Shown: positions 1 through 64,000 of the stretch, piece by piece
Numbering within the stretch: position 1 is the first letter of the stretch
Layout of the letters: the number at the start of each line of letters is the position of its first letter
Source of the DNA: a virus
Lineage: Duplodnaviria > Caudoviricetes
DNA: 64,000 bases
IMG/VR virus record: IMGVR_UViG_3300037420_001376
Coordinates: 1 to 64,000 of that record
Reading direction: 5' to 3' (one strand)
Made by a program: the position numbers and the translations under genes
The notes under the pieces: generated by a model
Told to the model about the DNA's origin: nothing
The model's database searches: none
Seen by the model: the letters and a program-made list of their open reading frames with translations, nothing else

Positions 1-65
1 TAAACGCACGAGCGCCGATTCGTATTACGCAGCCCTGACAGGTACCTCAAATAAAAGACATTAGT

Positions 66-401
66 CTATGATGGTGCTTCCATCTGGGATGGATTTGCAG
101 TTTGCCAATTTTCATTCACTAGCGAGCGCGCTTCATCTAAAGTGATATTTAAACCACGCACCATATCGTTTACCACAGTATTTTTGATATCTTCCACAGA
201 CATATTTGCAGGATCAAAGGCGTCATAAGGCACACCTGTTGCCGCTTCTGCCAATGCCCGCCACTGGACATCACGCCTAGCGAAAGCGATAACCTGCTTT
301 TCTAATGCAGCAATATAAATTTTCTGTCGTATATCAGATACTAGGTCTAATGATGGGTTGCGCAATTGTGTTGACTGCACGGGGCGTTCCATGGGTAACA
401 T
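66..401 (-). CDS. hypothetical protein downstream of lysis cassette
   Basis: 111-aa ORF, AGGAG RBS upstream of ATG, in line with operon. Confidence 0.8.
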   Translation of the reverse strand: MLPMERPVQSTQLRNPSLDLVSDIRQKIYIAALEKQVIAFARRDVQWRALAEAATGVPYDAFDPANMSVEDIKNTVVNDMVRGLNITLDEARSLVNENWQTANPSQMEAPS

Positions 402-412
402 TTTTCTCCTAA

Positions 413-736
413 TTAAATAGCTGTCTTCGCAGCATTATTAGCGTCATGCAAACGCCTCTTAGCGTTAGGCCCAATGTCGCTTTCCTCTATAATTTCGTCC
501 AAAACATCTGTTAATTTTATAAAGGCTTTACGTAGGTCTTTGTTTTCTTTATCTAAACGTGCATTAGTTTTCTCAAGGCGATCAATTAATCCACCAGCGG
601 CTTGAGTTACTAGGTCTGCTGCGCTAGCGCGTGATTCACCTTTTTTGGAAAAAGCATTAATAAGCGCAACTGCAACACTGGCTAACAGTGCACCGAGGCC
701 ACCTGAAATTAGAGAATTAAGAACTTGATTCATCAT
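413..736 (-). CDS. membrane protein (N-terminal TM plus coiled coil), lysis-associated
   Basis: Hydrophobic LISGGLGALLASVAVALINAF followed by heptad-like LIDRLEKTNARLDKENKDLRK. Confidence 0.75.
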   Translation of the reverse strand: MMNQVLNSLISGGLGALLASVAVALINAFSKKGESRASAADLVTQAAGGLIDRLEKTNARLDKENKDLRKAFIKLTDVLDEIIEESDIGPNAKRRLHDANNAAKTAI

Positions 737-1223
737 TTTCCCTATTTTCTTTATTAACTTGTATGGCCTCTGCTACTCGCTCAGTAAGAACCAGCTTCCA
801 TGAATCACGCATAATAAGGACAATCAAAAACCACCAAATGGTAGTGAATACCCATGAGGCATAGACTTCAGAGGCAATAGCATCGATATTTTGAGCAATT
901 GCTATTAAGAATGAAGAAAAACTAGCAAACTGCCCAACGTCTGCGCCTAGCCTTAACCATAAACCCATATACCTTAATTTTCCTGGAAACTTTTTTATAA
1001 GTAACCAAGATAAAAAAGCTAGTGGAGGGCACAAGACACTTAGAACTACCCACCAAAAAAATGTTGGGTCTTCGCCAAAGTTAGGGTGATATATTCCAGC
1101 AAAAAGAATAAGTATCGCTGCAATAAAGAACCCTAGATACAGAATTGGCTGAAAAGGTAAAACCCTCCAATTAACGGAAAAGTAAACATTTCCACGATTG
1201 ACAAGCTTTTTCAGCCAATTCAT
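717..1223 (-). CDS. multi-pass membrane protein, lysis-associated
   Basis: About four hydrophobic segments; overlaps both neighbours. Confidence 0.75.
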   Translation of the reverse strand: MNWLKKLVNRGNVYFSVNWRVLPFQPILYLGFFIAAILILFAGIYHPNFGEDPTFFWWVVLSVLCPPLAFLSWLLIKKFPGKLRYMGLWLRLGADVGQFASFSSFLIAIAQNIDAIASEVYASWVFTTIWWFLIVLIMRDSWKLVLTERVAEAIQVNKENRENDESSS

Positions 1224-1483
1224 AGTATCCCTAAACTACCTAAACCCAATATCCCTCCGATACCACAAAGCAAACCTCGACATCGACTGCCACCGTGACC
1301 ACGATTTTCACCTAATATAAATTCGTCACACTGGTCACGATCCCATACGTGAACATTTGAATTAGGACATTCAATAATTGGTTTTGGTGGTGGAGCTAAG
1401 GGTTGATACGGTTCAGCATGTGAAACCGAAATAGTAGTGGGGGCAAGCGTTGCCACCAATACTATTCCAATAAATTTCTTCAC
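1220..1483 (-). CDS. small putative secreted protein
   Basis: Signal-peptide-like MKKFIGIVLVATLAPTTISVSHA|EP, four Cys, hydrophobic Gly-rich C-terminus. Confidence 0.65.
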   Translation of the reverse strand: MKKFIGIVLVATLAPTTISVSHAEPYQPLAPPPKPIIECPNSNVHVWDRDQCDEFILGENRGHGGSRCRGLLCGIGGILGLGSLGIL

Positions 1484-1508
1484 GCATCGTTGCCTGTCTT
1501 AACCTGAG

Positions 1509-1787
1509 TTAACGATCTTGCTTCCATTTATCAAGAAGAGCCATAAGATCGGACAAAGAAACATCGCCCTTCTCAATAGCAAGATCAATAGTATCCACAG
1601 TTTGCCTATTACGAACCAGATAGGCCACAACACCAGCTAAAATTGAAGACCCTGCTGTAACTGCGCCTAAAACTCCCGGCGGGACAACAGCAGTTACATC
1701 TGGATCAACAGCAACCGTTGCTAATGTTCCTGAAATTGGTGCTAGAAAAGCGATAAATGCTTTTACCCATGTTCCTAATTTTGGCAT
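1509..1787 (-). CDS. holin (putative)
   Basis: 92 aa, two TM segments, charged C-terminus, directly after lysin B. Confidence 0.7.
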   Translation of the reverse strand: MPKLGTWVKAFIAFLAPISGTLATVAVDPDVTAVVPPGVLGAVTAGSSILAGVVAYLVRNRQTVDTIDLAIEKGDVSLSDLMALLDKWKQDR

Positions 1788-1802
1788 TTCATTTTCCTTT
1801 CG

Positions 1803-3113
1803 TTACCTTGTGAAACTAGCGATGTGATTAAAAGCTTGATCCATCATAAAAGGATCAAACGGATAATTACCATGCGCTTGTAATCCTGGTAATGCAGCAA
1901 TTAACTGAATTAAACCAGGAATGTTTTCTAAAACTCCGGTGGGAGATAAAAGATATTCCAGTTTATTTGTCGTCTCTATGTCAATATTTGATCCAGCCAG
2001 CCCCAATAGATTCCCCATTTGAGGATCATTGGCGACACCTTGTAAACCATTTATCATTCCTAAGCCAAGCTGAACCATGGGTCCAAACCCGCCAAGCAAA
2101 GGACCAATAAACGGTATAAAGGTGGCTGCCCATTTCATAATAATGGGAACTGCAATACGTATCACATGGACGAAATAGGGCAACTCCATTTCAGAAGTGA
2201 CAATTTCCGCATAAAACGTTGGCCGAATATTATCACTCAATGGAACTTTTGCGTAAAAATCATTATCGTAGTTGACGTTTCGCACTTTACGCGCTAACCA
2301 GGGGGAGCGAGTTTTACGTGCGATTCCGGTAATCGGTGTGGAAGGGTTACCGAAGTTAACAACAAGCTTTAGTGTATGTCGAATGAGACGATATTTACCC
2401 GGCGCACTTGGCGTTTGAGTTGGATCACCAGGATGGATAAATCCACCATCACCATAAATATATTCACATGCCTCTTCTACACCCTGTGCAGACTGTGAAT
2501 AGCCGGAATGATGATGCTCAAATTCTAAGTTCTGCGCAATCTCTACTAGCTGAGAGTCTGTGACATCTTCTTCTCGCCAACCTTTTTTGGCCAAGTATGC
2601 ATAAGCCAAACGCATTGCTTCTTGAGCATCAGCATTGTTGTCTAGGAATGATAAAATTGCATGGTACTGATCCCAGATAACTTCATTGTAGCTAAATGCA
2701 GGGTTGCCGCCCAATAGACCTAAATAACCACCTTTTTGAAAACGCATCATTTGGTGGTTAAGTTTTAATACGTCTCGGCACCTATCGCCTAAATCATGAC
2801 TTGGGCCAAGTTCTGCATCGGCACCAGAACCGGGCGAACTGGTAATCCAAATTTTTCTACGTGGTGCAACCACTGGCGGGGATTGTGTTCCCGGCCAAGT
2901 ATAATGCACGGCAGCGGCAGTACGATCCCCAAATACACCGTCAATAACAATACCGAGACGACGCTGCATTTCACGGACAAATAAATCTTCGCCATTACCG
3001 AAGTAGCCGTCGCGTGCGCCAAGCAGAAAATTATATGACTTGGCATATTTGAATGCCCAATCATACCAAGGATAATATAGTGGCCCTTGATAGCCTTTTT
3101 TAAGTTCAGGCAT
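1803..3113 (-). CDS. lysB: lysin B (mycolylarabinogalactan esterase-like)
   Basis: N-terminal PG-binding-like repeat (VREMQRRLGIVIDGVFGDRT), G-Y-S-Q-S nucleophile motif, follows lysin A. Confidence 0.85.
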   Translation of the reverse strand: MPELKKGYQGPLYYPWYDWAFKYAKSYNFLLGARDGYFGNGEDLFVREMQRRLGIVIDGVFGDRTAAAVHYTWPGTQSPPVVAPRRKIWITSSPGSGADAELGPSHDLGDRCRDVLKLNHQMMRFQKGGYLGLLGGNPAFSYNEVIWDQYHAILSFLDNNADAQEAMRLAYAYLAKKGWREEDVTDSQLVEIAQNLEFEHHHSGYSQSAQGVEEACEYIYGDGGFIHPGDPTQTPSAPGKYRLIRHTLKLVVNFGNPSTPITGIARKTRSPWLARKVRNVNYDNDFYAKVPLSDNIRPTFYAEIVTSEMELPYFVHVIRIAVPIIMKWAATFIPFIGPLLGGFGPMVQLGLGMINGLQGVANDPQMGNLLGLAGSNIDIETTNKLEYLLSPTGVLENIPGLIQLIAALPGLQAHGNYPFDPFMMDQAFNHIASFTR

Positions 3114-3913
3114 TAGAGTTTAATTCCATATACAGCTAAACGTGCACGGGTAACAGGGCCAACAATTCCATCAACGGCTCCGCATTGACCATCGCGCGCC
3201 TGGAATTCTTTAACTGCAGATTCGGTTTTAGGTCCGAAATCACCGTCAACAGCCAACGGCATTGCTTTATAACGCGGGAAAACTTTGTTCATTTTATCTT
3301 GCAGGGCAGCCACCTGATTACCGTGAGAGCCATACTGCAAAAGCGTTTCATCGCCGGGTTCCGTCGGTGTCACAACAACAGGTGGTGGCGGGGTACCTGA
3401 GAAAATCCCTAAATATCCACCAAGCAGTTTATCTGCAAACTCACGATTAAGTGGGTTAGACTCTGCCAGATTTAATTGGAAATGCATGGGATCTTTCGGA
3501 GAATTCCAATCCTGACCCCACCAAATCATCTGTGCACCCTTGTAGGTAAACAGACGCAATCCCTCACGACATTTAGAGATTTCAACTGGGCTGAAACCAG
3601 AATAAGAAACTCGAAAATTATGCTCAGACCAGTTTAAATCAGCAGCGGTTCCACTAAGATGATTTGAATTTCCAACATCATTTGTCCACGTAAATGAACC
3701 CTCATCGGTATAACCACGCCCGGGATTATTTAAATTCTCGACATTACGATTAAACCATGAGAGCCAAGCGCGCATAATATCATTCGCAGCGCCTTTACGA
3801 AATGGCAAACGAAGACCACTGCCGGGAATTTCCATTGTGTCGCATTCGGCGGCGTCACACATACGCCAACCATTTTCAGAATATGAATATCCGTAAACGG
3901 TACGAAAACCCAT
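3113..3913 (-). CDS. lysA: lysin A endolysin (M15-type peptidase plus PG-binding domain)
   Basis: Mycobacteriophage-type N-terminus (SENGW), SNHLSGTAAD and DPMHFQ Zn motifs, C-terminal DGDFGPKT/DGIVGPVT PG-binding repeats. Confidence 0.9.
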   Translation of the reverse strand: MGFRTVYGYSYSENGWRMCDAAECDTMEIPGSGLRLPFRKGAANDIMRAWLSWFNRNVENLNNPGRGYTDEGSFTWTNDVGNSNHLSGTAADLNWSEHNFRVSYSGFSPVEISKCREGLRLFTYKGAQMIWWGQDWNSPKDPMHFQLNLAESNPLNREFADKLLGGYLGIFSGTPPPPVVVTPTEPGDETLLQYGSHGNQVAALQDKMNKVFPRYKAMPLAVDGDFGPKTESAVKEFQARDGQCGAVDGIVGPVTRARLAVYGIKL

Positions 3914-3978
3914 AACAAAACCTACTTTCGTCCTATTGCCCTAGACTAGCCCACTGACCAGCACAAACCGCTTAACCT

Positions 3979-4155
3979 CTACGGCGTGTCGCCATCAACA
4001 TTGATCCGGCCTGCCCTTAAGAGATAGATTTTGGCAGCCTGTAACCATTCGTTATGGTAGTTAACTATCTCTGTTTTCTTCTTATCCTCATTTTCCTTGT
4101 ACTGAGAAAAGAATGCACTTTCAGCCGAAATTACAGATGGGCCGTTGCCTTTCAT
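3979..4155 (-). CDS. small hypothetical protein (58 aa, not in ORF track)
   Basis: Manual translation MKGNGPSVISAESAFF...; ATG overlaps upstream TAA (TAATG). Confidence 0.6.
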   Translation of the reverse strand: MKGNGPSVISAESAFFSQYKENEDKKKTEIVNYHNEWLQAAKIYLLRAGRINVDGDTP

Positions 4156-5621
4156 TACGCTACCCTCGCTAACCTCTTGGAACTAACAGGAATCTTTGCC
4201 ATTTCTTGAGCAATTCTGGTTCCATAATATTTCTTACCAAGATAGTTCATATGGATTCCATTTGGGCCAATTAGCCTGCCCTGCTGGCTTGTCCCTGTTG
4301 GACTGTTATTGCCGGTTCCTGTGGTCCAATCGATTGGGTTTAATGGATCAATGAAAAATGCTTTAGAAGTTTCCATGACAGCATCAATTTGTCCCAATCT
4401 ATTTTTATCATGATTGGTTCCTGGATCAACCTCAGTACCAAAAACTTTAAATGGCTCAGGTCCAACCTGAATAATTGGAACTAAAGCGTCCACTGCACGA
4501 ATTCTTGAATATCCTGCCAATGCTCTAGTGTGCATACCTGATTGGCAGTTGGCTAAAACCCCACCACCGGATAAAGTACCATCATTTTGGGTGCCATTAA
4601 TTATATATGCAGATAGCAATTTATTCATGTAATAAGTATTAGTCCAGTTGAACCTTTGATCCGAAAGAAAGACCGAAGTTCCATTTACCACTTCACCAAC
4701 TGTGTGAGCCTGTCCATCATTAGCATTAAAGAACCCTGTCCCGCCACAGCCACCACGAATTAACCAAAAAGTTGTGGCTTCCATTATTGCTGTAACAATG
4801 TCGAAAGTCTGAAAATCGGTCATGCCATTTGCATTACCGCTGTTCCAAATAGCATCGTCATAAGCGCCATTTGATGCCTCGAAATAGGAATCGCCATCTG
4901 TAAAACCAATTGGCCTATCTAACGGTGGCGCGTAGGTCACTGTGGCCGCGTCAACCCAAACACCGTGGAACCAGGCGTGTCCCGGCAGGATAACCCTCAC
5001 TCGCCACACTCGGGCCTCGGCGAATTCCACATGGCGATAGGCTGTAATCGCATTAACACATAAAGGCAAATCTCTTAACTTCTGTAATTCGCCATCAATA
5101 TATACATAAATCTGACAGTCAAATTTGTTATTCCCGGTATAACCAGTGTAGTGTTTCCATTGCAAACTGAAGCGTTTACCCACAATCACAAACTCAAACT
5201 CATGGGTTGATCCATAGAAATTTGGCGTTGCAAAATGAGTTCGTGGCGTTGATTTATTAATGCACGGCGTATTAGGCGATGACGGTGGAGACATTTCTGC
5301 ACCCACTGCCACCCAATTACAGGGCGGTGCAGAAAATACACCGGAATTCCAGCCATAAAAAGTCGGGGTGACATATCCCGTCATTTCAGTAGCCGGTACA
5401 GTAGTGTTGATAACATCTTTAACTACCGGACTTCCAGCAGCACCGGGAATAGGCGTTACAAATTTTTGAACTGGCTGCATTTGGCTGCCAAGCATTATGT
5501 CTGACGTCCCAGACCCGCCACCGACAACTAACGAATCAGCATAAGTTTTTGGTACTAAATGCTGATCTGCCGTAGGACTTAAAGGCATGGTGACTCTTGA
5601 ATGTGCCTCGATTGCACTCAT
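4155..5621 (-). CDS. tail-associated SGNH/GDSL hydrolase-domain protein
   Basis: GDSY, GTQND and GIHMN blocks; start moved to ATG 5621 next to upstream stop. Confidence 0.7.
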   Translation of the reverse strand: MSAIEAHSRVTMPLSPTADQHLVPKTYADSLVVGGGSGTSDIMLGSQMQPVQKFVTPIPGAAGSPVVKDVINTTVPATEMTGYVTPTFYGWNSGVFSAPPCNWVAVGAEMSPPSSPNTPCINKSTPRTHFATPNFYGSTHEFEFVIVGKRFSLQWKHYTGYTGNNKFDCQIYVYIDGELQKLRDLPLCVNAITAYRHVEFAEARVWRVRVILPGHAWFHGVWVDAATVTYAPPLDRPIGFTDGDSYFEASNGAYDDAIWNSGNANGMTDFQTFDIVTAIMEATTFWLIRGGCGGTGFFNANDGQAHTVGEVVNGTSVFLSDQRFNWTNTYYMNKLLSAYIINGTQNDGTLSGGGVLANCQSGMHTRALAGYSRIRAVDALVPIIQVGPEPFKVFGTEVDPGTNHDKNRLGQIDAVMETSKAFFIDPLNPIDWTTGTGNNSPTGTSQQGRLIGPNGIHMNYLGKKYYGTRIAQEMAKIPVSSKRLARVA

Positions 5622-5622
5622 G

Positions 5623-8196
5623 TTATGCCGCCTTTTGCAACAGAACCGAAGCTGCCGCGTTGTAGTGACTATTAGAGGATGTCGTAAACGATGGGTTAGC
5701 AGTAACGCTTGCTTCACCAATTAAGATGTAGTCGGCCAAACCATTGACAGCAGCACCGGCAGAATGTCGAGTTGTCTTGTTGAATCCTGCTGGCGCGCTG
5801 TTGAATACAGCACCCAGCAAGGCAAAGTCATCAACTGTGACACCTGTCGTTGCTACGCTTAATGCACCCGTGACGTTAGCCCCGGTACAGGTATTAATTG
5901 TTACCGCGCCAACTCCGCTGTAAGAAAGCGATTGCGCTTTAACCGAAGCGAAAGTATTTCCATCTTGCACGTGCACGGTTAATACGTGAGCACCGGCAAT
6001 TGGGTTCATTAAATAGAACCAGTGGAAGCTACCCTGTTTCTGTCCGCTTGGCCCAATATCATCGACAGGACTTGGACTCAAATGGGTAAAGTTAGTAGTA
6101 ATCCCATTGCCAACATTTGATGTAACGGTAAACGTATCAATTGATGTTTGGCTCATCCAGCTAGCATGAGACACTGCAACACCAACCAGCAAAACACTAT
6201 TGGTTAAGCCAGCTCCAACAGTGTGATTAACCGTTCCTGTTTTATTGGTGCCTGCTGTGTCATCTTGTAGTGATGTGGTGCCGACTGAATCAAAGGTAAC
6301 AGGCCCGCTGCCACCAGCAGCATTTGTTGTTACCGAAACTGTATTAGAGAATGGACTTTCAAGTCCTTGTGCATCAACGGCAGTAGCATTTAATTGCGAA
6401 TATGTTGTTGATGCCGTTAACCCGGTATAGCTGTAGTTTGGCCCGGCAACAGGCCCACCGGTGGTAACTCGATCACCATTATTATAAAAGTGATATCCGG
6501 TAACCCCCACGTTATCTGTTGCGCCAGAAACGCTAACAGTAATTGTTGTAGAAGTATGGGAAACCTCGGCTAATGTTGGCGCTGTTGGTGCTTCGGTGTC
6601 GCCAATAGCAGTGCCACCAGAGCTTCCCAATTGCACATCTAGTTTACGAGCCAATAAATCACCAAAGAACGCATGACCAAAGTTGTTCATATGAACACTG
6701 ACGTCATACATAAAGTTACGGAAATCAGAACGATCACTGTCGTATCCGATTCCAATTTGCTTAAAGTCCTGTGTGCAGTCGACAAACAAACGCTTATTTG
6801 GGTCATCGGCTACAATATCTTTAACCATATTCGCATAAGTGTCCCAGGTGATTGTTTTACCACCCTGGTCCCAACGAGGATAAATATGCAAAAAGATATG
6901 TAAAACAGGGGTTGTCGCTGCGGCGTCAATAGCCGCCACACGAGCCTCAATATTTGCCTTTGACGTGGCGGGGTCAGTTTGGTTATACCAGTCCCAGGCA
7001 TCCGCTTGATGAATAACAACAGCCGGATTTAAATGTCCAATATCTGTTGCATTTCTAGCACCAGCAGTTAATGTAATATAAGTAGTAGAAGTTGCACCAC
7101 CTAAGCCGAGATTAACGCCTAAAATTCCTTGAGGCAAAGTTCCTGTTGGAATTGACGTGACTACTGCCGGGTGTGTTCCTGCGTCTCGCGGATAAGCGTC
7201 TTGGAAAGCCTTAATTAATCTATTAAAAAACCTAGCTGCTGCAGAGGTTGCAGCTTGACCTTCTGTTGTGGAAGAGCCGCAAGCAACGATTGTGCAAGTC
7301 CTCGACAACTTTGCCATAGCTAATGCTGAATGCATTTTTGCTAAAACAGGGCTGCTAAAAGCCGACGTACCACTACTGCCACCTGAGCCAGCAGACGCAT
7401 CAATAGCGTTTTTTACGGCTAAAGAAGTCGGTATAGTTGTATTATTTGGGTTTGCCGCAATTCCCTCAGACGAAAGAACAACCATAGCCGGGTCAAGTTT
7501 TGCCAAGGTAATACTACCGTCGGCAACAGAGCCACCACTTGGCAAATCAACCGTGGCAACCATTTTTGAAACAACGACACGAAATTGATCTACTGTCCAA
7601 GTAGTGTCTGGTTTTAAGGTTACAGTGTTTGTTGTAGTGCGCTCAACATAAACTAACTTGATTTCATCCCACGGACTGGTTGTACGATAAACAGTTACAT
7701 GGACATCACGAGTTCCGAGATTATGTGTAATAGTAACTGGATCAGTTGTCCCTATTCCAGCATTTGCCGCATATCCAACTGCAGTTCCACCACCACCACC
7801 GGAACCCGTTGGAACATCGGCAATACTAATTGCACCAATTGCATCTCGTGCACTTTGAGCATCTGTTGAATCTAATAAAGCATTGACTTGGGTACTAAGT
7901 CCCGAAATGTCGCCTTTATCATGAGTGTGTGCAGATGGTGGAAAAGCAGTTGGTTTATCCTCAATCGCATCCCATGTAGCAGGCCCGCCACCTTCGCCAC
8001 CACCAGGCTGTAGGGCTGTGTTGGCCCTGTTGATGGCCGTTTGAACGGCAGCATCCATATCGGTTGCTGGAATACCGGGAGATGGCTTTGAATATTTTGC
8101 ATTTGCCGTTGACTGAGCAGTATTGACATCTGTGCCAAGTTGATTAAGTTTGGCAGCAGTTACTTGTTCACCGTCAACCCAATCAGTTTTTGCCAC
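5623..8196 (-). CDS. minor tail / receptor-binding protein with SGNH-like and FN3 domains
   Basis: CGSSTT and VHMN blocks, FN3-like segment (APTAPT...DNVGVTGY...YSYTGL), Gly-rich linkers. Confidence 0.75.
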   Translation of the reverse strand: MAKTDWVDGEQVTAAKLNQLGTDVNTAQSTANAKYSKPSPGIPATDMDAAVQTAINRANTALQPGGGEGGGPATWDAIEDKPTAFPPSAHTHDKGDISGLSTQVNALLDSTDAQSARDAIGAISIADVPTGSGGGGGTAVGYAANAGIGTTDPVTITHNLGTRDVHVTVYRTTSPWDEIKLVYVERTTTNTVTLKPDTTWTVDQFRVVVSKMVATVDLPSGGSVADGSITLAKLDPAMVVLSSEGIAANPNNTTIPTSLAVKNAIDASAGSGGSSGTSAFSSPVLAKMHSALAMAKLSRTCTIVACGSSTTEGQAATSAAARFFNRLIKAFQDAYPRDAGTHPAVVTSIPTGTLPQGILGVNLGLGGATSTTYITLTAGARNATDIGHLNPAVVIHQADAWDWYNQTDPATSKANIEARVAAIDAAATTPVLHIFLHIYPRWDQGGKTITWDTYANMVKDIVADDPNKRLFVDCTQDFKQIGIGYDSDRSDFRNFMYDVSVHMNNFGHAFFGDLLARKLDVQLGSSGGTAIGDTEAPTAPTLAEVSHTSTTITVSVSGATDNVGVTGYHFYNNGDRVTTGGPVAGPNYSYTGLTASTTYSQLNATAVDAQGLESPFSNTVSVTTNAAGGSGPVTFDSVGTTSLQDDTAGTNKTGTVNHTVGAGLTNSVLLVGVAVSHASWMSQTSIDTFTVTSNVGNGITTNFTHLSPSPVDDIGPSGQKQGSFHWFYLMNPIAGAHVLTVHVQDGNTFASVKAQSLSYSGVGAVTINTCTGANVTGALSVATTGVTVDDFALLGAVFNSAPAGFNKTTRHSAGAAVNGLADYILIGEASVTANPSFTTSSNSHYNAAASVLLQKAA

Positions 8197-8486
8197 TAGT
8201 TACTCCCGTATCGTTGTTGGTAATCGTCCTGAGTCATACTTTCAATATTGGTGCCAATCATCACAATCACTTGGCCAATATTAGCTTTATAGGATCTAAC
8301 ATCAGCGCCTTGTCCTGAGACAATTTGAATTGTGTGAGTCCTCTCACCCGTTGGCGTTTCAGGCCCGTTATCTAAAATTACGCTATAGTTCATTTGGTGA
8401 AAATCAACATAAGCTTCATGCATTTTTTCTATGCTGTCTAACACCCAGCGCTTAAAGGTAAGTTCCGCTGTAATTTCTTCAGCCAT
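8196..8486 (-). CDS. small minor tail protein
   Basis: Coupled ORF inside tail-tip cluster. Confidence 0.65.
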   Translation of the reverse strand: MAEEITAELTFKRWVLDSIEKMHEAYVDFHQMNYSVILDNGPETPTGERTHTIQIVSGQGADVRSYKANIGQVIVMIGTNIESMTQDDYQQRYGSN

Positions 8487-10378
8487 TACGCTATCTTTCT
8501 ATCGGATGCAGCAAACACACCAACATCTGCTGGTTTTCTTTGGAAATAAAGCCAATATGCAATAGCGACACCGGCAACTCTTGTCATTGCCGGGAAGCGA
8601 TAGCTGGCTCCAAGAGCTGAAACATTACCTGTATCAGTTTTATCTAATACTGTCAGACCATTGCGCAAGAATAATAACTGCCGGTTATGGACTGACGTAC
8701 CAAAACGGAATTCAAGTGTGTCTCCGTCATTTAAAGTAATGCCGGTAACAGGTGTGCCAATTTGTGTATAGGTGCCTGCTACAGAGCACCCGGCAACTAA
8801 AGTAAAAGGGCCATCGAAATTTCTTGTTATCGAGACTTCTACCCACGTATCTTTAGCAGAATTCATTCTACCTTGTAACTTAATTACGGGAGGTGTGGGA
8901 TTAGCAAATTCCATTGCCTGGTTCCACACAATTGCTACAGTCCCAAAATCAGTGCCTAATGGAGTATTGTGCTTTTCTAAAACTCCACGCCACGCGGCAC
9001 CATTTTCATTCCAACTAAGATTTCCCTGTCCGTCAATGCCATCATTTCCAGCACCAGGACCAAAATAGACCGTTTCAAAACTTGATGGCGGCGAAGACGA
9101 TTGCGCGCCATTAAAGTCCTCAACTACAGTCACACCACCGGTCGCATTGCTACCATTTAATGTTGCCCAAATCGCGGTGACTTGTGAGTTAGCAGTATTA
9201 GCTGAACCCTGAGCGTTATTTCCGATTCCTAAAAGTCCATTGATTACATCAAAGATAGGCTTGATATAATCGCCAATAAATGGCAGCCCCTCAAAGGCCG
9301 ACTCAATAGTTAGAATAATATCGGAAACAATTTTTGGTGCCTGGAAATCTGGAAGTAATCCTGTTATCGGGTCTAGCCAAGCCAACAAACCTGTCGGCTT
9401 GAACATTACGTCAATAACGGTTTTCCAGATTTCTAGTGGATTAAAGTCTCCATTTAGCCATCCGGTGATATTAAATAGCTGCAGGAAATTATAGACAAAC
9501 ATCAAGATGGGGTTAGCCCCACCTTCACCCAAAGTAAATGGAAGATTGAGCGGTAAGTTGTTGGCAAAATTTATTACAGCATTTGGGAAGCTTGTTATAA
9601 GTGAAACCAAGTCGGCCCAAAAGTCAATCACATCAACAATCAGATTGACAAAGGGGATGCTCCACTGAGCAATAATGTGGAAAACTGCCGTGAAATCAGG
9701 TAACTCAACGCCATCGAGTGCAGCAGATATTGCATCCCAAATAGGCTTTAATGGACCAAAGAAATCTCCAATGCCTTCGATATTATCAATATCAATATTA
9801 AAGGCGTCAAAGAAGGCATCTATGGCTGCTGCAATCGGGCTTAAGATATCCCGAATTTCGCTAATAATTACGGCTAATTGCTGAAGAGCTTGCCCAACAA
9901 TCGGAACTTCGCCAAAGATATCAAGAATAGAGGCGATTGCTCCGTCGATAATAAAGTCCATAAGGTCTTTAAAGTTATCAACCGGAACAATATAGGTTGA
10001 AAAGAAATGCCATGCAGCTTGAAAAAGGTTTATTGGCAATACGCCTTGGTCAAACCCAAATAAAGCTCCAACAGCCTGCAACAAATATTTTAAATCACCG
10101 AAATCTAAGCCGGTATCCCCGCCACCACCTAGCAGCACAAGAAAGTCAGTGAGCAGACTTTGAATTTGCTGAACAAAGTTTTGATTTGCCTCGTCAATGC
10201 CTTTCTGCATTTTGCGCATCATGCCGCCCATAAACGACACGTCGCCAACGAGTTTAGAAACTACCTTTGTCTGATCCCGATAATCATAGGATTCGGGTGT
10301 AATTTTACCTAGTGCCCGTAAAGTTGGAGACTGATAGCTATAGCCTCCGTAAAGTCCTGGAATTCCACCGGCTGTCAT
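8486..10378 (-). CDS. minor tail protein
   Basis: 630 aa, amphipathic helical N-half and beta-rich C-half, typical actinophage post-hub position. Confidence 0.75.
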   Translation of the reverse strand: MTAGGIPGLYGGYSYQSPTLRALGKITPESYDYRDQTKVVSKLVGDVSFMGGMMRKMQKGIDEANQNFVQQIQSLLTDFLVLLGGGGDTGLDFGDLKYLLQAVGALFGFDQGVLPINLFQAAWHFFSTYIVPVDNFKDLMDFIIDGAIASILDIFGEVPIVGQALQQLAVIISEIRDILSPIAAAIDAFFDAFNIDIDNIEGIGDFFGPLKPIWDAISAALDGVELPDFTAVFHIIAQWSIPFVNLIVDVIDFWADLVSLITSFPNAVINFANNLPLNLPFTLGEGGANPILMFVYNFLQLFNITGWLNGDFNPLEIWKTVIDVMFKPTGLLAWLDPITGLLPDFQAPKIVSDIILTIESAFEGLPFIGDYIKPIFDVINGLLGIGNNAQGSANTANSQVTAIWATLNGSNATGGVTVVEDFNGAQSSSPPSSFETVYFGPGAGNDGIDGQGNLSWNENGAAWRGVLEKHNTPLGTDFGTVAIVWNQAMEFANPTPPVIKLQGRMNSAKDTWVEVSITRNFDGPFTLVAGCSVAGTYTQIGTPVTGITLNDGDTLEFRFGTSVHNRQLLFLRNGLTVLDKTDTGNVSALGASYRFPAMTRVAGVAIAYWLYFQRKPADVGVFAASDRKIA

Positions 10379-12546
10379 CGCAACACCCTTACGTCATCCC
10401 AGAAAGAAATGCCCCCTGTCACAGCGGAATTGACTAAAAGGCTAACTGAAATTTCACCAACACCAGTGGCAGGAACGGTAAAATCTCCACTCATTGGAGT
10501 AAATGGTCCGGTGCCATCATGAGTAAAACTATCCACGATTATTCCCCGTGTTACATCACCCCCATTAAGATGGGTATTAACTGCAACAGCAAAGGTGTAT
10601 GGTGGAGTTCCAGTTTGAACTAATTCCTGATAACGAACAGCCGCTTGAATGTGTAGCGTTTCCCCAGGTATGATTGAAATCTTGTTTGACTGAAACTCTT
10701 CGCCATCGTCGTCAAGGTCTACTCTTACGCAACCATCTGAGGTGTATCCAAAGGCGGCGGTACGGAACCATTGCCCCCGAACGGCTTTCCATCCCGAGAG
10801 ATTATTTGTAAAGTATCCATTGGATAAAAGATTTGGATCTTCAGTAGGTTGCTGATCGTAATCAGGGTTGAATTCAATTGGATCGTAGTTAAAAGCTCCC
10901 TCAACCTTTAATCCAAGTTCTACGAGAGGCTCATCACCTTTAACTGTAAAACTAGTGATTCTATGCCATTCTTTAATATCACCGTGCCATGGATAATCTG
11001 GTGCTTCAACATAAATTGAATCTCCCACCCACCATGTACCAAAAGGAGCATGTGAATGTTCGGGATCAATTGTAATTTTAGAAAAAGACTTAGGAATATT
11101 GCGGCGAGTAAGTTTTCTTTTCGCCCAAGCCGCAGCGCGCTCGCTGCTCGTAATGGAAGCGTCCTCTTCCATAATCACACGACGGGCACGTGTCATATCT
11201 GCATTGCCAAGCGTCGCGCTATAAACTCGTCCAGGTGCCCAACTACGAATAATAACATCTGATACGGGTTCAATATCTAGCTCTTCGGCTTTCTCAGCAT
11301 TTATAACATTTTCGCCTAAACGGAAAGCCAGTCCGTTTTGAACAAATCCTCCAAGCGGATAAGCAATACGTAATGTCTTATTGATTTCTGTACGAAGTTC
11401 AATTTCTTTTGTTAGTAATATATCATCAAATCTGACTGTACCGGTAAGAGATTTTTCTCTAACAGCAATTCCGGCCGATACATATCTAACACCGGTAGGC
11501 ACTGTGAATGTTGGACAAGTTAGCTTTTCCCATGCAGACCCACCAGGGGATGCCGGGTTGATTGGATAACCAAAACTGGGCCAGTCAACATGGCTGTGAG
11601 AATCATCAAAACTTTCAATATATAAATAAACAGGGTCGGAAGATCCATCATGGGTAAACCCATTTGATCTTATCCATCCTGATAAATTAATTTTATCGCC
11701 TGGTGATACAGCAATTTGCTCACTGGAAGCACCTTGAAAAGTACCATTAGCAGTAAACAAAATTGAGCCATTAGAATCATGACCCTGTGAATTATCCCAG
11801 CTTTCACCAGTGCCAGACCAATTATTCAAATTAAAATTAAAAGAACCATTGTTAAGAAGATTCGGCCCTGGTCCACGATTCCACGACACTTCTTCAAACA
11901 TATCAAAAGGCAAATCTCTTGACAATGCCATCATTTGATCGCCACAGTCAGGAAAATCAACAGCCCTAATAAATAAGGCAAAGAAATCGAAGCTTAAGAT
12001 GTTCCCATCGAATCCATAACCGGGAAGCATCTGAGTTCCAGTAGAAGACGGCTGGACATCGATTCCAAGATTAGCGTGTGGAAAAGACTGTAGGTGTGCC
12101 CAAATTCGCTGAATTACTTCTGCAGGATCAACGGCGATGGGGTTAAAGTTTTCTAGCCATGGAATTTCTTTTGGATAACCCATAAAACCAGTGCCATCGA
12201 TAACCATATCGCCTGACTCTGGATCGACTTTATTGTCGGTAACCATTTGAGCGCCAAGGCAGAATCGCCCAATATGAGTCTCAATTTCTGGGATGATCCA
12301 TTGTCCATAATTTTTCCAATTAATTCCATATGCAGACTGGCCAATCTGAGCTTGGCCTTGGTCAATTTTAAATCCGCACCTAGAAGGCGCAGAAAGCTGT
12401 ACCGTAACCTCTGGCTCTTTGACTACTAAATCACGAGTAAGAATATTATTGGTATTCACTTCAATGATTGTGAAACGTAAGCGATCTTTAAACCATGAAG
12501 ATGAATAATCTGGTGGAGAAAAACTCTCAATGATTGGTGTGCTCAT
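10375..12546 (-). CDS. minor tail protein (baseplate hub-like) with two carbohydrate-binding-module-like domains
   Basis: Second gene after tape measure; NLLNNGSF and NLLSNGYF CBM-like starts. Confidence 0.75.
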   Translation of the reverse strand: MSTPIIESFSPPDYSSSWFKDRLRFTIIEVNTNNILTRDLVVKEPEVTVQLSAPSRCGFKIDQGQAQIGQSAYGINWKNYGQWIIPEIETHIGRFCLGAQMVTDNKVDPESGDMVIDGTGFMGYPKEIPWLENFNPIAVDPAEVIQRIWAHLQSFPHANLGIDVQPSSTGTQMLPGYGFDGNILSFDFFALFIRAVDFPDCGDQMMALSRDLPFDMFEEVSWNRGPGPNLLNNGSFNFNLNNWSGTGESWDNSQGHDSNGSILFTANGTFQGASSEQIAVSPGDKINLSGWIRSNGFTHDGSSDPVYLYIESFDDSHSHVDWPSFGYPINPASPGGSAWEKLTCPTFTVPTGVRYVSAGIAVREKSLTGTVRFDDILLTKEIELRTEINKTLRIAYPLGGFVQNGLAFRLGENVINAEKAEELDIEPVSDVIIRSWAPGRVYSATLGNADMTRARRVIMEEDASITSSERAAAWAKRKLTRRNIPKSFSKITIDPEHSHAPFGTWWVGDSIYVEAPDYPWHGDIKEWHRITSFTVKGDEPLVELGLKVEGAFNYDPIEFNPDYDQQPTEDPNLLSNGYFTNNLSGWKAVRGQWFRTAAFGYTSDGCVRVDLDDDGEEFQSNKISIIPGETLHIQAAVRYQELVQTGTPPYTFAVAVNTHLNGGDVTRGIIVDSFTHDGTGPFTPMSGDFTVPATGVGEISVSLLVNSAVTGGISFWDDVRVLR

Positions 12547-12549
12547 ATA

Positions 12550-13452
12550 TCACAACACCTGATAAGTGTCGCGCCACTGAACAGCAAGTGCTGAATTGCC
12601 GTCCATTCCGGTAGCTGCTAATTCAATGTCGATATTCTGATTAAAGTTAAACTGTAATTTATCTAAATAAGGCGTCTCTCCAATAAGCTTGGCGGGCAAC
12701 GATAATGGCGGATCATCGTTAGACACCACCCGGCGCGACCATGGCTCAGAATTAATTTCAACTATTTTTCCCGAAGGAATATTGTAGTTGAAATCAATAA
12801 CAATATCGCCTGTAGTTTGATATAAATTGCTTAATGTAATAATAGGGTGATTCATTGGCCCTTGAAGTAAAAGCTTCAGCCACGATGGAGCTTGACCATT
12901 TGTCCCATTAATACTTGTCGCTGTAAGAGCTTGCGTCATGACAATAGAATTATAATTCAAACCATAAGCATAAGTGTCCGCGCGTCTAAATTCTGCAACA
13001 ACCTTGACAACTTCTCCGTGATCAAACATGTCATCTTGAGTTTCCCCGAATTGACCTGTACGACCAAGAATAACTTTATGAAGCTCGTCATATTTAGAGC
13101 AAAGAAAAATAGGCTTCATTTGGTTCCAAATTTTACGAACCTCGTCAGCCCGCCACTCCCTTTTTAGATCAACAATGGACGGCATAGAGTGCCAAAAATT
13201 TGGTTTAGTATCTTCAAAGCCTGGTAACAAATAGTTGTGAAGCACTTCAAAAGTGAACTCGATAGTGGTCGGCTTCCAACTATCTTTGCCAAAACTCACT
13301 TCGTCAGCACGGGCACGTTGATAATCTTGTGCATCAATATCGTATGGATTATTGTTAACCGTCTCTACCAGAATATTTGTTCCACGACCCATGACAATAT
13401 CCCCGATTTGCCATTGACCGGGAACCAAATTTCTATAGTAAGTTGTTGGCAT
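12550..13452 (-). CDS. distal tail (Dit-like) minor tail protein
   Basis: 300 aa directly after tape measure. Confidence 0.75.
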   Translation of the reverse strand: MPTTYYRNLVPGQWQIGDIVMGRGTNILVETVNNNPYDIDAQDYQRARADEVSFGKDSWKPTTIEFTFEVLHNYLLPGFEDTKPNFWHSMPSIVDLKREWRADEVRKIWNQMKPIFLCSKYDELHKVILGRTGQFGETQDDMFDHGEVVKVVAEFRRADTYAYGLNYNSIVMTQALTATSINGTNGQAPSWLKLLLQGPMNHPIITLSNLYQTTGDIVIDFNYNIPSGKIVEINSEPWSRRVVSNDDPPLSLPAKLIGETPYLDKLQFNFNQNIDIELAATGMDGNSALAVQWRDTYQVL

Positions 13453-16400
13453 TATTGTCCTGTAGGCGCTGTCATTTGATTCATCTTAATCTGCAGCATC
13501 ATTTGTCGAGTATTATCTCGTGGGTCTTGTCCTGGTCCACCGAATACATAAATATCTCGCGCTAATTGATTTCTACTATCTGTATTACGCGAACCACCAA
13601 CACCCTCATGCGTACGCTTATCTAATGGATTATCTTGGCTGTATGACAATAATTCATTGGTCTGTGTATCAAGCAGGAACTTAATATTTCCTCGCAGAGA
13701 ATCTTGGCCACCAACCAGGAATCCTAAGAAATCACCAACATAGGTGCCGATAATTCGGTATGCTTCTTGCCCTAAATCAATGACGGCATTAACCGTTTCC
13801 AGTGCTGACTGAATTATTCCTGCAATTTGCGCAACACCCTGCACCGCTGCTTTTGCAGCACTTGTGCCGCCGAAATCTGCGCCACCAGCAGAGGGAATGG
13901 CGCTGCCAATGGCGTTAGCTATCGAAGACACCGCACCGGCAATATCTGCACCTAGCTGAATATACTTCTGAAAATCATCGATCATTCGGAAGATATCTTC
14001 GGTATTGCTCGGATACCGAATTAAAGTATCAGTAATATCCTTTGTTGCACCAACTGCTTCAATAGCAGAATTAACGACTTTGAAGATATCGCCAGCAACA
14101 CCAGCAATATTGGAGATAACGCTTGATGCCTGATCTATCGCGTTCGGACCCTCTGTTAATCCATAGTCGCCCATTATCTGAGAGCGCATACTTCCCAGAG
14201 AATCGATAATAGCTTTGCTTTGCGGAGTGTTATTATTATTCTGATCTGCAATTAATGAATCAATTTGCTGCAAAGCAGTAACGGCTTCATCTTGACTCTT
14301 TATATTACGAGGATCAGGCACACCAATATCTTGCAGTGCTTGTGGAAGTGGAGCAAGATTTCCATCGATATCAGTTAATAAATCGTTGGTGGTACTTAAT
14401 GAATTATTTGGGCTCATAGAAGCCGTAGGGGGAATACTTGTCAAAAGATTCCCATTTTGATCACGAACTTCAGTAACGCCAGTTGTGCCAGCTGGTACCG
14501 TTGTAATTGGGTTACCGTTTTGGTCCACAACCTTAACTTCGACAGGCGTATTTTGTGCAGTCTCAGTAGGTGAAGTCAAAGCGCCTGGCGGCAAATTATC
14601 TGGTTGGAAACCCGGTTTGAAAGTTAAATGAACATGATCAAAATGGCCTGCTGTTGGACCTTGGGATGCTCTACCTAAAGAATTTCCTTGACCACCGGGA
14701 GGCTGCCAAAAGTCTTGCCAAATAGTATCTTCTAGGCCAAGTTTATCGGCATTTGCTAAAGCCCACGCTTTAATCTGGTCGCCCAAAAGTTTTCCTTGTG
14801 GATTAGCACCGCCCATTGTGCTACCACCTGGAATCATTATGTCAAGAGCGCGGCCTTCTGGATGATAAGGCATTGAATCCGGACGTGCCCCACCAATATT
14901 TGAAATTTGTGGGAAAAGTTGTTCAATTAAATTAGCGGCATTAATTGATGCAGCTTGAGATACTTTTCCTCCGGTATCATGTAAAACCCCTGGCCGTACT
15001 GGCCCTGGCGCTTGACTTGCACTTGTTGCACCTAATAAACCTTGTCTTAATAAGTCTTCGTTTTCACGTCCACCCCAAGGATCAACACCTTGATCTAGGA
15101 AAATTTTAGTGGCAATTTCTGCCTGTTGTTGAGGCGTAGCCTCACCTGCTGTGGGCGCGTATTTCGTACCACCATTAGATGCCCAAGTGCCTTTTGCAAT
15201 TTGGAATAACCCAGATGCTTCATTACCCCCAGTATTAGAATCAGTAATTTCTTGTTTCCTATTTGCAACCCCACCGGATTCTCGGGCAATAAGTTTTGCC
15301 CACTCAGGATTACTAGATGTCCAGGTTCCATCAGGTTTTTGAACTAATGGAATTTGGCCACCAGCAGCAGTTGGTTGTCCCGAAGGCATACGCAAATTAC
15401 TAGGTGTGCCCTGTGGATTAAATGGAGCCAACCTATTTCCACGACGACGATCAGCAGTAGGATCAGGAATATATTGCTTGGGGGCTAATCGACCACCGCT
15501 GAAAGTATTAGCTAGCTGCGCAACATTAATCGCAATATCAGCAATGCTGGTAAAGGCGTCAAGAATATGCTGGCCAAAACTAGATAGATCTTTAAGCTGC
15601 TTTAAGAAATTATCCATGCCACCGGCTTGAGGATCATATGATCCTGTTGCTACGGCAGCTTCACCCGCCACGCCAGATACAGCACCTTTAACAGAACCGG
15701 CTTCAGAAGTAATACCTTGTGCCCAAGATTTCGAGAAAGTTTTTCCTCGATAAAGTGTCCAACCTCTGCCAGATAATGGACCGTATTTTGCAGGTGAATG
15801 TCCTAGTCCATCACCAGCTAATTCAGCTAATTCCTCGATGGCTCTTTTAACTGCGGGGTCACCATCTTTAATACCTTGCGCGAAAGCTTCTGAGAAACTT
15901 TGCCCTTGCTCTGCTGCCTTTTCTGTGTACGGACCTAAAATCTGTGCAATATCAGGATGTGATGCAAAAATCTGCGTTAGCTGATCATCACTCAGTTTTC
16001 CTGCAATTTCTGCAGCATTTGGTGCAGCGGGCGCTGTCGGTGGAGGTAATGGTTGCGGAGCCGGTAAAGGCAATCCTGCGCCTGCGCCTGGCCCTGTGCC
16101 CGGTAATCCAGAATTAGACCACCATCCGTGAGGTTGCACACCTGGCATATTCGGGTCAAATACAGATGGAATATGTAATTTGCCATCAGGGCCAACGATT
16201 TTATTGAGAATATCCTCGTTGGTGCTAAGCAGATTTAATACCGAATCAAGCTTGGCAGGATCTTGATGGAAAATATCTTCAATAGTTTTCCTGGGATCAG
16301 CGCTTGACATGGCATCTTTAAGGCCCTGCTGGAAAGCATCTGCCGGGAAATACGTATTAATAATTTGTTGCTGTAAATTCGGATCAGTAATGTTAAACTG

Positions 16401-19400
16401 ATTGAGAAGTTCTTTCAAAACGTCACTAGTATGCTGATATGCCTCTTCCGGTGTTGCATCCCCAGTGGCAACTAATGCCGCGCTGTCCTGAACTAATTGA
16501 CGAATAGTTTTTGAAAGCTCTCGACCGTTTTTGGAGTTCTGGTCGATTCTGCCATTTTGTAAAACAAGAGCGGCACCCGTTTTATCTAAAGCATCAACGA
16601 GATTTGCTTGATAACCAATAGCTTGCTCTACGTCATCTTGATACTTAGCTAATGCGTCATCATTAGGGAGTTTGCCAAGATTTTCAAGAGACTTAATAAA
16701 GTTTTGTGCTCGCTGATCAGCATCAATCGTTTGATCACTAAAGTCACGAATGGCATCGGTCAACTTCTTGACTTGGCTGCCACCATTTTCAAATTGATCA
16801 CGCATTTGCTTAAGCGTATCAATTAATGCTTGCGGCGCTTTCTTGTCAGCCAGCATTTTCAGGAATTCTGCGAACTGATCCGCGCTTCCCTGAATTGCAT
16901 CTGCCGCAGACTTAGCGTCAACGTCTAGTTTTGCCAAAGCCTCTTCAACTGGACTGACAGCCTTACTAACTTCATCCGTTGATGGAGGCTTAATGTTTGG
17001 CGTAATGCTTGGCAGTGTATTTGGATCAGCCTTTTTATTAGTGGTGTCAATACCATGCTGATTAAGTGTATTAATTAAATTCTGAAGAGAGGTCGGATTT
17101 AACTTAACGTCTGGCTTAAGAACTAAATTGGTGCCATGCAAATCAAGTACATCTTGCCCTATAGCGGCTTCAATCTGCCTCTCTAAATCAGCCTGAGACT
17201 GCGGTGTGGCATCTTTAAATGTAATCGGAACAGCAACGCCACCATTAGCAATTGCCTGCAAACTAATAAGCAGTGTTCCAAGTGCTTGTGTTAGTTGATC
17301 TTTTCCTTCAATCTGAACTGCAATCTTAATCGGCTCAGGAACAATACCTTCATAATTCTTGATAAATTCCCGAAGTTGATCGACAGAAATTCCAAGTTGT
17401 TTGGCAACATCCGGTAACTGTGCATTCAGTTGAGCAAACATTTCATCAACGTTGCCACCACTAGAAGCAAACGTTAAGAAATTCTGGGACAACTCCCCAA
17501 AGACGCCAATGAGATTACGGCCAGTTTGTGTGTTCTCATTGAACTTATTATTTACATTATCCCAAACGTTATTCAGGCCATCGCCGGAAGAGATAGCTTC
17601 AGAAACTTTTTGAGACAGATTCTGGATAGCATCTGCATAATTTGATGCAGCTTCCAAAGCGTCTGTCTTCAGGAACCCTAGCGCCTGTAAAACTAACTTA
17701 AGGCCATCAAGTTTAGTTGTTGCGTCTCCTGCAGCATTTTTGATTTTATCAATGCCTGCAGCTAATTGAATACCACCGGTGCCTAATTCTTGGGCAGATT
17801 GTGCAGCTTGGTTAAATTGATCACGTAATGCATCTACCTGTGCTTTTGCCTGATCAGCACCAGCACCGGCATCATAAAGTCTTTTAACTAAATCATTATA
17901 CGCATCTGCAGAACCAGATATCGCTACGCGCAATTCATTCTGAGTTACGCCAGCGGATTTAAAATTATTTAGTGCTTGTTGTGCGTCAGCAGCAGATTTT
18001 TGAATAGCGTTTAATTGATTCGACTCACCACCGAGAAAACCGAATAATTCTTGTGACCAACTTTTACCAGCATCATTGGTAAAGTTTGTTCTGATAACAT
18101 CGCCAATATGAGATATAATTCCTGGCATTGCCTCAGATTTAGCTTGTAAATCCGAGAACATTGTGTCAAGACTCTGAGTGATCGCGTCCATAACCGTATG
18201 TCCGGCCACGCCACGATCATCGATAAACGCATTTCTAATATCTGTTCCCGCCTGCTTTATATGAGCAGCGGAATCATTTATTGCGTCTAAACCTTTTTTA
18301 ACCGTCTTATTTCGTTCGTCCCACGCTAACCAACCAGCGCCAACTACAAGTAAAACCCCAGCAATAGGACCAGCTAATCCAGCAAGAGTGCTGATAACCC
18401 CCGACAAAGACGTACGGACGTTTGAAATAGATTGAGATGCTTTTTTGCCAACAGGCCCAAAATTATCAAGAACACTAAGAACTTTAAGTAATGCAGTATC
18501 TAAACCACTAATAATTTTACCAGCGTTTCTCAAGGTTAAGAAAACGCCAACAAAAGTCTTGATGGTATTAATGCCAACCATGGCAATATGATCGAATATC
18601 TTCCATGCAGCAATAATGCCAAGCAGCCTACCAAGAACTTCATCAAGTCCTAGCGCGTGCTTTAGTTCAGCCATTGCGCTAATAAACTGCATTAAACTTT
18701 GAAGCGCTGGCAAAAACTCTGCAGAAAATGCATCGGCAGTTGACTTGATAACCGTGTAGACATTTTTCATCATGTCTACAAAATCATGGAAGGTGTCTTT
18801 GAAATCTTGTAAACGGTTGCCACCGGGATCAGACATTTCCCGAACAGCGTTACCGATATCTCGTAAGGTTCCAGCCGCCGCTGATTTTTGAACGGACTGA
18901 TTGAACCGTTCCATTGAATCGGCAAATCGAGCGAGGAAATCCCCACCCGTGTTGGTTCTAAATACTGTGAGTAGACTCCACACAGCCTTTGTTAAGCTGG
19001 TGAATCCAGAAATTAAATCCTTAACTCCCTGGCGGGCATCCTGCATCCACTTAAGTAAATTACCATTTTGCCGATTAACATTAGCCCATTGTGCAAATTG
19101 ATTAATAAGATTTGGTAACCCGCCACTCAAATCCCTAATAAAGCTACTACCGACAGCAGCGATATCTCGCAGTCCATCTAAAGCAGGGCGAATAGCCTTT
19201 GCTAAAGTTTCAATAGTTCCAGCGGTATTAGTGAAAAGCGTGGATACATCTTTTTGCGTTTGGCCTGCCTGCGCAAAACCAACCAACGCATCTTTGGCGT
19301 CACGTAAGGCGGCAACAACTTTTGTCGCGCCACCTTCCCAAATTGGGAAATACGTTTGGCCCAGTGCTTTAATTTGATCTGCTGCACCGGCAAAAGCTGT

Positions 19401-20633
19401 GCCTCGCAATGATTCCTGAAGTTCTTTCCACTTCGGAATTAAACTGTCAATAGCATCTGCAACCGGTCGCAAAGATTTTGGAAGCTTGTAGTAAGCCTGC
19501 AGCGCTTTGATAGGATCGTCAGAAAATACGTCTTTAAATTTATCTTTTAATCCAGCGAACACCGGGACCAGCGATGCAGCCACCGCGCCTATGCTGGCGA
19601 AGACTCCCGGCAGCACTAGCAGGCCGCCGCTCAACTGACGCACGCCGTCTGCTAAGCCCAGCAATAGGTTAGAGGTACCCGAGAGCGCTTTAGATAGAAC
19701 TGATAAGGCTAAAGGTAAAGTTTGACTGATAGTTAACGCCAAACCCTTAAGAATAGGTGTCGGGATTCTCTTCAAAAATTGGAATTTAGATATGATTCCA
19801 TCGACGCCAGACTTAATTAAGGCAACACCGGTAATGAATCCACGTGTTGCCTTGGCGAAATCAGCTATGGGCTGAAAACCTCTGTTGAAAGCATCAAAAG
19901 CCCTAGGTATTTTTTCTACAGTTCTGAATACTCGCTCGGCACCTACTGCAAATCTCTCATTGGCTAAAATCATTTTACGAATAGGGCCAGTATTCGCAAA
20001 TTGATTAACCCACTTGGTAATAATTCCAGTTCTAGATATACGACCTATTGCTAAACCTGCAGACCCAAGAACTGCTAATTTCGTGGCGAATCTATTAATA
20101 TTTTGTGTCCATAGCGGCATGTCTCTAACAGCTTCTTTAATACCCAAGAAGTTAGAGACATAACGCCTCAAAATATTATTATATACGCCTGCGCCAGACA
20201 GAGCTTTGTTAAAGCGAAGCAGTCCATTGGTTGGACCGTCAAACCTCACTTTCTGCATTAAATCTAAAACACGATACGCTCTATTTAATGGTTGATACCA
20301 CGAGTTAGCGCGTTCAATAACAGATGATAGTCTGTTAAAGTTATCGTATAAATCCCTAACGTCTCGTGAGAAACGAGTTACAGATTTATTGGCGGCAAAA
20401 ACTCCGCTGGCAAATCCTCTGGTCGCCTTAGTTGTACGATCTATAGATTTAGCTGTGTGTTCAAAAGTATTGTCAGTTGACTTAAGCGTCTTTTCAATGC
20501 GTCCAAGACGCTTATTCATTTCATCAAATTGACGAGAAAGCTTAACTAAGGTTTGTAGAAGTTTTCCTGAAGCCCTGTCTTCTAGGTCAATGCGAATAGA
20601 GCCATGAGCGGTACCTAAATTATCATTAGGCAT
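13452..20633 (-). CDS. tape measure protein
   Basis: 2393 aa, Ala/Leu-rich helical, LGTAHGSIRID N-terminus, transglycosylase-like and peptidase-like motifs in C-terminal part. Confidence 0.95.
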   Translation of the reverse strand: MPNDNLGTAHGSIRIDLEDRASGKLLQTLVKLSRQFDEMNKRLGRIEKTLKSTDNTFEHTAKSIDRTTKATRGFASGVFAANKSVTRFSRDVRDLYDNFNRLSSVIERANSWYQPLNRAYRVLDLMQKVRFDGPTNGLLRFNKALSGAGVYNNILRRYVSNFLGIKEAVRDMPLWTQNINRFATKLAVLGSAGLAIGRISRTGIITKWVNQFANTGPIRKMILANERFAVGAERVFRTVEKIPRAFDAFNRGFQPIADFAKATRGFITGVALIKSGVDGIISKFQFLKRIPTPILKGLALTISQTLPLALSVLSKALSGTSNLLLGLADGVRQLSGGLLVLPGVFASIGAVAASLVPVFAGLKDKFKDVFSDDPIKALQAYYKLPKSLRPVADAIDSLIPKWKELQESLRGTAFAGAADQIKALGQTYFPIWEGGATKVVAALRDAKDALVGFAQAGQTQKDVSTLFTNTAGTIETLAKAIRPALDGLRDIAAVGSSFIRDLSGGLPNLINQFAQWANVNRQNGNLLKWMQDARQGVKDLISGFTSLTKAVWSLLTVFRTNTGGDFLARFADSMERFNQSVQKSAAAGTLRDIGNAVREMSDPGGNRLQDFKDTFHDFVDMMKNVYTVIKSTADAFSAEFLPALQSLMQFISAMAELKHALGLDEVLGRLLGIIAAWKIFDHIAMVGINTIKTFVGVFLTLRNAGKIISGLDTALLKVLSVLDNFGPVGKKASQSISNVRTSLSGVISTLAGLAGPIAGVLLVVGAGWLAWDERNKTVKKGLDAINDSAAHIKQAGTDIRNAFIDDRGVAGHTVMDAITQSLDTMFSDLQAKSEAMPGIISHIGDVIRTNFTNDAGKSWSQELFGFLGGESNQLNAIQKSAADAQQALNNFKSAGVTQNELRVAISGSADAYNDLVKRLYDAGAGADQAKAQVDALRDQFNQAAQSAQELGTGGIQLAAGIDKIKNAAGDATTKLDGLKLVLQALGFLKTDALEAASNYADAIQNLSQKVSEAISSGDGLNNVWDNVNNKFNENTQTGRNLIGVFGELSQNFLTFASSGGNVDEMFAQLNAQLPDVAKQLGISVDQLREFIKNYEGIVPEPIKIAVQIEGKDQLTQALGTLLISLQAIANGGVAVPITFKDATPQSQADLERQIEAAIGQDVLDLHGTNLVLKPDVKLNPTSLQNLINTLNQHGIDTTNKKADPNTLPSITPNIKPPSTDEVSKAVSPVEEALAKLDVDAKSAADAIQGSADQFAEFLKMLADKKAPQALIDTLKQMRDQFENGGSQVKKLTDAIRDFSDQTIDADQRAQNFIKSLENLGKLPNDDALAKYQDDVEQAIGYQANLVDALDKTGAALVLQNGRIDQNSKNGRELSKTIRQLVQDSAALVATGDATPEEAYQHTSDVLKELLNQFNITDPNLQQQIINTYFPADAFQQGLKDAMSSADPRKTIEDIFHQDPAKLDSVLNLLSTNEDILNKIVGPDGKLHIPSVFDPNMPGVQPHGWWSNSGLPGTGPGAGAGLPLPAPQPLPPPTAPAAPNAAEIAGKLSDDQLTQIFASHPDIAQILGPYTEKAAEQGQSFSEAFAQGIKDGDPAVKRAIEELAELAGDGLGHSPAKYGPLSGRGWTLYRGKTFSKSWAQGITSEAGSVKGAVSGVAGEAAVATGSYDPQAGGMDNFLKQLKDLSSFGQHILDAFTSIADIAINVAQLANTFSGGRLAPKQYIPDPTADRRRGNRLAPFNPQGTPSNLRMPSGQPTAAGGQIPLVQKPDGTWTSSNPEWAKLIARESGGVANRKQEITDSNTGGNEASGLFQIAKGTWASNGGTKYAPTAGEATPQQQAEIATKIFLDQGVDPWGGRENEDLLRQGLLGATSASQAPGPVRPGVLHDTGGKVSQAASINAANLIEQLFPQISNIGGARPDSMPYHPEGRALDIMIPGGSTMGGANPQGKLLGDQIKAWALANADKLGLEDTIWQDFWQPPGGQGNSLGRASQGPTAGHFDHVHLTFKPGFQPDNLPPGALTSPTETAQNTPVEVKVVDQNGNPITTVPAGTTGVTEVRDQNGNLLTSIPPTASMSPNNSLSTTNDLLTDIDGNLAPLPQALQDIGVPDPRNIKSQDEAVTALQQIDSLIADQNNNNTPQSKAIIDSLGSMRSQIMGDYGLTEGPNAIDQASSVISNIAGVAGDIFKVVNSAIEAVGATKDITDTLIRYPSNTEDIFRMIDDFQKYIQLGADIAGAVSSIANAIGSAIPSAGGADFGGTSAAKAAVQGVAQIAGIIQSALETVNAVIDLGQEAYRIIGTYVGDFLGFLVGGQDSLRGNIKFLLDTQTNELLSYSQDNPLDKRTHEGVGGSRNTDSRNQLARDIYVFGGPGQDPRDNTRQMMLQIKMNQMTAPTGQ

Positions 20634-20650
20634 TCACAACCCCTTTCTAC

Positions 20651-21040
20651 CTAGAAGCCCTTCATAACAATGACTGAAGTGTCTTTTTCGCGAGACTGTT
20701 TTTTGCCGTCAGTGCCAACATCTAAATTGCCCTGGACATTTCCAGGATCGCGGTGTCGTTTAATGGGTACACCGAGATTCTTTTCCAAGGCAGCGAGGCG
20801 AGCAGCATTTGCAAGCCTGTCGGCAGCGATTCCTGCTTTTCTGCCTTTTCTACTTCTGGCTTCTGCAGCATTCATATCACCTTCGACTTTTCTACCGAAG
20901 TAGAAAACACCCCTATTGAGATAAAACCCCTTCGGTGTCCTATGGTCGTAACTCGGCCACAGGTCCGTCGGCAGACAGTGATATTCCCTGCACATCTGCC
21001 ACGTTTCCCACACCAGTCTCTTGTTCTTGGCGAAAGTCAC
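20651..21040 (-). CDS. tail assembly chaperone, downstream (frameshift-type) ORF
   Basis: Overlaps upstream chaperone by 101 nt in the +1 frame, directly before tape measure. Confidence 0.7.
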   Translation of the reverse strand: MTFAKNKRLVWETWQMCREYHCLPTDLWPSYDHRTPKGFYLNRGVFYFGRKVEGDMNAAEARSRKGRKAGIAADRLANAARLAALEKNLGVPIKRHRDPGNVQGNLDVGTDGKKQSREKDTSVIVMKGF

Positions 21041-21512
21041 TCAGCCCTTCCGTTTCAAAAATCACGGAGAATAACTCCATACGATCTTCAAAAGAAATGG
21101 CATCGACGTAGAATAAGCCTTTTTGTCGAGCATTTTCATGCTCTGGCTTTTCATAAATCTTCGGCTCAACAATGCCCTTCTGCACAATTTTGTTAATCAT
21201 GATTTCCATTTTGGCAAAATTGGCAGCTTTTTTAATGGCATTTTCTAGGGCCTTAGCCGCGTTTGCCTCACCGTCTTTATCAGCGGGGGCATCTGATGAC
21301 ATTAGTGCTCTGGACATAAAATCCATTTCCTCGGCCAAGCCAAGTTTTAGCACATCTGCCATATCTAGGCGAACAATTCTAACGATCTGATTGTCGCCAT
21401 CGTAGGCTTCTACTTGCTCTTCGGTAATAACGCCTTTTCCTACCAAGTAGTAAAAGGGTACCTTAAAGTCTTTATTCATCTCCCACTTGCGAGAGATTTT
21501 TAATTCAACCAT
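20940..21512 (-). CDS. tail assembly chaperone
   Basis: Between major tail and tape measure genes; AGGAG RBS. Confidence 0.8.
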   Translation of the reverse strand: MVELKISRKWEMNKDFKVPFYYLVGKGVITEEQVEAYDGDNQIVRIVRLDMADVLKLGLAEEMDFMSRALMSSDAPADKDGEANAAKALENAIKKAANFAKMEIMINKIVQKGIVEPKIYEKPEHENARQKGLFYVDAISFEDRMELFSVIFETEGLSDFRQEQETGVGNVADVQGISLSADGPVAELRP

Positions 21513-21557
21513 CCTGCGCTCCTAGGCGTCCTTTTGGATTATATTTAATTGGGAGTT

Positions 21558-21607
21558 CCCCGACGCACAGTAACCTTACGGGGGGCGAAAGTTACTGTGC
21601 GCCGGGG
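21558..21607 (-). terminator. stem-loop after major tail gene
   Basis: 17-bp stem; the single mismatch is G.U on the minus-strand RNA; no long U tract. Confidence 0.65.
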
Positions 21608-21617
21608 TAGCTTAGAA

Positions 21618-22460
21618 TTACGAAGTGGTAACCGTAATCGGCGGGCAAGGATCAGACTGTTCCGAATCAATAATTGTAGAGACTCGGAATTTATACTGAG
21701 TTCCTGTAGTAAGAGAAGCTGCCGTGCCATTTGCCACAGTGGGATTGGTCATTGCCGAAGTCCACGTAGTAAACGGAGAAACAGATTTCTCAACTAAATA
21801 AGCGTCTGCACCAACAACCGGGCTCCACGATAAAGCAACAGAAGTTGAGGTAACTGTACCTGCAGCTAAATTAAGTGGAGAGGGAATCGGGTTGGGATCA
21901 GGCGTTAAAGTAAGAGCCTCTGTAGTTTCACGACGGAAAATCGAATACAGAAGATCATTGGTGTCATCCAATAACGGATAACCAACGCCAGTCACAGACG
22001 ACGTTTGGAATTCGCCATCCGTAAAGTTAGCAGTAATATCACCGTTCGCTCGGCAACGATAAATGCGAACCAGAACGTCGCCACCAGAATCAGAAATAAT
22101 CTTGCCATCAATACGGAACCAGGGGCGTGCCTGAGTAGCCTTTTTCTGAAGTTCAATTTCACGATTCGGCTCAAGTCCGCGCTCAATGACAGAACCACCG
22201 GTAAACACCGCCCATGCAGCAATTGGTAAACCACCGGATTCCAAATCCCAGTTCACCATAGAACCGCGACCACGAGTAGTGATGAGCTTGTCATCGCCTC
22301 GCAGTTCTGCGAATTCCTCAGCCTCAGTAAAGTTTAAAGTCTGAATGTAGGGAAGATCGACAGAAGCTGTTCCCAAAACCATTCCAAGAGCATCAGTGTA
22401 CTGCGTGAGTTTTACGTCACGCACGCCATAAGGTAAACCGTCAGTGACCGGTGCAGACAT
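21618..22460 (-). CDS. major tail protein with C-terminal FN3/Ig-like domain
   Basis: GLPYGVRDVK tail-tube-type N-terminus; C-terminal PSPLNL...VALSW...YKFRVST FN3 pattern. Confidence 0.85.
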   Translation of the reverse strand: MSAPVTDGLPYGVRDVKLTQYTDALGMVLGTASVDLPYIQTLNFTEAEEFAELRGDDKLITTRGRGSMVNWDLESGGLPIAAWAVFTGGSVIERGLEPNREIELQKKATQARPWFRIDGKIISDSGGDVLVRIYRCRANGDITANFTDGEFQTSSVTGVGYPLLDDTNDLLYSIFRRETTEALTLTPDPNPIPSPLNLAAGTVTSTSVALSWSPVVGADAYLVEKSVSPFTTWTSAMTNPTVANGTAASLTTGTQYKFRVSTIIDSEQSDPCPPITVTTS

Positions 22461-22472
22461 ATTATATTCTCC

Positions 22473-22691
22473 CTATATTTTTGGTTGCTTATGAAATTTT
22501 GTGTCGAAGGGGTAGATACAACCATCTTCACTTGTTTTCTCAAGATTAAAGTAATGCTCTGCAACAGGTGGTGTTTGACCCTCTGGTACTTCTGGTTTAC
22601 ACAACTTACTGTTGCATCGAATTACTAAAATCCCTATTGAGTTGTCACTAACTACACCATGAAGGCGAAATCCACACCGAATTTCTGGCAT
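22473..22691 (-). CDS. small Cys/His (Zn-binding-like) protein
   Basis: RCGFRLHG...RCNSKLC...EHYF. Confidence 0.6.
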   Translation of the reverse strand: MPEIRCGFRLHGVVSDNSIGILVIRCNSKLCKPEVPEGQTPPVAEHYFNLEKTSEDGCIYPFDTKFHKQPKI

Positions 22692-22694
22692 GGT

Positions 22695-23072
22695 TTATTC
22701 TTCGTTTACATACTCGAAACTAGTGGGGTAATTCTTGGTCAGGAATTCAGCAACATCGGAGGGAACCTGACCATTTCCATCACCGACAACCAAGGTGCCA
22801 TATTCACGCTTGGTATCAAATTTCAAAGTATGTTTTAACTCAGGACCACCGGCTGTAGAAACATCAACAGGGCGAACCTCAATTAAAGTTCCACGGTCAC
22901 CGGATTTAGTAATTACTGCCGGAATTCCACGAACTCGTTTTCCACTTAATTTCGGCGATGCAGCGCGCGGAGACACGTCTGCGGGGTCCACAATGTTGCC
23001 AGAGCCGTCCTCGGTAGCGGCTCCACGCAGCTTGGGGGCAGCCTCGGTGCTCGGTCGATCAGTAGCCATCAT
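22695..23072 (-). CDS. hypothetical protein, head-tail region
   Basis: GGAGG RBS, in operon. Confidence 0.7.
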   Translation of the reverse strand: MMATDRPSTEAAPKLRGAATEDGSGNIVDPADVSPRAASPKLSGKRVRGIPAVITKSGDRGTLIEVRPVDVSTAGGPELKHTLKFDTKREYGTLVVGDGNGQVPSDVAEFLTKNYPTSFEYVNEE

Positions 23073-23102
23073 TCCTCCTGGTCAGGTACCTATTCTAAGT
23101 GA

Positions 23103-23540
23103 TTACGCGGCAAATTCGTCGTACAACACGCCGTAGACAGTGGTGGCAGTTATCGTCTGCCAACCCTCATCATGGGCGGGTCTAGAACGTCCTCGCCGTT
23201 TTACTTCAGTAATTCTTATTCCATCTGTTCCTTTTACCTGTTCTATTGGTAAAAGAATTTCATCCACCCTATTCAGAATGGAAATCAGTGTTGAGATATC
23301 TCTATCGATTTCCCAAGGATGATGAACAGCTATAGTTAAAATACGCGGGCCTTTAGCCAACGCACTAACTGCGCTCATCGACATTTCTTCAAAAGTAATT
23401 GAAAGCCAATATCCATCTGTAGGACGCGGTAAAAGAGGTGTCCCCCATGAATAAGATTCGGCGATTCGAGTACCGCTGCCCAGCAGAGTAGTTAATTGAG
23501 AATCAGCATTAAGCAACTGAGGGATAGCATTTGGCATCAT
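23103..23540 (-). CDS. tail terminator protein (putative)
   Basis: Size and position upstream of major tail gene. Confidence 0.65.
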   Translation of the reverse strand: MMPNAIPQLLNADSQLTTLLGSGTRIAESYSWGTPLLPRPTDGYWLSITFEEMSMSAVSALAKGPRILTIAVHHPWEIDRDISTLISILNRVDEILLPIEQVKGTDGIRITEVKRRGRSRPAHDEGWQTITATTVYGVLYDEFAA

Positions 23541-23914
23541 CTGTCAAAATCCCTCCTACTCATTTCATTGAGCATATATCGCATATCAGCCAATAATGCT
23601 TCGCCAGCAATTCTCATCATGGGCGTAATGATGGCGTATTTTCTGTCGTGGGCAACTTCCAACCAAATGCCATACGTGACGCTATACGCCATAAATATTT
23701 CTTCATACGTGCGTCCATGAATGGGAATTGCGACAAGACCAGAACGAGCCGCGCCGGTACGGTCAGTCCACCGCGCTTGTGTTTTAAGATCAGTTGTTGT
23801 AATTGCTGCACGACGATCAGTAATAACGGAAAGATTGCGACGAACATTGCGATTAAAATTGCGAACGTTCCTGCGTAATTGTTTATCATCAAACTTTGCC
23901 GTTATTTTCGCCAT
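23537..23914 (-). CDS. neck / tail completion protein (HK97 gp10-like)
   Basis: ARWTDRTGAAR and YGIWLE motifs typical of actinophage neck proteins. Confidence 0.7.
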   Translation of the reverse strand: MAKITAKFDDKQLRRNVRNFNRNVRRNLSVITDRRAAITTTDLKTQARWTDRTGAARSGLVAIPIHGRTYEEIFMAYSVTYGIWLEVAHDRKYAIITPMMRIAGEALLADMRYMLNEMSRRDFDR

Positions 23915-24111
23915 ATCGTCTGTAACTCACGGTTCTCGTCCATAATAATTCCGCACTTTAAATCGCGAAAACAGGAACCACAAATACGGCCTTTACCCGC
24001 CACGAAGACGCCAGCTAGTCCGACTTCGCGCTCACAATGAGGATTGACACAAATATCATCTTTTTCGGGATGCTCGTCTAAATCCTCAAGTGTTGCCGGG
24101 ATTCGAGCCAT
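23902..24111 (-). CDS. small Zn-finger-like protein
   Basis: CxxxxC...CxxC; start moved to ATG 24111 with GGAG RBS. Confidence 0.5.
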   Translation of the reverse strand: MARIPATLEDLDEHPEKDDICVNPHCEREVGLAGVFVAGKGRICGSCFRDLKCGIIMDENRELQTIWRK

Positions 24112-24469
24112 GGGATACTCCACCGGCTTTTACCTCATAATCGTTGTAGGGATAAATGTAGGTAATAACGTATTTATTGTCGCCTATGGAAAACGTATCT
24201 CCAATTTCGACGGTTGCATCGTGGACTCCGAGCAAAATAAAATCGAATCGTCTTGCGCCATCTGGTGTTTCTCTAAAAATTCCTGACTGCTCGCCCCAGA
24301 TAAGTTTGAATTGTTGAGGCTCTCTAGAAAATCCTGCTCCCGATACGACGGTGCCATCAACTACACTCCCACCTTGAGTTTTTAAAACAATCGTTGTTGG
24401 ATCAGCATTAATAAACCGTAAAGTGTTTTTACGGTGAATGTTTTTCTCTAAGGTAGAGGAAAGCGCCAT
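24086..24469 (-). CDS. head-to-tail stopper (putative)
   Basis: Beta-rich 127 aa with IGDTF...YVIT pattern after adaptor. Confidence 0.65.
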   Translation of the reverse strand: MALSSTLEKNIHRKNTLRFINADPTTIVLKTQGGSVVDGTVVSGAGFSREPQQFKLIWGEQSGIFRETPDGARRFDFILLGVHDATVEIGDTFSIGDNKYVITYIYPYNDYEVKAGGVSHGSNPGNT

Positions 24470-24796
24470 TTACACTCGATTCGCTGTGTAAATGCGTGCA
24501 GATTCTTTAGCGACTACACCGCCTGCTAAATCTTCGTCTTTAACAGCTTGGGTCCATACGTCAATTAACTGTTTGATATTGTCAAAGAATCGGCTAGTCC
24601 TGGACGACCCTGATTCTGAAATGTCTTCAAAGCTCGACGCTTTCGCCGATATTCCTCGTAAGACAGCCAGAATAGTGCGAGATTGGCTAAGACCCGAATC
24701 AAGTAAATTACCAATTGCCGTTGAGTCATATCCAAGTTCTTCGGCTTCATCAGGTAACTGCAGCTTTACCGCATTTATTGCTGTATCGCTTGCCAT
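24470..24796 (-). CDS. head-to-tail adaptor (putative)
   Basis: Helical 108 aa with DISESGSSR motif, after capsid genes. Confidence 0.65.
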   Translation of the reverse strand: MASDTAINAVKLQLPDEAEELGYDSTAIGNLLDSGLSQSRTILAVLRGISAKASSFEDISESGSSRTSRFFDNIKQLIDVWTQAVKDEDLAGGVVAKESARIYTANRV

Positions 24797-25363
24797 TTAG
24801 CTCTCGCTTAAATTGATTTCCTCACCGGCATCGCGTTTATCCTGCAAAGCAACAGCTAGGCGTTCTTGTAATTTTGCTTTATCGTCGTCAGAAGAGTATT
24901 CAACTCCCTCTTCATCTAAGCGAGCCTTAAGCTTATCTTTTGTCTGCGACCGAGCTAAAACGAATTCGGCAATATCTTCATCGATATCATCACCATCATC
25001 ACTGCGGCCATAATCAGGATCACGCTGAGCGCTTAAATCAGAACCAGAATGATGCAAACCCATTCCCACGGGTTCAACAATTACGCCATTATCCCGATCA
25101 TAAACTCGCCCAGTATCCTTATCTAAAACTGTACCGGGAAGTGGAGCACCACCTACGTCATAAACCGCCTTGTCACGAACGTCTGAATCGTAGAAAGAAT
25201 TAACGGAAGGCTGTCCTGCCTCTTCCCCAGGGGCAGGCGTAGCATTTCCATCAACACCAAAACGACGTTCGTTTGCGGGAATTAAATATCCTCGACCGCG
25301 AGAGATAAGATATTCTTTATCTTCTGCGCTAAGCGGTGAATCTAAGTCAACCTTGCGGCCCAT
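24797..25363 (-). CDS. virion-region protein with C-terminal HeH/LEM-like domain
   Basis: KLKARLDEEGVEYSSDDDKAKLQERL; AGGAG RBS. Confidence 0.6.
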   Translation of the reverse strand: MGRKVDLDSPLSAEDKEYLISRGRGYLIPANERRFGVDGNATPAPGEEAGQPSVNSFYDSDVRDKAVYDVGGAPLPGTVLDKDTGRVYDRDNGVIVEPVGMGLHHSGSDLSAQRDPDYGRSDDGDDIDEDIAEFVLARSQTKDKLKARLDEEGVEYSSDDDKAKLQERLAVALQDKRDAGEEINLSES

Positions 25364-25378
25364 GATTTCTCCTTTTGG

Positions 25379-25426
25379 TCGGGGGAGTCGGTCACCCGGA
25401 ATAGTTTATTTTCCCGACTCCCCCGA
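25379..25426 (-). terminator. stem-loop after major capsid gene
   Basis: Perfect 13-bp inverted repeat TCGGGGGAGTCGG/CCGACTCCCCCGA. Confidence 0.7.
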
Positions 25427-25434
25427 AGCTTTAA

Positions 25435-26649
25435 TTAACCTGCAAGGAATCCGGTGCCACGCTTGTACTGCGTGGGAATATCGTAAGTACCAGAAGCTTT
25501 AATCTGCATAATTGCAGCACCGCCGCGCTGACGAATACCCGAACCAAAGCTGCGGGCATAAAAACCGTCAACGAGAGGATAGCGCTGGTAGTTACCAGGA
25601 ATAATGCGAAGACCCTGCATTGCCGGATTGGCGTGCTGGCGTAAACCAATCGGGTTACCGAGATTAAATCGGCCACCATAACCAATACCAACAAGATAAC
25701 CGGGAGGAATATAATCCTCTTCAACAATATTCCAGAAACCGTACGAGCCGATTACCGCTAATCCACCAAAAGTAGGTGCAGGCTGATTTCCTAATAAACC
25801 TTCGGCATTAGGCAGCATCATTGCTGGCTGAGTGGGCGAAGGAATAAAGTCATATCCTGCAGTCTGACCATTGTTATTCACAACACCACGACGGAACTGG
25901 CGAATAACGTCTGTCTCTGCTTTATTTGCCAAAAGCAAGAAACTGGTTCCGGCCTGCGGTGAATAACCATGCTCTGCAATAAGCTCCATTAAATCTTCAA
26001 CATCAGAAGAGTCAACGGTGCTATTGCCAGAAACAACGTAATGGCTGTGATTTTCGGTAAAGGTGTTGTTCTTAAAGCGTGGCGGTGCAACACCCTCACC
26101 GTTATACAGCGGGTAAACGTTGTACGCCTGGTTACGAATATTGGCCCGACGAGTACGATTGTCAAAAAGGGCTTCCATAACCTTTTTGAAAATAAGTCGC
26201 TTATCGGCCCAGAGAATGCTTTCGTGAATTGCCTCAACCTGGCGGGCGTCGGCTTCAGCTAAAAACATCCATGTATAGGCAGTACGCTTGTCGTAGTGAC
26301 GTAAATCGTAGCCCATTTGGAAAACTTCAATCGGCAAACCACTACCACGAGGAATGCCCATTTCGGTGGCTTCCTCGAACGTGGTTTCGCCAATTTGCAC
26401 CACAGGCTCAACCGGTGTAGTAACCGGATAAGTCAAAAGTGCAATTAGGTCATCCATTGCCTCATTGTAAATCGCAATGGATTCTGCGAAAGAATTCCAC
26501 AGAGCATTTAAATCAATACCGTCAGCGGTAACCGTAACCAAATCGCCTTGGGTAAGAATACCTTCTTGGCGAACCGGTGCAGTACCACCGAAAATAGGAC
26601 CAACGGGAATGCCCTTGACGAACAATCCGTTTTTCTTATATGCCATCAT
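25435..26649 (-). CDS. major capsid protein
   Basis: ~404 aa after scaffold/decoration genes, followed by strong hairpin; start moved to ATG 26649 (GGAAGG RBS). Confidence 0.85.
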   Translation of the reverse strand: MMAYKKNGLFVKGIPVGPIFGGTAPVRQEGILTQGDLVTVTADGIDLNALWNSFAESIAIYNEAMDDLIALLTYPVTTPVEPVVQIGETTFEEATEMGIPRGSGLPIEVFQMGYDLRHYDKRTAYTWMFLAEADARQVEAIHESILWADKRLIFKKVMEALFDNRTRRANIRNQAYNVYPLYNGEGVAPPRFKNNTFTENHSHYVVSGNSTVDSSDVEDLMELIAEHGYSPQAGTSFLLLANKAETDVIRQFRRGVVNNNGQTAGYDFIPSPTQPAMMLPNAEGLLGNQPAPTFGGLAVIGSYGFWNIVEEDYIPPGYLVGIGYGGRFNLGNPIGLRQHANPAMQGLRIIPGNYQRYPLVDGFYARSFGSGIRQRGGAAIMQIKASGTYDIPTQYKRGTGFLAG

Positions 26650-26677
26650 GGCATTCCCTTCCAATCTGACTTTAAAA

Positions 26678-27370
26678 TTACGGAGTCGCGTCAAGAACAT
26701 TAACGATTAAACGATCTTTTTCTGCGGTATGTCCAACATAAACACCGTCAGAACCCTTTGTTGCGGTAACGGAACCGTCAGCATGTGCGTAATAATTCTG
26801 ACCTGCAACCGGAGTGGTTGCACCAGCGGTTACCGTTGCACCGGTTCCTGCAGCTAAAGTAAATCCATCGGCCACTTGCGCCGAAAAATTAGGTGCAGTT
26901 CCAGTAACAGTGACATCGGCATCAACCATATTGTCGTCAACGGCAACAATTGCTGCCTCAACAGCAGTATTAGTTGCGTTAAACGCAATATTGCCGGTAA
27001 CTTTTCCGTTTACCGTTAAAGTGAAGCTGCCAGAACCAACGGTTACAACAATCGCGTAAGTACCGTCAGCTGGATTTGCAACAAAGTTAACGATTTCACC
27101 ATGTTTGCCAACGTCACATGGATCACCAGATTGGTTATTAATTCCACCGTCTAAAAGGTTTCCATGAATATCTGCGCCAACCGGCACAATCATTAAACCT
27201 TTAATTCCGGTTTGACCACTTCCGATTACAACTGCACCATCAGAATTTAATCCGACACCGAGAACCACATTGGCTTCAGTATCTAAATCAATATCTTCGG
27301 CCAGAACACCACGAAAGTTGCCCATGTAGCCGTCGTATTTATCCCAACGCGGCTTAGTCGCCAGAGCCAT
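26678..27370 (-). CDS. capsid decoration / minor head protein (putative)
   Basis: Between scaffold and capsid; Thr/Val/Gly-rich beta insertion; GGAGG RBS. Confidence 0.6.
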   Translation of the reverse strand: MALATKPRWDKYDGYMGNFRGVLAEDIDLDTEANVVLGVGLNSDGAVVIGSGQTGIKGLMIVPVGADIHGNLLDGGINNQSGDPCDVGKHGEIVNFVANPADGTYAIVVTVGSGSFTLTVNGKVTGNIAFNATNTAVEAAIVAVDDNMVDADVTVTGTAPNFSAQVADGFTLAAGTGATVTAGATTPVAGQNYYAHADGSVTATKGSDGVYVGHTAEKDRLIVNVLDATP

Positions 27371-27447
27371 GTGAATCCTCCATTAGAGTTGTTCGGCAGC
27401 AATAGTATCAATCTTGTGTCCTGAAACTCGGGAGGACACGCGGCGTG

Positions 27448-28212
27448 TCACCCTAAAGCTGCACGTCCAGAAGCAATCACCGGCCACTTGGCTTCCAGTT
27501 CCTTGCGGCGTTGGGCTGCAGTGGGATTGGTCGGTGCCGGTCCTGGGGGATTTCCGGTAGAACGGCGTTGACGCGATGGTGGCGGATTATCGTCAATCGT
27601 GGGCTTTTTCACCAAATATGGATAATCTTTAGCAATACGAGAAAGTTCATTTTCAATACCACTAGCTGTTGCTCTTCCGGCTTCTAAATCAACCTCAAGA
27701 TCATAACCACCGGCGTCTAATTTAGAAATCACATCATCGACATTATGAAATTGAAGATTCTCATTTCCCTGAATTGCGTTCACCACTGCAAGGCGCTTAA
27801 TAACTTGATCCATACGATCAATTGTTTCCTGAGCCTTAGTTAAATCCTCAGTTAAGGCTTCTTCGCGACCAAGGCTTTTCTTGCGCTCGTCCTCTTCTTT
27901 AGTCTGATATCCTTGAAGCGTCTGAGTAAGCTCAGTATTTTTCTGAGTTAATTGAGCAACCTGCGTAGTTAATTGCGCAAATTGTTCTGGCGTAATTTCT
28001 TTTGTACCATCCCCGCCACCTGAACTTGTGGCACTATCGTCAGGATCACCAGAAGGTTTATTTTCGGCGGGAGTAGAACCAGCGGGCTCGGCTGAGGTTC
28101 CACCGAAAATCGGCAAAGCTGCTTTAGCTGCTTCTAAAGAATTAATCTTTACAGAAAAATCAAAACTATTTGCAGGTGTTAATCCGCTGTATTTGGTTTG
28201 GAAGGGCATCAT
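27448..28212 (-). CDS. scaffolding protein
   Basis: Low-complexity N-terminus, long coiled coil, Pro-rich C-terminus; start moved to ATG 28212. Confidence 0.8.
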   Translation of the reverse strand: MMPFQTKYSGLTPANSFDFSVKINSLEAAKAALPIFGGTSAEPAGSTPAENKPSGDPDDSATSSGGGDGTKEITPEQFAQLTTQVAQLTQKNTELTQTLQGYQTKEEDERKKSLGREEALTEDLTKAQETIDRMDQVIKRLAVVNAIQGNENLQFHNVDDVISKLDAGGYDLEVDLEAGRATASGIENELSRIAKDYPYLVKKPTIDDNPPPSRQRRSTGNPPGPAPTNPTAAQRRKELEAKWPVIASGRAALG

Positions 28213-28243
28213 TTCATGTTCTTTCATGGGCTGGGTAGAGCGT

Positions 28244-29176
28244 TTACGCTGCATTGCTAATCCAATCGTTATAGTACCCGGCTGTCAAGTTTCTAGTGAA
28301 CACATCAAGAGATTCGACCTGCGGTGTCACAAAGCACCGGCATTGCGGGTGGGGTTTGGGAGGTACGTTGTCAACGTCAAACAATTGTTCTTTGTAACGA
28401 TCACAAATTTCTATTACGCCATCTTCAATTTCATGCGTTTGTGAAGTGTGCCAAACCATGCCTTGAACCCATGGACGATCTTGTGCAAGTGCAACACTAG
28501 TAGCATGAAAAGCATTATTAAGCTCGGTGCGACCGAGACGAAGGGCAGCATAACTGACCCCACCAGGGGTATTTGGCCTAATTGATCTTCTAACTTTTTC
28601 TGCAATTTCTTTCGCACTAGCGCCCCTAACTATTCCAGAATTAATTTCTCTTTGCACCCACGTATTTGCCATACGCCGGGTTCGATAAACTCTAGTAGAT
28701 AATGGCTGATTTGATTTTTCGAGGCGCGACACCAAGTTTGCCACTGATAATTCTGCCTGCACGTATTGGGATTGAATAAAGCCCTCAACGTTCCCTCTAG
28801 AGTTTTTAGCTGATTCAGCGAAAGCTCTGGAAAGAAAGTCTCTATCAGTTTCTGAGAAGGCAGTAACGGCTGCTCTAGCGGATTCTTTAGACCCGGCAGT
28901 AATGAGGGGGATTTGTTTTTTGAAGAGGTCATTGAGAACCTCGTTGACTATTTTCATCACTAGTCGCAATTGCGCAGTGCGGACACCCGATGAAAAAGTT
29001 GAGTTTGTGCTCAAAGCAGAGACTTCTTGTGCTGCATCTTGCGCTGCTTGGATTAATGCGGTACGAACCTTTGTATCGTGCCGGGACTGTATCATCAGAT
29101 ATTTCGTAAGCCATCTTTTCCTCAAAGTTTCAAAATCATCATTTAAACCCCCATCTAACGGAGTCGGCCTAGTCAC
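28244..29176 (-). CDS. MuF-like head morphogenesis / minor capsid protein
   Basis: C-terminal PPKPHPQCRC motif. Confidence 0.8.
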   Translation of the reverse strand: MTRPTPLDGGLNDDFETLRKRWLTKYLMIQSRHDTKVRTALIQAAQDAAQEVSALSTNSTFSSGVRTAQLRLVMKIVNEVLNDLFKKQIPLITAGSKESARAAVTAFSETDRDFLSRAFAESAKNSRGNVEGFIQSQYVQAELSVANLVSRLEKSNQPLSTRVYRTRRMANTWVQREINSGIVRGASAKEIAEKVRRSIRPNTPGGVSYAALRLGRTELNNAFHATSVALAQDRPWVQGMVWHTSQTHEIEDGVIEICDRYKEQLFDVDNVPPKPHPQCRCFVTPQVESLDVFTRNLTAGYYNDWISNAA

Positions 29177-29609
29177 CCAGTAACCTCCACTCCGTTACGT
29201 CACCCCTGCTGACCAGGAAATACCGCCAACCCAGCGCCGGATTGGGCCAACCCACCAGATCACGCGGGCTCGGCCAGGGGTAGCCGTTGGGATGGGTATG
29301 ATAAATACCTAAAATCTCAGTTTGCTTTTTTCCATAAATTTCGTCTAACACCCATTCAGTGTCTTTTGGGTGCATATAAAAATTCATGCGCGGTTCTAAA
29401 TGTGAATTTAAAACACCGATCACTTCAAATTCAGACGTAATGAATCCGCATCGTTCTTCTGAATGTCTAAAGCACTCGTCCAATAATTCAGAACGAGTGC
29501 TTTCAGGCAAAGGATTATGAGAGTAGAAAAGCTGTTCGGCTTGTCTACCCTTAGATGAAATTAAATAATTACTATGTCCAGGGTGCGCTGGATTATTAAG
29601 GTCCAACAT
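29169..29609 (-). CDS. JAB/MPN+ (JAMM) metalloprotease
   Basis: EERCG plus H-T-H-x7-S-x2-D (HTHPNGYPWPSPRD), complete JAMM signature. Confidence 0.85.
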   Translation of the reverse strand: MLDLNNPAHPGHSNYLISSKGRQAEQLFYSHNPLPESTRSELLDECFRHSEERCGFITSEFEVIGVLNSHLEPRMNFYMHPKDTEWVLDEIYGKKQTEILGIYHTHPNGYPWPSPRDLVGWPNPALGWRYFLVSRGDVTEWRLLGD

Positions 29610-29621
29610 GATGCTCCGCGT

Positions 29622-30197
29622 CTACTTACCACGTCTTTGTGGCCTAACTACTTTTTTACCAGCAATGGCTCGCATTCTCGTGTCGTATTTTTTCACCCCT
29701 TTTCGAGTCTGAGTAAGCGGTGTTTTATGCTTCCCACGACGTAAAATAATCGTAGGACCGGCTCCGCGAGAACTACCAAGGCGAGCCTGGTGTCTACCGA
29801 CATTTGCTCGAATTGTGGGATTTGTAATCGTAACGTTTTCTTTGAAATATTTCCTGACTTTACCTCGGGTAGTTCCATAGGGCATCGCCTTATTTCCAGC
29901 TTTAGCTAATGCTTTATCGATTGCGCCTTTACGGTTGGTGTTTTCGACCCGAACGTATCCACCAAACACAAGGCGTTTGCCAGTTCCAGGCAAAATTGAG
30001 CCGGTATTAAATCCTGCAGTTTGGCTCCTTTTATTGGCTCGAAGATATGGCACAGTGTTTTTTGTAAAACCATGCTTACCAACCCCACGAGTTACAGGAT
30101 TACTACCATATAATCTTTTAGACTTTCTTTTACGTGCTCTACGAGCCTTTGCTAGCGCTGCCGCTCTAGCAGGTGTAAAGACATAGGCTCTAGTCAT
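29622..30197 (-). CDS. Arg/Lys-rich basic protein (array member)
   Basis: N-terminal TPARAAALAKARRARKRK. Confidence 0.8.
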   Translation of the reverse strand: MTRAYVFTPARAAALAKARRARKRKSKRLYGSNPVTRGVGKHGFTKNTVPYLRANKRSQTAGFNTGSILPGTGKRLVFGGYVRVENTNRKGAIDKALAKAGNKAMPYGTTRGKVRKYFKENVTITNPTIRANVGRHQARLGSSRGAGPTIILRRGKHKTPLTQTRKGVKKYDTRMRAIAGKKVVRPQRRGK

Positions 30198-30199
30198 GA

Positions 30200-30568
30200 T
30201 TACCGCACTCTACTACGAATTCTTGTTCCTGTGTGCCTACCAGAGATGTGTGTTGCTCGCCCACGACCGTAGTAACGGAGCGGTTTATGATTTGAACGCA
30301 AAGCCACGCCGGGGGCATTTGGATCGACCCGTGGTCCTTTAGATAAATAACCTTTGACCGCTTTATAATGTTTAGGAACTAATTGAGGATTGCGTGCATA
30401 ATTATTTGCATGATGAACTAAAGCACCTACGGCAACCGTACCCGCCACGGAGCCAACAGCTTTTAATCCACCAATAACAGCGCGTTTACGCCTTTTTCGT
30501 GCGCTCGCTTTTTGTGCTCGTGCTAAAGCTGCGCGACGTGCAGGGGTCATGCGATAGCGTTTAGCCAT
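30200..30568 (-). CDS. Arg/Lys-rich basic protein (array member)
   Basis: TPARRAALARAQKASARKRR then Gly/Ala hydrophobic segment. Confidence 0.8.
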   Translation of the reverse strand: MAKRYRMTPARRAALARAQKASARKRRKRAVIGGLKAVGSVAGTVAVGALVHHANNYARNPQLVPKHYKAVKGYLSKGPRVDPNAPGVALRSNHKPLRYYGRGRATHISGRHTGTRIRSRVR

Positions 30569-30569
30569 A

Positions 30570-31364
30570 TTATTCTCCGAAGTCTTTAATCCACTGCTCT
30601 AAAGCTTTAGCCTCAAGAGTTTGTTTTGGTTGGCCCTTGCGCGTAACACCTGCACGAGAATTAACTGGTTTAATGGGTGGCTTTTTACCTTTTAATTTCT
30701 TACCGGCATATACGCGAGTCACCGAACCGTCAGCGATCATGGAATGCAAAATGCCAGAAGCATCAACATCTTCGCCAGTAATTTTTCCTTTAGCCTGCGC
30801 ATGTGCGTCTACTGCACGAGAAGCGGCATTGCCGGTAACTCGCTTTCCATAAACCAAACCTTTAACGCCTTTAGGTAAAAATTTATCAACGTTATATGGC
30901 CGATCAGAACCGGAAATAAGTTTATTGGTAACTTCTACATCTCGTTGTTGACGTGGGAAAGCATTATTGCGCGATGGATCAACAATATTGGGATTAACTT
31001 TTCCAAGGTCAATGCGCGTCATGGTTTTTGCGCCCTTGGTAGCAGCGGTTTTCTTGGTAGGCTTTTTAATTAAATTTCCACCAATAGCATTGGCTAAACG
31101 AACTCGTTCTTTAGAACCCGGTTGCACTGCGGCTTTCCAACGAACCGAAGTTGCCTGAATACTGGATCTATTTTTATATCCATAGATCGCTGCGGCTCCG
31201 ACACCAGCAATGGTTGCGCCGACAATTGCACCTTTAATCGCTGAATTGCGGCGGCCCTTGCGTTTTCTCGCGCTAATTGCCTGCGCTCGTCTAAGCGCGA
31301 CAGCACGCTTTTGTGTATATCTATATTGGCCTCGCCGCACATTTCGCCCTCGTTTCTTAGCCAT
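30570..31364 (-). CDS. Arg/Lys-rich basic protein (array member)
   Basis: TQKRAVALRRAQAISARKRK then GAIVGATIAGVGAAAIYG. Confidence 0.8.
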   Translation of the reverse strand: MAKKRGRNVRRGQYRYTQKRAVALRRAQAISARKRKGRRNSAIKGAIVGATIAGVGAAAIYGYKNRSSIQATSVRWKAAVQPGSKERVRLANAIGGNLIKKPTKKTAATKGAKTMTRIDLGKVNPNIVDPSRNNAFPRQQRDVEVTNKLISGSDRPYNVDKFLPKGVKGLVYGKRVTGNAASRAVDAHAQAKGKITGEDVDASGILHSMIADGSVTRVYAGKKLKGKKPPIKPVNSRAGVTRKGQPKQTLEAKALEQWIKDFGE

Positions 31365-32032
31365 TATCGCCTCTTTAAGTTTCTCAAGTAAACATCTAAA
31401 GGTTGACCATTGACTGTTGCCACACTTCTTGGTCGTTTCGGAACGAATTTTTTATCTTTGTAGTCATCACTTAATCGAATATCTCGACTGGGCAAACTAA
31501 CCGATTTTCCTTTAGCAAAAGTATATCCCGGAAAAATCTCTTTTCCACCAAGTGTTTTAATTGGTGTTTCTTTAGGTAATCGTTTACCACCAGAACCATA
31601 TCCACGAGTGGATTCTTTTCTATACTTTGGTGCAAATGGATTCTCAAAATGCTGACTGGCTAAAAGTCTATTGGTAGTTGTAGTGCCCAAAACCTGCTTC
31701 ATGGTTACCGGAGAGTGATTATAAGAAAGCCTTGTTTTAGTTGCACCTTTAGCACGAATTAAAGAAGCACCAGCTCTATTAACCGCAAATCGTGTACCAC
31801 TAGGCAACTGTTTTCCTGTGACACTAGAAACGTTGGCGTGTGTGGTTTTAGAAAAACTAGAGCCCGAAAGACGATGGCGGGCAACAACACCTGCTGTCGT
31901 TAAAGCGCCAACACTGACGGCACCAACGCCAATAGCAATTCTGCGATTACGCTTCTTGCGTGCTTGAACTAAATTCCTACGCGAAGCAACACGCTGTCTT
32001 GCAGTAGTTCTTTTACGTCTACGACTAGCCAC
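31364..32032 (-). CDS. Arg/Lys-rich basic protein (array member)
   Basis: TARQRVASRRNLVQARKKR then IAIGVGAVSVGALTTAGVVA. Confidence 0.8.
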   Translation of the reverse strand: MASRRRKRTTARQRVASRRNLVQARKKRNRRIAIGVGAVSVGALTTAGVVARHRLSGSSFSKTTHANVSSVTGKQLPSGTRFAVNRAGASLIRAKGATKTRLSYNHSPVTMKQVLGTTTTNRLLASQHFENPFAPKYRKESTRGYGSGGKRLPKETPIKTLGGKEIFPGYTFAKGKSVSLPSRDIRLSDDYKDKKFVPKRPRSVATVNGQPLDVYLRNLKRR

Positions 32033-32474
32033 GTCTTGCTCGCTTTCGTCTTTGTGTTCTCGGGCTCATTCCATCATATTTAGAACGAATCTTTTTCTCA
32101 TAACCTGGCACCAATCCGGCTCTGCGCTTTGCATCATATAAACCACGCGGCCTACGCACATACGTTGCCTCACCAGAAGAATTAACTTTAAATGCACCTT
32201 TTCGCGCAGGAATTGGCCGTTTAACAGTACGAACTTTGGTGACATTTCTGCCCGGTGGCAAAGCTAATTGATGGGTGGGATGAAAAGCAGATGGGCGATA
32301 TGGCCTGCGTAAATGATTAACGTAGCTTCTACCGGCTACACCCAAAACCGTTGCGGCACCAATGGTTCCAACAATACCTGCGCCAATGGCAATTCTTTTA
32401 TTTCTTTTACGGCGCGCAGCAATCAAGTTGCGCCGTGACGCAACTCGCTGTTTTGCACTACGCCGTTTAGCCAT
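32025..32474 (-). CDS. Arg/Lys-rich basic protein (array member)
   Basis: SAKQRVASRRNLIAARRKR then IAIGAGIVGTIGAATVLGVAG. Confidence 0.8.
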   Translation of the reverse strand: MAKRRSAKQRVASRRNLIAARRKRNKRIAIGAGIVGTIGAATVLGVAGRSYVNHLRRPYRPSAFHPTHQLALPPGRNVTKVRTVKRPIPARKGAFKVNSSGEATYVRRPRGLYDAKRRAGLVPGYEKKIRSKYDGMSPRTQRRKRARRG

Positions 32475-32695
32475 TAACGTCTACGTCTGCGCTTTCTGTT
32501 CTCAATATCATTAATCTCTTTAAGATTAACGATCATACCCGCCACGCCTAAAGTGGCTTTATTTCCAGCCCTACGAACACCTTTAGCAATCCAATAACCA
32601 ACCTGATTTTTGGCGCTGGTGTGTTTCTTTCGCGCAGAAATCCTTTGGGCCTTTAAAATGGATTGCCTTCGTTTAGGCGTTAAACGATAGGCCAT
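32474..32695 (-). CDS. Arg/Lys-rich basic protein (array member)
   Basis: RLTPKRRQSILKAQRISARKK; TAATG coupling. Confidence 0.75.
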   Translation of the reverse strand: MAYRLTPKRRQSILKAQRISARKKHTSAKNQVGYWIAKGVRRAGNKATLGVAGMIVNLKEINDIENRKRRRRR

Positions 32696-33054
32696 TATCG
32701 CCTCTGCTTTGCATAAGCGCTATAAACTTGAGCGTGGGTTAAGTGCTTTACTTTCTTTTTAGATGTTTTGCGCTTCTTTGGTCGTAAAACCCCAACAGCA
32801 ACGTTGTGTCTACCTACGCGACCACGAACGGCAACATGTTGAGAGCTTCTATGAGCACTAATTCTTTTAGTTTTCTTTCTAGACTTAGAATGAGAAACTT
32901 GTGCTCGATAACCTTTTTTATGCGCTAAATATGCAGCACCACCTGCTAACGCAACACCGGTGGCTACTCCTGCAGCTATACGACGTCTGCGTCGTTTCTT
33001 TCGGGCTTTTTCTAGATTTCTCCTAGAAGCAGCTTTTTGCCTAGCGGTCGCCAT
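32695..33054 (-). CDS. Arg/Lys-rich basic protein (array member)
   Basis: TARQKAASRRNLEKARKKR then IAAGVATGVALAGGAAYLA. Confidence 0.8.
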   Translation of the reverse strand: MATARQKAASRRNLEKARKKRRRRRIAAGVATGVALAGGAAYLAHKKGYRAQVSHSKSRKKTKRISAHRSSQHVAVRGRVGRHNVAVGVLRPKKRKTSKKKVKHLTHAQVYSAYAKQRR

Positions 33055-33055
33055 A

Positions 33056-33493
33056 TTAATATCGCGTTCTTACAGAAACCGATCCATGACGGCTTGCAAC
33101 AAACACACGATTATGCTTGGTAGCACCGCGACTACGCGCGACGGGGCGTGTATTTGAATAGTGCACTCTGCGCTTTTTATCTTGCTTTAAATGTGCGGCA
33201 TAGTCGTTATAGAACTTTTTAGAATTAGCGCTGTACTTTTTAGCAGCGGCTTGGCCTTTTTTATGTTTGCCATAAGCGTGTGCAACATGGGCTGCGCCAT
33301 AAGCGACTAATGCAGCGCCAGCAACATAATTTCCAGCATTGCGCCGTAAATGTCCTTTTACGCCACCACCAGAAATTTTACGATTGGCAGCGGCTAATTT
33401 GCCTTTACCTTTTCCACGGCGTTTTCGTGCAGAAGCGGCTTGAGCTTTTTTCAACGCCGCTCTACGAGCAGGCGTCATTCGATGTGCTGCCAT
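33056..33493 (-). CDS. Arg/Lys-rich basic protein (array member)
   Basis: RMTPARRAALKKAQAASARKRR. Confidence 0.8.
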   Translation of the reverse strand: MAAHRMTPARRAALKKAQAASARKRRGKGKGKLAAANRKISGGGVKGHLRRNAGNYVAGAALVAYGAAHVAHAYGKHKKGQAAAKKYSANSKKFYNDYAAHLKQDKKRRVHYSNTRPVARSRGATKHNRVFVASRHGSVSVRTRY

Positions 33494-33660
33494 TATCGCC
33501 GCCTAACAGTAAACCTCGGTCCACCACCAATAAATAATAAGTACACCCCATACACACACAGCAATATCCCAGCAATGAGCAGAATAATATGCAATACGTA
33601 GGGCATTACGACTAAAAAAGCGATAAGTAAACAGGCGATTCCAGCAAGTAACGCTCCCAT
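33493..33660 (-). CDS. small two-TM membrane protein (55 aa, not in ORF track)
   Basis: MGALLAGIACLLIAFLVVMPYVLHIILLIAGILLCVYGVYLLFIGGGPRFTVRRR; TAATG overlaps at both ends. Confidence 0.75.
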   Translation of the reverse strand: MGALLAGIACLLIAFLVVMPYVLHIILLIAGILLCVYGVYLLFIGGGPRFTVRRR

Positions 33661-33845
33661 TAGCGTCTACCTTTCTTTCCAGAATGCTTGGATTCGGGCA
33701 GGCGGCGATACCTTATTTTTTTGCCGCCTTTAGTGCGATGGGCCATGCGATGCGCGAATTCTTTTTTGTTCGCGAAAGCCCATTTCCATTGCTTTTTCGA
33801 GAAGAAGCCAGTTTTGCGACCTTTACGCTTTTTCTTTTTTGCCAC
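33660..33845 (-). CDS. small basic protein (first of array)
   Basis: MAKKKKRKGRKTGFFSKKQWKWAFA; Lys/Arg-rich. Confidence 0.7.
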   Translation of the reverse strand: MAKKKKRKGRKTGFFSKKQWKWAFANKKEFAHRMAHRTKGGKKIRYRRLPESKHSGKKGRR

Positions 33846-33884
33846 GTCACATCACCTGAAGTGTTGATCATCGTGGCTAAGATT

Positions 33885-35537
33885 CTACGCGGTCACACCC
33901 AAATCAACGGTTTGCTCATCCGGCGTGTTGGGCACGGGATTGCCCTGGTCATCGACGCTTTGGCCCTGATCTTGGCCACCTGCGCCCAACGCGAACGGAT
34001 CTAGCGCTGCGGCCTGGGCAGCACTTTGAGATACCAACATTTCTGCTAAATCATCATCGGTTAACGGATTTCCCAAAGCATCATGAGTTGGCCACTTCCA
34101 TCCTAATTCTCTTAGCTTTTGAATCATCATTACTGTGAGAATCATATTGGATGAATATAAAAGTTGTGTCTCGGTGATTTCAGTATCACGGTTTTTCGGC
34201 ATGGGATCATCAAACACACACACCACGGTAAGCTCTGCCATTTTTGCCGCATCGCCAAACATTTCTGGCTCATAGGCGGGCAACCATTGCGTGGTAATAT
34301 CGAAATGCATCTGATCTAAAATCATGAGCATTTCAAGTTCTAGCTCTTCATTAGACGCCAACAAAGGCATCATTTGAAGTTGTAGCGATATTCCGCTTTC
34401 AGCAACCGCCACATCAACGCGACCAATCGCAATTTCAGGCGTACCTGAAGATTCGCTAATACCTTTTTCATCAATCCAATTCATGTGTTCTTGGAATGGG
34501 GAAACCGAATCCACACCAGTAACTTTGTCAAATTTCTGTTCTTGACCAATTTCAATGACTTGTTTCGGCCCAATATTCCAATCGGTGGGATTGCCATTAT
34601 CATCTTTGGGTCTACCGGCAGTGGTGACATACATGCCCAAACCCTGAAAAACAATGGTGCAATCTTCATCCGTTAAAGATTGATTGATCGCATAAAGGAG
34701 TGTTTCAAGCCCCGTAAGTATAGAGTGTCCCCAAGTAGAATTTTGAGGCGCTCTTGTTCTCCATTTATAGATGGGAAGATTTGTGATGGGCACAGAATCA
34801 GACCCAATGAATTCCGGATCTTCGTCTTGATCACTATTGACAACTCGTTCTTGGTCTTCACGAGCTTTAACACTGCGATCATCCCATTTCCCTAATTCAT
34901 AAAACTTCAGTTCGCTAGTGACGCCAGTGACCGTGCCGGTTTCATCATAGACTTTGCGAAAAGTACGAACTTTAGCCACTTGCTTATCGGGCTTATCCGG
35001 TTCACGGAAGTCCTGAACTTTTTCAACAATATGATAACCACTTACTTCTTTGGCATCATGGGGAGACTCATTGATTTCAAAGATAAATCGGGGATCGAGT
35101 TCTTCGATACAAATTCGTTTTCCAGAAGTTTTATTAGGTTTGGCGTATACATAAAAGGCTGCATCTCCACGGACGAGGCCCCATCGTTTGTTTGACTCAA
35201 ATTTACTCCTAATGCCTTCGCGCTTATACGTATCTGCCCACCAAGCATCAACTGCTAATTGTGCAGCTTCATCACCAGTAGCATCAACAAACCATTGAAG
35301 ATTTTTACCAAGAAAACGAGTAGTCGCCTCTACAATCTTTTTAGCATTGGGAACAATCAGGGGAACTTGATCTTCACCACGTAAATTCAGCGCAAGATTT
35401 ATAGTAGAGTTAATATATAAATCTTCGTAATAATCGTACGCCTGAATGCGCTTTAAATCCCACGGGTCAACAATATTATCGTCGCCAGTTGTCAAAAAAT
35501 CTAAAGCGGCTTCATATTGCTTATTATTGTAGGGCAT
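33885..35537 (-). CDS. portal protein
   Basis: 550 aa directly after terminase; SGISLQLQMMPL motif typical of SPP1-like portals. Confidence 0.9.
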   Translation of the reverse strand: MPYNNKQYEAALDFLTTGDDNIVDPWDLKRIQAYDYYEDLYINSTINLALNLRGEDQVPLIVPNAKKIVEATTRFLGKNLQWFVDATGDEAAQLAVDAWWADTYKREGIRSKFESNKRWGLVRGDAAFYVYAKPNKTSGKRICIEELDPRFIFEINESPHDAKEVSGYHIVEKVQDFREPDKPDKQVAKVRTFRKVYDETGTVTGVTSELKFYELGKWDDRSVKAREDQERVVNSDQDEDPEFIGSDSVPITNLPIYKWRTRAPQNSTWGHSILTGLETLLYAINQSLTDEDCTIVFQGLGMYVTTAGRPKDDNGNPTDWNIGPKQVIEIGQEQKFDKVTGVDSVSPFQEHMNWIDEKGISESSGTPEIAIGRVDVAVAESGISLQLQMMPLLASNEELELEMLMILDQMHFDITTQWLPAYEPEMFGDAAKMAELTVVCVFDDPMPKNRDTEITETQLLYSSNMILTVMMIQKLRELGWKWPTHDALGNPLTDDDLAEMLVSQSAAQAAALDPFALGAGGQDQGQSVDDQGNPVPNTPDEQTVDLGVTA

Positions 35538-35546
35538 CGCACTAGC

Positions 35547-37199
35547 CTACTTGCTCATCCAGTTAGACCTGCGCTTATTAGTGTGGCGTGTCGCAATCCC
35601 AGCAGGTGTCGACCCATACCCATCACCAGTTCTATACCGGGTATTTCCCAGATTCGACAGAAACTTAGCCTTAGAAATTCTAGTACCACCACCATACTGT
35701 TCAGAAGCACTGTGGTAACGACTTGCTAAAAATCTACCTAAAGCTTCTGGCGTATGGTCATCTTTTTTGAGTGGTAATTCAAACCTTTTAACCGAAGTTT
35801 CTTGTTGCTCGTCCTTTTTCTCAGGATACCGGTATTCACCGAATTCATATATCGTATGTGGACATTTGGTCGAAATCATTAATCTTGGTCTTTTAACATC
35901 CTGCCTCGGAGGATGAGATTTCCAATTTGTCTTATTGACTTCCGTATCGTTTACTCGATCTTTTAACGCTAAGCGAATAAGGTTGAGTCGATCTTGTAAT
36001 TCGCCGCCGGTGTGGGGCCTAGCTCTAATTTGTTTCCCAGCTCGCAAAAATATATTTTCCAAGGTTCTGGTATCCCCGGGTAGTGCAGGGTCGGGGAAGA
36101 ATTCTTGACAGCTATCGGGTAACAAGCCTCTTCGGAGAACTTCTTTTGCGAATTCATCAGGCGCTAACGTGTCTTGATATAATTCATCGATAACATTTAT
36201 TTCACCCCAAGGACCAATTTGAATAAGCAGCCATACCGAAGGATTGCGATATCCATAGTCAACAGCAGCCACCGTTTCCCAACTCGGATTGTATGGTAAT
36301 AGTCGAGTGTGTGTCTCTTCGTTGTATTCCTTAAATACCTTTCCAACGAAATCTGTAAAGTCAGCGGCAATTTCCTGCTGAAACTTAGGGATGGTAAGGG
36401 CATCTGCTTGAACCACGATTTCTGAATCAATTGTCAATCCTTGCATGGCAACTATTTCAGCAGCGGTGTATTCAGGGTTTTCCTGCATCATGTAAAGCAT
36501 TTGCTTCACATGAGCATCAACAGTTTCTTCAAGATAAACGTATGGATTATACCAACTAGGAATTCTATGAGCGCTCCATAATTCTTTCCTACGAGCGTCC
36601 ATAAATAACTTATAAAACCAATTTTTACCTTCTGGTGTGGAAGTGAATTTAGCCCATCCCTTATTATCCGAAAGCGACGGCATCACATACTGCGTCCACA
36701 CCTCTTCTTTAAGTTTTGCCGCCTCTTCCATATGCACACCGCTTAACGCCTCGCCAACCAGCGTGTCAGGGTGCTGTGCAGATTTTGCGCTATAAATAAA
36801 ACGACCATCCCACAATGAGATAGTCATTTGGCCAGAACCAGGAGAATTATATGATCCTGGTTTATCCATGGGAATTTCTAATCTACGACATAAATCCCAA
36901 AAGACACGAAAGGGCTTCTCAGAGTCAGAATACTGTGGACCTACTGACCAAAATTCTCTACGCTTGCCTTCGGCTTTTAAATGATGAGCGATCTTTTGAG
37001 TCAGTGCCGCTTCTGGCAATAACTCATTGGCCACCATTTTAGATTTACCAAAACGTCGTCCACAAGAGGCAACCAAAAAACGGGCTGGATCTTCCATTAA
37101 ACGCAATTGTGCGCGATGAGGATCGAAGACTTTTTCTTCTCTACCGTTTTCTGGATTTACATAATCTCTATCCAGTATGGCCCACTTTGAGAATCCCAT
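35547..37199 (-). CDS. terL: terminase large subunit
   Basis: Walker A GRRFGKS, Walker B VHMEEAA, TSTPEGKNWFY coupling motif, AVDYG nuclease motif. Confidence 0.95.
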   Translation of the reverse strand: MGFSKWAILDRDYVNPENGREEKVFDPHRAQLRLMEDPARFLVASCGRRFGKSKMVANELLPEAALTQKIAHHLKAEGKRREFWSVGPQYSDSEKPFRVFWDLCRRLEIPMDKPGSYNSPGSGQMTISLWDGRFIYSAKSAQHPDTLVGEALSGVHMEEAAKLKEEVWTQYVMPSLSDNKGWAKFTSTPEGKNWFYKLFMDARRKELWSAHRIPSWYNPYVYLEETVDAHVKQMLYMMQENPEYTAAEIVAMQGLTIDSEIVVQADALTIPKFQQEIAADFTDFVGKVFKEYNEETHTRLLPYNPSWETVAAVDYGYRNPSVWLLIQIGPWGEINVIDELYQDTLAPDEFAKEVLRRGLLPDSCQEFFPDPALPGDTRTLENIFLRAGKQIRARPHTGGELQDRLNLIRLALKDRVNDTEVNKTNWKSHPPRQDVKRPRLMISTKCPHTIYEFGEYRYPEKKDEQQETSVKRFELPLKKDDHTPEALGRFLASRYHSASEQYGGGTRISKAKFLSNLGNTRYRTGDGYGSTPAGIATRHTNKRRSNWMSK

Positions 37200-37249
37200 T
37201 TAGCCCGCCACGCGATCTATCCTTTAACGAGATAAACGCTAATGATAGT

Positions 37250-37364
37250 AAACGCGGAAAACCACTCTAGGACGCGGATGAAACTAGAGTGGTTCCCCTA
37301 AGCCAAAAAGATTCTCACCGGACGAAGAGTGAGAATCTTTGAGGCCAGTTTACGATCCGCGTTT
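37250..37364 (-). promoter_or_regulatory. structured intergenic element upstream of terL
   Basis: 12-bp and 11-bp perfect hairpins enclosed by a 9-bp outer stem; a loop carries a second copy of the outer-stem sequence. Confidence 0.55.
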
Positions 37365-37675
37365 TATTCCATTTCCTGCAAACCAGTAGCAGGATTAAAA
37401 GTACCGCTTCGATTATTAATTACGTTTCCTGGTGCGCCAGTAACTTTTGTACCAAAAACTGCATCCGCTCCACCGGGCCTGGGTCCGGTCGTCGGGAAAT
37501 TAACAGCCGAAGTTTTCGGTTTTTGATCGGCAGCCGCAGCGGCAATCGCACGACGTTCGCCCGAATCGACAATAATCGGAATTGGCCTGGTTGCCACATT
37601 TCTACCGTCATACATCTTTTTCATTGCCGGTTTCACACCCTGTGTCGAGGGGCTCACCGTTCGGTTCTTCGCCAT
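37364..37675 (-). CDS. hypothetical protein
   Basis: AGGAG RBS, 103 aa. Confidence 0.7.
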   Translation of the reverse strand: MAKNRTVSPSTQGVKPAMKKMYDGRNVATRPIPIIVDSGERRAIAAAAADQKPKTSAVNFPTTGPRPGGADAVFGTKVTGAPGNVINNRSGTFNPATGLQEME

Positions 37676-38987
37676 TTTCGTCTCCTACCTGAACTTGAGA
37701 ATCCTCGTCTACCTCGGGATATAGCAGGGATAGTACCAGATCGGTATCGGCATTGGTCGCTTCGACACGCGCCAGCCTAGCCTCAGTCAAATCATCAGGA
37801 TGAATTAACCGACACATTAATTTCCCAGCCAAGGAACCCGTTTTAATTATTTTAAACTCTAAAAAATACGGAAGTCGATCTAAACTAGTAGCTCCCACAG
37901 CTCTAGCGGCGAATCGTCGCTGTTTTGCTTTTTGTCGGGCTTTGCGTAATCTTTCTTTCTCATCCCGATACTCAGTGCGTTTTTCACCATGGACAGTAAG
38001 CCCGGTATCCGAATCTCGTCCATCCCTGGCTTCAAATGAATTTGTAGACTCCCCGGCACCCGGTACGGATTCGCTAAATCCGCGTACTCCACTCTGTCCA
38101 GAATTCCCCAATCCTGAAGTTTCACTTCCATCCGAACTTCCATATCCGACAATTCCCGGCGAAGCTTCAAGATCATCTTCTTGTCCATAAATATAATCCT
38201 CTTCAGTTTCTGCGTCCAGTATCTCACTGGCAGAATTATTTCTGCCTCGTTGATTCGATCCGGAATCATCCAAACTTTCACCACGAGACGATTCAATAGA
38301 TTTTCGATAATCTTCTCGACTACCAGACTCAACCGAAGTGTCAAAAATCGTTTCATAAACTTTGCTCGCATCTCCGGTAAGTAATACTTCAGGAGTTTTA
38401 CCAATAACTCTTTCAGCCAACCATGTAGCAGCTTTAAATCTGTCGCCAGGTTCAACTAATTCAGAATCAGCGATTTCAAAAACAACCTGGATGGCCCGCA
38501 TACTCTTAGATTTAATATACTCATTAAGTCTAAGAGATAGTTCTTTATTTAACTTGGCTTGAAATCGTCCAGCAGTCCCGCCACTGGCTCGTGAACCAGA
38601 ACTGTTTTCTATAACAGCAAAGGGAACCTTGAAAAACCCATGTCCAGCCGGGAGAACCTTATCGCTATCTCCAAATTTTTGCTCATTGAGAATGTATCTT
38701 CCCATAAGCTCATCATCGGTTAAATCTTTTGGGTCAAGAAAACCTTTAATAAACTTGGTGACTCGATCTAGCTTAGAAACCTCAACATCGGTGATGCCTC
38801 GTTTTTTCTCCTGATACTGTCTTTTACGATCCTCATTGACACATACTTTACATTTAGAAAACTTACCATCCGAAGCTGAATGATTGTCGTAAAAATCTGA
38901 CAGAGGCTTATCAACCCCACATTTTTTGCAGGTTTTTAAATCCTCATACTGCGAGGTTTCATCATCAACTTCAACATCAACCGACAT
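37608..38987 (-). CDS. putative terminase small subunit with N-terminal Zn-finger
   Basis: CxxC...CxxC N-terminus; DRFKAATWLAERVIGK helix pattern; position upstream of terL. Confidence 0.5.
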   Translation of the reverse strand: MSVDVEVDDETSQYEDLKTCKKCGVDKPLSDFYDNHSASDGKFSKCKVCVNEDRKRQYQEKKRGITDVEVSKLDRVTKFIKGFLDPKDLTDDELMGRYILNEQKFGDSDKVLPAGHGFFKVPFAVIENSSGSRASGGTAGRFQAKLNKELSLRLNEYIKSKSMRAIQVVFEIADSELVEPGDRFKAATWLAERVIGKTPEVLLTGDASKVYETIFDTSVESGSREDYRKSIESSRGESLDDSGSNQRGRNNSASEILDAETEEDYIYGQEDDLEASPGIVGYGSSDGSETSGLGNSGQSGVRGFSESVPGAGESTNSFEARDGRDSDTGLTVHGEKRTEYRDEKERLRKARQKAKQRRFAARAVGATSLDRLPYFLEFKIIKTGSLAGKLMCRLIHPDDLTEARLARVEATNADTDLVLSLLYPEVDEDSQVQVGDENGEEPNGEPLDTGCETGNEKDV

Positions 38988-39017
38988 TTAAAAATCAGCC
39001 CTAAACCTTAGAATTCA

Positions 39018-39368
39018 TCATTCTTGCCGATCCACTGAAGTACGAATTTTTGGTTGTTTAAACTTTGCGGGACTTCTCTGCGGTTTCGTTTGAACCATTG
39101 GTGCATCGGGACCAAAAGCGTCAGGATTGCCCCGAACATATAACATTGATTCTTCGGTTTCATCACTTCTTGTCGAATCCATCCGATTTTGGGCCTGTCT
39201 AATCATGTCGCCCGTCATTCCACCCCGTTTCGACCCGCCACGGCGGCTGGCGATGGTCCAGGGCAGCTTTCTGGCGCTCTGGTAGTCACTATCGGGATGG
39301 GCGAATTTGCCTGGTCCGTGACTGCGTTCTGACCGGCCCGGCGTATCTGACGATAACGGTGCGCTCAT
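39018..39368 (-). CDS. hypothetical protein
   Basis: Start moved to ATG 39368; the ORF-track extension only reads through the repeat cluster. Confidence 0.5.
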   Translation of the reverse strand: MSAPLSSDTPGRSERSHGPGKFAHPDSDYQSARKLPWTIASRRGGSKRGGMTGDMIRQAQNRMDSTRSDETEESMLYVRGNPDAFGPDAPMVQTKPQRSPAKFKQPKIRTSVDRQE

Positions 39369-39404
39369 AATGTCGATTTTACCCCTACCTGCGGTTTTTC
39401 TATA

Positions 39405-39647
39405 GGTAGCACATTTGGTAGTAGAAAAGGTAGTACAAAAAACATGCTCTGACCTGCAAGGTAGTACAGGTAGCACAAATTTGTTGGTTCGCTCTATACG
39501 TGAGAAAAAGAGGGCGTGTAGTAGTGCTTTGGTTGTGTTTCTCTCATGTGTGTAGTTATAGATATTTGTACTACCTTCTACTACTCTACTACCTTGATAT
39601 ATTTGACCTGCACTTTTACAGGTAGCACATCGGGTAGTAGGTAGTAC
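39405..39647. repeat. GGTAG(C/T)A(C/G) iteron-like repeat cluster
   Basis: 8 direct copies (39405, 39417, 39429, 39460, 39469, 39621, 39633, 39640) and 2 inverted (39568, 39586). Confidence 0.8.
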
Positions 39648-39651
39648 ATAT

Positions 39652-42522
39652 TCACTTTGTACCATTGTTCATACCACTGTCTGCGCTGCTTTTATCAAAT
39701 GGAATTACATTTGATCCCGTAAACTTCACATTTAAAAAGTAATTATCTACGATGCCATTTACTTTCTTTTGTTTCTGTGGAAAATCTAAAGCCTTTAGTC
39801 TCCGAGTTAATAATGGCTGCGATGCAGTATCTTTTCTTTGAATATTATTAAGATCACACCACTCAAGATATTTTATTTTTACATCTTTTGGCCTAAGATA
39901 AGATTCAACGCCAACCTTAGTTAAGCACTGAGAAGCAAAGGTTGAAATGTGATCTAAGCCGTTAACAAAATCATCTGTTTCTGCTTCAATTAATTTAGAT
40001 GTAGGCAGTTCTCCTAAGTTGCGATACTGCTTGTATCCGTCAATGAGCCATGAAAGTACGGCAGTTGCACATACGTCTTTAACGACTCTGGAAAAAGATT
40101 TATCAATGTTTCTCGGTGTAACATCGAACGGTATGACAAGCAGGCGATTGCGCAATGCTTTGTCTGCACCAGAAATTTGTGGGACGGCATTCGTCGCCAA
40201 TATGGGAACGAATTGCGGCACACCCTCAATTGTAGTATTTGACCCTTTGAGTTCAGCCTGGATCTTATCTGAACCACCAGTGAGCCTTTTGACTTGAGAA
40301 GCAGAAAGCTGATCTTTTTCGTCAAATTCAGAACATACAATGATTCGTTTGGTAAGTGAGTTTGCCAAAACTGGGTTAAGTTTGTGATTCTGAAATATAG
40401 TTTGGTTAACACTTTGCGCATAATCTCCTAACGCAGACTCAAGTGCAGAAATCATTGTTGACTTACCAGTGTTTGGATCACCCTTTAAAACGACCATAAT
40501 TTTCTCAGGATTGCCTCCAATAATGGTATGTCCTAATACCACCTGAACAATACGTTGTAGCTCAGGATCAGGCAGAAAAGTATCTAAATACTCCTGCCAC
40601 TTTTGTGCCGCAAAATCTGTTGGCTGCTCCCATTTAATGTTAGTATTTAGTGTAATAAAATCATCTAATTGAGCTTTTCGTAATCTAACTTCGTCACGGT
40701 CAAGCTCTACTACTCCATTGGCAACACCTAAAAGCATTTCATTTTTATCTAAATCGTTGACAGATATAGACACCCCAGTAATCGAGGTTGCAGCCTTCAA
40801 AGCATTTTCTGCTTGTCGATTATTTCCGCTCAGTTCCGCCCATTTTTGCCATTTTTGATACTTCGCTCTCGCTAAAATTAAATCTGCCGGTGCATTTTGG
40901 CCAGAAGTAGGTTGTCCGCCACTGATGGCAGCTTGTAATTTATTATCAAAATCAGCTTTTAAAGCATCAACATAAGCTTTTTGGCGCTCTTTTACTTTGT
41001 GCCACATTCGCCTAACTTGTTGATTTCCTAATTCATCGCGTTGCCAATGAGATTCAACATCGCTGCTACCATCATGCCAAACAATCCAGCCATAACCTTC
41101 TGCGAATCTAACAGAAGGGCCGTGAGCAAGAGAACTAAACATATCCACAAAATGTGCAGCATTACCATCGTCGTTAGTTTCATATTCTTCTATCGCCTTT
41201 AAAGCGCCTTTAGGAACATCATCTAATTCATCGGGTGGGTCTAACGATCCATCATTATCACTATCCAATGATGATAAAGAATTCCGTTGGTCAGAAGCAT
41301 CCCCAGCCAAAACGCCAGAATTATGTGATACGTCGGACCCACTAGAAACCACAGAAAGTTTCGGACTTTTCGATCCGCAGATGCCCACTTTAATGCAAAG
41401 CGGGTCCACAGCTTTTGCGCCGATTTTTCTTCTTTCGTCGGATTTCCCTTTAATCTGCCGTAGAGCCTGTATTCTGCTTCTAAAAATCTCTCCGTGAACT
41501 TCTGATAATCCACGCTTCCCGCGAGCCACGGTGATTTCTTCAAACTTTTGCTCCAACTCATTAATCGCCGCGTTCCAGCCCAAATGTCCCTCGAAGGCCA
41601 AATGGAGCAAGTTCCAGTGCGCGTTAGTGAGCTTGTCATGAGAAGTTGCCTCATCTTCAATTAACCTCAAATGTTTATCTAGTTTGGATCGCATTAATTC
41701 ACACGGCAGAGTGAAATCTCCACACGCCGTTGATTCGTCACACTCAAAAAGCTGACCGTTTTCATCTAAATCTGGATGACGGCAATCGTCTTTATGAAAA
41801 GTATCGGTAGCCCAGTCGTAAATTTCTTGAACCGCTGAATCAACATCAATAATTTCATCTTCAACGGCTAAAGTTCCACCAGAAGTTAAAAAATCTATCC
41901 ATTTTTCAGGAAGTAGGGGCATCTTTCGCGCATCTGGAAGCACCCCGTTCCACAAGGTTCGCTCGGATTTTCCAGGCGACACGGAAGGCGCAAACCACCA
42001 GTAGATTCCTCCCTCGGGGTGAATACTGGGCCAGACGACGGCAAATCGGTGTCCTTTTCGGATGACTTCGATATCTTTGTCAACCTTCCCACGAAACGCC
42101 AATCCGCGCGGTACGCGGAAATACCGAATACCACTTTTTCCATCGGTTCTTGCCGAGGAAATCCATGTCGGTGGTAAAGTCCCAAGCGTAGTCTCCAATT
42201 TTTGAAGCTGACTATAACCCTCTTTTTTCTTTCCACCTTTAGGGTAATCATCTACATCTATTCCAATCAATTCATGGTGTTCATCAACACCCGCCAGTCG
42301 AACACAAATATTATGCTTTTTACCGTCATTGCACCATTCCTCGAAGTCTTCTAGACCAGGATATGGTGCGCGTTGACCGGTGAAATCGACCGGTGGGGGG
42401 AATTTATCTTTATAAGGAATCGGCAATGGGCCTCTAAACCCAGCCTTTAAATACTTCTCATAAGTATCTTTATAAGGATTTAAAACTCTGGGAACATTAT
42501 TATTTCCATCGTTTTGAACCAA
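39652..42522 (-). CDS. DNA primase/polymerase - SF3 (D5-like) helicase
   Basis: N-terminal prim-pol motifs (GIDVDD, RYFRVP); Walker A GDPNTGKST; GGAGG RBS before TTG. Confidence 0.9.
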   Translation of the reverse strand: MVQNDGNNNVPRVLNPYKDTYEKYLKAGFRGPLPIPYKDKFPPPVDFTGQRAPYPGLEDFEEWCNDGKKHNICVRLAGVDEHHELIGIDVDDYPKGGKKKEGYSQLQKLETTLGTLPPTWISSARTDGKSGIRYFRVPRGLAFRGKVDKDIEVIRKGHRFAVVWPSIHPEGGIYWWFAPSVSPGKSERTLWNGVLPDARKMPLLPEKWIDFLTSGGTLAVEDEIIDVDSAVQEIYDWATDTFHKDDCRHPDLDENGQLFECDESTACGDFTLPCELMRSKLDKHLRLIEDEATSHDKLTNAHWNLLHLAFEGHLGWNAAINELEQKFEEITVARGKRGLSEVHGEIFRSRIQALRQIKGKSDERRKIGAKAVDPLCIKVGICGSKSPKLSVVSSGSDVSHNSGVLAGDASDQRNSLSSLDSDNDGSLDPPDELDDVPKGALKAIEEYETNDDGNAAHFVDMFSSLAHGPSVRFAEGYGWIVWHDGSSDVESHWQRDELGNQQVRRMWHKVKERQKAYVDALKADFDNKLQAAISGGQPTSGQNAPADLILARAKYQKWQKWAELSGNNRQAENALKAATSITGVSISVNDLDKNEMLLGVANGVVELDRDEVRLRKAQLDDFITLNTNIKWEQPTDFAAQKWQEYLDTFLPDPELQRIVQVVLGHTIIGGNPEKIMVVLKGDPNTGKSTMISALESALGDYAQSVNQTIFQNHKLNPVLANSLTKRIIVCSEFDEKDQLSASQVKRLTGGSDKIQAELKGSNTTIEGVPQFVPILATNAVPQISGADKALRNRLLVIPFDVTPRNIDKSFSRVVKDVCATAVLSWLIDGYKQYRNLGELPTSKLIEAETDDFVNGLDHISTFASQCLTKVGVESYLRPKDVKIKYLEWCDLNNIQRKDTASQPLLTRRLKALDFPQKQKKVNGIVDNYFLNVKFTGSNVIPFDKSSADSGMNNGTK

Positions 42523-42845
42523 CTTCTGACCTCCGCGTTACCTAACTCAGCGGCTCCAATGCCAACTGACAGGAAACGTCCAACTTAACATATGCCCTGC
42601 TCAGGGCCACTATTTACTAGATCTATGGGGTGTCGGGCAAAGCCACCACTACAGGTTGTGCTTGCACGAGCAAACAAACCCCCTTCCCTCTTCAAACATT
42701 TATTTGCTTACTGATCGAAATAATTCTAAAAAATCCATAATCATATTTGTTGCCACTTCTTGCCAAGATTCTCTCATTCGTTTTCCAGTACATATTCAAC
42801 CCCTATGGGGTGTTTAGACTATCTACCCCAATATGTTGTGGTTGG

Positions 42846-43031
42846 TCATTTTTCCATCTGACTCTTTATAAAACCTTGGATAACTTTTTCAGAATCCACA
42901 GGCCAATAAATAAAATTACTTTTAGTAAAGTTGCAGATACTTAGTTCTCTATCGCTTAAATACCTTAAGAAGTCATTCAAGAAAATTTCTGACTTATCGC
43001 AACACATTCCCCTAATACTGTCGCCGCTCAT
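42846..43031 (-). CDS. hypothetical protein
   Basis: ATGA overlap with upstream gene. Confidence 0.55.
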   Translation of the reverse strand: MSGDSIRGMCCDKSEIFLNDFLRYLSDRELSICNFTKSNFIYWPVDSEKVIQGFIKSQMEK

Positions 43032-43426
43032 GACAACCTTTCTCCGTTCACCCGATCCACAGTTTCTTTATACTCATTCAGCATAGAAGAGTTTTTCATA
43101 ATAGCTAAAGCATCACAGATGCCACGAATATAATTGTCTATAAAAATAGGTAAATCACTAGGAGCTAATTTCTTTTCAACCTCATAATCTAAAGCCGTCA
43201 GAAAACGTCTCTGGTGATAGTCAGCAAGTTCCTCTAACCGCTTAATAATACTTTTTCCTGGCGGTACTGAGTGCCCTTCCATTTGTGCCGAAGATTTGCG
43301 AACTCTTACTGATTCTCGTTCTTTGACTCCGGTAATAAGATAATCGCTTTCCACAGGATCAACTTCAACTACCTGTCCAAAAGAAATTCCATGGTCTTCC
43401 AGAGCATCTTTGATAAGTTTTTCCAC
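43028..43426 (-). CDS. hypothetical protein
   Basis: Start moved to GTG 43426 preceded by GGAGGT RBS. Confidence 0.7.
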   Translation of the reverse strand: MEKLIKDALEDHGISFGQVVEVDPVESDYLITGVKERESVRVRKSSAQMEGHSVPPGKSIIKRLEELADYHQRRFLTALDYEVEKKLAPSDLPIFIDNYIRGICDALAIMKNSSMLNEYKETVDRVNGERLS

Positions 43427-43507
43427 GATGTTACCTCCAAAATTTCTTGAATGATTTTTGCGAACGTCGAGCCTGTAGGCTAGCCCACACTTAATCAGTT
43501 TAACCCC

Positions 43508-43537
43508 TTGCGCTAGCACATACTCATGCACTATCGT
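43508..43537 (+). promoter_or_regulatory. candidate SigA-type promoter for the + strand RNA
   Basis: TTGCGC-18 nt-TATCGT; first hairpin begins 8 nt downstream. Confidence 0.4.
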
Positions 43538-43544
43538 AGGTATC

Positions 43545-44534
43545 GCTGTTGATTGAACGGGTCACAGCAAACCCGGTGAGAACACGAAAGACGGCAGAGG
43601 CATCCCCGAAGCACGCGCTCACCGGGTCTGAACTTTCATAACTCCATCGAAAAGCTTTGGGGCATGGCCCTATAACTACGGGCAACCGTAGGAAAGGCTG
43701 GCATGACACCCGGCCACTACACCCTCTCGCCTTCGGGCGAAAGGCTCTGTAGCAAACCATGCACGGCAGTCCTTAAAAATTCAACTGAGGTTGGATTTGG
43801 ATATCGACCGGAACTGTGTGAAACACCAACTAGCGTAAAAAACTAGAGTTTCAGCCATTGCGAGAATGCGGCAAGTTGGCAGCAGGGAAAAGGAAGATAA
43901 TCTTGGAGTGCGGGGAACGTTTTTAAAACTGCGAGTAGGCATACAAGTGGGCGTTTCAGGAAATTCTGGGCTAGGCAGGCATGTCTAGGAAGTACAGAAA
44001 AGTACAGAGAAAGTAGACCGCAAATCGAAATCTCCGTTGGCGTGAAGCATTCCGTAGCTTAAAAGGGTACGGAACTTCATGGGGAAGCACGTCAACAGTC
44101 CGGAGTTATCCGTTAAATATCACACGCTGTGTTAGCTCAATTTGGCGAGAGCATTCTGTTAGGGACAGAAATGTTGGTGGTTCGATTCCTCCACACAAAA
44201 AGCAAAAGTCTTTCCCCTTCGTTAACGAAAGCGTCATCTAAGCCGTAGCGCGTAAGCGAACTACGGAATCTCTGAGCCGCAAGCAATATGGGATTTTCAT
44301 AAACAAGTAGTTGTAGGCAGTGGGCGGCCACCTATTGTTGAAACGAAAGTTGTGGAGTAGTTAACGAGAGAAAACGAGTGGTTTACGTTCCCCACTAAAA
44401 ACTACTTCGGTAGGTTTGAAAAGGAAAACAAACCGGGCGTGGTGATTACAAGTGAGAGCTTGTGGAAAAGTTGCTAAACCATAAGGCAACGAAAGATCAC
44501 TAAAAGAGGCGGGTATTCTCACCGCCTCTTTTTT
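43545..44534 (+). ncRNA. large structured non-coding RNA (GOLLD-like candidate)
   Basis: ~1 kb with no credible ORF; many nested stems with cUUCGg and GNRA loops and G.U pairs on + strand; ends at a U-tract terminator. Confidence 0.75.
44126..44200 (+). tRNA. degenerate tRNA-Pro(AGG)-like module embedded in the ncRNA
   Basis: D arm GCTC/GAGC, anticodon arm TTCTG-TTAGGGA-CAGAA, T loop TTCGATT; only 5 acceptor pairs, no CCA. Confidence 0.65.
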
Positions 44535-44535
44535 A
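44501..44535. terminator. bidirectional intrinsic terminator
   Basis: AAAAGAGGCGG-9 nt-CCGCCTCTTTTTT; U tracts on both strands at a convergence point. Confidence 0.85.
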
Positions 44536-44559
44536 GTGCCTAAAATCCGATAAAACCGA

Positions 44560-44805
44560 TTATGTCGGGTTGGCGTCGTACTCCACCGCAGCGGCGGCAG
44601 TGACCTTGCCGACGTGCTCTACCAGCAGCGGAATGCCGTCAATGCTCGACGGAACCTCACCCGCTGGCGGATTCAGCGTGTTGACCTTGAGCACCCAATC
44701 GTTCTCGCCCTTGCCATCCAAGGTCAGCCCAAAGCCGGTGGGCTTTGCTTCTATCAGGTTGTACCAACGTCTCTTGAGGTCACGGACCTCCGACAAGCTA
44801 GCCAT
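44560..44805 (-). CDS. hypothetical protein, GC-rich
   Basis: GAGGA RBS; ~60% GC by manual count. Confidence 0.75.
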   Translation of the reverse strand: MASLSEVRDLKRRWYNLIEAKPTGFGLTLDGKGENDWVLKVNTLNPPAGEVPSSIDGIPLLVEHVGKVTAAAAVEYDANPT

Positions 44806-44854
44806 ATGTTTCCTCTCTGCTGATAATTTCGCCTTACGTCAACTATCCTTAGTT

Positions 44855-45025
44855 TTATTTCCTGCTATTAAGTGTCGGCATTTTTCTGTTATAAGCGTCG
44901 GCATCTCGCATAATGTTTGCCAATTCTACAACGTCACCGGCTGTCAGTGATTGAGCGTCTTTAAGATCAAATTCAAGAGCATATCTTTCAAGAAGATCCC
45001 TGGCCTGTTGTTCGTAACTTTTCAT
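44855..45025 (-). CDS. small hypothetical protein (56 aa, not in ORF track)
   Basis: MKSYEQQARDLLERY...; TGATG overlap, GGAGG RBS. Confidence 0.65.
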   Translation of the reverse strand: MKSYEQQARDLLERYALEFDLKDAQSLTAGDVVELANIMRDADAYNRKMPTLNSRK

Positions 45026-45705
45026 CACCACCTCCTTGGTTGACCACTGGGATAAAAACGTTGCTTAGAGGCTTGGCCACGAAAAATCTCTGGCGCTTGT
45101 GGAGACGTAACCGCCTGAAGTTTTTGAATATCCTCTTCGGTTAATTTCTTACGAGGTGCAGAAAATTCTACTGATTCTTCAAAAGGACCAACAATACTTT
45201 CAACATGTTCTGCCAAAGTCATATCTTTTTCTTGAATAACCTTGGCGTTAGCACTGGCATCACGCATTTTAAATTCAACATCTTCTGCGTTCCAGCCAAT
45301 ACAATCTGGACACCACGGCGCGTTATGCTCGTCATAAACAATATCTTTTGGATCAGTTACTCTTCTTTTACACGGTGGTTGATGATATTTGCAGCCTGAT
45401 GGATGATGCCACACTGCCGGGGCATTATTTTCTTTAAAACGCATAATTCCGGCACCATCGACATAACAGCCTGGAACGACTTGCATTCCTTTTGGCACGT
45501 TAACCCATGCACCCACCGGCACGTCCACCGATTCATAGACGGGTGCGCCTCCGTAATGGGAGCCGCTGTCGGTACGCCCTACCTCATAAATGCCTTGGTC
45601 TTGCCTCATCCCTACCGGCACCGGCGTTAGATGGGGCTTTTTCTCGCTAGAATCCCCGGGTGGCGTCTCAACGAATTTTTTCTTCTTACCTTTTCCCCGG
45701 CTCAC
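45025..45705 (-). CDS. hypothetical protein with Cys/His cluster
   Basis: 226 aa; CKYHQPPC and CPDC. Confidence 0.7.
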   Translation of the reverse strand: MSRGKGKKKKFVETPPGDSSEKKPHLTPVPVGMRQDQGIYEVGRTDSGSHYGGAPVYESVDVPVGAWVNVPKGMQVVPGCYVDGAGIMRFKENNAPAVWHHPSGCKYHQPPCKRRVTDPKDIVYDEHNAPWCPDCIGWNAEDVEFKMRDASANAKVIQEKDMTLAEHVESIVGPFEESVEFSAPRKKLTEEDIQKLQAVTSPQAPEIFRGQASKQRFYPSGQPRRW

Positions 45706-45807
45706 ATTGACTCCAAAATTTCCAATTGATCCTGGGTAATAATGCCTGACATTTTAACCTCTACCATTCCAGCCCATTCGCCCTCTTCAATAATTTTAGA
45801 CTCTATA

Positions 45808-46089
45808 TTAAGCATTACACTCTACCTTTTCCCTTTCTTTTTCTACTTGCTTTTTAGCCCACTCAGTTATTTCGCGTAGCGCTGCAATATGTCCAATGAG
45901 AGAATGTTTGGAAAACGTGAGAGTTTCAAACTGATCATCGCTCATGGTTTTACTGTCGCGCTCCAAAATAGCTTCTTCGCGCTGCAATTCCGCATAAAGT
46001 TTATTGGCTGTCTCCTGACAATAATCCACAAGCTCTTGGCGGGTAATCCACCCATCATATTTACGCGGAGAACTAATAGCACTAGTCAT
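45808..46089 (-). CDS. hypothetical protein
   Basis: ATGA coupling. Confidence 0.7.
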   Translation of the reverse strand: MTSAISSPRKYDGWITRQELVDYCQETANKLYAELQREEAILERDSKTMSDDQFETLTFSKHSLIGHIAALREITEWAKKQVEKEREKVECNA

Positions 46090-46472
46090 TCTTCAGGAAA
46101 CCCCACATACTCAACTTGCATTGTCATTACTTGATCTTCCCAATTCAGCCCGCCTTCACCACTGAATCTAAATCGGCACTCAACATCACCGATTCTTAGA
46201 TATATAAATTCATAACGCAATGCTCCTGATTTCTTAATAACAGTCAGATTACCGTTATCATCGTATTCTGAATCAGGGTAAAGATTTTTAACTAAAGCCT
46301 TATAAAAACGGCTGCCGTCGTCAGCAGCCAATTCCAGTGTCATTTTAGGCCGAGCATGTCGACGTTCATAAGTATCAATGACGCGCTTTTGGAATTCTTC
46401 GTAGGTTTCCCCTTGCCTACGGTTATCTATATCATCATTTCCACTGAAGCCATGTGTGCCCACAGTTACCAC
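46086..46472 (-). CDS. hypothetical protein
   Basis: In operon. Confidence 0.7.
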   Translation of the reverse strand: MVTVGTHGFSGNDDIDNRRQGETYEEFQKRVIDTYERRHARPKMTLELAADDGSRFYKALVKNLYPDSEYDDNGNLTVIKKSGALRYEFIYLRIGDVECRFRFSGEGGLNWEDQVMTMQVEYVGFPEE

Positions 46473-46836
46473 ATTCTCTCATTAAGTGCTTTGAACGTCT
46501 CGGGACTCTCTCTTGCATATATGCAAAGCTAAATTTTTGACACTTAGGGCATTCTTGATAAGCCTGGAACTGATTTAGCTCCCGCTCTCTTCTTAGTATC
46601 CAGTCATCATAAAGTTCTATTGGGATATTTTGAGTAAGGGTAATCTCTTGGGCTAACTCTTTTACTGAATCTGTAGCATCAGGTAAAACCGTTACTGCGT
46701 ATCTATTTCTAATTGCGGTTTTATCTTTCTTATGTGCTTTTCTAGCGTCCGATTTGTAACTGTATATTGCAGTCACTGAACAAGTAAAAGCGCATATCCA
46801 TATAATGAGCATAACCCGGCCTTGAGAATCGCCCAT
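46435..46836 (-). CDS. membrane-anchored Zn-ribbon protein
   Basis: N-terminal hydrophobic segment; CPKC...CGNCGHTW. Confidence 0.65.
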   Translation of the reverse strand: MGDSQGRVMLIIWICAFTCSVTAIYSYKSDARKAHKKDKTAIRNRYAVTVLPDATDSVKELAQEITLTQNIPIELYDDWILRRERELNQFQAYQECPKCQKFSFAYMQERVPRRSKHLMRECGNCGHTWLQWK

Positions 46837-47006
46837 TAGAACATACCGTTGAGCTTTAGACCATCTATTAAAAGCTTTCTCCCAGCCTCACTGAAGCTAA
46901 AGAAATTGCCGTGTTTTTGATAGTTTTTAATAGCATCAGCTAAAGATTCTTCGATGTAAATCTTTGCATGAAAATCCTTCTTTTCTAAAGGATCGATTGT
47001 CGCCAT
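46836..47006 (-). CDS. ribbon-helix-helix DNA-binding protein (56 aa, not in ORF track)
   Basis: HAKIYI strand, EESLADAIKNYQ helix, SFSEAGRKLLIDGL helix; GGGAGG RBS; TAATG overlap. Confidence 0.65.
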   Translation of the reverse strand: MATIDPLEKKDFHAKIYIEESLADAIKNYQKHGNFFSFSEAGRKLLIDGLKLNGMF

Positions 47007-47054
47007 TGTCCTCCCTTCTACCCTCGTGCCAACTGCTGGCCTTTTGTATTCAGC

Positions 47055-47360
47055 TTACCCTTGGGCTAGCCCACGCGGCAACGATTGAGCCACTGCTTCG
47101 GCGGCTGCTTGGGCGGCTCGTCCTATTGCCTCTAGACTTTGCACAAATGCATCCACGTTGACCGACAGTTCAGCCAAAGCTTTTGCTTGGATTTGGGCTA
47201 AAGGAATACACATTCCATCTTCGGCAACAATATATTCAGTGATCGAATCATTGCGCATCAACTCTATCCACGCAATATGTTCTAAATCAGATAAAGGTAA
47301 AGGCGTCCATGAAACCCAGCGATAAAACTTATGGGTAATATCTATGATTCTTTTCATCAT
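47055..47360 (-). CDS. hypothetical protein
   Basis: In operon. Confidence 0.65.
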   Translation of the reverse strand: MMKRIIDITHKFYRWVSWTPLPLSDLEHIAWIELMRNDSITEYIVAEDGMCIPLAQIQAKALAELSVNVDAFVQSLEAIGRAAQAAAEAVAQSLPRGLAQG

Positions 47361-47520
47361 AAGGAACTATATCCCATCCGTTAGCCGTCATATATTTAAT
47401 AAAGTCAGATGCTGCCTTGTTGTATTTAATTTCCCTAGTGCACCCAAGGTCTTCAAACATATCTTCTATCCACCCGGCTATATCTGCACGCTTATCTCTG
47501 TAAGTTTCGCTTTGGGTCAT
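47329..47520 (-). CDS. hypothetical protein
   Basis: TAATG coupling. Confidence 0.65.
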   Translation of the reverse strand: MTQSETYRDKRADIAGWIEDMFEDLGCTREIKYNKAASDFIKYMTANGWDIVPYDEKNHRYYP

Positions 47521-47777
47521 TACTTGTCGACAACCTCGGCAACAATTTCATCAGAGTCAGGGTCATTAATTATCACAATCTCTTCTCGGGTTACCCGCCA
47601 CACCCGAACACGACCGGTGTTAGCACCATAGGCAATAATCAATTCCTTTTCCCACTCTTCATAAGTAGGCGGTTTTTCCTCACTGCTATAACGCTGGACA
47701 AACTCTTCATAATCTGCGGTACGACTTGGCTCAGCCATACGGCCAGCTTGAAATTCAAGATGATGCCTAATTGTCAT
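47520..47777 (-). CDS. hypothetical protein
   Basis: Coupled ORF. Confidence 0.65.
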   Translation of the reverse strand: MTIRHHLEFQAGRMAEPSRTADYEEFVQRYSSEEKPPTYEEWEKELIIAYGANTGRVRVWRVTREEIVIINDPDSDEIVAEVVDK

Positions 47778-47905
47778 TTACTGTTCTTCTTTCTTAAATA
47801 TTCTATCGTTGGTTGAGCAGCGTGAGTTTGTCGCTTGTGCTTATGATGCCATGCGCCACGATGATAATAAATCTCTTGTGGATTTACTATGCACCATTTG
47901 CACAT
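47774..47905 (-). CDS. small hypothetical protein (43 aa, not in ORF track)
   Basis: MCKWCIVNPQEIYYHRGAWHHKHK...; fills gap, ATGA overlap. Confidence 0.45.
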   Translation of the reverse strand: MCKWCIVNPQEIYYHRGAWHHKHKRQTHAAQPTIEYLRKKNSK

Positions 47906-47907
47906 TA

Positions 47908-48675
47908 TCACTTAGCAAACCTTACTCTTTCTCCCTTGGCAATTCGCCTGGGCTTCAACGGTTTTGATTCTAAACTATCCTCTGGCTCTCGACTACTACC
48001 AGTGAATTGACTATAACGCTCTTGTTTCCACGGGTCACCGAATTTGTCTGGCCATGCGCGCCAACGGTTTTCGGCTGATTTTTGACCTCCACCATGACAC
48101 GTCCGCAAAAAATAAAAGGCGTGTCTAGTCGCGTCTCGTGCGTGTCTGCCTCCGGTGCGATCGAATAGCCCCCAGCGTTGCAGGCGCTTGTCGGCGCAGG
48201 TGGTTTTTGCCATAGAGCGGTTTTGGATGAAAAGCTTTGAGTAGAACGGCATTTCAGCGTCGATATACATCGCATAGGACAGCATCGACATAATGCGAAC
48301 CGGACTCAGCGTGTGGCGGGCTTGGTCGATTTTGGAGAAGTCAATAATGAAGTCTTCCACCACAATTGCTGGATCGGGTAGTTTCCAAATAAGGTCCATC
48401 ATTTTGGAAACACCGACTGCCTCAGCGCCAAAAGAGATTCCGGCGTGTTTATGCACGACGTCATCCCAACCACCGGTACCGACACAATCAATTTGGCCGT
48501 AATCGATATAGGCAATGCCGTGTTGTAATTCTTTGAAAGCCCCTGGACCACCGATTAATTGATCGGGGTGTATGCCCATCACACACCAGCCGGTGGTTTC
48601 ACCGGGATCAAAAGCTACGACATGACAAAGCTTTTGAGGATCAACCGTTCCAATCCCTCTGCGATAATCAGGCAT
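47908..48675 (-). CDS. RuvC-like Holliday junction resolvase
   Basis: VVAFDPGETTGW, IVVEDF, HARDATRHA. Confidence 0.8.
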   Translation of the reverse strand: MPDYRRGIGTVDPQKLCHVVAFDPGETTGWCVMGIHPDQLIGGPGAFKELQHGIAYIDYGQIDCVGTGGWDDVVHKHAGISFGAEAVGVSKMMDLIWKLPDPAIVVEDFIIDFSKIDQARHTLSPVRIMSMLSYAMYIDAEMPFYSKLFIQNRSMAKTTCADKRLQRWGLFDRTGGRHARDATRHAFYFLRTCHGGGQKSAENRWRAWPDKFGDPWKQERYSQFTGSSREPEDSLESKPLKPRRIAKGERVRFAK

Positions 48676-49200
48676 TTACGCGCCCACCTTTTTAAGCAAT
48701 TGATTGAGCTTGGAAAGCAGTCCATCGCGCAAGGTCAATTGCTCACCATTGGCGTTGAGTCCCCAGCTAGGCCAGTGTGGATCGGTAGAAGTCGAGCCCA
48801 CCGGCGATGGCCCGAATTGCGCTAAAACCTGATCAAGCTTTGTGTTAATGGCATTGAGTAATTCGCGATCCTCGGGTGTCATTTCTAAGTCCCTATTGTT
48901 GTAGTAGTAAAAGTATTCAGAGGCTTTATCGATATGTGGATAGATGTATCGCTTTTTGAAGTCTTGATAAAAGGTGGTTTCAACATGAAAATATTCTGCT
49001 AAAGCATATCCTTGGTCAATATGCTTTGCAGAAACAGATTCAAAGTTTTTAACGAATTCTTCTACGTTATAACCGTTATTCCATTCAGCCTCTATTGCCC
49101 AAGCTAGAACGTGAATAGTAGCTGCCGGTTGAATCGGTAGAACTTCACAGGCTTTACATATTCTTTCATAGTCCATCTTGAACCTTTGGTTTGCGTACAT
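48676..49200 (-). CDS. protein with endolysin-type C-terminal domain
   Basis: C-terminal EDRELL...HWPSWGLNANGEQLTLRDGL resembles mycobacteriophage LysA C-termini (recalled, not searched). Confidence 0.6.
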   Translation of the reverse strand: MYANQRFKMDYERICKACEVLPIQPAATIHVLAWAIEAEWNNGYNVEEFVKNFESVSAKHIDQGYALAEYFHVETTFYQDFKKRYIYPHIDKASEYFYYYNNRDLEMTPEDRELLNAINTKLDQVLAQFGPSPVGSTSTDPHWPSWGLNANGEQLTLRDGLLSKLNQLLKKVGA

Positions 49201-49209
49201 TATCCATTA

Positions 49210-49662
49210 TTACCCACCCATTTCTTTTAACGATTCCCTGTCTTTTGTGGTGTCTAACTTTGGTTTGCGCGCATTATCTAACATCATATCGGCGAAATGT
49301 TCTTTCCAAATAAATTGCCAATTCCACGCAGCTAAGAAAGCTTCGCCAATTTTCTTAGCGTCATCAGGCTGCAGGAATTCATCTCTGTCATCTTTAAAAT
49401 CAACAGTCCACTTATCATCTTGTATGGCATAAGTTGCAATAACAGACACAGTGTCTAAAATAGGTTCCCATACCCATTGATATGTATATTCTGCTACTAA
49501 TTGGCTCTTAGGCAAAGGTAATTGCCCTTGCGCTTGGGGAGTTTCGTCGGCATCGTTTTGAGATTCGGTGGCCTTTTCTTTAGCCTCTTCTGCAACCTTG
49601 GCCAGAATTTCTCTAAGACCTTGGCCTTTAGCATTACGAGGAAATTGTGATTTATTACTCAT
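49210..49662 (-). CDS. hypothetical protein
   Basis: In operon. Confidence 0.7.
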   Translation of the reverse strand: MSNKSQFPRNAKGQGLREILAKVAEEAKEKATESQNDADETPQAQGQLPLPKSQLVAEYTYQWVWEPILDTVSVIATYAIQDDKWTVDFKDDRDEFLQPDDAKKIGEAFLAAWNWQFIWKEHFADMMLDNARKPKLDTTKDRESLKEMGG

Positions 49663-50009
49663 GATTTTGTTCCAGGCATTGACATGTACCGAATTTTATT
49701 TGGGTCGTCTACATCTGTGTATGACTTACCGCCATCTGTTGAAAACATACGAGAACAACGACGGTTTTGCCACATGCCGTAACCAACTTCAATCCAGTCT
49801 TCAGGATTATCGGTTAACGGAGCCAGGTTTTCAAATTGCAATAACTTATTGATAGTAGGAATAGCAACTGACGCTGAACCACCTGAATGGCCCATATCAG
49901 CAAAGGCTTGAATTACCTTGAGATAACCTTTAATGGTTTCAGGTTCTTCTCCTATTAATTCTAACTCTCGTTTTGCATGAATAACTAAATTACTATCTTC
50001 ACCACTCAT
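49659..50009 (-). CDS. conserved-type phage hypothetical protein
   Basis: MGHSGGSA and PLTDNPEDW motifs; GGAGG RBS. Confidence 0.75.
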   Translation of the reverse strand: MSGEDSNLVIHAKRELELIGEEPETIKGYLKVIQAFADMGHSGGSASVAIPTINKLLQFENLAPLTDNPEDWIEVGYGMWQNRRCSRMFSTDGGKSYTDVDDPNKIRYMSMPGTKS

Positions 50010-50017
50010 TTTTCCTC

Positions 50018-53000
50018 CTAATCCGGATCGAAAACCCAGAGGTTTCGGGCTTGTATTCTATTTGGTCGCCCGGTAAAAGTTCTTCCCCAGACAACGACAA
50101 TACTGTCGTTTTCGACAATGTTTGAGATTGCCTCACTGAGATTATCGTAGACCCACCGACTAACATTGATTGATACTTCTGCTGATTCATCGTAAGCAAA
50201 TAGCGTGGCTTTCTTGGATTTATCCGGCTCATCCATTTCAGCACGAATTTCTTCAACCGATTTTCCGGTTTTGACTCGCAATGTGTCGATTTCATCTTTT
50301 TCATGAATGTTGGAAACCAATCCAACCCATGCCACCCAGTTTTCTTCGCCAGGTATATCTGACCCTCCGGTGAGTTCAGAAACTTCCTCAGACGAACTGC
50401 TTCCGGCGAATTCACTAGCTGTTGTGCCCACGAATTGGTCGATATCGGGGAGACCGATTTCTGCGAATTCTCCATTAATCAACTGCTTTCTAAATAGTCC
50501 TAATTGATGCGATGTTTTGAAGATTTCCAGAGGATCATCTTTACAGCAGAACATGATCATTTTTTCAACTGTTGGCAGCCCAATACCTTTGATTTGTATG
50601 AGGCTTGCCCAACCAGCGGCATCATCAGTTAACCCGCCACGGGTTTCTATGAAGTCACCAATGTCTTTTGCGGTGAATTCTCCAATAGTTTCAATCTGCT
50701 TATAGCCGGGGATAATGCACGGGTGTCCATCTATTTTATTATCTAAAGTTCCGACATACCAATTGCCTCGCATAAGGTTTGGTGTCATCGGAGCAATAGA
50801 ATACCCGTGCTCGATATAGTCTTGCAGAACTTTTGTACGGCGCGCTATATCGTTTTTGCCGTCTCCATTTTTCGCTAGAGTTGCAGCATAAAATTCTAAT
50901 GGATGATGAATTTTAAAGTACGCTTGCCACCAGGCTACGAGGGCATAGCTATAAGCGTGTGAAGTATTGAATGCGTATCCAGCAGCAGTTGTGATTCCAC
51001 TCCATACTTTGCTAGCAGCGTCTTCTGAAACACCGTTACTCGCGCAACCGTCTCTGAATTCTCCCCACAATTCTTTGAATTGAAATTCTCCAAGCTTCTT
51101 TCCGATAATCTTACGAACCTTGAGAACTCGTTCCGTAGAGAATCCAGCAAGGTCACGGAGAATCCACATGATTTGCTCTTGATAAACAATCTGGCCATAT
51201 GTCCATTCGACATGTCTATCGAAGCCAGTTGGATGTATACGTTCCCAGTCTCGTTCGCCATTTTTTACCTTAATGTATTCACTAGTCTGTCCTCCGTACA
51301 GTGGTCCAGGGCGAGATAATGCGTTACATGCGGCTAGTTCATCGAAATTATCTGGTTGCACGTCCCTTGTGACTTGCCGGGTAGTTCCACCTTCATATTG
51401 GAAGATGCCGGTAATGTCATCATCTCTAAAAAGCTGCAATATTCTATCGTTTTCGCCGTATGATACGTTCTCGGAATTGGAATAAAAAAGACTATAAAGT
51501 TCATCTAAACTCATTCCCGTCCATTTACGACATAAGCCGATCATCCCCATGGTCGTTAGACCAAGGAAATCCATTTTGAGAAGGTTTAAGTATTCTGCGT
51601 CTCGTTTTTCATAGGGAATGACTTGAACAGAAACTCTCGCACGCCCTGTACCTTTTGTTTTTTCATAAATTGGGCATGTTTCCGGTATGGGTTGTGACGA
51701 GATAACAAATCCCCCAGCATGAATACCCATTGAGTGTTCCATGTCTTCGAGTCGCATTGCTTCATTAATCTTATCCCAATGACTATCAAGAAGTTCTGAT
51801 ATTTTAGGATGATTGCGATACGCCGTGATCGTATCTTCAATTGAATCAGCAAGGCGCTCGTCAGTTTCGACTCTATCGGGAATTCTCTTACCGATTTCGT
51901 TGAAAAAGTTGCGCGGCAAACCATAAGCTGCCGCAACACCAGCCAAAGCGGCTTTTCCTCGATACTTGTTATGGTTGGCGACGTGGCAGACGTTTTCTGG
52001 TCCATATATTTCTTGAGCTCTTCCGACAATATGCTCTCGTTTTTCATCATCAAAATCCAAATCTATATCGGGCATATCAGTTCTGGACGGGTCAATAAAT
52101 CGCTCGAAAATCATGCGAGAAAACGTCGGGTGCAACGGGTCTATCTCGGTGATACCGAGTACATAGCATATGAGCGAACCGGCTGCTGAGCCGCGTCCCG
52201 GCCCAACGGTGATGTCCTGGGCTGGTTGCTTGCACCAGGCGACTAGATCGGCCACAGATAAAAAATAATCGGCAAAGTCCTTGTCAGCAATTACTTTAAG
52301 TTCGTGTTGGATTCTTTTATTGTATTCGGCACGCCGGGATTGTAAATCGGGCCGCTGTTCACATCGTTTCTTCCACCCTCGCTTGATAAAATCTTTAAGA
52401 GTAAGGATGGCGGCGAATCCGGCAATAGTATCCCTATCGGCTTCGCTGGGTTCGCCTTTTCCGCAAGCAAAACCCCCGGCTTTAACACCTGGAAAGCGAA
52501 GTTTCTTCGCTTTCGGTAATTCCACAGTGCATTTCTCAGCGAGGTTTGCACTTGCCTGTATCGCGGCTTTGGAATCCTTACGATTGAGTCCCGTGGCAAC
52601 CAAGTCATCTTCTATTTCCTTATCGCTTTCTGGATAAGTTAACTTAGCGTTGAGTTCCCAACTTGCGTCTTGTGCGAATTCGGGTTGAGTATTTGCCCAG
52701 CGGCTCGCATGCAAAATCGCTTGAATACGCCGGTCTGCAATGTGGGGATAATGTACGTCAGCCGTAGCAATAAGGGATATTCCGAAATCTTTTGCCAATT
52801 GTGCGAACGTCGGATTGAGCGCACAAGTACGCTCATAGTAAGGAAATCTCTGAACTTCCAAGAAAAATCTGTCGGGACCAAATACATCAATGAACCATTG
52901 TAATTTCCGATTAACACGCTCCCTATCGCTGGGAGATAAACCGTGTGTCCGTAATGTTTCAGGCTCCCTTCTCTCACCAAGGAACTTTCCACCCAACAGT

Positions 53001-53419
53001 GTGCATGATATGAGAGAATCTGCACATCCCGACAAAACAACGATTCCCTCATTATACCTCTTCAAACTAGAAGGTGAAACTGTGGGCCATTTATTAAAAG
53101 TGTTCTGATAAGACTCAGTGACTATTTTGTTGAGGTTGTGGTAACCCTCTTGGTTTTGCGCAAAGATTGTAAGGTGCGTTTTCGAGCGCGTTTGTTTTTC
53201 TCCGACTGGGCCAAAATACGCCTCAAGTCCGAAGATCGGTTTAATCCCCGCTTCTTTGCAGTGTCTTTCAAGTGCTGCATGTGAGTTAACATTGCCGTGT
53301 TCGCTAACAGCAAGGCTAGACATACCAAGATCAGCGACACGTTTGACATGTTGTTCTACCGTTCCAAATCCATCAGCATGAGAATGTGTGGTGTGAGTAT
53401 GAAATGATACCCATTTCAT
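50018..53419 (-). CDS. dnaE: DNA polymerase III alpha subunit
   Basis: PHP domain (HTHTTHSHADG), GPGRGSAAGS, catalytic PDIDLDFD, KMDFLGL, YAFNTSHA. Confidence 0.95.
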   Translation of the reverse strand: MKWVSFHTHTTHSHADGFGTVEQHVKRVADLGMSSLAVSEHGNVNSHAALERHCKEAGIKPIFGLEAYFGPVGEKQTRSKTHLTIFAQNQEGYHNLNKIVTESYQNTFNKWPTVSPSSLKRYNEGIVVLSGCADSLISCTLLGGKFLGERREPETLRTHGLSPSDRERVNRKLQWFIDVFGPDRFFLEVQRFPYYERTCALNPTFAQLAKDFGISLIATADVHYPHIADRRIQAILHASRWANTQPEFAQDASWELNAKLTYPESDKEIEDDLVATGLNRKDSKAAIQASANLAEKCTVELPKAKKLRFPGVKAGGFACGKGEPSEADRDTIAGFAAILTLKDFIKRGWKKRCEQRPDLQSRRAEYNKRIQHELKVIADKDFADYFLSVADLVAWCKQPAQDITVGPGRGSAAGSLICYVLGITEIDPLHPTFSRMIFERFIDPSRTDMPDIDLDFDDEKREHIVGRAQEIYGPENVCHVANHNKYRGKAALAGVAAAYGLPRNFFNEIGKRIPDRVETDERLADSIEDTITAYRNHPKISELLDSHWDKINEAMRLEDMEHSMGIHAGGFVISSQPIPETCPIYEKTKGTGRARVSVQVIPYEKRDAEYLNLLKMDFLGLTTMGMIGLCRKWTGMSLDELYSLFYSNSENVSYGENDRILQLFRDDDITGIFQYEGGTTRQVTRDVQPDNFDELAACNALSRPGPLYGGQTSEYIKVKNGERDWERIHPTGFDRHVEWTYGQIVYQEQIMWILRDLAGFSTERVLKVRKIIGKKLGEFQFKELWGEFRDGCASNGVSEDAASKVWSGITTAAGYAFNTSHAYSYALVAWWQAYFKIHHPLEFYAATLAKNGDGKNDIARRTKVLQDYIEHGYSIAPMTPNLMRGNWYVGTLDNKIDGHPCIIPGYKQIETIGEFTAKDIGDFIETRGGLTDDAAGWASLIQIKGIGLPTVEKMIMFCCKDDPLEIFKTSHQLGLFRKQLINGEFAEIGLPDIDQFVGTTASEFAGSSSSEEVSELTGGSDIPGEENWVAWVGLVSNIHEKDEIDTLRVKTGKSVEEIRAEMDEPDKSKKATLFAYDESAEVSINVSRWVYDNLSEAISNIVENDSIVVVWGRTFTGRPNRIQARNLWVFDPD

Positions 53420-53706
53420 TTGCTCACCCTGGTTGCAGTGTGAAAGCGATAATCACCTATGAGTGGAACGCTACTAAATTCATTAAAAACGCCTTGAATT
53501 TCTTTCCCTATTCCATCTTCTATATGCCTTAAAGCATCACAGGCGTCTTTGAACTTACCGATTTCCAATGCATCATCGTCCATCTCAAGCCAAACACTTA
53601 TTTCCAACCTACCGTGATTCTTAGTTCGTTTACGAGGATCGGATGGAATATTGGTGCCAGGTACTTTTGGTTCTTCTCTAACAGGCATATCTTGTTCATC
53701 ACTCAT
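53416..53706 (-). CDS. hypothetical protein
   Basis: ATGA couplings. Confidence 0.7.
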   Translation of the reverse strand: MSDEQDMPVREEPKVPGTNIPSDPRKRTKNHGRLEISVWLEMDDDALEIGKFKDACDALRHIEDGIGKEIQGVFNEFSSVPLIGDYRFHTATRVSK

Positions 53707-53897
53707 TGCAAACCACCAAACAAATCGCTTAAACTTGTGCTGCCAAAACCAGGGCGCTCACGTCGCCCACCGTTAGCCTTACGACGTGCAGTCAAATATC
53801 CGTAAGCCACAGCTTTGGGCATATTTTCAGTGAGCTTTCTTTCTGCCTCACTCAAACCCATTTTTTCCAACAAAAACTCATACTGTTCCGGAAGCAC
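53703..53897 (-). CDS. hypothetical protein
   Basis: In operon. Confidence 0.6.
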   Translation of the reverse strand: MLPEQYEFLLEKMGLSEAERKLTENMPKAVAYGYLTARRKANGGRRERPGFGSTSLSDLFGGLQ

Positions 53898-53955
53898 TTT
53901 TTACCTTTCCATTCCACATTTCATGCAAGACAGTAAGTGCCATGAATTAACCCAA

Positions 53956-54351
53956 TTACATTTTAGGCATTTCCACATTTTCCGCAGCCCTTTTCTGGTC
54001 TATTTCAGTTTGTCGTTTGGAATATTCTTGCGCCATACCCCGCCAGCGGACCACTAATTCACGTAATGCTTGCGCTTTATACGCAGAACTTAAACCACTG
54101 TCTAGGGCTTGCTCTAAACCACTAGCGCAACCGCTTAAAGTTCCTGATAGGTGAGCATAAACAGAATTATCAGAGGTTTCATCTGGCGCTATTTGATTGG
54201 CAATTCGATGAATATCGTCACAGAGGCGAGAAAACAATTCAAATTCAGGGTTGGTAACAATGCTCTTTTTTATCGGCACTCTGAAACCTTCTGGCGGCCC
54301 AGGATCAGGACGTGGAAAACGCAATTCATCATTCTCTAAGTCATTCATCAA
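53956..54351 (-). CDS. hypothetical protein
   Basis: In operon. Confidence 0.7.
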   Translation of the reverse strand: MMNDLENDELRFPRPDPGPPEGFRVPIKKSIVTNPEFELFSRLCDDIHRIANQIAPDETSDNSVYAHLSGTLSGCASGLEQALDSGLSSAYKAQALRELVVRWRGMAQEYSKRQTEIDQKRAAENVEMPKM

Positions 54352-54628
54352 ACGCCCACCCAGCTATCGTGGCGGGAAAAACTTGAATAGTTTTCTTAGC
54401 AGTTACCAGTAAAGGGCCATCGACGCTAGCTTTAAACTCAATAAAGGGAACGCCTTTATTGGTTTTATAAAGTTTAAATGAGCCTTTGACAATTTCAATC
54501 CACTCACCGCTGGCCATTTTAACGTGAGTGATTTCTTGGGAATGGGCTTGTGGAGCCTCAGTTGCGTTCCCGCCTTGAGCTAACTCCGTGAAGTCTACTG
54601 CTGGTTCCTTGGTCCCGGCTTCCTTCAT
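54341..54628 (-). CDS. hypothetical protein
   Basis: GGAGG RBS. Confidence 0.7.
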   Translation of the reverse strand: MKEAGTKEPAVDFTELAQGGNATEAPQAHSQEITHVKMASGEWIEIVKGSFKLYKTNKGVPFIEFKASVDGPLLVTAKKTIQVFPATIAGWAFDE

Positions 54629-54851
54629 TGCCTATTCCTCCAAATTGTTCTTGATTAATCTCAGTAATACTTGTTGTTTCTGTTTCCAGTAAGTCGAGTT
54701 GAGTAGTCGCTGTTTCCTCAATATAAAAACCCTTGTCAACAAGGGCTTTAGCTTTATCTTGATCTTCAGCGAAGACAAAATATCCAGTGGCTTGCAAGAC
54801 TGTATCTTGTTTAACAACTAAAAAGAGTCTCTTGTCAACCACGATGATCAT
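54558..54851 (-). CDS. hypothetical protein
   Basis: Overlaps next gene by 71 nt. Confidence 0.55.
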   Translation of the reverse strand: MIIVVDKRLFLVVKQDTVLQATGYFVFAEDQDKAKALVDKGFYIEETATTQLDLLETETTSITEINQEQFGGIGNEGSRDQGTSSRLHGVSSRRERN

Positions 54852-54999
54852 TCCCCTGCGCGCTAATATTGCGAATATCAGTCACACTGGGTAATTTAGT
54901 ATTCTCCGCTATTTCAGATAATTTCCCATAAATGGTCGCACTCACTATAAATGTCCACACAAACTGTAAAATCGTAAACACCATTATGGTAGTTAACAT
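54835..54999 (-). CDS. small membrane protein (54 aa, not in ORF track)
   Basis: MLTTIMVFTILQFVWTFIVSATIYG... Confidence 0.55.
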   Translation of the reverse strand: MLTTIMVFTILQFVWTFIVSATIYGKLSEIAENTKLPSVTDIRNISAQGNDHRG

Positions 55000-55045
55000 T
55001 CGTTTCTCTTATCCTTTCCTTTTTTATCTTTGATTTGTGGTAATT

Positions 55046-55121
<76 letters not shown>

Positions 55122-55126
55122 TCGCA

Positions 55127-55180
55127 CCGAAAAGTGAAGGGATGCCCCAAAGATTATGAGTCTTTGTTGCCACTTTTCGG
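55127..55180 (-). ncRNA. truncated tRNA-like element with CAU anticodon loop
   Basis: 10-bp outer stem enclosing CAAAGA-CTCATAA-TCTTTG; no D or T arm. Confidence 0.45.
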
Positions 55181-55290
55181 ATTGACCACATTTTTCCAGA
55201 CCCTCATCCGGTGGTTATGTGGAACCAGGAATTCGGGGTAACCCGTGTCAGTTGCGTATCTGACCTCATTCCGTCTACCCTGCCTTTCCG

Positions 55291-55375
55291 TGTCTCCGGT
55301 GGGACTTGAACCCACAAAGTCTTTCGACCGACAGATTTTAAGTCTGTTGCGTTTGCCAAATTTCGCCACGGAGAC
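55291..55375 (-). tRNA. tRNA-Leu (UAA)
   Basis: GTCTCCG/CGGAGAC acceptor, ACAGA-CT TAA AA-TCTGT, long variable arm, GGTTCAAG T arm; CCA not encoded. Confidence 0.93.
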
Positions 55376-55454
55376 AAAGGAATTGGTGGGACTTACAGCC
55401 CCTTTGCGACCCGGCCAACCCGGCGCAGCACGCCCACCAATTCCGGCTATTTAG

Positions 55455-56123
55455 TTAATCCTCCAACAATTCCTCATCAGCGGAATCATCGTCGTCATCC
55501 AATTCTTCATCGGCATCAACATCTACCGAATCATCCAACTCTTCTTCTTCAACTTCAGGAACTTCTGGGCCACTGGAACCATTACGTGACCCGCCAGAAA
55601 CTTCGGCATCAGATAGATAAGAGGTAATATCCGTTGAAACTCCGGATCGCTTGGTTTTTTCATCAAACCACGGTGTAGCTTTCAACGAAATCTTAATGGG
55701 CAACTCACCCTTGGGCGAATTGATATTCACTCGACCAATCTTGAGCACATGCTTTTTGCGCTCATCGGTAACAAAACCTTTATCAAAAGCGGCCTTGATG
55801 GCAGCGAATTGCTTATCTGATCCATCGGTCAGTGCCAGCAAAAACTGGTTAATAAAAGCCTCTGAACCATCAATAAGATTCAGGTGACCCCATGCGGTGT
55901 AACCGTCGTACTTACCGTCAACAGTATCGGTAAGCTCAACTCCGATAAGGAACTTGGGCTTTCCCCTATTTTCAGGCTTGGCGTTATCGCCAATGTACTT
56001 AATGGCAACCGTGCGCAAAATTCCCGAATACGAACCGCTCGGAGGAATTTCACCTTCCCACTGCTTACGACCTTCAGCGGTACCCTTGTCAGAAACTTTA
56101 ACGCCAGTCTTAAAAGTAGCCAT
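55455..56123 (-). CDS. putative single-stranded DNA-binding protein
   Basis: Beta-rich core, strongly acidic C-terminal tail, follows AAA ATPase. Confidence 0.55.
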   Translation of the reverse strand: MATFKTGVKVSDKGTAEGRKQWEGEIPPSGSYSGILRTVAIKYIGDNAKPENRGKPKFLIGVELTDTVDGKYDGYTAWGHLNLIDGSEAFINQFLLALTDGSDKQFAAIKAAFDKGFVTDERKKHVLKIGRVNINSPKGELPIKISLKATPWFDEKTKRSGVSTDITSYLSDAEVSGGSRNGSSGPEVPEVEEEELDDSVDVDADEELDDDDDSADEELLED

Positions 56124-56187
56124 GATAAAACACTTTCTTTAATGTGATTGTCTAAATTGACTTTTGGTTGAGCTAAACTGCTATGCT

Positions 56188-57186
56188 TTACGCATCAATT
56201 GCATCTAATTCAGCGGCTACCCCCTTGATTTCTGGTGCTCCATCACTCAAATCTGGCTCTGGGCTTAACTTTACCTGATCGTCAGCCTTTGGGCTAGCCT
56301 GAGCCTCAACCTTTTTCACTGCTGGTCGCTTAGCCGGTGCTTTCTTGGCAGGCGCATCATTTTGAACACGGTTAACAAGTCTTCCCTCAGAATTGCGAAC
56401 CATTTCTCCGCTGACAGCCTTACGAATTGCAGCAAGAGTAGGTTGAATAATAAACGGCTTGAGCTTATTCGTCCTATCCTTACCGCGCTTTGTTCCGGTG
56501 TCCTCGAAGTAAATAACCCGGCGCTTAACGGACTTAAATTCCGGCTCGTTACTATCGCCATCTTCTTTAGAAACAGGAACTTCATGAATCTCGGTTTGCA
56601 TATAGCCAAACGAAGTCATGAGTGAAGCGATTTTCATCGCTACACCGTAATCCTTTTTGCCCTGCAAATCTGGCACTAGGAATTCATTGCCGTCAGCATC
56701 TTCCACCTTCTTTGCTGTGGCAGTATAGAAGACATTGATAGGCAGATCGTTAATGCGCCTGATAATGTCTTCTAGCATTTCGTGCATTTCCCCGTAGTCC
56801 TGAATTTGCATTTTCTCAGGGTCTTGGTTCTTACGGCGCTTGTCTTCGGCATTCATGCGAAGCACGTAATCCTTTGTGAGATACTGCATTTCGCTCACAG
56901 AATCCACACTCAAGACATCCCATTGATCAAGCTCATTTTGGTTTTCCTCATACCATTCAATGGCATTGAGAAGTGTTTCCAAGTCAGGCATGAGAATTCG
57001 ATCAGCAGTGGTGCCCTTGCCAAAAGTTTGTGCGCTCATAATGCCGTCAACTTCTGGCACCCACATTAGGACTTTAGCGTCACTTGAAGCCAATACCGTT
57101 TTTCCGGCACCGGGATCAGCGTAAACCCAAATATTCCATTTGAGCAGATCGTCTTTAATAGGTTTAACTACGGGTCGTGTTGCCAC
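56188..57186 (-). CDS. AAA ATPase (Sak4-like recombination protein)
   Basis: Walker A ADPGAGKT, Walker B SVDSVSE; sits between nuclease and SSB-like genes. Confidence 0.75.
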   Translation of the reverse strand: MATRPVVKPIKDDLLKWNIWVYADPGAGKTVLASSDAKVLMWVPEVDGIMSAQTFGKGTTADRILMPDLETLLNAIEWYEENQNELDQWDVLSVDSVSEMQYLTKDYVLRMNAEDKRRKNQDPEKMQIQDYGEMHEMLEDIIRRINDLPINVFYTATAKKVEDADGNEFLVPDLQGKKDYGVAMKIASLMTSFGYMQTEIHEVPVSKEDGDSNEPEFKSVKRRVIYFEDTGTKRGKDRTNKLKPFIIQPTLAAIRKAVSGEMVRNSEGRLVNRVQNDAPAKKAPAKRPAVKKVEAQASPKADDQVKLSPEPDLSDGAPEIKGVAAELDAIDA

Positions 57187-57603
57187 TTATTTCCCCTTAT
57201 CTGAATCTTCTGAATCTTCTGTGCCATTCTTAGGCTTGTATTCACAAATTACGAAATGATTCTGTGCGAACGTTTGGAACGTGTATCGTTCTGGGAAATC
57301 ACCAAACACTCCGTTTTCCCAGTCAAAATTATTCGGCTCCCATTCGGGCACCCCCTCCGCGCTAAAGAATCCGTTGACGGCTCCACCGGCCCTATCGTAT
57401 CCCTCGCCACCGACAGCTACGACCTCTCCGTTGGGGGCTTCTTTAGTCCATCGCCACTGCCATTCGCTACGAGTATCAGAAATTGCCTCTCTGCCCTTTT
57501 TAAAATGAGTCCTGCTGACTAACGTTTTTTCATCATAACCGGTCACTTTATTTACACCTATAAACCTTTCGTATTCTCCTGGACCCCACATTGATTTAGC
57601 CAT
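57187..57603 (-). CDS. hypothetical protein (DUF1508/YegP-like segment)
   Basis: WQWRW..APNGEVVAVGGEGY. Confidence 0.6.
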   Translation of the reverse strand: MAKSMWGPGEYERFIGVNKVTGYDEKTLVSRTHFKKGREAISDTRSEWQWRWTKEAPNGEVVAVGGEGYDRAGGAVNGFFSAEGVPEWEPNNFDWENGVFGDFPERYTFQTFAQNHFVICEYKPKNGTEDSEDSDKGK

Positions 57604-57739
57604 CTTTACTCATGGCCCCAATCTTCATAATTTCTGCTAAACGCTTAACCATCATTGCCAACCTAGTGAAATCTTCATCACTTGGATTTTCAACATGCTC
57701 AAGAAGACCAGCTTCATTAATAATATCATCTAGGCTCAT
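57596..57739 (-). CDS. small hypothetical protein (47 aa, not in ORF track)
   Basis: MSLDDIINEAGLLEHV...; GGAG RBS. Confidence 0.6.
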   Translation of the reverse strand: MSLDDIINEAGLLEHVENPSDEDFTRLAMMVKRLAEIMKIGAMSKDG

Positions 57740-57760
57740 TTCGTTTCTCCAATCTTCATT

Positions 57761-57967
57761 TTATTCCAAATCGTCTGGCTCTTGACCTATTGGAAAAGCA
57801 ACTTTCTTGTGATGAATATCTGCGATATGTTGCCCCAGTCTTTTTCTAGCCGTAGCTGATTGATCTTTCATATGCCAATCACAATACGGACACCAAATAG
57901 CCTTGGTAGGGTCTGGCGGGTGTTCCCTAACTGGCTCAAAATTGGTTTTCCTACCACGCTCTCTCAT
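57761..57967 (-). CDS. C2H2-type zinc finger protein
   Basis: CPYC-x14-HIADIH. Confidence 0.65.
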   Translation of the reverse strand: MRERGRKTNFEPVREHPPDPTKAIWCPYCDWHMKDQSATARKRLGQHIADIHHKKVAFPIGQEPDDLE

Positions 57968-57968
57968 G

Positions 57969-58166
57969 TCACTCTTTATAATTATGTCGACTAGCCCTAA
58001 TTAGTCGTACACCTAAATCCATGGCTTCTTGACAAGTCATTTTTACATGGACACCTTTAGGGAAATTATGGACTCCGTTGTAGTTATATATCTCCACCTC
58101 ATCAATACCTAGTCCTAAATGAGTGTTTCTTTTAACCTCAAGTCGTTCTGTATCTATAATCTCCAT
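57969..58166 (-). CDS. hypothetical protein
   Basis: In operon. Confidence 0.65.
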   Translation of the reverse strand: MEIIDTERLEVKRNTHLGLGIDEVEIYNYNGVHNFPKGVHVKMTCQEAMDLGVRLIRASRHNYKE

Positions 58167-59420
58167 TTATGTTATTCCTGTCTTTTTCTTTGATGCTACG
58201 CTTTCTTTAGAGTTAATTGCACCCTCTCTGTGGTCTGCATAGCGATCTTCTTTTTTGAAGAAATCGTTAAGAAATGTTTCGGTATCCCCGCCATCCTCGT
58301 CGATGTCACACACATCATTAAAGGTACACCAGTTACAATGATCACCGGGATTTTTAGTTATCGGTAATATTCCATTTCGTACACTGGCCATGACCTGTGC
58401 GTCATCAGCGATACGCGATATTTGCCTAAGTCGATTAGCTTTATTTCTACGAACGATATCTCTCCAAAAAAGCGCAGCTCCCTGATTTTTCGAGATTTCT
58501 CCATAGACTTTTATCCCGGCTTTAGCAGCAATAGCTGCAAGTTGAGTTAGATTGATCCCTTTAAAATCTGATTCTGACATAAATGTCAAAGCTTCTTTGT
58601 AATGTTTAATCTGAGGATTATTTCTCAGTCGCCCTTGTTCGTCTCTGACGCCATCCATAGGCTTAGCCTTGCGAGCAAACGAGAAAATAAAATCTCGGAC
58701 CTCTTCGTCTTTGTTGATTAAGCCCTTTGACTTCAGAAACGAATTAATGACAGAAATATATGTGCCTAGTTGATCGTCTTTATTGAGCGATTTCATGGTG
58801 CGCCGGTCGCGCGTGGTCTTCCAGTCGATCACCTTGGGCTGGCGCTTTCCAGAGGCGTGATCGAACACGGTCAGGTCGAACGTGCCAATGACCGTGACGA
58901 TGTGGTCGCCAGCGTGCGGACCTCGGGGGTACCCAAACCCACCCCAGAAGTCTTTAGATGAGGCTTCTTTTTGACGACTATTAAAAGGTACGTTGAAACG
59001 GAATCTTTGTTCTGGCGCGATGACTTCCCAAGCCGGATCTAAATTCCACTGAGCAAGTTGTCCATTGATCATAATATGCCCAAGTTCCTGGGCATCAACA
59101 AAATCTCTTTCTGCATCCTCATCAAAATATGGAAAAGCTGCTATTTTTACATAAGCATCTTTCATGATGGTATCCCACAGTTCATGAATTTCTGAGTGAT
59201 TAGAAATGCCACGAACAAAACCATCATTACCAGGGGGCGTGTAAACTTCTGCCCACAATAGGTGCCAACATGTTCCAAACCATGCAGCGTTTTGTAGTGG
59301 TGCTTTAGGTACCCAACCTTCTTCCCATCCCCACCACCATTTTTGCTGACATTCTTTAAAGTCTTTACGCTCACTATTTCGCAACAAAGGCGTGCCACTA
59401 AAAATATTATTATTGGTCAT
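58167..59420 (-). CDS. Cas4/RecB-like PD-(D/E)xK exonuclease
   Basis: N-terminal Cys (KECQQKW), GTFDL...IDWKT nuclease motifs, C-terminal CNWC...C; start moved to ATG 59420. Confidence 0.85.
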   Translation of the reverse strand: MTNNNIFSGTPLLRNSERKDFKECQQKWWWGWEEGWVPKAPLQNAAWFGTCWHLLWAEVYTPPGNDGFVRGISNHSEIHELWDTIMKDAYVKIAAFPYFDEDAERDFVDAQELGHIMINGQLAQWNLDPAWEVIAPEQRFRFNVPFNSRQKEASSKDFWGGFGYPRGPHAGDHIVTVIGTFDLTVFDHASGKRQPKVIDWKTTRDRRTMKSLNKDDQLGTYISVINSFLKSKGLINKDEEVRDFIFSFARKAKPMDGVRDEQGRLRNNPQIKHYKEALTFMSESDFKGINLTQLAAIAAKAGIKVYGEISKNQGAALFWRDIVRRNKANRLRQISRIADDAQVMASVRNGILPITKNPGDHCNWCTFNDVCDIDEDGGDTETFLNDFFKKEDRYADHREGAINSKESVASKKKTGIT

Positions 59421-59632
59421 AGCCGCCTCGAATCTCCAACGACACAATACACTTGCCAGTCCTTACGTAAAGGATATAAAACCACAGTTCTTACGAAAAA
59501 TGTTTGATCTTGTGGTTGGTCATCACTAACAGAAAAGTCTATTTCAGTATTTACTGTTGGAATAGCATCCATTTCTACAATATAATTAATATTACCTCTA
59601 GCGGAACCGACACCAGTAAAATAAACCTTCAT
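59417..59632 (-). CDS. hypothetical protein
   Basis: Start moved to ATG 59632 (GGAGGT RBS). Confidence 0.65.
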   Translation of the reverse strand: MKVYFTGVGSARGNINYIVEMDAIPTVNTEIDFSVSDDQPQDQTFFVRTVVLYPLRKDWQVYCVVGDSRRL

Positions 59633-59634
59633 TT

Positions 59635-59961
59635 TCACACCTCCACAAGTAGTGGGCATTCATAAGCTTCTGCATTAAATGGACCAAATGGGATAATTCT
59701 TACAGCGTTTCCTACAATCCCTGCTTTATGTAGTGCAGCGAAAAGACCTTCGTGTTCAGAATAATCCCCATAGATAAGAATATTACCCTCATCAGGACTT
59801 ATTCCGTAATCGACAAGATTAACCGTAGCTGTCATGAGCGGTTCACCAATAGCATTTTTAATGACCAAAGCCGTTTGACCGTTAGAATATTTTCCGCTTT
59901 CAACGATAGCCTGATCCGCCACAGCATACTTAGTTTTAAAACCGTGAATAATTCTACTCAT
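59635..59961 (-). CDS. hypothetical protein
   Basis: In operon. Confidence 0.7.
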   Translation of the reverse strand: MSRIIHGFKTKYAVADQAIVESGKYSNGQTALVIKNAIGEPLMTATVNLVDYGISPDEGNILIYGDYSEHEGLFAALHKAGIVGNAVRIIPFGPFNAEAYECPLLVEV

Positions 59962-60139
59962 CCAAGAACCTCTTCAACTCTCTGTAATGGTCTGGGCACA
60001 AGTCTCTTTCTTTACCCAAAAGAACTTCTTCTACCAACCACCCATTATCTTTTGCATAGTTTTCACCATATGCTGTAAGAGTTTCTGGGCAATCAGGGAT
60101 ATCACATTCCCAAGTAAACGCAGTTAAAGATTTGCGCAT
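59954..60139 (-). CDS. small Cys-containing hypothetical protein
   Basis: CDIPDC...DLCPDH. Confidence 0.65.
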   Translation of the reverse strand: MRKSLTAFTWECDIPDCPETLTAYGENYAKDNGWLVEEVLLGKERDLCPDHYRELKRFLDE

Positions 60140-60174
60140 TAAAACGAATTTCCGTTCGCTCGGTTTAAGTTAGA

Positions 60175-60224
60175 GGAAATCCCTGCCAGGGGAGGTCAGT
60201 CACCCCGGCAGGGATTCCTTTTTT
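60175..60224. terminator. GC-rich stem-loop terminator
   Basis: 16-bp stem with two bulges; T6 tract lies on the + strand. Confidence 0.7.
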
Positions 60225-60251
60225 AGCGTAGATCCATTACGCTAAACTTTT

Positions 60252-60770
60252 TTACTTCTTGCGAGTAATCCGACGCTTTTCGCCAGAATCAGAACCATTT
60301 TGAGCGGATTCAACTGCAGCGGCCAAATCTGCGCCACTTAAATCCTTACCCTCACGCAATGCAGCCGCGCGTGCCAGGGCCTCTGCCACCTTTGCCTGCA
60401 TTTTCTGAGCGGTACGCTCAGCCCGACGAGCGGCTTTCTCAGCCTTAATTTCCTCATCAGACATTCCGGCAAACTGCTTCTTTTCCTCTTCACGCTGACG
60501 CTTACGCTCTTCACGCTCAGCCTTGCGCTCGGGAGTATCGGCCCATTCAGTACGGAGAGCCAAAACAGCCTTTACAAGATTCGGAGAAATCTCCAAACCG
60601 GCTTCTTTTACCTTTTCGTCTGCGTTAATGTAGTTGGCTAAAGACTCATGAGCCTCGGTGTACTTTGTGAAATCGCGCTCCTGCTTCTCACCCTTGGGAC
60701 GACCGCGCTTTTTCGGTGCCTCGGTAACCTCGGTGCTCTCGGGAGCCTCTGCCTCAACAGTTGCAGTCAT
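60252..60770 (-). CDS. charged Ala-rich protein with AT-hook-like motif
   Basis: PKKRGRPKG; long Glu/Arg/Ala helix; long leader and following hairpin. Confidence 0.75.
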   Translation of the reverse strand: MTATVEAEAPESTEVTEAPKKRGRPKGEKQERDFTKYTEAHESLANYINADEKVKEAGLEISPNLVKAVLALRTEWADTPERKAEREERKRQREEEKKQFAGMSDEEIKAEKAARRAERTAQKMQAKVAEALARAAALREGKDLSGADLAAAVESAQNGSDSGEKRRITRKK

Positions 60771-60839
60771 GTTCTTTCCTATCTATCTGTAGTGCTCTAC
60801 TCAAGTTCTCCGCGTCTTTCGTCTTCGGAGTCGCTTTCT

Positions 60840-60868
60840 AACCTAGTCGATTGCATCAAATGATGCAA
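60840..60868 (-). promoter_or_regulatory. SigA-type promoter overlapped by palindromic operator
   Basis: TTGCAT-17 nt-TAGGTT; TTGCATCA-N2-TGATGCAA palindrome at 60851-60868. Confidence 0.55.
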
Positions 60869-60873
60869 GGAAA

Positions 60874-61221
60874 TCAAGAATCTTTTTCGGGTCGATTTTG
60901 ACCAAACGGGCCACGCCGTTTGAACCTAAGCCCACTGCTTCTATATGAGGGCGCTCGCGCTATGTTGCGCACGACTGCCGGTGGTCCAGAATCCTCACGT
61001 GGCGGGTATGGCATGTTCGAGTCAAATGCTTCTCTGCGACGCGCTGATCTTTCTAATTCAGCATCGATAACATCTGGATCGGTTAAAATGTCTATCCTTT
61101 CTTGTTTCTCTCGTTCTAGAATTTCTACTTGACGCCAAAGAATAAATAGCATCCGGCCATACACTAACGCGAACAAACCCACGCCAATTAAAACTGTGAC
61201 AACCACTTCTCCATTACTCAT
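60874..61221 (-). CDS. membrane protein
   Basis: N-terminal TM VVVTVLIGVGLFALVYG. Confidence 0.7.
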   Translation of the reverse strand: MSNGEVVVTVLIGVGLFALVYGRMLFILWRQVEILEREKQERIDILTDPDVIDAELERSARRREAFDSNMPYPPREDSGPPAVVRNIARAPSYRSSGLRFKRRGPFGQNRPEKDS

Positions 61222-61372
61222 GAACCTTCACACTTTCTATATTACACACTTTTGAAGCAAAACAGCAATTGCAATTAACCCAAACTAAACCTCGTTTAGT
61301 GTTAACTTTTTCTATAATTCCTGAAAATGATCCTCGCCCATCAGTAACTATTACATAGTCACCTTTTTTCAT
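61214..61372 (-). CDS. small KOW/SH3-like protein (52 aa, not in ORF track)
   Basis: MKKGDYVIVTDGRGSFSGIIEKV...; ATGA overlap with helicase stop. Confidence 0.65.
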   Translation of the reverse strand: MKKGDYVIVTDGRGSFSGIIEKVNTKRGLVWVNCNCCFASKVCNIESVKVHE

Positions 61373-63393
61373 GCCACTTTCTTTTCTTGTCGCTTCTTTG
61401 TCATTTGGATCAACTGTCGTACATAAATTACGCCACGTTGCTTGTCGAGAATTGATTTGGCAGAATCTTCTCGTTGAACATTAGTTATTGCGATATCTTC
61501 GTCAATGGTCCCAAGCGAAGCAAGATACCAAACCGTGACATTGTGATTTCTACTAACCCGATATGCACGGTTTTCGACTTGCTCTTGATCGTCCGGTATC
61601 CAGGTTTGGTCGCAGATAACCACATCATCGGCGGCGTCCAACGTAAGTGAAACACCACCAGCCTTGGTATTAATAAGGACCACCATTTCGTCTTGGTTTG
61701 AATCATCTTGGAATCTATTTTTGATGTAAGACCGTTCATCAGGCTTAGTTTTTCCTGTCAGTGTGAAGTGCTTTATTTTCTTGCTGTCCAAATACTCACT
61801 AAGTGCATCAATAAATCCTGTAAACTGGCTAGCAACAATCGTTTTAGTTCCTGCGTCAATACGATCAACCAAAAATTGTTCAATCCACTCAGCCTTATTG
61901 GACAAAATTTCATTATTCTTTTTAATAATCGGCTTGACATCGTAATTAGAATTACGCTCCAAACAAGCATTGGCAACTTGTTTGAGCCTGGTCATTTCCG
62001 CTAGCACACCATTAACATCAATGGTGTCTCCCATTTCATCAATGGTGAGCAATGCGTCATCAACAACTTTGTCATACTGAGCCTGTTGTTTTTGACCCAT
62101 AGGCAACCACACAGCAATGGGGGAATTTAAATCATGAGGATGCAGATGTGTACCACCGTTAAACTTCTCACCTATTTCAATTAACTTTTTCGCCTTAAGT
62201 TCAGTATATGTACGGCGTACCATATAAGGCTGAAGCTCTTTGAAAAATCTTTTTTCGTCAAGAATACTTCCGCCTTTGGCAATTCCTGATCCCCATTGAC
62301 TCCCGGTATTGACGATTCCATAATGTCGCTTTACCCAATTCCAATAAGAAGTATATTTTTTAGGAGCCAGCCAATTTAGGGTTCCCCAAAGATTTTCAGT
62401 CTTTCCACGAAATGGCGTGCCACTAATTGCGATCTGCAAGCCTCCATCTTTAATGGTAAGGGCGCCCAAGCCCAATCTTTGTGCAGATTGTTTTTTCTTA
62501 TTTCCAGATGCACCTGCCAATGTTTGATGGGACTCATCAACGATAACCGCAGACCATCTAATAGCGAACAGATCAGCAAGTCCCTCGTTGACTGTGCGAA
62601 CAATTTTGTGTCCTTTAGCATCATATTTATAGTTGCCATAGTCGTCTAACTCCGGTCTAATACGTAAATAATTAGGACCACATAACACCCACACGCGAAG
62701 ATTAGGATTGGATGCACAATGATCTGCTACCGCCTTAAGAGTTAGTTTTCTCTCTAAAGGTTTCATATCTCCGGTAATAGGAAAAACCAACTCATCTTCA
62801 ACTTCATCCAAACCTAGCCATTGTTCGATTTCATCGGGCCACGTGACGTGCACCGCCGACTTTGGGGCCACCACCAAAATTGGTCCACGTATGTCGCGCT
62901 CAGCCACAGCGGCAAGGGTTTGAATCGTCTTACCTAACCCCGGCACATCAGCCAGCAGCACATTAGATTGACCCACCATAAAAGCTGCACCGGGAATTTG
63001 CCACGGTTTTTTCTCCATTGCAGCAATTAATTTTGGGCGTTCTTTACGTAAACGAGGTAGCCACTGTGACTGATCTGCGAGAAAATCGTCAGGTTTGAGT
63101 AAGTTGGCGTAACGTTGTTTTTCCCCTCGTATCCAATTTGCAAGGGGGCCGTCAATAAATAATTTTCCCCCAAAATACTTCGCAACTGATGCGATATCCT
63201 TTGCGGTTTCCATATCGAGTGGCGCATGAAAAAACCCAGCTCCCTTGTCATACCGTAAACCCGCCACACGTTCTTTGAGCAGCGGTCCAACTTCTACGCC
63301 ATTAACGGCAAAAGGAAAATCAATCCAGATTCTATCCTTTGAGTCACGCAGTCCGATTCGCCACTGCGACGGTAAGGTCATTAGCGACACCAT
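61369..63393 (-). CDS. SNF2-family DNA helicase
   Basis: LADVPGLGKT, IVDESH, SGTP, AGGVSLTL, QVENRAYR motifs. Confidence 0.92.
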   Translation of the reverse strand: MVSLMTLPSQWRIGLRDSKDRIWIDFPFAVNGVEVGPLLKERVAGLRYDKGAGFFHAPLDMETAKDIASVAKYFGGKLFIDGPLANWIRGEKQRYANLLKPDDFLADQSQWLPRLRKERPKLIAAMEKKPWQIPGAAFMVGQSNVLLADVPGLGKTIQTLAAVAERDIRGPILVVAPKSAVHVTWPDEIEQWLGLDEVEDELVFPITGDMKPLERKLTLKAVADHCASNPNLRVWVLCGPNYLRIRPELDDYGNYKYDAKGHKIVRTVNEGLADLFAIRWSAVIVDESHQTLAGASGNKKKQSAQRLGLGALTIKDGGLQIAISGTPFRGKTENLWGTLNWLAPKKYTSYWNWVKRHYGIVNTGSQWGSGIAKGGSILDEKRFFKELQPYMVRRTYTELKAKKLIEIGEKFNGGTHLHPHDLNSPIAVWLPMGQKQQAQYDKVVDDALLTIDEMGDTIDVNGVLAEMTRLKQVANACLERNSNYDVKPIIKKNNEILSNKAEWIEQFLVDRIDAGTKTIVASQFTGFIDALSEYLDSKKIKHFTLTGKTKPDERSYIKNRFQDDSNQDEMVVLINTKAGGVSLTLDAADDVVICDQTWIPDDQEQVENRAYRVSRNHNVTVWYLASLGTIDEDIAITNVQREDSAKSILDKQRGVIYVRQLIQMTKKRQEKKVA

Positions 63394-63847
63394 CCTTTAT
63401 ATGAAATTGATTCCAAGGATTATCAAAATAATTCTCGCCAAGATATGTTATTTCACTAGAGTAGGACTCATAAAACTCTGGCAGCTCTAAGTGATAGCGT
63501 CCATAATCGCGCTTAACCATTTTCTTTTCTCGTTGGCTATAAACCATTTCTGCAAAAGTGATGACTTCCTTGTTCTTAAACTTCTTCTTCTCTCGACCGT
63601 CAACAACAAATTTACGACGAGGTCTAGCGTTATGCGTCTCACAAGCGCGCTTTGCCGATTTCATTCGACTAATAGTGTAAGTATGTGGTAGTCGACGCCA
63701 TATGCGTTTTGCAGGGTCTTTGGTGTAATACATATAAAAAGCTTCCCACTGGATACCCTCGCCAATAACCTTATACTTATATTTATTGACGTAATACGTT
63801 GTCTCATAGTGACCGGCATAAATTCGATCCCAATAAAGATCAGTCAT
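63344..63847 (-). CDS. hypothetical protein
   Basis: Start moved to ATG 63847. Confidence 0.65.
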   Translation of the reverse strand: MTDLYWDRIYAGHYETTYYVNKYKYKVIGEGIQWEAFYMYYTKDPAKRIWRRLPHTYTISRMKSAKRACETHNARPRRKFVVDGREKKKFKNKEVITFAEMVYSQREKKMVKRDYGRYHLELPEFYESYSSEITYLGENYFDNPWNQFHIKDGVANDLTVAVANRTA

Positions 63848-63962
63848 TGTCTTTTTCTGCCTCTCGGTTAACCCTATCAATTCTTTCAGGGCAATTTTGT
63901 GCTTGAGGGAATAGACAGTGTTCAAACATTCCGCATTCCTGACATTGACTTGGCCTAGGCAT
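63840..63962 (-). CDS. small Cys-rich protein (40 aa, not in ORF track)
   Basis: MPRPSQCQECGMFEHC...; AGGAG RBS. Confidence 0.5.
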   Translation of the reverse strand: MPRPSQCQECGMFEHCLFPQAQNCPERIDRVNREAEKDND

Positions 63963-64000
63963 TATTACTCCTGATAATCTGCAATACGAATAGGCTGAAA

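Follow-up and report, generated by a model that had tools for sequence, protein, structure and literature searches.

A phage-encoded JAMM metalloprotease as candidate head-maturation enzyme for a leader motif shared by capsid and scaffold in a relative of mycobacteriophage Patience

Which enzyme matures the head of a phage whose capsid and scaffold proteins begin with the same short motif, and whose head operon encodes a protein of the deubiquitinase fold? To our knowledge, the characterised prohead proteases are all serine enzymes, except for the host cysteine protease Prp of 80alpha-like phages. The window analysed here (64,000 nucleotides) belongs to a 72,328-base record with an estimated completeness of 100%, and comes from a phage related to mycobacteriophage Patience. 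All genes of the locus are carried on the minus strand, in the order portal, basic proteins, JAB, MuF, scaffold, decoration protein and capsid (Table 1). The head-gene order is identical in most relatives and places JAB between the portal and the scaffold and capsid genes, as for prohead proteases; JAB itself is encoded two genes ahead of the scaffold gene, and the 3' end of its gene overlaps the MuF gene by 8 nt. Searches of the complete record with the Pfam models Peptidase_S78 (PF04586), CLP_protease (PF00574) and Peptidase_S49 (PF01343) returned zero matches at E<=1, in keeping with the initial annotation, which had recognised no protease of the HK97 or ClpP type. The two proteins that bear the PHROG label 'head maturation protease' are instead the MuF-like and the basic gp18-like one, and a Pfam search recognised a protease domain in neither.

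Table 1. Coordinates of the head-module features in the window, with the evidence for each assignment.
Feature	Position	Strand	Evidence or remark
Major capsid protein, Patience-like HK97-fold family	25435..26649	-	phrog_3990 1.5e-173; 85.6% identity to Patience gp23
Capsid leader, residues 1-22, MMAYKKNGLFVKGIPVGPIFGG	26584..26649	-	predicted cut after G22, between 26584 and 26583
Minor capsid (decoration) protein, Patience gp22 homologue	26678..27370	-	phrog_5042 3.7e-46
Scaffolding protein, Patience gp21 homologue	27448..28227	-	Pfam Phage_scaffold PF06810 2.2e-10; phrog_4866 6.2e-35
Scaffold PIFGG, leader end	28099..28113	-	predicted cut after second Gly, between 28099 and 28098, then TSAEP
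MuF-like minor head protein, HPQCRC motif	28244..29176	-	Phage_Mu_F 2.2e-5 (below cut-off); several PHROG head-morphogenesis families
JAB/JAMM (MPN+) zinc metalloprotease, 146 aa, candidate leader peptidase	29169..29609	-	Prok-JAB PF14464
Very basic gp18-like protein with ...VFGG-YVRVEN (conserved)	29622..30197	-	phrog_12708, labelled 'head maturation protease'

The longest open reading frame of the capsid gene spans 25435-26700, and its likely start is ATG 26649, with a Shine-Dalgarno sequence, GGAAGGGA, ahead of it. Counted from this codon, P18-I-F-G-G22 spans 26598-26584, and TAPVRQEG comes next. The scaffold start is ambiguous (28227, 28215 or 28212, within a longest frame of 27448-28254); its PIFGG comprises residues 34-38 if counted from ATG 28212. 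Both positions are as first read from the sequence. The hexamer PIFGGT is thus common to the capsid (GPIFGG-TAP) and the scaffold (LPIFGG-TSA), and an exact 6-mer common to the two N-terminal regions arose in 1 of 20,000 composition-preserving shuffles. Cutting at the proposed site, after Gly-Gly, would release leaders of 22 to about 40 residues, which is below the size of a beta-grasp domain.

Published termini of relatives can be mapped onto this motif. Patience gp23 reads M...FPIFGG19-T20APVRQEG, and its 2.4 Å cryo-EM model begins at Thr-20, just past PIFGG (PMC11965321), which lends support, through a relative, to the mature capsid start TAPVRQEG anticipated in the initial annotation. In Patience gp21, the peptides nearest the N-terminus begin at T35, directly after LPIFGG; they are non-tryptic, and the new Thr terminus is N-acetylated (PMC4324244), which hints at a cut made where a cytoplasmic acetyltransferase has access. 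Adjutor gp17 reads ...GLSGHD27-N28 and its published model begins at Asn-28, while the Adjutor scaffold carries GLTLSGHD, so that in both phages the first ordered capsid residue marks the exact end of the shared motif. Proteomics of Patience had placed the capsid cleavage at residues 82/83, at odds with the later cryo-EM model (PMC4324244; PMC11965321). The capsid start at Thr-20 and the gp21 start at residue 35 are two published results that were never connected, and both fit the predicted site. Cleavage of capsid and scaffold at a common motif agrees with all three termini, and cleavage after PIFGG is well supported by them. Other head proteins were considered as substrates. The minor capsid protein was rejected, as its Patience counterpart retains the N-terminal Met (PMC11965321). 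The gp18-like protein keeps a G[GA]Y.R.E motif in 11 distinct homologues, with conserved sequence flanking both sides; judged by sequence, it might tentatively be a third substrate, or the motif may merely belong to its fold.

The Patience-like capsid family extends to more than 160 sequenced actinobacteriophages, with hosts in at least seven genera, and more than 300 metagenomic contigs. We surveyed 18 isolate lineages and about 150 IMG/VR loci. Across these roughly 170 loci, capsid and scaffold carry a common motif that is specific to the lineage and has the form hydrophobic-Gly-small, then Asp/Glu/Thr, located 8-14 residues ahead of the conserved N-arm; examples, with the cut marked by a slash, are PIFGG/T, PI[YF]GA/E, FFAFGG/D, PFGG/E, LSGH/D, IVGA/D and IWGG.G. 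The N-termini of leaderless relatives coincide with the predicted mature ones. Capsid leaders resemble the scaffold of their own phage (mean 23.07) more than those of other lineages (16.81 +/- 0.53; 54 dereplicated lineages, 0 of 10,000 permutations). Different motifs occur among phages that share the host M. smegmatis mc2 155, which argues for phage-encoded specificity and against a single host-defined motif of the 80alpha/Prp type. The residue at P2 is nearly always Gly, and P1, immediately before the cut, varies across the other lineages (G, A, S, H, R, Q, N, C, F); the JAMM enzymes known to us need Gly at P1. The leaders are linear peptides of 10-60 residues with no beta-grasp domain, the long ones carrying a conserved helix-like element, ELVDLxxLGLF, upstream of the motif. 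The 'ubiquitin-like' framing of the original proposal therefore goes too far, given such linear leaders and a P1 that is often not Gly.

The candidate enzyme is intact, as had been noted at the outset. Prok-JAB (PF14464) matches one gene in the whole genome, that at the JAB locus (7.5e-10, 39.1 bits against a cut-off of 25), and the JAMM residues E52, H104-x-H106, S114 and D117 are all present, with H104THPNGYPWPS114PRD117 fitting H-x-H-x(7)-S-x-x-D. In 50 homologues, down to 19% identity, E52, H104, H106 and D117 never vary, and S114 is kept in at least 90%. The counterpart in Patience is gp19. The predicted structure (pLDDT 88.9) has the MPN alpha/beta fold, and its best structural match is PfJAMM1 (5ld9/5lda; Foldseek 5ld9_A, E 5e-6, TM 0.60/0.67), an enzyme that cuts after Gly-Gly of SAMP2. 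Profile searches matched 2kks (5.5e-13) and 5lda (2.3e-12), followed by Cap3 (9ild); the nearest solved relatives are PfJAMM1, Cap3 and AMSH-LP.

A complex of JAB with the first 60 capsid residues and Zn was also modelled. The model scored 0.70, against 0.00 for the best of three controls. Among solved complexes, 58 of 80 attained that mark, compared with 2 of 110 mismatched pairs; the pass may partly reflect likeness, since complexes of JAMM enzymes with ubiquitin tails have already been solved. Contacts agree by at least 56% between runs, with a partner pLDDT of at least 48. In the model, leader residues 14-24 (IPVGPIFGGTA) are predicted to contact E52, C54, H104, S114, D117 and the strand 75-81 of JAB, which would seat IFGG of the capsid leader in the JAMM active site.

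The distribution of JAB was compared with that of the leaders, a check proposed in the initial annotation. JAB accompanies about 60 distinct leader-bearing capsids, with its catalytic residues conserved, and in the surveyed related loci none was found beside a leaderless capsid. On the capsid tree, five of five independent leaderless lineages are without JAB; two complete genomes with terminal repeats are among them. One pair of loci with 81% identical capsids (L125 and L144) differs by a discrete loss: L125 is without exactly JAB and MuF, the neighbouring genes are conserved, and both its scaffold and its capsid are leaderless. The association fails in four JAB-less lineages on the tree (L086/L077/L104, L106-108, L109 and L110), which keep leaders with a G-[GA]-[AS] motif common to capsid and scaffold. 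One member, the complete 58.7-kb genome G005 with terminal repeats and retained leaders, yielded no JAB with the Pfam model, a custom profile, an unfiltered hmmsearch or a motif scan, and no consistent substitute protease was found in this clade. These lineages are the main weakness of the JAB reading. In Microbacterium, Curtobacterium and Arthrobacter phages, JAB lies far from the head genes.

We propose that capsid and scaffold would each be made with a short N-terminal leader ending in one linear motif, PIFGG in this phage, and that the cutter would be the JAB/JAMM zinc metalloprotease encoded by the phage itself, whose gene is translationally coupled to that of MuF. JAB would bind the end of the leader, in extended form, in the groove that receives ubiquitin's ...LRGG tail in deubiquitinases, and would hydrolyse the ordinary peptide bond past the second Gly, giving a mature capsid that starts at TAPVRQEG and a mature scaffold that starts at TSAEP. 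That JAB removes the leaders is likely, if unproven: the operon position, the catalytic residues, the pattern of co-occurrence and co-loss and the docking model speak indirectly for this part of the original proposal, and the JAB-less relatives with leaders speak against it. The motif, the intact catalytic site, the phyletic pattern and the published Patience and Adjutor termini are direct observations; JAB as the enzyme, and the timing of the cut, we infer. For the broader reading, in which head maturation throughout the Patience-like family is the work of a JAMM of the deubiquitinase fold that reads a short hydrophobic-Gly-small motif that co-evolves with the phage, we estimate a probability of about 0.55.

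The leaders could alternatively be cut by a host protease, or by a phage protease other than JAB, with JAB stripping host ubiquitin-like conjugates as a counter-defence or playing an assembly role like that of lambda gpK. Such an arrangement would account for the conserved shared leaders of JAB-less relatives, the complete G005 genome among them, for the JAB genes placed outside the head module in three host groups and for a P1 that is often not Gly; the PHROG families closest to JAB also bear 'tail protein' labels, which stem from a resemblance to lambda K. It is harder to reconcile with motifs that differ on one host strain and co-vary between capsid and scaffold in each phage, across hosts from so many genera, and with the finding that every leaderless lineage is without JAB, which in one case was lost together with both leaders. 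The genome has no S78, ClpP or S49 enzyme, no consistent substitute was found in the JAB-less clade, and the docking model would set the scissile region on the zinc site. We consider this explanation unlikely.

Two further readings appear far less probable. The shared motif might act as a signal in assembly or interaction (with the portal, for instance, or between scaffold and capsid) and never be cleaved, the missing cryo-EM density reflecting disorder. Cleavage and disorder do look alike in cryo-EM, and the helix-like element conserved upstream of the motif in long leaders would suit a signal; nevertheless, the acetylated, non-tryptic gp21 peptides that begin exactly at T35 (PMC4324244), the coincidence of first ordered residue and motif end in two phages and the start points of leaderless relatives make this very improbable. 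The leader peptidase might also be the MuF-like protein, which is labelled 'capsid/head maturation protease' in several records and PHROGs and is the orthologue of genes annotated 'capsid maturation protease' in relatives. MuF is nearly universal in the family and adjoins the scaffold gene, its conserved HPxCxC could, by its sequence, bind metal, it was lost along with JAB and the leaders in L125, and it is present in the JAB-less clade that bears leaders. Against this, five complete or nearly complete genomes (Suzy, Shrew, G009, G010 and G011) have leaders and JAB without MuF, which makes MuF dispensable, and the leaderless L105, L089, L119, L172 and L175 retain it. No protease fold or motif was recognised in the protein, and its label is inherited from families where MuF occurs as a fusion with other domains, so that a peptidase role for MuF seems extremely improbable.

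If JAB does remove the leaders, a JAMM metalloprotease would represent a new enzyme class and mechanism for capsid maturation, metallo- rather than serine-based, and the first JAMM with N-terminal leaders, not ubiquitin-like tails, as its natural substrates; the deubiquitinase fold would then work on plain peptide leaders. It would explain why Patience gp21 has its N-terminus at residue 35 and why the first 19 residues of its capsid protein are missing, and correct the reported 82/83 capsid cleavage site. Within this family, it would also correct the annotation of MuF-like and basic proteins, now 'capsid maturation protease', and of JAB, now 'tail protein'. Patience, Adjutor and many of their relatives can be grown on M. 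smegmatis mc2 155, which makes the system readily testable.

The proposed system can be set beside several known ones. In the staphylococcal phage 80alpha, the host cysteine protease Prp trims the N-termini of capsid and scaffold at a motif that mimics the N-terminal extension of the host's ribosomal protein L27. The same short N-terminal motif on both proteins, a cut directly after it and a small leader in place of a large delta domain are common to the two cases, whereas here the motif varies by lineage within one host and the candidate protease is a phage-encoded JAMM metalloenzyme rather than host Prp. The classical prohead proteases, HK97 gp4 (S78), T4 gp21 (S77), lambda gpC (S49/ClpP-like) and phiKZ gp175 (S80), are all serine enzymes; they are likewise phage-encoded between portal and capsid genes and cut several head proteins at one short motif, but the candidate here has the MPN/JAMM zinc-hydrolase fold, and S78, ClpP and S49 were not found. 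Lambda tail-tip protein K also places a phage JAB domain in a virion-assembly operon (34-35% identity by tblastn); it belongs to the tail-tip module and has NlpC/P60 as a second, fused hydrolase domain, whereas the JAB described here is a free-standing protein of the head module that occurs together with one capsid family. The prokaryotic JAMMs (PfJAMM1/HvJAMM1 with SAMP, Mec+ with CysO, Cap3 of CBASS and the JAB deubiquitinase of Bil, the bacterial ubiquitin-like system) share the fold and the E...HxHx7SxxD signature, and cleave after a C-terminal tail of small residues held as an extended strand. Their substrates are beta-grasp proteins or a CD-NTase tail, and the bond is usually an isopeptide, in contrast to the reaction proposed here, in which a short unstructured N-terminal leader would be removed by cleavage of a normal peptide bond in a structural virion protein.

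The genes of the head region in the window all lie on the minus strand and are listed in transcription order in the table. The virus record containing the window comprises 72,328 bases with a completeness estimate of 100%, and the window capsid shares 85.6% identity with the Patience capsid (mycobacteriophage, cluster U). No isolate phage matched the head module in a nucleotide search, and relatives were obtained by protein searches. The capsid N-terminus reads MMAYKKNGLFVKGIPVGPIFGG/TAPVRQEG (the slash here and below marks the predicted cut) and the N-terminal region of the scaffold reads …LEAAKAALPIFGG/TSAEP. The PIFGG motif described in the initial annotation is therefore present in both proteins, and the sharing is real and non-random: of 20,000 shuffles, 1 produced an exact hexamer common to both N-terminal regions. 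A good Shine-Dalgarno sequence precedes the capsid start at 26649; three ATGs compete as the scaffold start and the choice is ambiguous. Several of the basic proteins encoded between the portal and JAB genes have a common N-terminal T-P-x-R-x-A-A-L-x-K-A...R-K-R pattern and, after it, a hydrophobic stretch rich in Gly and Ala. Patience gp13-gp18, which are virion proteins, have the same look, and those of the window may bind DNA or be packaged as internal proteins.

Coordinates of head-module features in the window and of features in related loci (L numbers: isolate phages or IMG/VR contigs)
Feature	Location	Strand	Remark
Terminase	35547-37199	minus	first in transcription order
Portal	33885-35537	minus	after terminase
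Small, very basic proteins	33845-29622	minus	between portal and JAB
gp18-like protein (phrog_12708)	29622-30197; L006:8471-9181		
JAB/JAMM protein	29609-29169	minus	after basic proteins
MuF-like protein	29176-28244	minus	after JAB
Scaffolding protein	about 28227-27448	minus	after MuF-like protein
PIFGG of scaffold	28113-28099	minus	
Decoration or minor capsid protein	27370-26678	minus	after scaffold
Major capsid protein	26649-25435	minus	last in module
PIFGG of capsid	26598-26584	minus	
Patience gp23 (capsid)	L001:10061-11263		
Wollypog JAB	L100:1333-2355		about 54.5-55.5 kb of NC_070760.1
Tandem-motif capsid leader	L082:985-1164		metagenomic
MuF-like protein with cargo	L010:6784-9354		Nilo gp13
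MuF-like protein with cargo	L008:4557-6497		Indlulamithi gp8
MuF-like protein with cargo	L017:6459-7877		Anakin gp14
MuF-like protein with cargo	L105:3329-4837		
415-aa HEMAH ORF	L110:7086-8333		genome G005
DUF6527-like protein	L104:7588-7878		directly upstream of MuF
DUF6527-like protein	L077:3778-4116		directly upstream of MuF

Published N-termini of relatives fall directly after the motif that their capsid and scaffold share. The Patience capsid, gp23, reads M-ATKELKIGGVPVFPIFGG(19)-T(20)APVRQEG, and its cryoEM model begins at Thr-20 (PMC11965321), the position of the mature start predicted for our phage, TAPVRQEG. The Patience scaffold homologue, gp21, reads …RVLPIFGG(34)-T(35)SPE, and its N-terminal-most peptides begin at T35; the authors of the proteomic study blamed neither trypsin nor initiation for its N-terminus, which they left without explanation, and gp21 is among the N-acetylated proteins (PMC4324244). 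For the cluster D phage Adjutor, the cryoEM capsid model starts at Asn-28 (PMC11965321) within …IIAVVGLSGHD(27)-N(28)QGGY, and the scaffold contains …ATGLTLSGHD-DD. An earlier proteomic claim that the Patience capsid is cut between residues 82 and 83 (PMC4324244) is contradicted by the cryoEM model, which includes residues 20-82 (PMC11965321). Neither paper makes a connection between these termini and either a shared motif or the JAB gene. That the shared motif is the maturation cleavage site of both capsid and scaffold is well supported by these termini.

The survey covered 18 isolate lineages and about 150 IMG/VR loci. An automatic comparison of best 6-mers was noisy, as stop-to-stop ORFs take in untranslated upstream residues, and leaders were instead anchored on the conserved N-arm (D-x6-D-x7-W) and inspected by eye. 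A lineage-specific motif common to capsid and scaffold was found 8-14 residues upstream of the N-arm: PIFGG/T in clusters U and H, PIYGA/E and SIYGA/E in Gordonia phage Lambo, KFFAFGG/DGG in both proteins of Suzy, LPFGG/E and PPFGG/E in cluster R, GLSGH/D in cluster D, DIVGA/D in Micrococcus phage Kurnik and IWGG[ADE]G in a large metagenomic clade. Glycine is nearly invariant at P2, P1 is mostly G, A or S (H, R, Q, N, C and F also occur), and the first residue past the cut is Asp, Glu or Thr. Across 54 dereplicated lineages, capsid leaders matched their own scaffold with a mean score of 23.07, compared with 16.81 +/- 0.53 for the scaffolds of other lineages; none of 10,000 permutations reached the observed mean. 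The leader motif co-evolves in the two proteins and belongs to the capsid family as a whole. One metagenomic leader (L082) carries the motif twice in tandem (…QVPFGGDLLSNVPFGGDDATGGY), which could represent two cleavage sites or a recent duplication.

The initial annotation proposed that a deubiquitinase-like enzyme may clip these leaders. An intact JAMM protease is indeed encoded in the head operon, with E52, H104, H106, S114 and D117 all in place; it is the only JAB in the whole genome, from which Peptidase_S78, ClpP and S49 homologues are absent, in keeping with the reported lack of an HK97- or ClpP-type protease. Residues E52, H104, H106 and D117 are invariant in 50 of 50 JAB homologues with identity as low as 19%, and a profile built from these matches DSY2949 (2kks) and Pyrococcus JAMM1 at about 1e-12. 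The confident structure model (pLDDT 88.9) best matches JAMM1, alone and SAMP2-bound (5ld9/5lda, E 5e-6), with further matches to 2kks, to Cap3 with bound CD-NTase (9ild) and to AMSH-LP. When JAB was modelled with the first 60 capsid residues and Zn, the complex reached a score of 0.70, and the best of three controls 0.00. Of 80 solved complexes 58 attained this mark of 0.70, as did 2 of the 110 mismatched pairs; contact agreement between runs was at least 56% and partner pLDDT at least 48. The modelled interface involves leader residues 8-9, 11-12 and 14-24 (…IPVGPIFGGTA) and JAB residues 52, 54, 70, 75-81, 104, 114, 116-117 and 119-123, and places F20 and G21 of the leader on JAB strand 76-79 beside D117 and S114. 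JAMM complexes with ubiquitin or SAMP tails have already been solved, so this result partly mirrors a known likeness; the model supports, but does not prove, binding of the capsid leader by JAB.

JAB occurs in every leader-bearing isolate lineage, usually immediately upstream of MuF, the minor head protein gene, and remote from the head genes in Microbacterium, Curtobacterium and Arthrobacter phages. Arthrobacter phage Wollypog was considered as a JAB-less case and ruled out when a 340-aa JAB ORF with EACG...HSHPSGDADMSPED was found at the far genome end, upstream of the packaging genes; it is atypical in that a long insertion separates the catalytic Glu (EACG) from the HSHx7SxxD motif. Among distinct capsid N-termini with enough flanking sequence, and with short leaders reclassified by eye, about 60 had both leader and JAB, about 9 had neither, none was leaderless with JAB and 7 had a leader without JAB. 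On a midpoint-rooted FastTree of capsid cores, in which deep nodes are weakly supported, leaderless capsids have at least five origins (L119, L172/L175, L089, L105 and the L096 clade), each without JAB. Two of these lineages are complete genomes with terminal repeats, in which a search that detects the JAB of leader-bearing controls found none anywhere. The cleanest case of co-loss is L125 compared with L144, whose capsids are 81% identical: the stretch of L125 that runs from a conserved 100-aa ORF to the scaffold gene lacks exactly JAB and MuF, the L125 scaffold is 27 residues shorter and its capsid begins directly at the mature position.

Cleavage of the leaders by the phage JAMM enzyme is our best explanation, with a probability of roughly 0.6, based on gene context, conserved catalysis, co-variation, co-loss and docking that passed its controls. 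Against it stand one clear family-level exception and two departures from textbook JAMM specificity, in that P1 varies across the family and the leaders are not ubiquitin-like. The exception is that leaders are kept without JAB in four tree lineages (L086/L077/L104, L106-L108, L109 and L110), whose capsid and scaffold share a G-[GA]-[AS] motif, as in the pair LPMQGGA/LGY and WPILGAS/EDD; one of them is the complete 58.7-kb genome G005, with terminal repeats, in which no method applied found a JAB. These lineages adjoin JAB-less leaderless ones on the capsid tree, an arrangement compatible with loss of JAB followed by loss of the leader, and equally compatible with removal of the leaders in these lineages by another protease, possibly the host's. 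Motifs differ among phages sharing M. smegmatis mc2 155 as host, a diversity for which a single host protease is a poor explanation. Pfam and PHROG searches of the JAB-less leader-bearing clade revealed nothing protease-like and no consistent substitute; HExxH ORFs in L110, L107 and L077 were rejected as they are not conserved clade-wide. The ORF in G005 lies between MuF and scaffold, contains a HEMAH zincin-like motif and was matched by neither Pfam nor PHROG; it could have replaced JAB as a non-orthologous protease, although it is not conserved in sister contigs. A DUF6527 zinc-ribbon protein occupies the JAB position in L086 and L077; in L104 and L077, both JAB-less and leader-bearing, the proteins filling this slot are 96-112 aa and zinc-ribbon-like (CxxC…CxxxxxxH).

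Wherever 'capsid maturation protease' appears as an annotation in the family, it is attached to a MuF orthologue or to the gp18-like basic protein. MuF can be ruled out as the leader protease, since leaders and JAB occur without MuF in five complete or nearly complete genomes and several leaderless phages retain MuF. The family's MuF-like proteins bear varied C-terminal cargo in the polymorphic MuF-toxin pattern: zincin motifs of the HExxH type (HEFGH, HEYGH), a papain-fold glutamine deamidase and an ADP-ribosyltransferase. In PHROGs, RefSeq Barnyard and Nocardia phage P3.1, the gp18-like protein (also Barnyard gp16) is labelled 'head/capsid maturation protease'. Pfam detects a protease domain in neither the window copy nor that of P3.1, and the label probably reflects a propagated annotation error. 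Its ...FGG-Y motif was not adopted as a third substrate, as it lies within a block conserved on both sides and is probably structural.

Annotators have long named the JAB gene on synteny and domain grounds, and only as 'protease', 'metal protease' or 'JAB/MPN domain protein'; a literature search on JAMM, JAB or MPN combined with prohead or capsid maturation protease turned up no paper that states the mechanism. New here are the motif and its agreement with termini determined by experiment, its co-evolution throughout the family, and the link to a mechanism. If the JAMM enzyme does cut the leaders, as we consider somewhat favoured, head maturation in these phages would involve leader removal by a class of enzyme new to this role.

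What the first reader, a model, noticed from the sequence alone, without database searches (positions are those of the whole stretch)
29622..33845. Tandem array of nine highly basic small proteins in two paralog subfamilies between portal and head genes
Seen: nine coupled, Arg/Lys-dominated ORFs over 4.2 kb. Five share T-[PQ]-x-R-x-[AS]-x-x-x-x-A-[QR]-x-x-x-x-R-K (29622, 30200, 30570, 32474, 33056). Three share [TS]-A-[RK]-Q-x-x-A-S-R-R-N-L-x-x-A-R-[KR]-K-R (31364, 32025, 32695). Most follow the motif with a Gly/Ala-rich hydrophobic stretch and then divergent basic tails. Inference: a conserved N-terminal address tag on variable cargo, such as protamine-like internal head proteins, ejected membrane-active proteins, or arginine-rich RNA binders (possibly for the large ncRNA). 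The expansion pattern suggests repeated duplication under selection.
Basis: partly seen in the sequence, partly recalled or inferred. Interest (0 to 1): 0.8.

Follow-up and report, generated by a model that had tools for sequence, protein, structure and literature searches.

The report
Tagged ultra-basic phage head proteins
A soil phage related to mycobacteriophage Patience encodes, between its portal and head-assembly genes, nine extremely basic small proteins; eight start with a conserved, swappable short helix, their Patience counterparts are known virion proteins, so they are most likely DNA-coating cargo loaded inside the head, though nobody has tested what the helix does.

Summary
Nine translationally coupled minus-strand ORFs (29622-33845) have pI 11.3-12.0 and net charge +19 to +46. 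A tenth, hydrophobic 55-aa ORF lies among them. Five carry N-terminal tag A and three carry tag B. Profiles built only from other phages recover exactly these eight among 740 six-frame ORFs.

The window is a Patience-like actinophage (portal 61% identical). The array matches Patience gp10-gp18, which mass spectrometry found in virions (PMC4324244). Patience gp15 is not in the solved capsid shell (PDB 8GIU). The order TerL-portal-gp10-like-[tagged basic proteins]-gp18-like-JAB-MuF recurs in 19 related loci. A whole-library profile search found 866 protein clusters. The 148 examined are small, have median pI 12 and no Pfam domain, and nearly all carry the tag at the N-terminus.

Orthologous bodies carry tag A, tag B or a third tag (NPxQxRDxxGRW), so the tags are exchangeable modules.

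Best reading (about 0.5): packaged polycationic internal head proteins with a loading or anchoring tag. GOLLD RNA binding is disfavoured, since five complete relatives have tagged proteins but no GOLLD. The 'maturation protease' label on the gp18 family found no support.

First-stage readers of this scan noted similar tagged arrays on other phage DNA. Novelty: new variant of a known kind.

The parts
33885..35537 (-). Portal protein (550 aa), upstream boundary of the array. Acidic (pI 4.4, net -42), with a disordered acidic C-tail ending in a conserved QTVDLGVT peptide.
   Evidence: phrog_64 E 3e-45; 61% identity to Patience gp8; charge and tail
33660..33845 (-). w61: 61-aa basic protein (43% K+R) without tag A or B. 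Orthologue of Patience gp10 (virion protein). Follows the portal in most related loci.
   Evidence: phrog_1375 E 4e-25; 72% identity to Patience gp10; synteny; Patience Table 1
33493..33660 (-). w55: 55-aa very hydrophobic ORF (Kyte-Doolittle 2.83), coupled on both sides. No homologue found in related loci. Coding status is inferred from the tight coupling only.
33056..33493 (-). w145: tag A (residues 4-28), then a GKGKGK linker and a weakly hydrophobic stretch. Orthologue of Patience gp11.
   Evidence: E 8e-15; BLASTP to gp11 E 5e-8
32695..33054 (-). w119: tag B (residues 3-23), a Gly/Ala zipper segment (26-44) and a basic tail.
   Evidence: (E 4e-6)
32474..32695 (-). w73: tag A (3-27) and a short body ending in RKRRRRR. 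Positional counterpart of Patience gp12, which carries tag B.
   Evidence: E 1.5e-8; body match to L003 79-aa protein
32025..32474 (-). w149: tag B (3-26), a hydrophobic Gly/Ala segment (28-46, KD 2.01) and a basic tail.
   Evidence: E 4e-7; orthologue P0187 58%
31364..32032 (-). w222: tag B (7-30), a hydrophobic segment (32-50) and a conserved ARHxLSGS block. Its orthologues in other phages carry tag A.
   Evidence: E 8e-7
30570..31364 (-). w264: tag A (14-38), a Gly/Ala zipper (42-60) and a mostly disordered basic body with a small helical C-terminal domain. Positional and partial sequence orthologue of Patience gp15.
   Evidence: E 5e-6; tag helix pLDDT about 89; 133 of 264 residues below 50
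30200..30568 (-). w122: tag A (5-29), a Gly/Ala segment and a conserved HxNxY..P block. Orthologue of Patience gp17.
   Evidence: E 8e-8; E 4e-12
29622..30197 (-). w191: tag A (5-27) on a conserved beta-rich 150-aa domain with no hydrophobic segment. Orthologue of Patience gp18.
   Evidence: phrog_12708 E 1e-64; tblastn; 103 homologues; AF2 and fold searches without a match; no Pfam or PDB hit
29169..29609 (-). JAB/MPN protein (146 aa, HTHPNGYPWPSPRD motif), the conserved downstream neighbour. Corresponds to Patience gp19, called 'protease' in the Patience paper.
28244..29176 (-). MuF-like minor head protein (310 aa), downstream boundary of the conserved module.
   Evidence: phrog_1657, phrog_115 and others; synteny

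Best explanation
The array encodes packaged internal proteins of the phage head, the counterparts of Patience gp10-gp18. Eight of the nine basic proteins are modular. (1) A 25-residue N-terminal basic helix, either tag A ([YH][RK][MF]-T-[PA]-x-R-[RK]-A-A-L-[RK]-K-A-Q-x-[AI]-S-A-[RK]-K-R-[RK]) or tag B ([TS]-A-x-Q-R-x-A-S-R-R-N-L-x-x-A-R-x-K-R). (2) Usually a Gly/Ala-zipper hydrophobic helix. (3) A fast-evolving, largely disordered polycationic tail, or in w191 a conserved beta-rich domain. Proposed mechanism: the tag is a shared handle that docks each protein to one common partner in the assembling procapsid. The partner is unknown; the acidic portal, the scaffold, the gp10-like protein and MuF are candidates. 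The hydrophobic helices bundle the proteins together. After the scaffold leaves, the cationic tails lie against the packaged DNA, neutralise part of its charge, and probably leave with it at ejection. Shown: the sequence features, the synteny, the orthology and the tag swapping; and, from the literature on the relative, virion association and absence of gp15 from the ordered shell. Inferred: location inside the head, the loading role of the tag, charge neutralisation and ejection.
For: Synteny and orthology with Patience gp10, gp11, gp15, gp17 and gp18. Patience gp111 and gp10-gp18 are listed as virion proteins by HPLC-MS/MS (PMC4324244). The solved Patience capsid (PDB 8GIU) has gp22 as its minor capsid protein, which matches window 26678-27370 at E 1e-83. 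Patience gp15 and the tag profile have no PDB match, so gp15 is not in the ordered shell (PMC11965321). The module TerL-portal-gp10-like-[tagged basic proteins]-gp18-like-JAB-MuF recurs in 19 loci, with 0-8 A/B-tagged proteins per array. The tag is always N-terminal and occurs nowhere else in the 64-kb window. It has 100% T and A columns and 88-95% R, A, L, Q, S, A, R columns over 64 tags, while codons differ freely and bodies are only 20-29% identical. This is more positional specificity than unspecific polyanion binding would need. Orthologous bodies carry different tags: gp18-like with A, with B (L014) or with NPxQxRDxxGRW (cluster H, L020, L021); w222 (B) against A-tagged orthologues; w73 (A) against gp12 (B). 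AF2 models the tag as a helix (pLDDT up to 89) and most of w264 as disordered. The whole-library profile search found 866 clusters; the 148 examined are 67-322 aa, have median pI 12.0 and no Pfam domain.
Against: No experiment places any of these proteins inside the head; virion MS cannot separate head interior from tail. The claim that gp15 is a major virion band rests on size matching only, and the band could be the acidic 420-copy gp22, so copy numbers are unknown. No docking partner is identified. Whether the tag is kept or cut off is unknown. The tag is not amphipathic and is itself very basic (hydrophobic moment 0.08-0.29), so it could simply be a nucleic-acid-binding helix. A and B are not demonstrably homologous (hhalign E 0.043, probability 1%). 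Patience packs DNA at ordinary density, which leaves limited room for bulky internal protein (my estimate from figures in PMC7150772 and PMC11965321).
Confidence: 0.5

Rival explanations
1. The N-terminal helix is the DNA-binding element, not an address. An arginine-rich helix lies in a DNA groove and the following Gly/Ala zipper oligomerises the proteins, a layout that recalls a basic region plus zipper. The proteins would enter proheads simply by electrostatic association with the acidic portal or scaffold, then condense DNA.
For: The tag is strongly basic on all helical faces. The conserved small and polar residues (A, Q, S, T) are the kind that allow close approach to a DNA backbone (my inference). 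Tag plus hydrophobic helix are modelled as one long helix in w264. The portal is pI 4.4 and net -42, and the scaffold is pI 5.2.
Against: No Pfam bZIP or other DNA-binding family matched at E up to 1. Three unrelated tag sequences occupy the same position on orthologous bodies, which fits docking signals better than one DNA-reading helix. w191 has the tag but no zipper. The tails are already polycationic, so a separate DNA-binding helix is not needed.
Confidence: 0.22
2. Ejected membrane-active proteins. The Gly/Ala-zipper helices insert into the host membrane after ejection and help form or widen the DNA conduit, as podovirus ejection proteins do.
For: Hydrophobic segments with small-xxx-small repeats occur in most members (KD 1.5-2.0 in five) and in 75 of 148 family representatives. 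Relatives are virion-associated.
Against: Patience is a siphovirus with a tail about 330 nm long and a long tape measure (PMC7150772, PMC4324244), so no capsid-borne conduit is needed. The segments are only moderately hydrophobic and are flanked by dense positive charge on both sides. w191, w73 and w145 lack a convincing segment. There is no sequence or fold match to any ejection protein.
Confidence: 0.12
3. Assembly-only core or scaffold accessories. The basic proteins pair with the acidic scaffold and portal to nucleate or size the supersized T=7 procapsid, and their presence in virions is a leftover.
For: Their position lies between the portal and the MuF and scaffold genes. Their charge is complementary to portal, scaffold and gp22-like proteins. 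The Patience capsid is unusually large for T=7 (PMC11965321).
Against: All Patience members were detected in mature particles. Copy number varies from 0 to 8 A/B-tagged genes among phages in the related loci, which is odd for a size-determining core.
Confidence: 0.08
4. Arginine-rich RNA binders for the GOLLD RNA encoded in the same genome.
For: The arginine-rich helix superficially resembles viral RNA-binding arginine-rich motifs (from memory). GOLLD is present at 44035-44525 (191.7 bits).
Against: Patience, Konstantine, Barnyard, DrLupo and the L019 phage (all 99-100% complete) carry tagged proteins but have no GOLLD match in the same search.
Confidence: 0.02
5. Exported or membrane-anchored proteins that use a Tat- or Sec-like signal (RR motif plus Gly/Ala-rich hydrophobic region), unrelated to the virion interior.
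For: Tag A contains R-R-A-A-L and tag B contains S-R-R-N-L, and a Gly/Ala-rich hydrophobic stretch follows.
Against: The hydrophobic stretch starts 15-25 very basic residues after the RR rather than right after it. The second R is K in 25% of tags. w191 has no hydrophobic region. No NCBIfam twin-arginine signal model matched at E up to 1. The Patience orthologues are virion proteins.
Confidence: 0.03

Closest known systems
Mycobacteriophage Patience gp10-gp18 (cluster U; also cluster H phages Barnyard, Predator, Konstantine, DrLupo)
   Same: Same gene order (portal, gp10-like, tagged basic proteins, gp18-like, JAB, MuF). Detectable orthology for five members. The same tags A and B occur in Patience (six A and one B). 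The Patience proteins were found in virions by MS (PMC4324244).
   Different: This phage has 44% GC, three B tags, an extra hydrophobic 55-aa ORF and no gp111, gp9 or gp16 counterparts, and its bodies are 20-29% identical. The Patience paper calls most of these genes orphams and does not use the words 'basic' or 'arginine'. I found no paper describing the shared tag, although the held library is incomplete.
Phage T4 internal proteins IPI, IPII and IPIII with their capsid targeting sequence (CTS)
   Same: Several small proteins carry a common N-terminal peptide, enter the prohead before DNA, sit with the DNA and are ejected. The T4 CTS can load foreign proteins (PMC7697877, citing Mullaney and Black 1996).
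   Different: There is no sequence relation. The T4 CTS is about 10 residues and is removed by the prohead protease. Here the tag is a 25-residue basic helix, cleavage is unknown, the host phage is a siphovirus, and most members add a hydrophobic helix.
Adenovirus core proteins VII, V and mu; protamine-like viral DNA-condensing proteins
   Same: Arginine- and lysine-rich, largely disordered proteins that would neutralise packaged dsDNA (comparison from general knowledge).
   Different: Unrelated virus lineage and packaging route. They have no shared N-terminal tag and no hydrophobic zipper.
Podovirus ejection proteins (P22 gp7/gp16/gp20, T7 gp14/gp15/gp16) and giant-phage ejection-protein paralog families (SPN3US, phiKZ)
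   Same: Capsid-internal, non-icosahedral proteins encoded in the structural module. Some have hydrophobic segments, and giant phages have paralog families of them (PMC8954989, PMC5694885; listed).
   Different: No sequence or fold match was found. Those proteins are large and mostly not polycationic, and they serve short-tailed or giant phages.
Phage P1 Dar antirestriction cargo (DarB and partners)
   Different: That cargo is large enzymes rather than small polycations, and no homology was seen.

Membership tests
Patience-type head-module array (gp10-gp18 of cluster U/H actinophages) | Gene order TerL, portal, gp10-like, tagged basic proteins, gp18-like, JAB/MPN, MuF, scaffold | tested here: met
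   the same order occurs in the window, in Patience and in the related loci.
Patience-type head-module array (gp10-gp18 of cluster U/H actinophages) | Sequence orthology of individual members | tested here: met
   w61/gp10 72%; w145/gp11 E 5e-8; w264/gp15 E 5e-6; w122/gp17 E 8e-8; w191/gp18 53%, E 1e-43. w119 and w149 have no Patience counterpart.
Patience-type head-module array (gp10-gp18 of cluster U/H actinophages) | Proteins are present in purified virions | not testable with these tools
   Known only for Patience itself (HPLC-MS/MS, PMC4324244).
T4-type internal proteins with a capsid targeting sequence | Several small basic head proteins share an N-terminal peptide | tested here: met
   Eight proteins share tag A or tag B.
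T4-type internal proteins with a capsid targeting sequence | Sequence membership in T4 IP or CTS families | tested here: not met
   No Pfam, NCBIfam or PDB hit. PHROG hits are only to families of unknown function.
T4-type internal proteins with a capsid targeting sequence | The tag directs encapsidation and is removed by the prohead protease | not testable with these tools
   Needs reporter fusions and N-terminal mapping of virion proteins.
Podovirus-type ejection proteins | Homology or shared fold with known ejection proteins | tested here: inconclusive
   Foldseek and VIA-align gave only noise (best Z 4.6). The models are of low to moderate confidence.
Twin-arginine (Tat) signal peptides | [ST]-R-R-x-F-L-K directly followed by a hydrophobic region and a cleavage site | tested here: not met
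   The hydrophobic region begins 15-25 basic residues after the RR. The second R is K in 25% of tags. No NCBIfam Tat signal model matched. w191 has no hydrophobic region.
bZIP-type basic region plus zipper | Match to bZIP family models and a heptad leucine zipper | tested here: not met
   No Pfam match at E up to 1. The following helix is Gly/Ala-rich, not a leucine heptad. The resemblance is from memory only.
Capsid maturation protease (database label of phrog_12708, the gp18 family) | Recognisable protease fold or catalytic motif | tested here: inconclusive
   None of 20 family members hits Pfam. The profile has no real PDB match. The AF2 model (pLDDT 67) has no fold match. The label therefore has no support here, but absence is not proven.

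The most novel reading that the evidence does not exclude
Actinophage siphoviruses of the Patience, cluster H and related lineages use a modular addressing system. At least three interchangeable N-terminal peptides (tag A, tag B and NPxQxRDxxGRW) load a variable set of polycationic proteins into the head through one conserved receptor in the portal-gp10-gp18-JAB-MuF module. The tag would then be a portable encapsidation signal for siphovirus heads, and these phages would carry a protamine-like DNA coat that is not a recognised feature of siphoviruses.
Probability: 0.35. Interest if true: 0.7.

Novelty: new variant of a known kind. Interest (0 to 1): 0.55.

Why it matters
Internal head proteins are well studied in T4, in podoviruses and in giant phages, but hardly at all in siphoviruses. 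Here a large family (866 clusters at 50% identity) of ultra-basic proteins shares a sharply conserved, swappable N-terminal helix, and in one cultured relative these proteins are already known to be in the particle. If the helix is a loading signal, it offers a simple handle for putting foreign proteins into mycobacteriophage heads. It would also give a concrete function to a dozen 'orpham' virion genes in Patience-like phages. If the tails coat the DNA, they bear on how a supersized T=7 capsid tolerates its genome. All of this can be tested directly in Patience with Mycobacterium smegmatis.

Tried and rejected
- Megablast of 29000-36000 against cultured phages gave no match.
- The search for related loci with the single w191 protein found nothing; the alignment A1 was needed.
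The closest metagenomic relatives (for example the 86%-identical P0002 on a 96.8-kb contig) could therefore not be fetched, and no dN/dS on close relatives was possible.
- tblastn of w122 and w149 against cultured phages gave no match, probably because of low-complexity masking.
- The profile of the tag in 'longer' proteins found no fusion to any Pfam domain, so there is no evidence for enzymatic cargo.
- hhalign of tag A against tag B was not significant.
- Fold searches with the w191 and w264 models gave only noise. The ESM Atlas gave nothing usable for w122.
- Pfam, NCBIfam and PDB sequence searches of all members gave nothing above threshold.
- The GTDB genome scan for gp18-like prophage copies found none.
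- The GOLLD co-occurrence idea was rejected.
- The Tat-signal idea was rejected.
- Recent duplication or gene conversion was rejected.
- A link between the array and the PIFGGT motif of scaffold and capsid was not pursued. The Patience paper places capsid cleavage at residues 82|83 (VVQ|IGE, conserved in the window), and I saw no such site in the array proteins.

Full report
WHAT IS THERE. All genes around the finding run on the minus strand. In order of transcription they are as follows.
- Large terminase (35547-37199) and portal (33885-35537).
- A 61-aa basic protein, w61 (33660-33845).
- A 55-aa very hydrophobic ORF, w55 (33493-33660).
- Eight basic proteins: w145, w119, w73, w149, w222, w264, w122 and w191 (33493 down to 29622).
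- A JAB/MPN protein (29169-29609), a MuF-like protein (28244-29176), the scaffold (27448-28254), a gp22-like minor capsid protein (26678-27370) and the major capsid protein (25435-26700).

The nine basic proteins have pI 11.3-12.0, 22-43% K+R and net charge +19 to +46. Among 69 minus-strand ORFs of at least 100 aa in the window, the only ones with pI of 11 or more are the seven array members of that size. Junctions are 1-nt stop/start overlaps, one 8-nt overlap or gaps of 1-12 nt, and an ATAATGGC junction recurs.

THE MOTIFS ARE REAL. Five proteins carry tag A and three carry tag B, always within the first 38 residues. Pattern B fits all three. In a non-circular test, HMMs built only from tags of other phages (59 A, 3 B) recover exactly the five A ORFs (E 8e-15 to 3e-5) and the three B ORFs (E 4e-7 to 4e-6) out of 740 six-frame ORFs of the window. 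The next best hit has E about 0.5. Outside the tag and the following Gly/Ala-rich stretch, the paralogs share no significant similarity. At the DNA level the tag regions are only 55% identical per column, with free codon choice, and the region holds no long direct repeats. The paralogs are therefore old and are kept alike by selection on the peptide, not by recent duplication or gene conversion.

WHAT THE PHAGE IS. The window is 64 kb of a 72.3-kb IMG/VR virus record. Its portal is 61% identical to gp8 of mycobacteriophage Patience and 46-55% identical to cluster H phages. w191 matches Patience gp18 and the cluster H proteins annotated 'capsid maturation protease'.

Patience has the same layout: portal gp8, then gp111 and gp9-gp18, then gp19 (JAB) and gp20 (MuF). 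Its gp11, gp13, gp14, gp15, gp17 and gp18 begin with tag A and gp12 begins with tag B. Pairwise orthology is detectable for five members:
- w61/gp10, 72% identity;
- w145/gp11, E 5e-8;
- w264/gp15, E 5e-6;
- w122/gp17, E 8e-8;
- w191/gp18, 53% identity.

EVIDENCE FROM THE LITERATURE ON THE RELATIVE. Pope et al. 2014 (PMC4324244) analysed purified Patience particles by HPLC-MS/MS and list gp111 and gp10-gp18 as virion proteins. They note that, apart from gp9, all the 'inserted' genes of the structural operon are present in particles. They call most of these genes orphams, and the paper does not contain the words 'basic' or 'arginine'.

They also proposed that gp15 is one of three major SDS-PAGE bands. 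That rests on size matching only. Podgorski et al. 2020 (PMC7150772) guessed that gp15 was a capsid accessory protein. The later 2.4 A map (PMC11965321) accounts for the shell with the major capsid protein, a trimeric minor capsid protein and gp4. The PDB copy confirms this. Entry 8GIU holds 'gp_22 (Minor Capsid Protein)', which matches the window's 230-aa protein at E 1e-83, whereas Patience gp15 and the tag profile have no PDB match.

So gp15 is a virion protein that is not part of the ordered shell. Because the acidic gp22 is present in 420 copies, the third major gel band may be gp22 rather than gp15. Copy numbers of the basic proteins are therefore unknown.

HOW WIDESPREAD IT IS. The gp18-like body has 103 homologues in the large protein collection, nearly all from metagenomes. 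Nineteen related loci from IMG/VR show the same module: TerL, portal, gp10-like, a run of tagged basic proteins, gp18-like, JAB, MuF. The number of A/B-tagged genes in the run, not counting a tagged gp18-like gene, varies widely:
- seven or more in L003, L004 and L019;
- six in Patience;
- three in Barnyard and DrLupo;
- one in Konstantine and Predator;
- none in L020 and L021.

A profile of tag plus following segment was searched against 1.84 billion cluster representatives. It finds 866 proteins at E of 0.001 or better and 140 at 1e-10 or better. The 148 examined are 67-322 aa and have median pI 12.0 (minimum 10.7). The match is N-terminal in all but one, and none has a Pfam domain. A search among longer proteins found no fusion to a known domain. 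The 'variable cargo' is thus a set of variable polycationic tails, not enzymes.

The tag logo over 64 A tags is [YH][RK][MF]-T(100%)-[PA]-x-R(95)-[RK]-A-A(92)-L(94)-[RK]-K-A(100)-Q(88)-x-[AI]-S(95)-A(95)-[RK]-K-R(94)-[RK].

THE TAGS ARE EXCHANGEABLE MODULES.
- The gp18-like body carries tag A in this window, in Patience and in most metagenomic relatives. It carries tag B in L014. It carries a third peptide, NPxQxRDxxGRW, in cluster H phages and in L020 and L021.
- w222 has tag B, but its orthologues (shared ARHxLSGS block) have tag A.
- w73 (tag A) corresponds by position to Patience gp12 (tag B).
- In L020 and L021, which lack A and B tags, the same interval encodes other ultra-basic proteins that start with the RDxxGR[WF] peptide.
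- A profile-profile comparison of A and B is not significant. Their equivalence therefore rests on position and on these swaps, not on demonstrable homology.
- In the w145/gp11 and w122/gp17 pairs the tag is 76-80% identical while the bodies are 20-29% and the portal 61%.

STRUCTURE. AF2 models the tag as a helix (residues 9-23 in w191; pLDDT about 89 in w264). Most of w264 is modelled as disordered, with a small helical C-terminal domain. The w191 body is a beta-rich domain of moderate confidence. No fold search gave a credible match. The profile of the gp18 family hits no Pfam family and no real PDB sequence. The database label 'head maturation protease' for this family (phrog_12708) therefore found no support here.

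The tag helix is not amphipathic (hydrophobic moment 0.08-0.29). The hydrophobic stretch is rich in small-xxx-small repeats and only moderately hydrophobic.

MOST LIKELY MECHANISM. I read these as internal head proteins with three parts: a shared N-terminal docking helix, an oligomerising Gly/Ala helix and a DNA-facing polycationic tail. The steps shown are the sequence architecture, the synteny, the orthology to MS-detected virion proteins, the absence of gp15 from the ordered shell and the tag swapping. The steps inferred are location inside the head, loading through the tag, charge neutralisation and co-ejection.

As a scale (my arithmetic), one copy of each protein carries +312 charges against 144,656 phosphates. 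A meaningful share of neutralisation would therefore need tens to hundreds of copies of each.

A weak lead for the receptor is the portal. It is very acidic (pI 4.4, net -42 per subunit). Its disordered acidic C-tail ends in a conserved QTVDLGVT-like peptide in the A/B-tag phages but not in L020 and L021. That is effectively a single contrast.

RIVALS. The helix could itself be the DNA binder. The hydrophobic helices could act on the host membrane after ejection. The proteins could be assembly-only partners of the acidic scaffold and portal. The GOLLD idea is disfavoured: the same search that finds GOLLD in this genome (191.7 bits) finds none in five complete relatives that carry tagged proteins. 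A Tat-like signal is unlikely for four reasons: the spacing, the variable second arginine, the absence of a model hit and the virion data.

COMPARISON AND NOVELTY. The nearest functional analogue is the T4 internal-protein system with its N-terminal capsid targeting sequence (PMC7697877), but there is no sequence relation and the tag differs in length and chemistry. The array itself is a new member of the Patience gp10-gp18 set. The shared, swappable tag and the size of the family appear undescribed in the papers I could search; that library is incomplete.

First-stage readers of this scan have noted similar tagged basic arrays on other phage DNA, including an AALRKAQLASAR array and RDxxGRW arrays. 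I treat those notes as leads only. The RDxxGRW tag I confirmed myself in related loci.

No tool here can test encapsidation, cleavage or DNA binding.

Noticed in passing
L020:4964-7186, L021:7118-8480; L007:7719-8492, L008:7770-8531, L013:7833-8468, L017:7854-8492: A third N-terminal tag, [YF]-N-P-x-Q-x-R-D-x-x-G-R-[WF] or KRDxRGRF, heads ultra-basic proteins in the same portal-to-MuF interval of distant relatives. It also heads the gp18-like protein of cluster H phages. The window itself has none.
   Followed up: partly
window 33885-34100 (portal C-terminus): The portal is very acidic (pI 4.4, net -42). Its disordered acidic C-tail ends in TPDEQTVDLGVTA. A QTVDLGVT-like end is conserved in phages with A/B-tag arrays and absent from L020 and L021. 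It may be a docking peptide, but this rests on a single contrast.
   Followed up: partly
window 33493-33660: A 55-aa strongly hydrophobic ORF (likely two membrane-type helices) is coupled at both ends inside the basic array. No homologue was found in the related loci or in the fetched proteins.
   Followed up: partly
window 29622-30197 and phrog_12708: The gp18 family is labelled 'head or capsid maturation protease' in RefSeq and PHROGs. Pfam, the PDB profile search and fold searches found nothing to support a protease.
   Followed up: yes
window 29169-29609: A stand-alone JAB/MPN protein with an intact HxHx7Sx2D motif is the invariant neighbour of the array in all loci that reach that far. 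No classical prohead protease was seen in the module.
   Followed up: no
window 25435-26700 and 27448-28254: The capsid N-terminus and the scaffold share PIFGGT, as in Patience. However, the Patience paper places capsid cleavage at residues 82|83 (VVQ|IGE), and that sequence is conserved in the window's capsid protein. The shared PIFGGT motif is thus more likely a binding motif than the cleavage site.
   Followed up: partly
window 26678-27370: The 230-aa acidic protein is the orthologue of Patience gp22, the trimeric minor capsid protein modelled in PDB 8GIU (E 1e-83). Its C-terminal half also matches Ig-like domains of tail tube and capsid proteins.
   Followed up: yes
window 44035-44525: GOLLD RNA (RF02032, 191.7 bits) is present in this genome. 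It is absent from Patience, Konstantine, Barnyard, DrLupo and the L019 phage.
   Followed up: yes
L011:7701-8885; L003:4776-5432; L018:480-1058: Variants of the module exist. One is a 394-aa protein with tag A, a long Gly/Ala-rich insert and the gp18-like domain. Others are extra tag-A proteins placed after the gp18-like gene or between JAB and MuF.
   Followed up: no

Follow-up and report, generated by a model that had tools for sequence, protein, structure and literature searches.

A probable complete GOLLD RNA gene with a tRNA-like module in an uncultured soil phage related to mycobacteriophage Patience

Introduction

What occupies the single long stretch of this phage genome that seems to encode no protein? 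The 64,000 nt of DNA analysed here (the window) belong to the record of a complete 72-kb virus, uncultured, from soil and with 44% GC, which carries capsid, terminase, tape-measure and primase genes. The original prediction singled out about 1 kb of the window as its only long gap without a credible ORF, and this holds in the sense that 43532-44559 (1,028 nt) is the longest stretch without ORFs of at least 80 aa, the runners-up measuring 505-603 nt. The gap was thought to hold a structured RNA of the + strand, either GOLLD-like or of a new large class. GOLLD RNA reportedly goes back to Weinberg et al. 2009. We conclude here, with a probability of about 0.9, that ~43545/43649-44534 (+) is a complete GOLLD RNA gene of an uncultured, Patience-related soil siphophage (Table 1).

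Table 1. Coordinates of the GOLLD locus and of the elements within and around it
Feature	Position	Strand	Basis or remark
Upstream flanking gene, divergent from GOLLD	43028-43426	-	Listed ORF extends to 43531
Candidate promoter: TTGCGC (43508-13), 18-nt spacer, TATCGT (43532-37)	43508-43537	+	Weak; start would be ~43545
Leader hairpin, closing stem ACCCGGTGAG/CTCACCGGGT (43571-80/43618-27)	43571-43627	+	10/10 pairs; -21.8 kcal/mol
GOLLD 5′ domain, ~449 nt	43649-44097	+	Alignment with 13 other GOLLD 5′ domains
Long-range helix closing the multi-stem junction of the 5′ domain	43662-67/43757-62	+	
CTACGG-GCAA-CCGTAG hairpin	43676-91	+	Sequence; part of 5′ domain
Other 5′-domain helices	43696-702/43710-15, 43717-19/43750-52, 43777-85/43790-98	+	
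Expansion with the TCGCC-UUCG-GGCGA hairpin	43720-43749 (30 nt)	+	Inside helix 43717-19/43750-52
TCGCC-TTCG-GGCGA hairpin	43727-40	+	Sequence
Further 5′-domain helices	43854-61/43871-80, 43973-77/43982-86, 44007-10/44031-34	+	
CTAGGCA/TGTCTAG helix	~43971-88	+	Sequence
Nested compound hairpin, terminal in the 5′ domain	44036-44096	+	Sequence; part of 5′ domain
Variable linker (J13/15 in cryo-EM numbering)	44098-44217	+	Rfam alignment, cryo-EM paper
tRNA-Pro(AGG)-like module in linker	44126-44200 (75 nt)	+	ARAGORN, Rfam tRNA
GOLLD 3′ domain	44201-44534	+	RF02032 match
CCGTAG-CGC-GTAA-GCG-AA-CTACGG hairpin in 3′ domain	44243-66	+	
42-nt insertion relative to the Rfam consensus in one 3′-domain hairpin, holding CUAC-UUCG-GUAG	~44371-44424	+	cmscan '[42]' vs '[4]'
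CTAC-TTCG-GTAG hairpin	44402-13	+	Sequence
GTGATT/GATCAC junction with two hairpins	44442-47/44495-500	+	
P27/L27 hairpin and U6	44506-44534	+	Stem 44506-12/44522-28, loop 44513-21, T6 44529-34
Downstream gene of 81 aa, convergent with GOLLD	44560-44805	-	
RNA-library contig matches	43681-43864, 43681-43843, 44283-44433, 44330-44480	no strand	Both GOLLD domains

The gene-free kilobase matches the GOLLD family

To identify the RNA we turned to the Rfam GOLLD and ROOL models, the comparison that the prediction itself had put forward. In an Rfam covariance-model scan RF02032 (GOLLD) matched 44035-44525 (+) with 191.7 bits (E = 1.8e-52) over model positions 1-416 of 416, not truncated, which is 42 bits above the gathering threshold of 150 bits. 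GOLLD was the sole large-RNA family matched in the 64-kb window. The ROOL covariance model gave no match at its gathering threshold in the window, nor at E <= 1 in 43300-44700, the region in which cmscan found none of the other large-RNA families either, even at E <= 1. The RNA class is thus one already described and structurally solved, and this copy is a new GOLLD, not a new RNA class.

Every helix that had been listed from the sequence alone is present, and most coincide with Rfam GOLLD helices or with covarying helices of the 5′-domain alignment described below. Folding energy was a less uniform guide: the expectation that the RNA folds better than shuffled controls was borne out for the whole 990 nt (z = -4.35; none of 20 shuffles as good), whereas the 5′ half alone was marginal and hardly strand-specific (z = -1.66 on the + strand, -1.33 on the - strand). 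Since the energies of the 5′ half are near equal on both strands, it is the covariance-model match and the covariation, not energy, that place the RNA on the + strand.

The 5′ domain shares a covarying fold with other GOLLD RNAs

The RF02032 model covers 44035 onward and leaves the 5′ half of the RNA outside it; 44035-44097, the end of the 5′ domain, corresponds to positions 1-63 of the model. For the remainder we used an alignment of 14 sequences (A1), namely the window and 13 other GOLLDs, for which RNAalifold proposed 68 consensus pairs; compensatory changes occur in 39 of these. Alignment cells were paired in 94.7% of cases, against 36-45% in a control with slid partners, and none of 500 shuffles reached the observed value on any of five measures; covariation among homologs, on which the prediction could have failed, is therefore well attested. 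The window satisfies 8 of the 13 consensus helices as aligned, and helices 6, 7 and 10 also after local realignment, while the 3-bp helix 5 and the 2-bp helix 8 are each one pair short. Of 23 other GOLLD loci, 14 carry a motif, consisting of a GNRA hairpin and GAAAGGY, that precedes the Rfam start by 300-317 nt; in the window it lies at -353. The 30-nt expansion is missing from all 13 other sequences (A1 columns 74-103) and is specific to this genome.

Upstream of the conserved GOLLD core lies the leader hairpin. Because it is outside that core, the true 5′ end of the RNA is uncertain by ~100 nt. A long irregular hairpin likewise sits just upstream of the core, as judged from MFE folds of sequences that are not alignable, in two uncultured relatives, G019 (the IMG/VR record behind loci L138 and L174) and G012 (the IMG/VR record behind L131 and L156).

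Primary sequence alone recovered few other copies. Using the window RNA as the query, nhmmer found no matches among 116 IMG/VR loci containing the 14-mer AAAGCAAAAGTCTT, most of which share it by chance or have diverged too far to be found with one sequence as the query. A 17-mer pattern from the 5′ domain returned G019 and two chance matches (L179, L180). A metagenome scan added only the contig of G019 itself and a chance match inside a transporter gene (L182), so that the closest subtype of the window RNA has just three known members.

The 3′ domain retains two elements of the env-38 cage structure

We then considered the elements that hold GOLLD together in the cryo-EM structure of env-38 (Kretsch et al.). 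The J13/15-L20 pairing (44218-26/44360-68) is complete in the window, with 9 of 9 pairs, and covaries with G019; cmscan shows one mismatch in a 10-pair version. This pairing is the Rfam pseudoknot and forms the inter-subunit bridge B7 of env-38 (10.1101/2024.12.08.627333 / PMC12286853). The L27 loop GUAUUCUCA (44513-21; family consensus GUAaUCUCA) is likewise conserved, and the terminal hairpin loop L27 organises the GOLLD 3′ domain (10.1101/2024.12.08.627333 / PMC12286853). One small consensus hairpin (~model positions 238-250) is missing from the window RNA in the cmscan alignment, a departure that, like the 42-nt insertion and the 30-nt expansion, may bear on the 14-mer geometry.

Self-assembly into a D7 homo-14-mer cage is known for env-38 only (10.1101/2024.12.08.627333 / PMC12286853). 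By homology with that solved RNA, the transcript would fold into two domains, a 'cap' on the 5′ and a 'ring' on the 3′ side, and would self-assemble into a 14-subunit RNA-only cage; as the linker would face the cage interior, 14 tethered tRNA-like modules would come to lie inside. Taken jointly, the cap/ring fold, the 14-subunit cage and the inward-facing modules seem to us a reasonably probable set of predictions.

The linker holds a degenerate tRNA-like module

The remark in the original prediction that some GOLLDs contain a tRNA applies here too. The linker, which ends in the near-invariant AAAGCAAAAGUCUU (44199-44212), holds a module recognised by both ARAGORN and RF00005, passing the tRNA model with 41.5 bits against a cut-off of 29; the two free tRNAs of the phage exceed it with 66.8 and 60.1 bits. 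Its D arm is intact, as are its anticodon loop (UUAGGGA, 7 nt) and T loop (UUCGAUU). The acceptor stem, however, is mismatched at G1.A72 and C2.A71, there is a U.U in the T stem and no CCA is encoded, whereas the stems of both free tRNAs are perfect and the CCA of one of them is encoded. To our knowledge, A34 anticodons in bacteria are essentially confined to tRNA-Arg(ACG). The broken acceptor end, the T-stem U.U, the lack of CCA and the unusual A34 together make the module probably non-decoding, and on balance we think its release less likely than its retention as a structural or cargo element.

Other GOLLDs carry tRNAs of many identities at the same linker position, and pseudo-tRNAs in mycobacterial GOLLDs as well as linker tRNAs are on record (PMC6582537; 10.1101/2024.12.08.627333). 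In the homologous module of G012 a Gln-CUG tRNA was called; in that of G019, where ARAGORN called no tRNA, a Pro-UGG-like arm can be read from the alignment. Since anticodons differ among these homologous modules, it is the tRNA body and not its decoding identity that is retained. The linker tRNA is passed on together with the RNA, yet its acceptor end and its anticodon drift, which favours a structural over a decoding role.

Genomic context, terminator and expression

The nearest cultured relatives of the phage are the mycobacteriophages Patience, Madruga and Labelle (capsid 85.6% and primase ~57% identical), which makes the prediction of a Mycobacteriales phage a fair guess for what is itself an uncultured 44% GC soil virus. 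When 20 kb of the window were compared with cultured phages by megablast, there was no match, and a related-locus search with the primase found no relative. Patience has no GOLLD. Of the flanking genes a single one, which encodes 226 aa (45025-45705), has a homolog in Patience (gp101 region), and this flanking-gene comparison defined no precise GOLLD insertion site. The upstream gene likely starts, to judge from its sequence, at a GTG at 43426, 7 nt after GGAGG (43434-38); its product was assigned to no family. The two free tRNAs lie ~10.5 kb from GOLLD on the other strand.

The predicted U6 terminator was confirmed, with a GC-rich stem of 7 bp, a 9-nt loop and then T6. Read from the sequence, P27/L27 with its U6 is both the last conserved GOLLD element and an intrinsic terminator. 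Its hairpin is as stable on the + strand (-21.3 kcal/mol) as on the - strand (-21.2), and with the upstream A-run it probably works in both directions. A consensus promoter/terminator scan did not report it because the scanner admits loops of at most 8 nt. G012 has the same L27 loop, then a T-run. The RNA would end at its own P27 hairpin and U6, insulating GOLLD from the convergent gene, whose stop codon lies 25 nt from the terminator T-run.

As every neighbouring gene runs the other way, the RNA gene would require a promoter of its own, and dedicated divergent expression, as had been proposed, is plausible. The promoter-like elements that had been pointed out do exist in the sequence, but they are weak: the candidate -35 and -10 match 4 + 4 of 12 consensus positions and fall below the threshold of a sigma-70 consensus scan, which found no promoter above it. 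As no convincing promoter was found and the RNA contigs described below carry no strand, dedicated expression is a hypothesis. Divergence is not a feature of the family, since GOLLD is co-directional with the genes in both G019 and G012, which marks the antisense orientation as peculiar to this genome.

A GOLLD RNA would be expected to be expressed, with levels that rise in lytic growth. For the present copy, three studies of rhizosphere metatranscriptomes have assemblies with contigs of 151-184 nt that are 99-100% identical to it, as matches without strand, ends or level from libraries that can also contain DNA. Among contigs of four RNA runs none fell on the 2 kb of flanking coding sequence on either side, and run X6 gave none; because the uncovered part proves nothing, we do not count the bare flanks as a sign that expression is specific to GOLLD. 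A start at 43681 is shared by two contigs, from two studies, which is more likely an assembly-graph break at a conserved upstream block than an RNA end.

Alternative readings of the locus

Of the two identities first offered, GOLLD stands, through the full RF02032 model and the covarying 5′ half, while a new large class unrelated to GOLLD or ROOL is refuted by the full-length match, its margin over the gathering score and the lack of any other family at E <= 1. We attach next to no probability to the reading that the region encodes small proteins, as the annotation of several Cluster M mycobacteriophages has it for the equivalent place. ORFs of 30-78 aa are indeed present on both strands, and in the GenBank records of PegLeg and others the GOLLD is covered by 'hypothetical protein' CDSs; however, a Pfam search of the short ORFs inside the gap found no match, many indels between homologous regions are not multiples of three, substitutions in helices are pairwise-compensatory, and the covariance model accounts for the sequence end to end. 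Another reading would confine GOLLD to 44035-44525 and make 43545-44034 a separate RNA, a long leader or a degenerate former coding sequence. It can point to where the Rfam model begins, to a 5′ half that barely beats its shuffles by energy, and to the near absence of primary-sequence similarity between that half and other GOLLD loci in BLAST and nhmmer searches. Yet 43649-44034 aligns blockwise with 13 GOLLD 5′ domains with a constant spacing to the Rfam start, there is strong covariation in its helices, and a less conserved GOLLD 5′ region, ~420 nt in env-38, is what the literature reports (10.1101/2024.12.08.627333 / PMC12286853), which renders this reading highly improbable. A non-GOLLD origin of 43649-44034 is refuted by alignment and covariation, and only 43545-43648 lies outside the shared core.

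Given a complete GOLLD gene, might the copy be an inert relic, inverted and unexpressed or functionless in this phage? Its inversion relative to the GOLLDs of related phages, the want of a convincing promoter, the absence of GOLLD from the closest cultured relative and the degenerate tRNA module are what one would expect of a relic. Against them stand 11 of 13 consensus helices fully paired in the window, an intact J13/15-L20 pairing and L27 loop, a perfect terminator, and the occurrence in RNA libraries, from three studies, of pieces that are identical to both domains, so that we hold a relic to be very unlikely. It is less unlikely, though still doubtful, that the linker element is a working tRNA-Pro and GOLLD partly its precursor; cleavage by RNase P and RNase Z would free a CCU-reading tRNA, which would aid translation of a low-GC phage in a high-GC actinobacterial host. 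The cloverleaf scores above the tRNA cut-off with its D arm and both loops intact, apparently normal tRNAs occur in other GOLLD linkers, and the phage is AT-rich (GC3 0.36), with CCT making up 27% of Pro codons. Moreover, the free tRNAs, Leu-UAA and Lys-UUU, fit the most used codons (TTA, 32% of Leu; AAA, 65% of Lys), suggesting that tRNA supplementation is part of the biology of this phage. The mismatches at 1-72 and 2-71, the T-stem U.U and the missing CCA, set beside the perfect stems of the free tRNAs, the unusual A34 and the varying anticodons of homologous modules nevertheless argue against a decoding role, as does Mycobacterium aubagnense, where expression of the GOLLD-internal pseudo-tRNA was not detected (PMC6582537). 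A structural or cargo element thus remains our preferred reading of the module.

Discussion

GOLLD is structurally spectacular, and the copy described here adds no new class but an unusually clean specimen, standing alone, bounded by a divergent and a convergent gene and ending at its own conserved hairpin and terminator. As it lies outside any tRNA array, the tRNA processing that confounds the mycobacterial copies does not hinder the definition of its boundaries and expression signals. The supposedly variable 5′ domain of actinophage GOLLDs emerges as one homologous covarying fold across genomes of 44% and 60% GC. More tentatively, and as a speculation that may well fail, we suggest that in the Patience-related lineage GOLLD is a free-standing promoter-to-terminator accessory gene that moves, inverts and is lost among close relatives, and that carries a permanent non-decoding module derived from tRNA-Pro, 14 copies of which would sit inside the cage. 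If so, the tRNA shape would not serve translation but would be the 'bait' or cargo handle of the cage, for instance for a host or phage factor that binds tRNA, and the lineage would give natural plus/minus GOLLD comparators beside the cultivable, engineerable Patience (M. smegmatis). That Patience lacks GOLLD suggests a simple add-back or deletion design.

Comparison with known systems

The window RNA resembles GOLLD as known from env-38 in its less conserved ~450-nt 5′ region, conserved 3′ region and variable linker between them, in its full-length family-model match, J13/15-L20 pairing and conserved L27 loop, and in being phage-borne. It is longer, at ~890-990 nt against the 833 nt of env-38 (10.1101/2024.12.08.627333 / PMC12286853), the excess being the 75-nt tRNA-like insert, the 30-nt 5′ expansion, the 42-nt 3′ insertion and possibly a ~100-nt leader hairpin, and it departs from the family in the absence of one small consensus hairpin. 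ROOL is also a large, ornate phage RNA of unknown function, often associated with tRNAs and forming RNA-only cages (10.1101/2024.12.08.627333), but it is unrelated in sequence and fold and has no match in the window at the gathering threshold.

Location beside tRNA genes is frequent for GOLLD though not universal (PMC6582537; 10.1101/2024.12.08.627333). Mycobacterial GOLLDs are described from Mycobacterium tRNA arrays, prophages and Cluster M phages (Behra et al. 2019, PMC6582537; Morgado et al. 2020, RNA Biol 17:1001). With these the window RNA shares a 5′-domain type alignable over ~400 nt, 83-93% identity over the hairpin (55-88 nt) that ends this domain, a linker with a tRNA or pseudo-tRNA, and an actinobacteriophage context. 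The mycobacterial copies, however, lie co-directionally inside arrays of 8-14 tRNA genes, often right after a tRNA 3′ end, a position from which they are probably excised from a polycistronic precursor. The window GOLLD is neither in nor beside a tRNA island, with only the two distant tRNAs on the other strand; it is inverted relative to every neighbour, and its P27 doubles as terminator.

Closest of all are the copies in G019 and G012, whose phages are related to this one through the capsid (49% and ~62% identical, respectively) and also the primase. They differ in being co-directional with their flanking genes, at another distance from the primase gene, and in a linker anticodon other than the AGG found here. 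All three share a noncoding gap of ~1-1.2 kb, a long hairpin just upstream of the core and a homologous tRNA-like module in the linker, and G019 and the window have in common a 20-nt motif of the 5′ domain that is identical at 19 of 20 positions.

Identity of the RNA

A whole-window Rfam scan returned a single large-RNA match, to GOLLD (RF02032), a large phage-borne structured RNA, at 44035-44525 on the plus strand (191.7 bits, gathering score 150; E = 1.8e-52). The match spans model positions 1-416 untruncated and recurs on the complete virus record (72,328 bp). At E ≤ 1 the region 43300-44700 matched no other Rfam family apart from the tRNA inside GOLLD and a CsrC fragment of no significance. 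The original prediction had proposed either a GOLLD-like RNA or a new class. The former is supported and the latter rejected, and the window RNA is a further member of a known, structurally solved family. All the helices then listed were found where they had been placed, and the hallmarks of the family are present (see table). Relative to the Rfam consensus, the window RNA carries a 42-nt insertion holding CUAC-UUCG-GUAG (44402-13) and lacks one small hairpin. The ORF-free gap between minus-strand genes in which it lies is indeed the longest in the window, at 1,028 nt versus 505-603 nt for the next-longest (ORFs of at least 80 aa counted), and short ORFs within it have no Pfam match. In GenBank records of PegLeg (2368-2511) and other Cluster M phages, short 'hypothetical protein' CDSs, probably spurious, lie over GOLLDs that are left unannotated.

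Features of the GOLLD locus and its flanking genes
Feature	Position	Strand	Basis
Upstream flanking gene	43028-43426/43531	-	
Leader, long hairpin upstream of shared core	43571-43627	+	
Long-range closing helix GCAUGG/CCAUGC	43662-67/43757-62	+	consensus helix
GCAA hairpin	43676-91	+	consensus helix
5'-domain helix	43696-702/43710-15	+	consensus helix
5'-domain helix	43717-19/43750-52	+	consensus helix
5'-domain helix	43777-85/43790-98	+	consensus helix after local realignment
5'-domain helix	43854-61/43871-80	+	consensus helix after local realignment
5'-domain helix	43973-77/43982-86	+	consensus helix
5'-domain helix	44007-10/44031-34	+	consensus helix after local realignment
5'-domain terminal hairpin (the compound hairpin of the next row)		+	consensus helix
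Compound hairpin, GOLLD hallmark	44036-44096	+	Rfam alignment
tRNA-Pro(AGG)-like module	44126-44200	+	ARAGORN; Rfam tRNA 41.5 bits
Long A-rich linker, 3' end AAAGCAAAAGUCUU	44199-44212 for AAAGCAAAAGUCUU	+	Rfam alignment
Long-range J13/15-L20 pairing, 9/9	44218-26/44360-68	+	Rfam alignment, pair check
Hairpin, GOLLD hallmark	44243-66	+	Rfam alignment
Junction with two hairpins	44442-47/44495-500	+	Rfam alignment
P27 stem, then U6	44506-12/44522-28	+	-21.3 kcal/mol
Conserved loop GUAUUCUCA (L27) of the terminal P27 hairpin	loop 44513-21	+	Rfam alignment
Downstream flanking gene, 81 aa, convergent with GOLLD	44560-44805	-	

Covariation in the 5' domain

As the Rfam model reaches no further into the 5' region than its final hairpin, 43545-44034 needed a separate test. 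The expectation that the RNA folds better than shuffled controls held for the full 990 nt (z = -4.35); for the 5' half the energies (z = -1.66 on the plus strand, -1.33 on the minus) are weak evidence by themselves. GOLLD loci were gathered from IMG/VR with a pattern derived from the conserved hairpin; the Rfam model confirmed 23, of which 22 exceeded the cut-off. Primary-sequence searches among GOLLD loci detect the hairpin and 3' domain only. In 14 of these 23 loci, however, a 'GNRA hairpin + GAAAGGY' motif stands at a constant 300-317 nt upstream of where the Rfam match begins (-353 for the window), and a MAFFT alignment reveals homology block by block from window position 43649 on. Across 14 non-redundant sequences RNAalifold predicted 68 pairs, 39 with compensatory double changes (9-19 in controls with partners slid by 1-3 columns); 94.7% of cells are paired, versus 36-45% in the slid controls, and none of 500 shuffles reached any of the five measures. 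The covariation among homologs that had been looked for is thus present, and it is evidence that actinophage GOLLDs share a single covarying 5'-domain fold despite widely differing GC content.

The window obeys the consensus helices, with helix 5 (3 bp) and helix 8 (2 bp) each one pair short; the GGGGCAUGGCCC region, originally read as a local hairpin, is therefore one strand of a multi-stem junction. In the same alignment the TCGCC-UUCG-GGCGA hairpin falls within a 30-nt expansion unique to the window genome. A 20-nt segment, TGCGAGTAGGCATACAAGTG (43930-43949), containing an AGUA E-loop-like motif, is shared except for its first base with the uncultured relative G019; it is kept between genomes of 44% and 57% GC despite diverged surroundings, and may mark a contact, tertiary or between subunits, that is peculiar to this subtype.

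The tRNA-like linker module

Linker tRNAs in GOLLDs have been described (10.1101/2024.12.08.627333), as has an unexpressed pseudo-tRNA within a mycobacterial GOLLD (PMC6582537). The window module has a normal D arm, 7-nt anticodon loop and T loop; mismatches fall at the first two pairs of its acceptor stem (G.A, C.A), its T stem holds a U.U and it has no CCA. It could be a working tRNA-Pro reading CCU, which makes up 27% of the phage's Pro codons, and we regard this as a minority possibility. Stems are perfect in the phage's two free tRNAs, Lys-UUU and Leu-UAA (55046-55375), which reach 60-67 bits. In other GOLLDs this position holds tRNAs reading Gln, Arg, His, Met, Ser, Cys or unclassifiable; the homologous module of a second uncultured relative, G012, is Gln-CUG by ARAGORN, and that of G019, uncalled by ARAGORN, has a Pro-UGG-like arm by eye on the alignment. 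We conclude from these comparisons that the conserved feature is tRNA shape, not decoding identity. ARAGORN also gave 'tRNA-???' with abnormal 2-nt anticodons (tg) in mycobacterial prophage GOLLDs (L166-L170, oriented positions ~1586-1659) and a 4-nt anticodon (tgat) in locus L172, adding to the evidence for drift from decoding.

Extent and expression

Because the leader hairpin falls upstream of the shared core, the canonical GOLLD is 43649-44534 (886 nt), possibly with an extra leader of ~100 nt; G019 and G012 also have a long irregular hairpin there (MFE folds, three sequences only). The predicted U6 terminator was borne out by P27, giving a clear 3' end. Owing to an A-run upstream and a T-run downstream, the terminal hairpin (44496-44540) folds equally on both strands (-21.3 kcal/mol on plus, -21.2 on minus) and would therefore be able to end both GOLLD and the convergent gene, making it probably a shared bidirectional terminator. 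The promoter-like sequence fared less well: the only candidate (43508-13 with 43532-37) is weak, and a promoter scan did not report it. The window GOLLD would be transcribed as a cleanly bounded unit that stands alone.

In three studies, metatranscriptome assemblies from the rhizosphere hold contigs of 151-184 nt, 99-100% identical to parts of both domains of the window RNA (43681-43864, 43681-43843, 44283-44433 and 44330-44480). These are compatible with expression and no proof of it, as contigs show neither strand nor ends nor abundance, and DNA may be present in RNA libraries. One soil metagenome also matches and may be the source; further contigs match the conserved hairpin only and are thus other GOLLDs.

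Genome context and relatives

The virus record, from an uncultured soil phage, is complete (72 kb, 44% GC), with essentially all genes on the minus strand. Its capsid (85.6%) and primase (~57% identity) resemble those of mycobacteriophages Patience, Madruga and Labelle, placing it by sequence as a relative of Cluster U, phages known for unusually low GC, although megablast found no nucleotide-level match between the window and Patience. Patience has no GOLLD anywhere, and its genes are contiguous at the corresponding place. G019 (71 kb with terminal repeats; capsid identity 49%) and G012 (~62%) carry GOLLDs in noncoding gaps of ~1-1.2 kb, co-directional with genes and at a distance from the primase gene that differs from that in the window. 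Transcription against the whole genome, as originally claimed, therefore holds for the window genome and not as a wider feature. The G012 capsid (3409-4618) and primase (16035-18462) homologs are split across several frames with many internal stops, suggesting an error-rich assembly or decaying genome; its GOLLD scores best of the set (226 bits). The lineage offers natural GOLLD-plus and GOLLD-minus relatives next to a cultivable phage.

The free tRNAs (Lys-UUU and Leu-UAA; 55046-55121 and 55290-55375, both minus) fit the top codons (AAA 65% of Lys, TTA 32% of Leu; GC3 0.36), as would be expected if an AT-rich phage supplemented the tRNAs of a GC-rich host; this recalls the codon mismatch described for Patience. 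A high-GC actinobacterial host would be compatible with these tRNAs and with the cultured relatives.

Comparison with known GOLLDs

In a GOLLD copy within a tRNA array (the Bongo-type record L158), the 5'-domain core starts exactly at the 3' end of a tRNA-Asn (oriented coordinates 1096-1167, core from 1165 onwards), and the 5' end of such copies is probably set by tRNA processing enzymes; in the window a hairpin stands in that place instead. By homology with env-38 GOLLD, whose cryo-EM structure is solved, the most likely arrangement would be a half-shell with the 5' domain as its cap and the 3' domain as its ring. Fourteen copies would close into a cage ~380 Å across, provided that the three window-specific expansions fit its geometry, and the linker with its tRNA-like module would be in the interior. 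Both elements that were checked are intact in the window: the J13/15-L20 pairing, which forms bridge B7 in env-38, and L27, the loop organising the 3' domain there.
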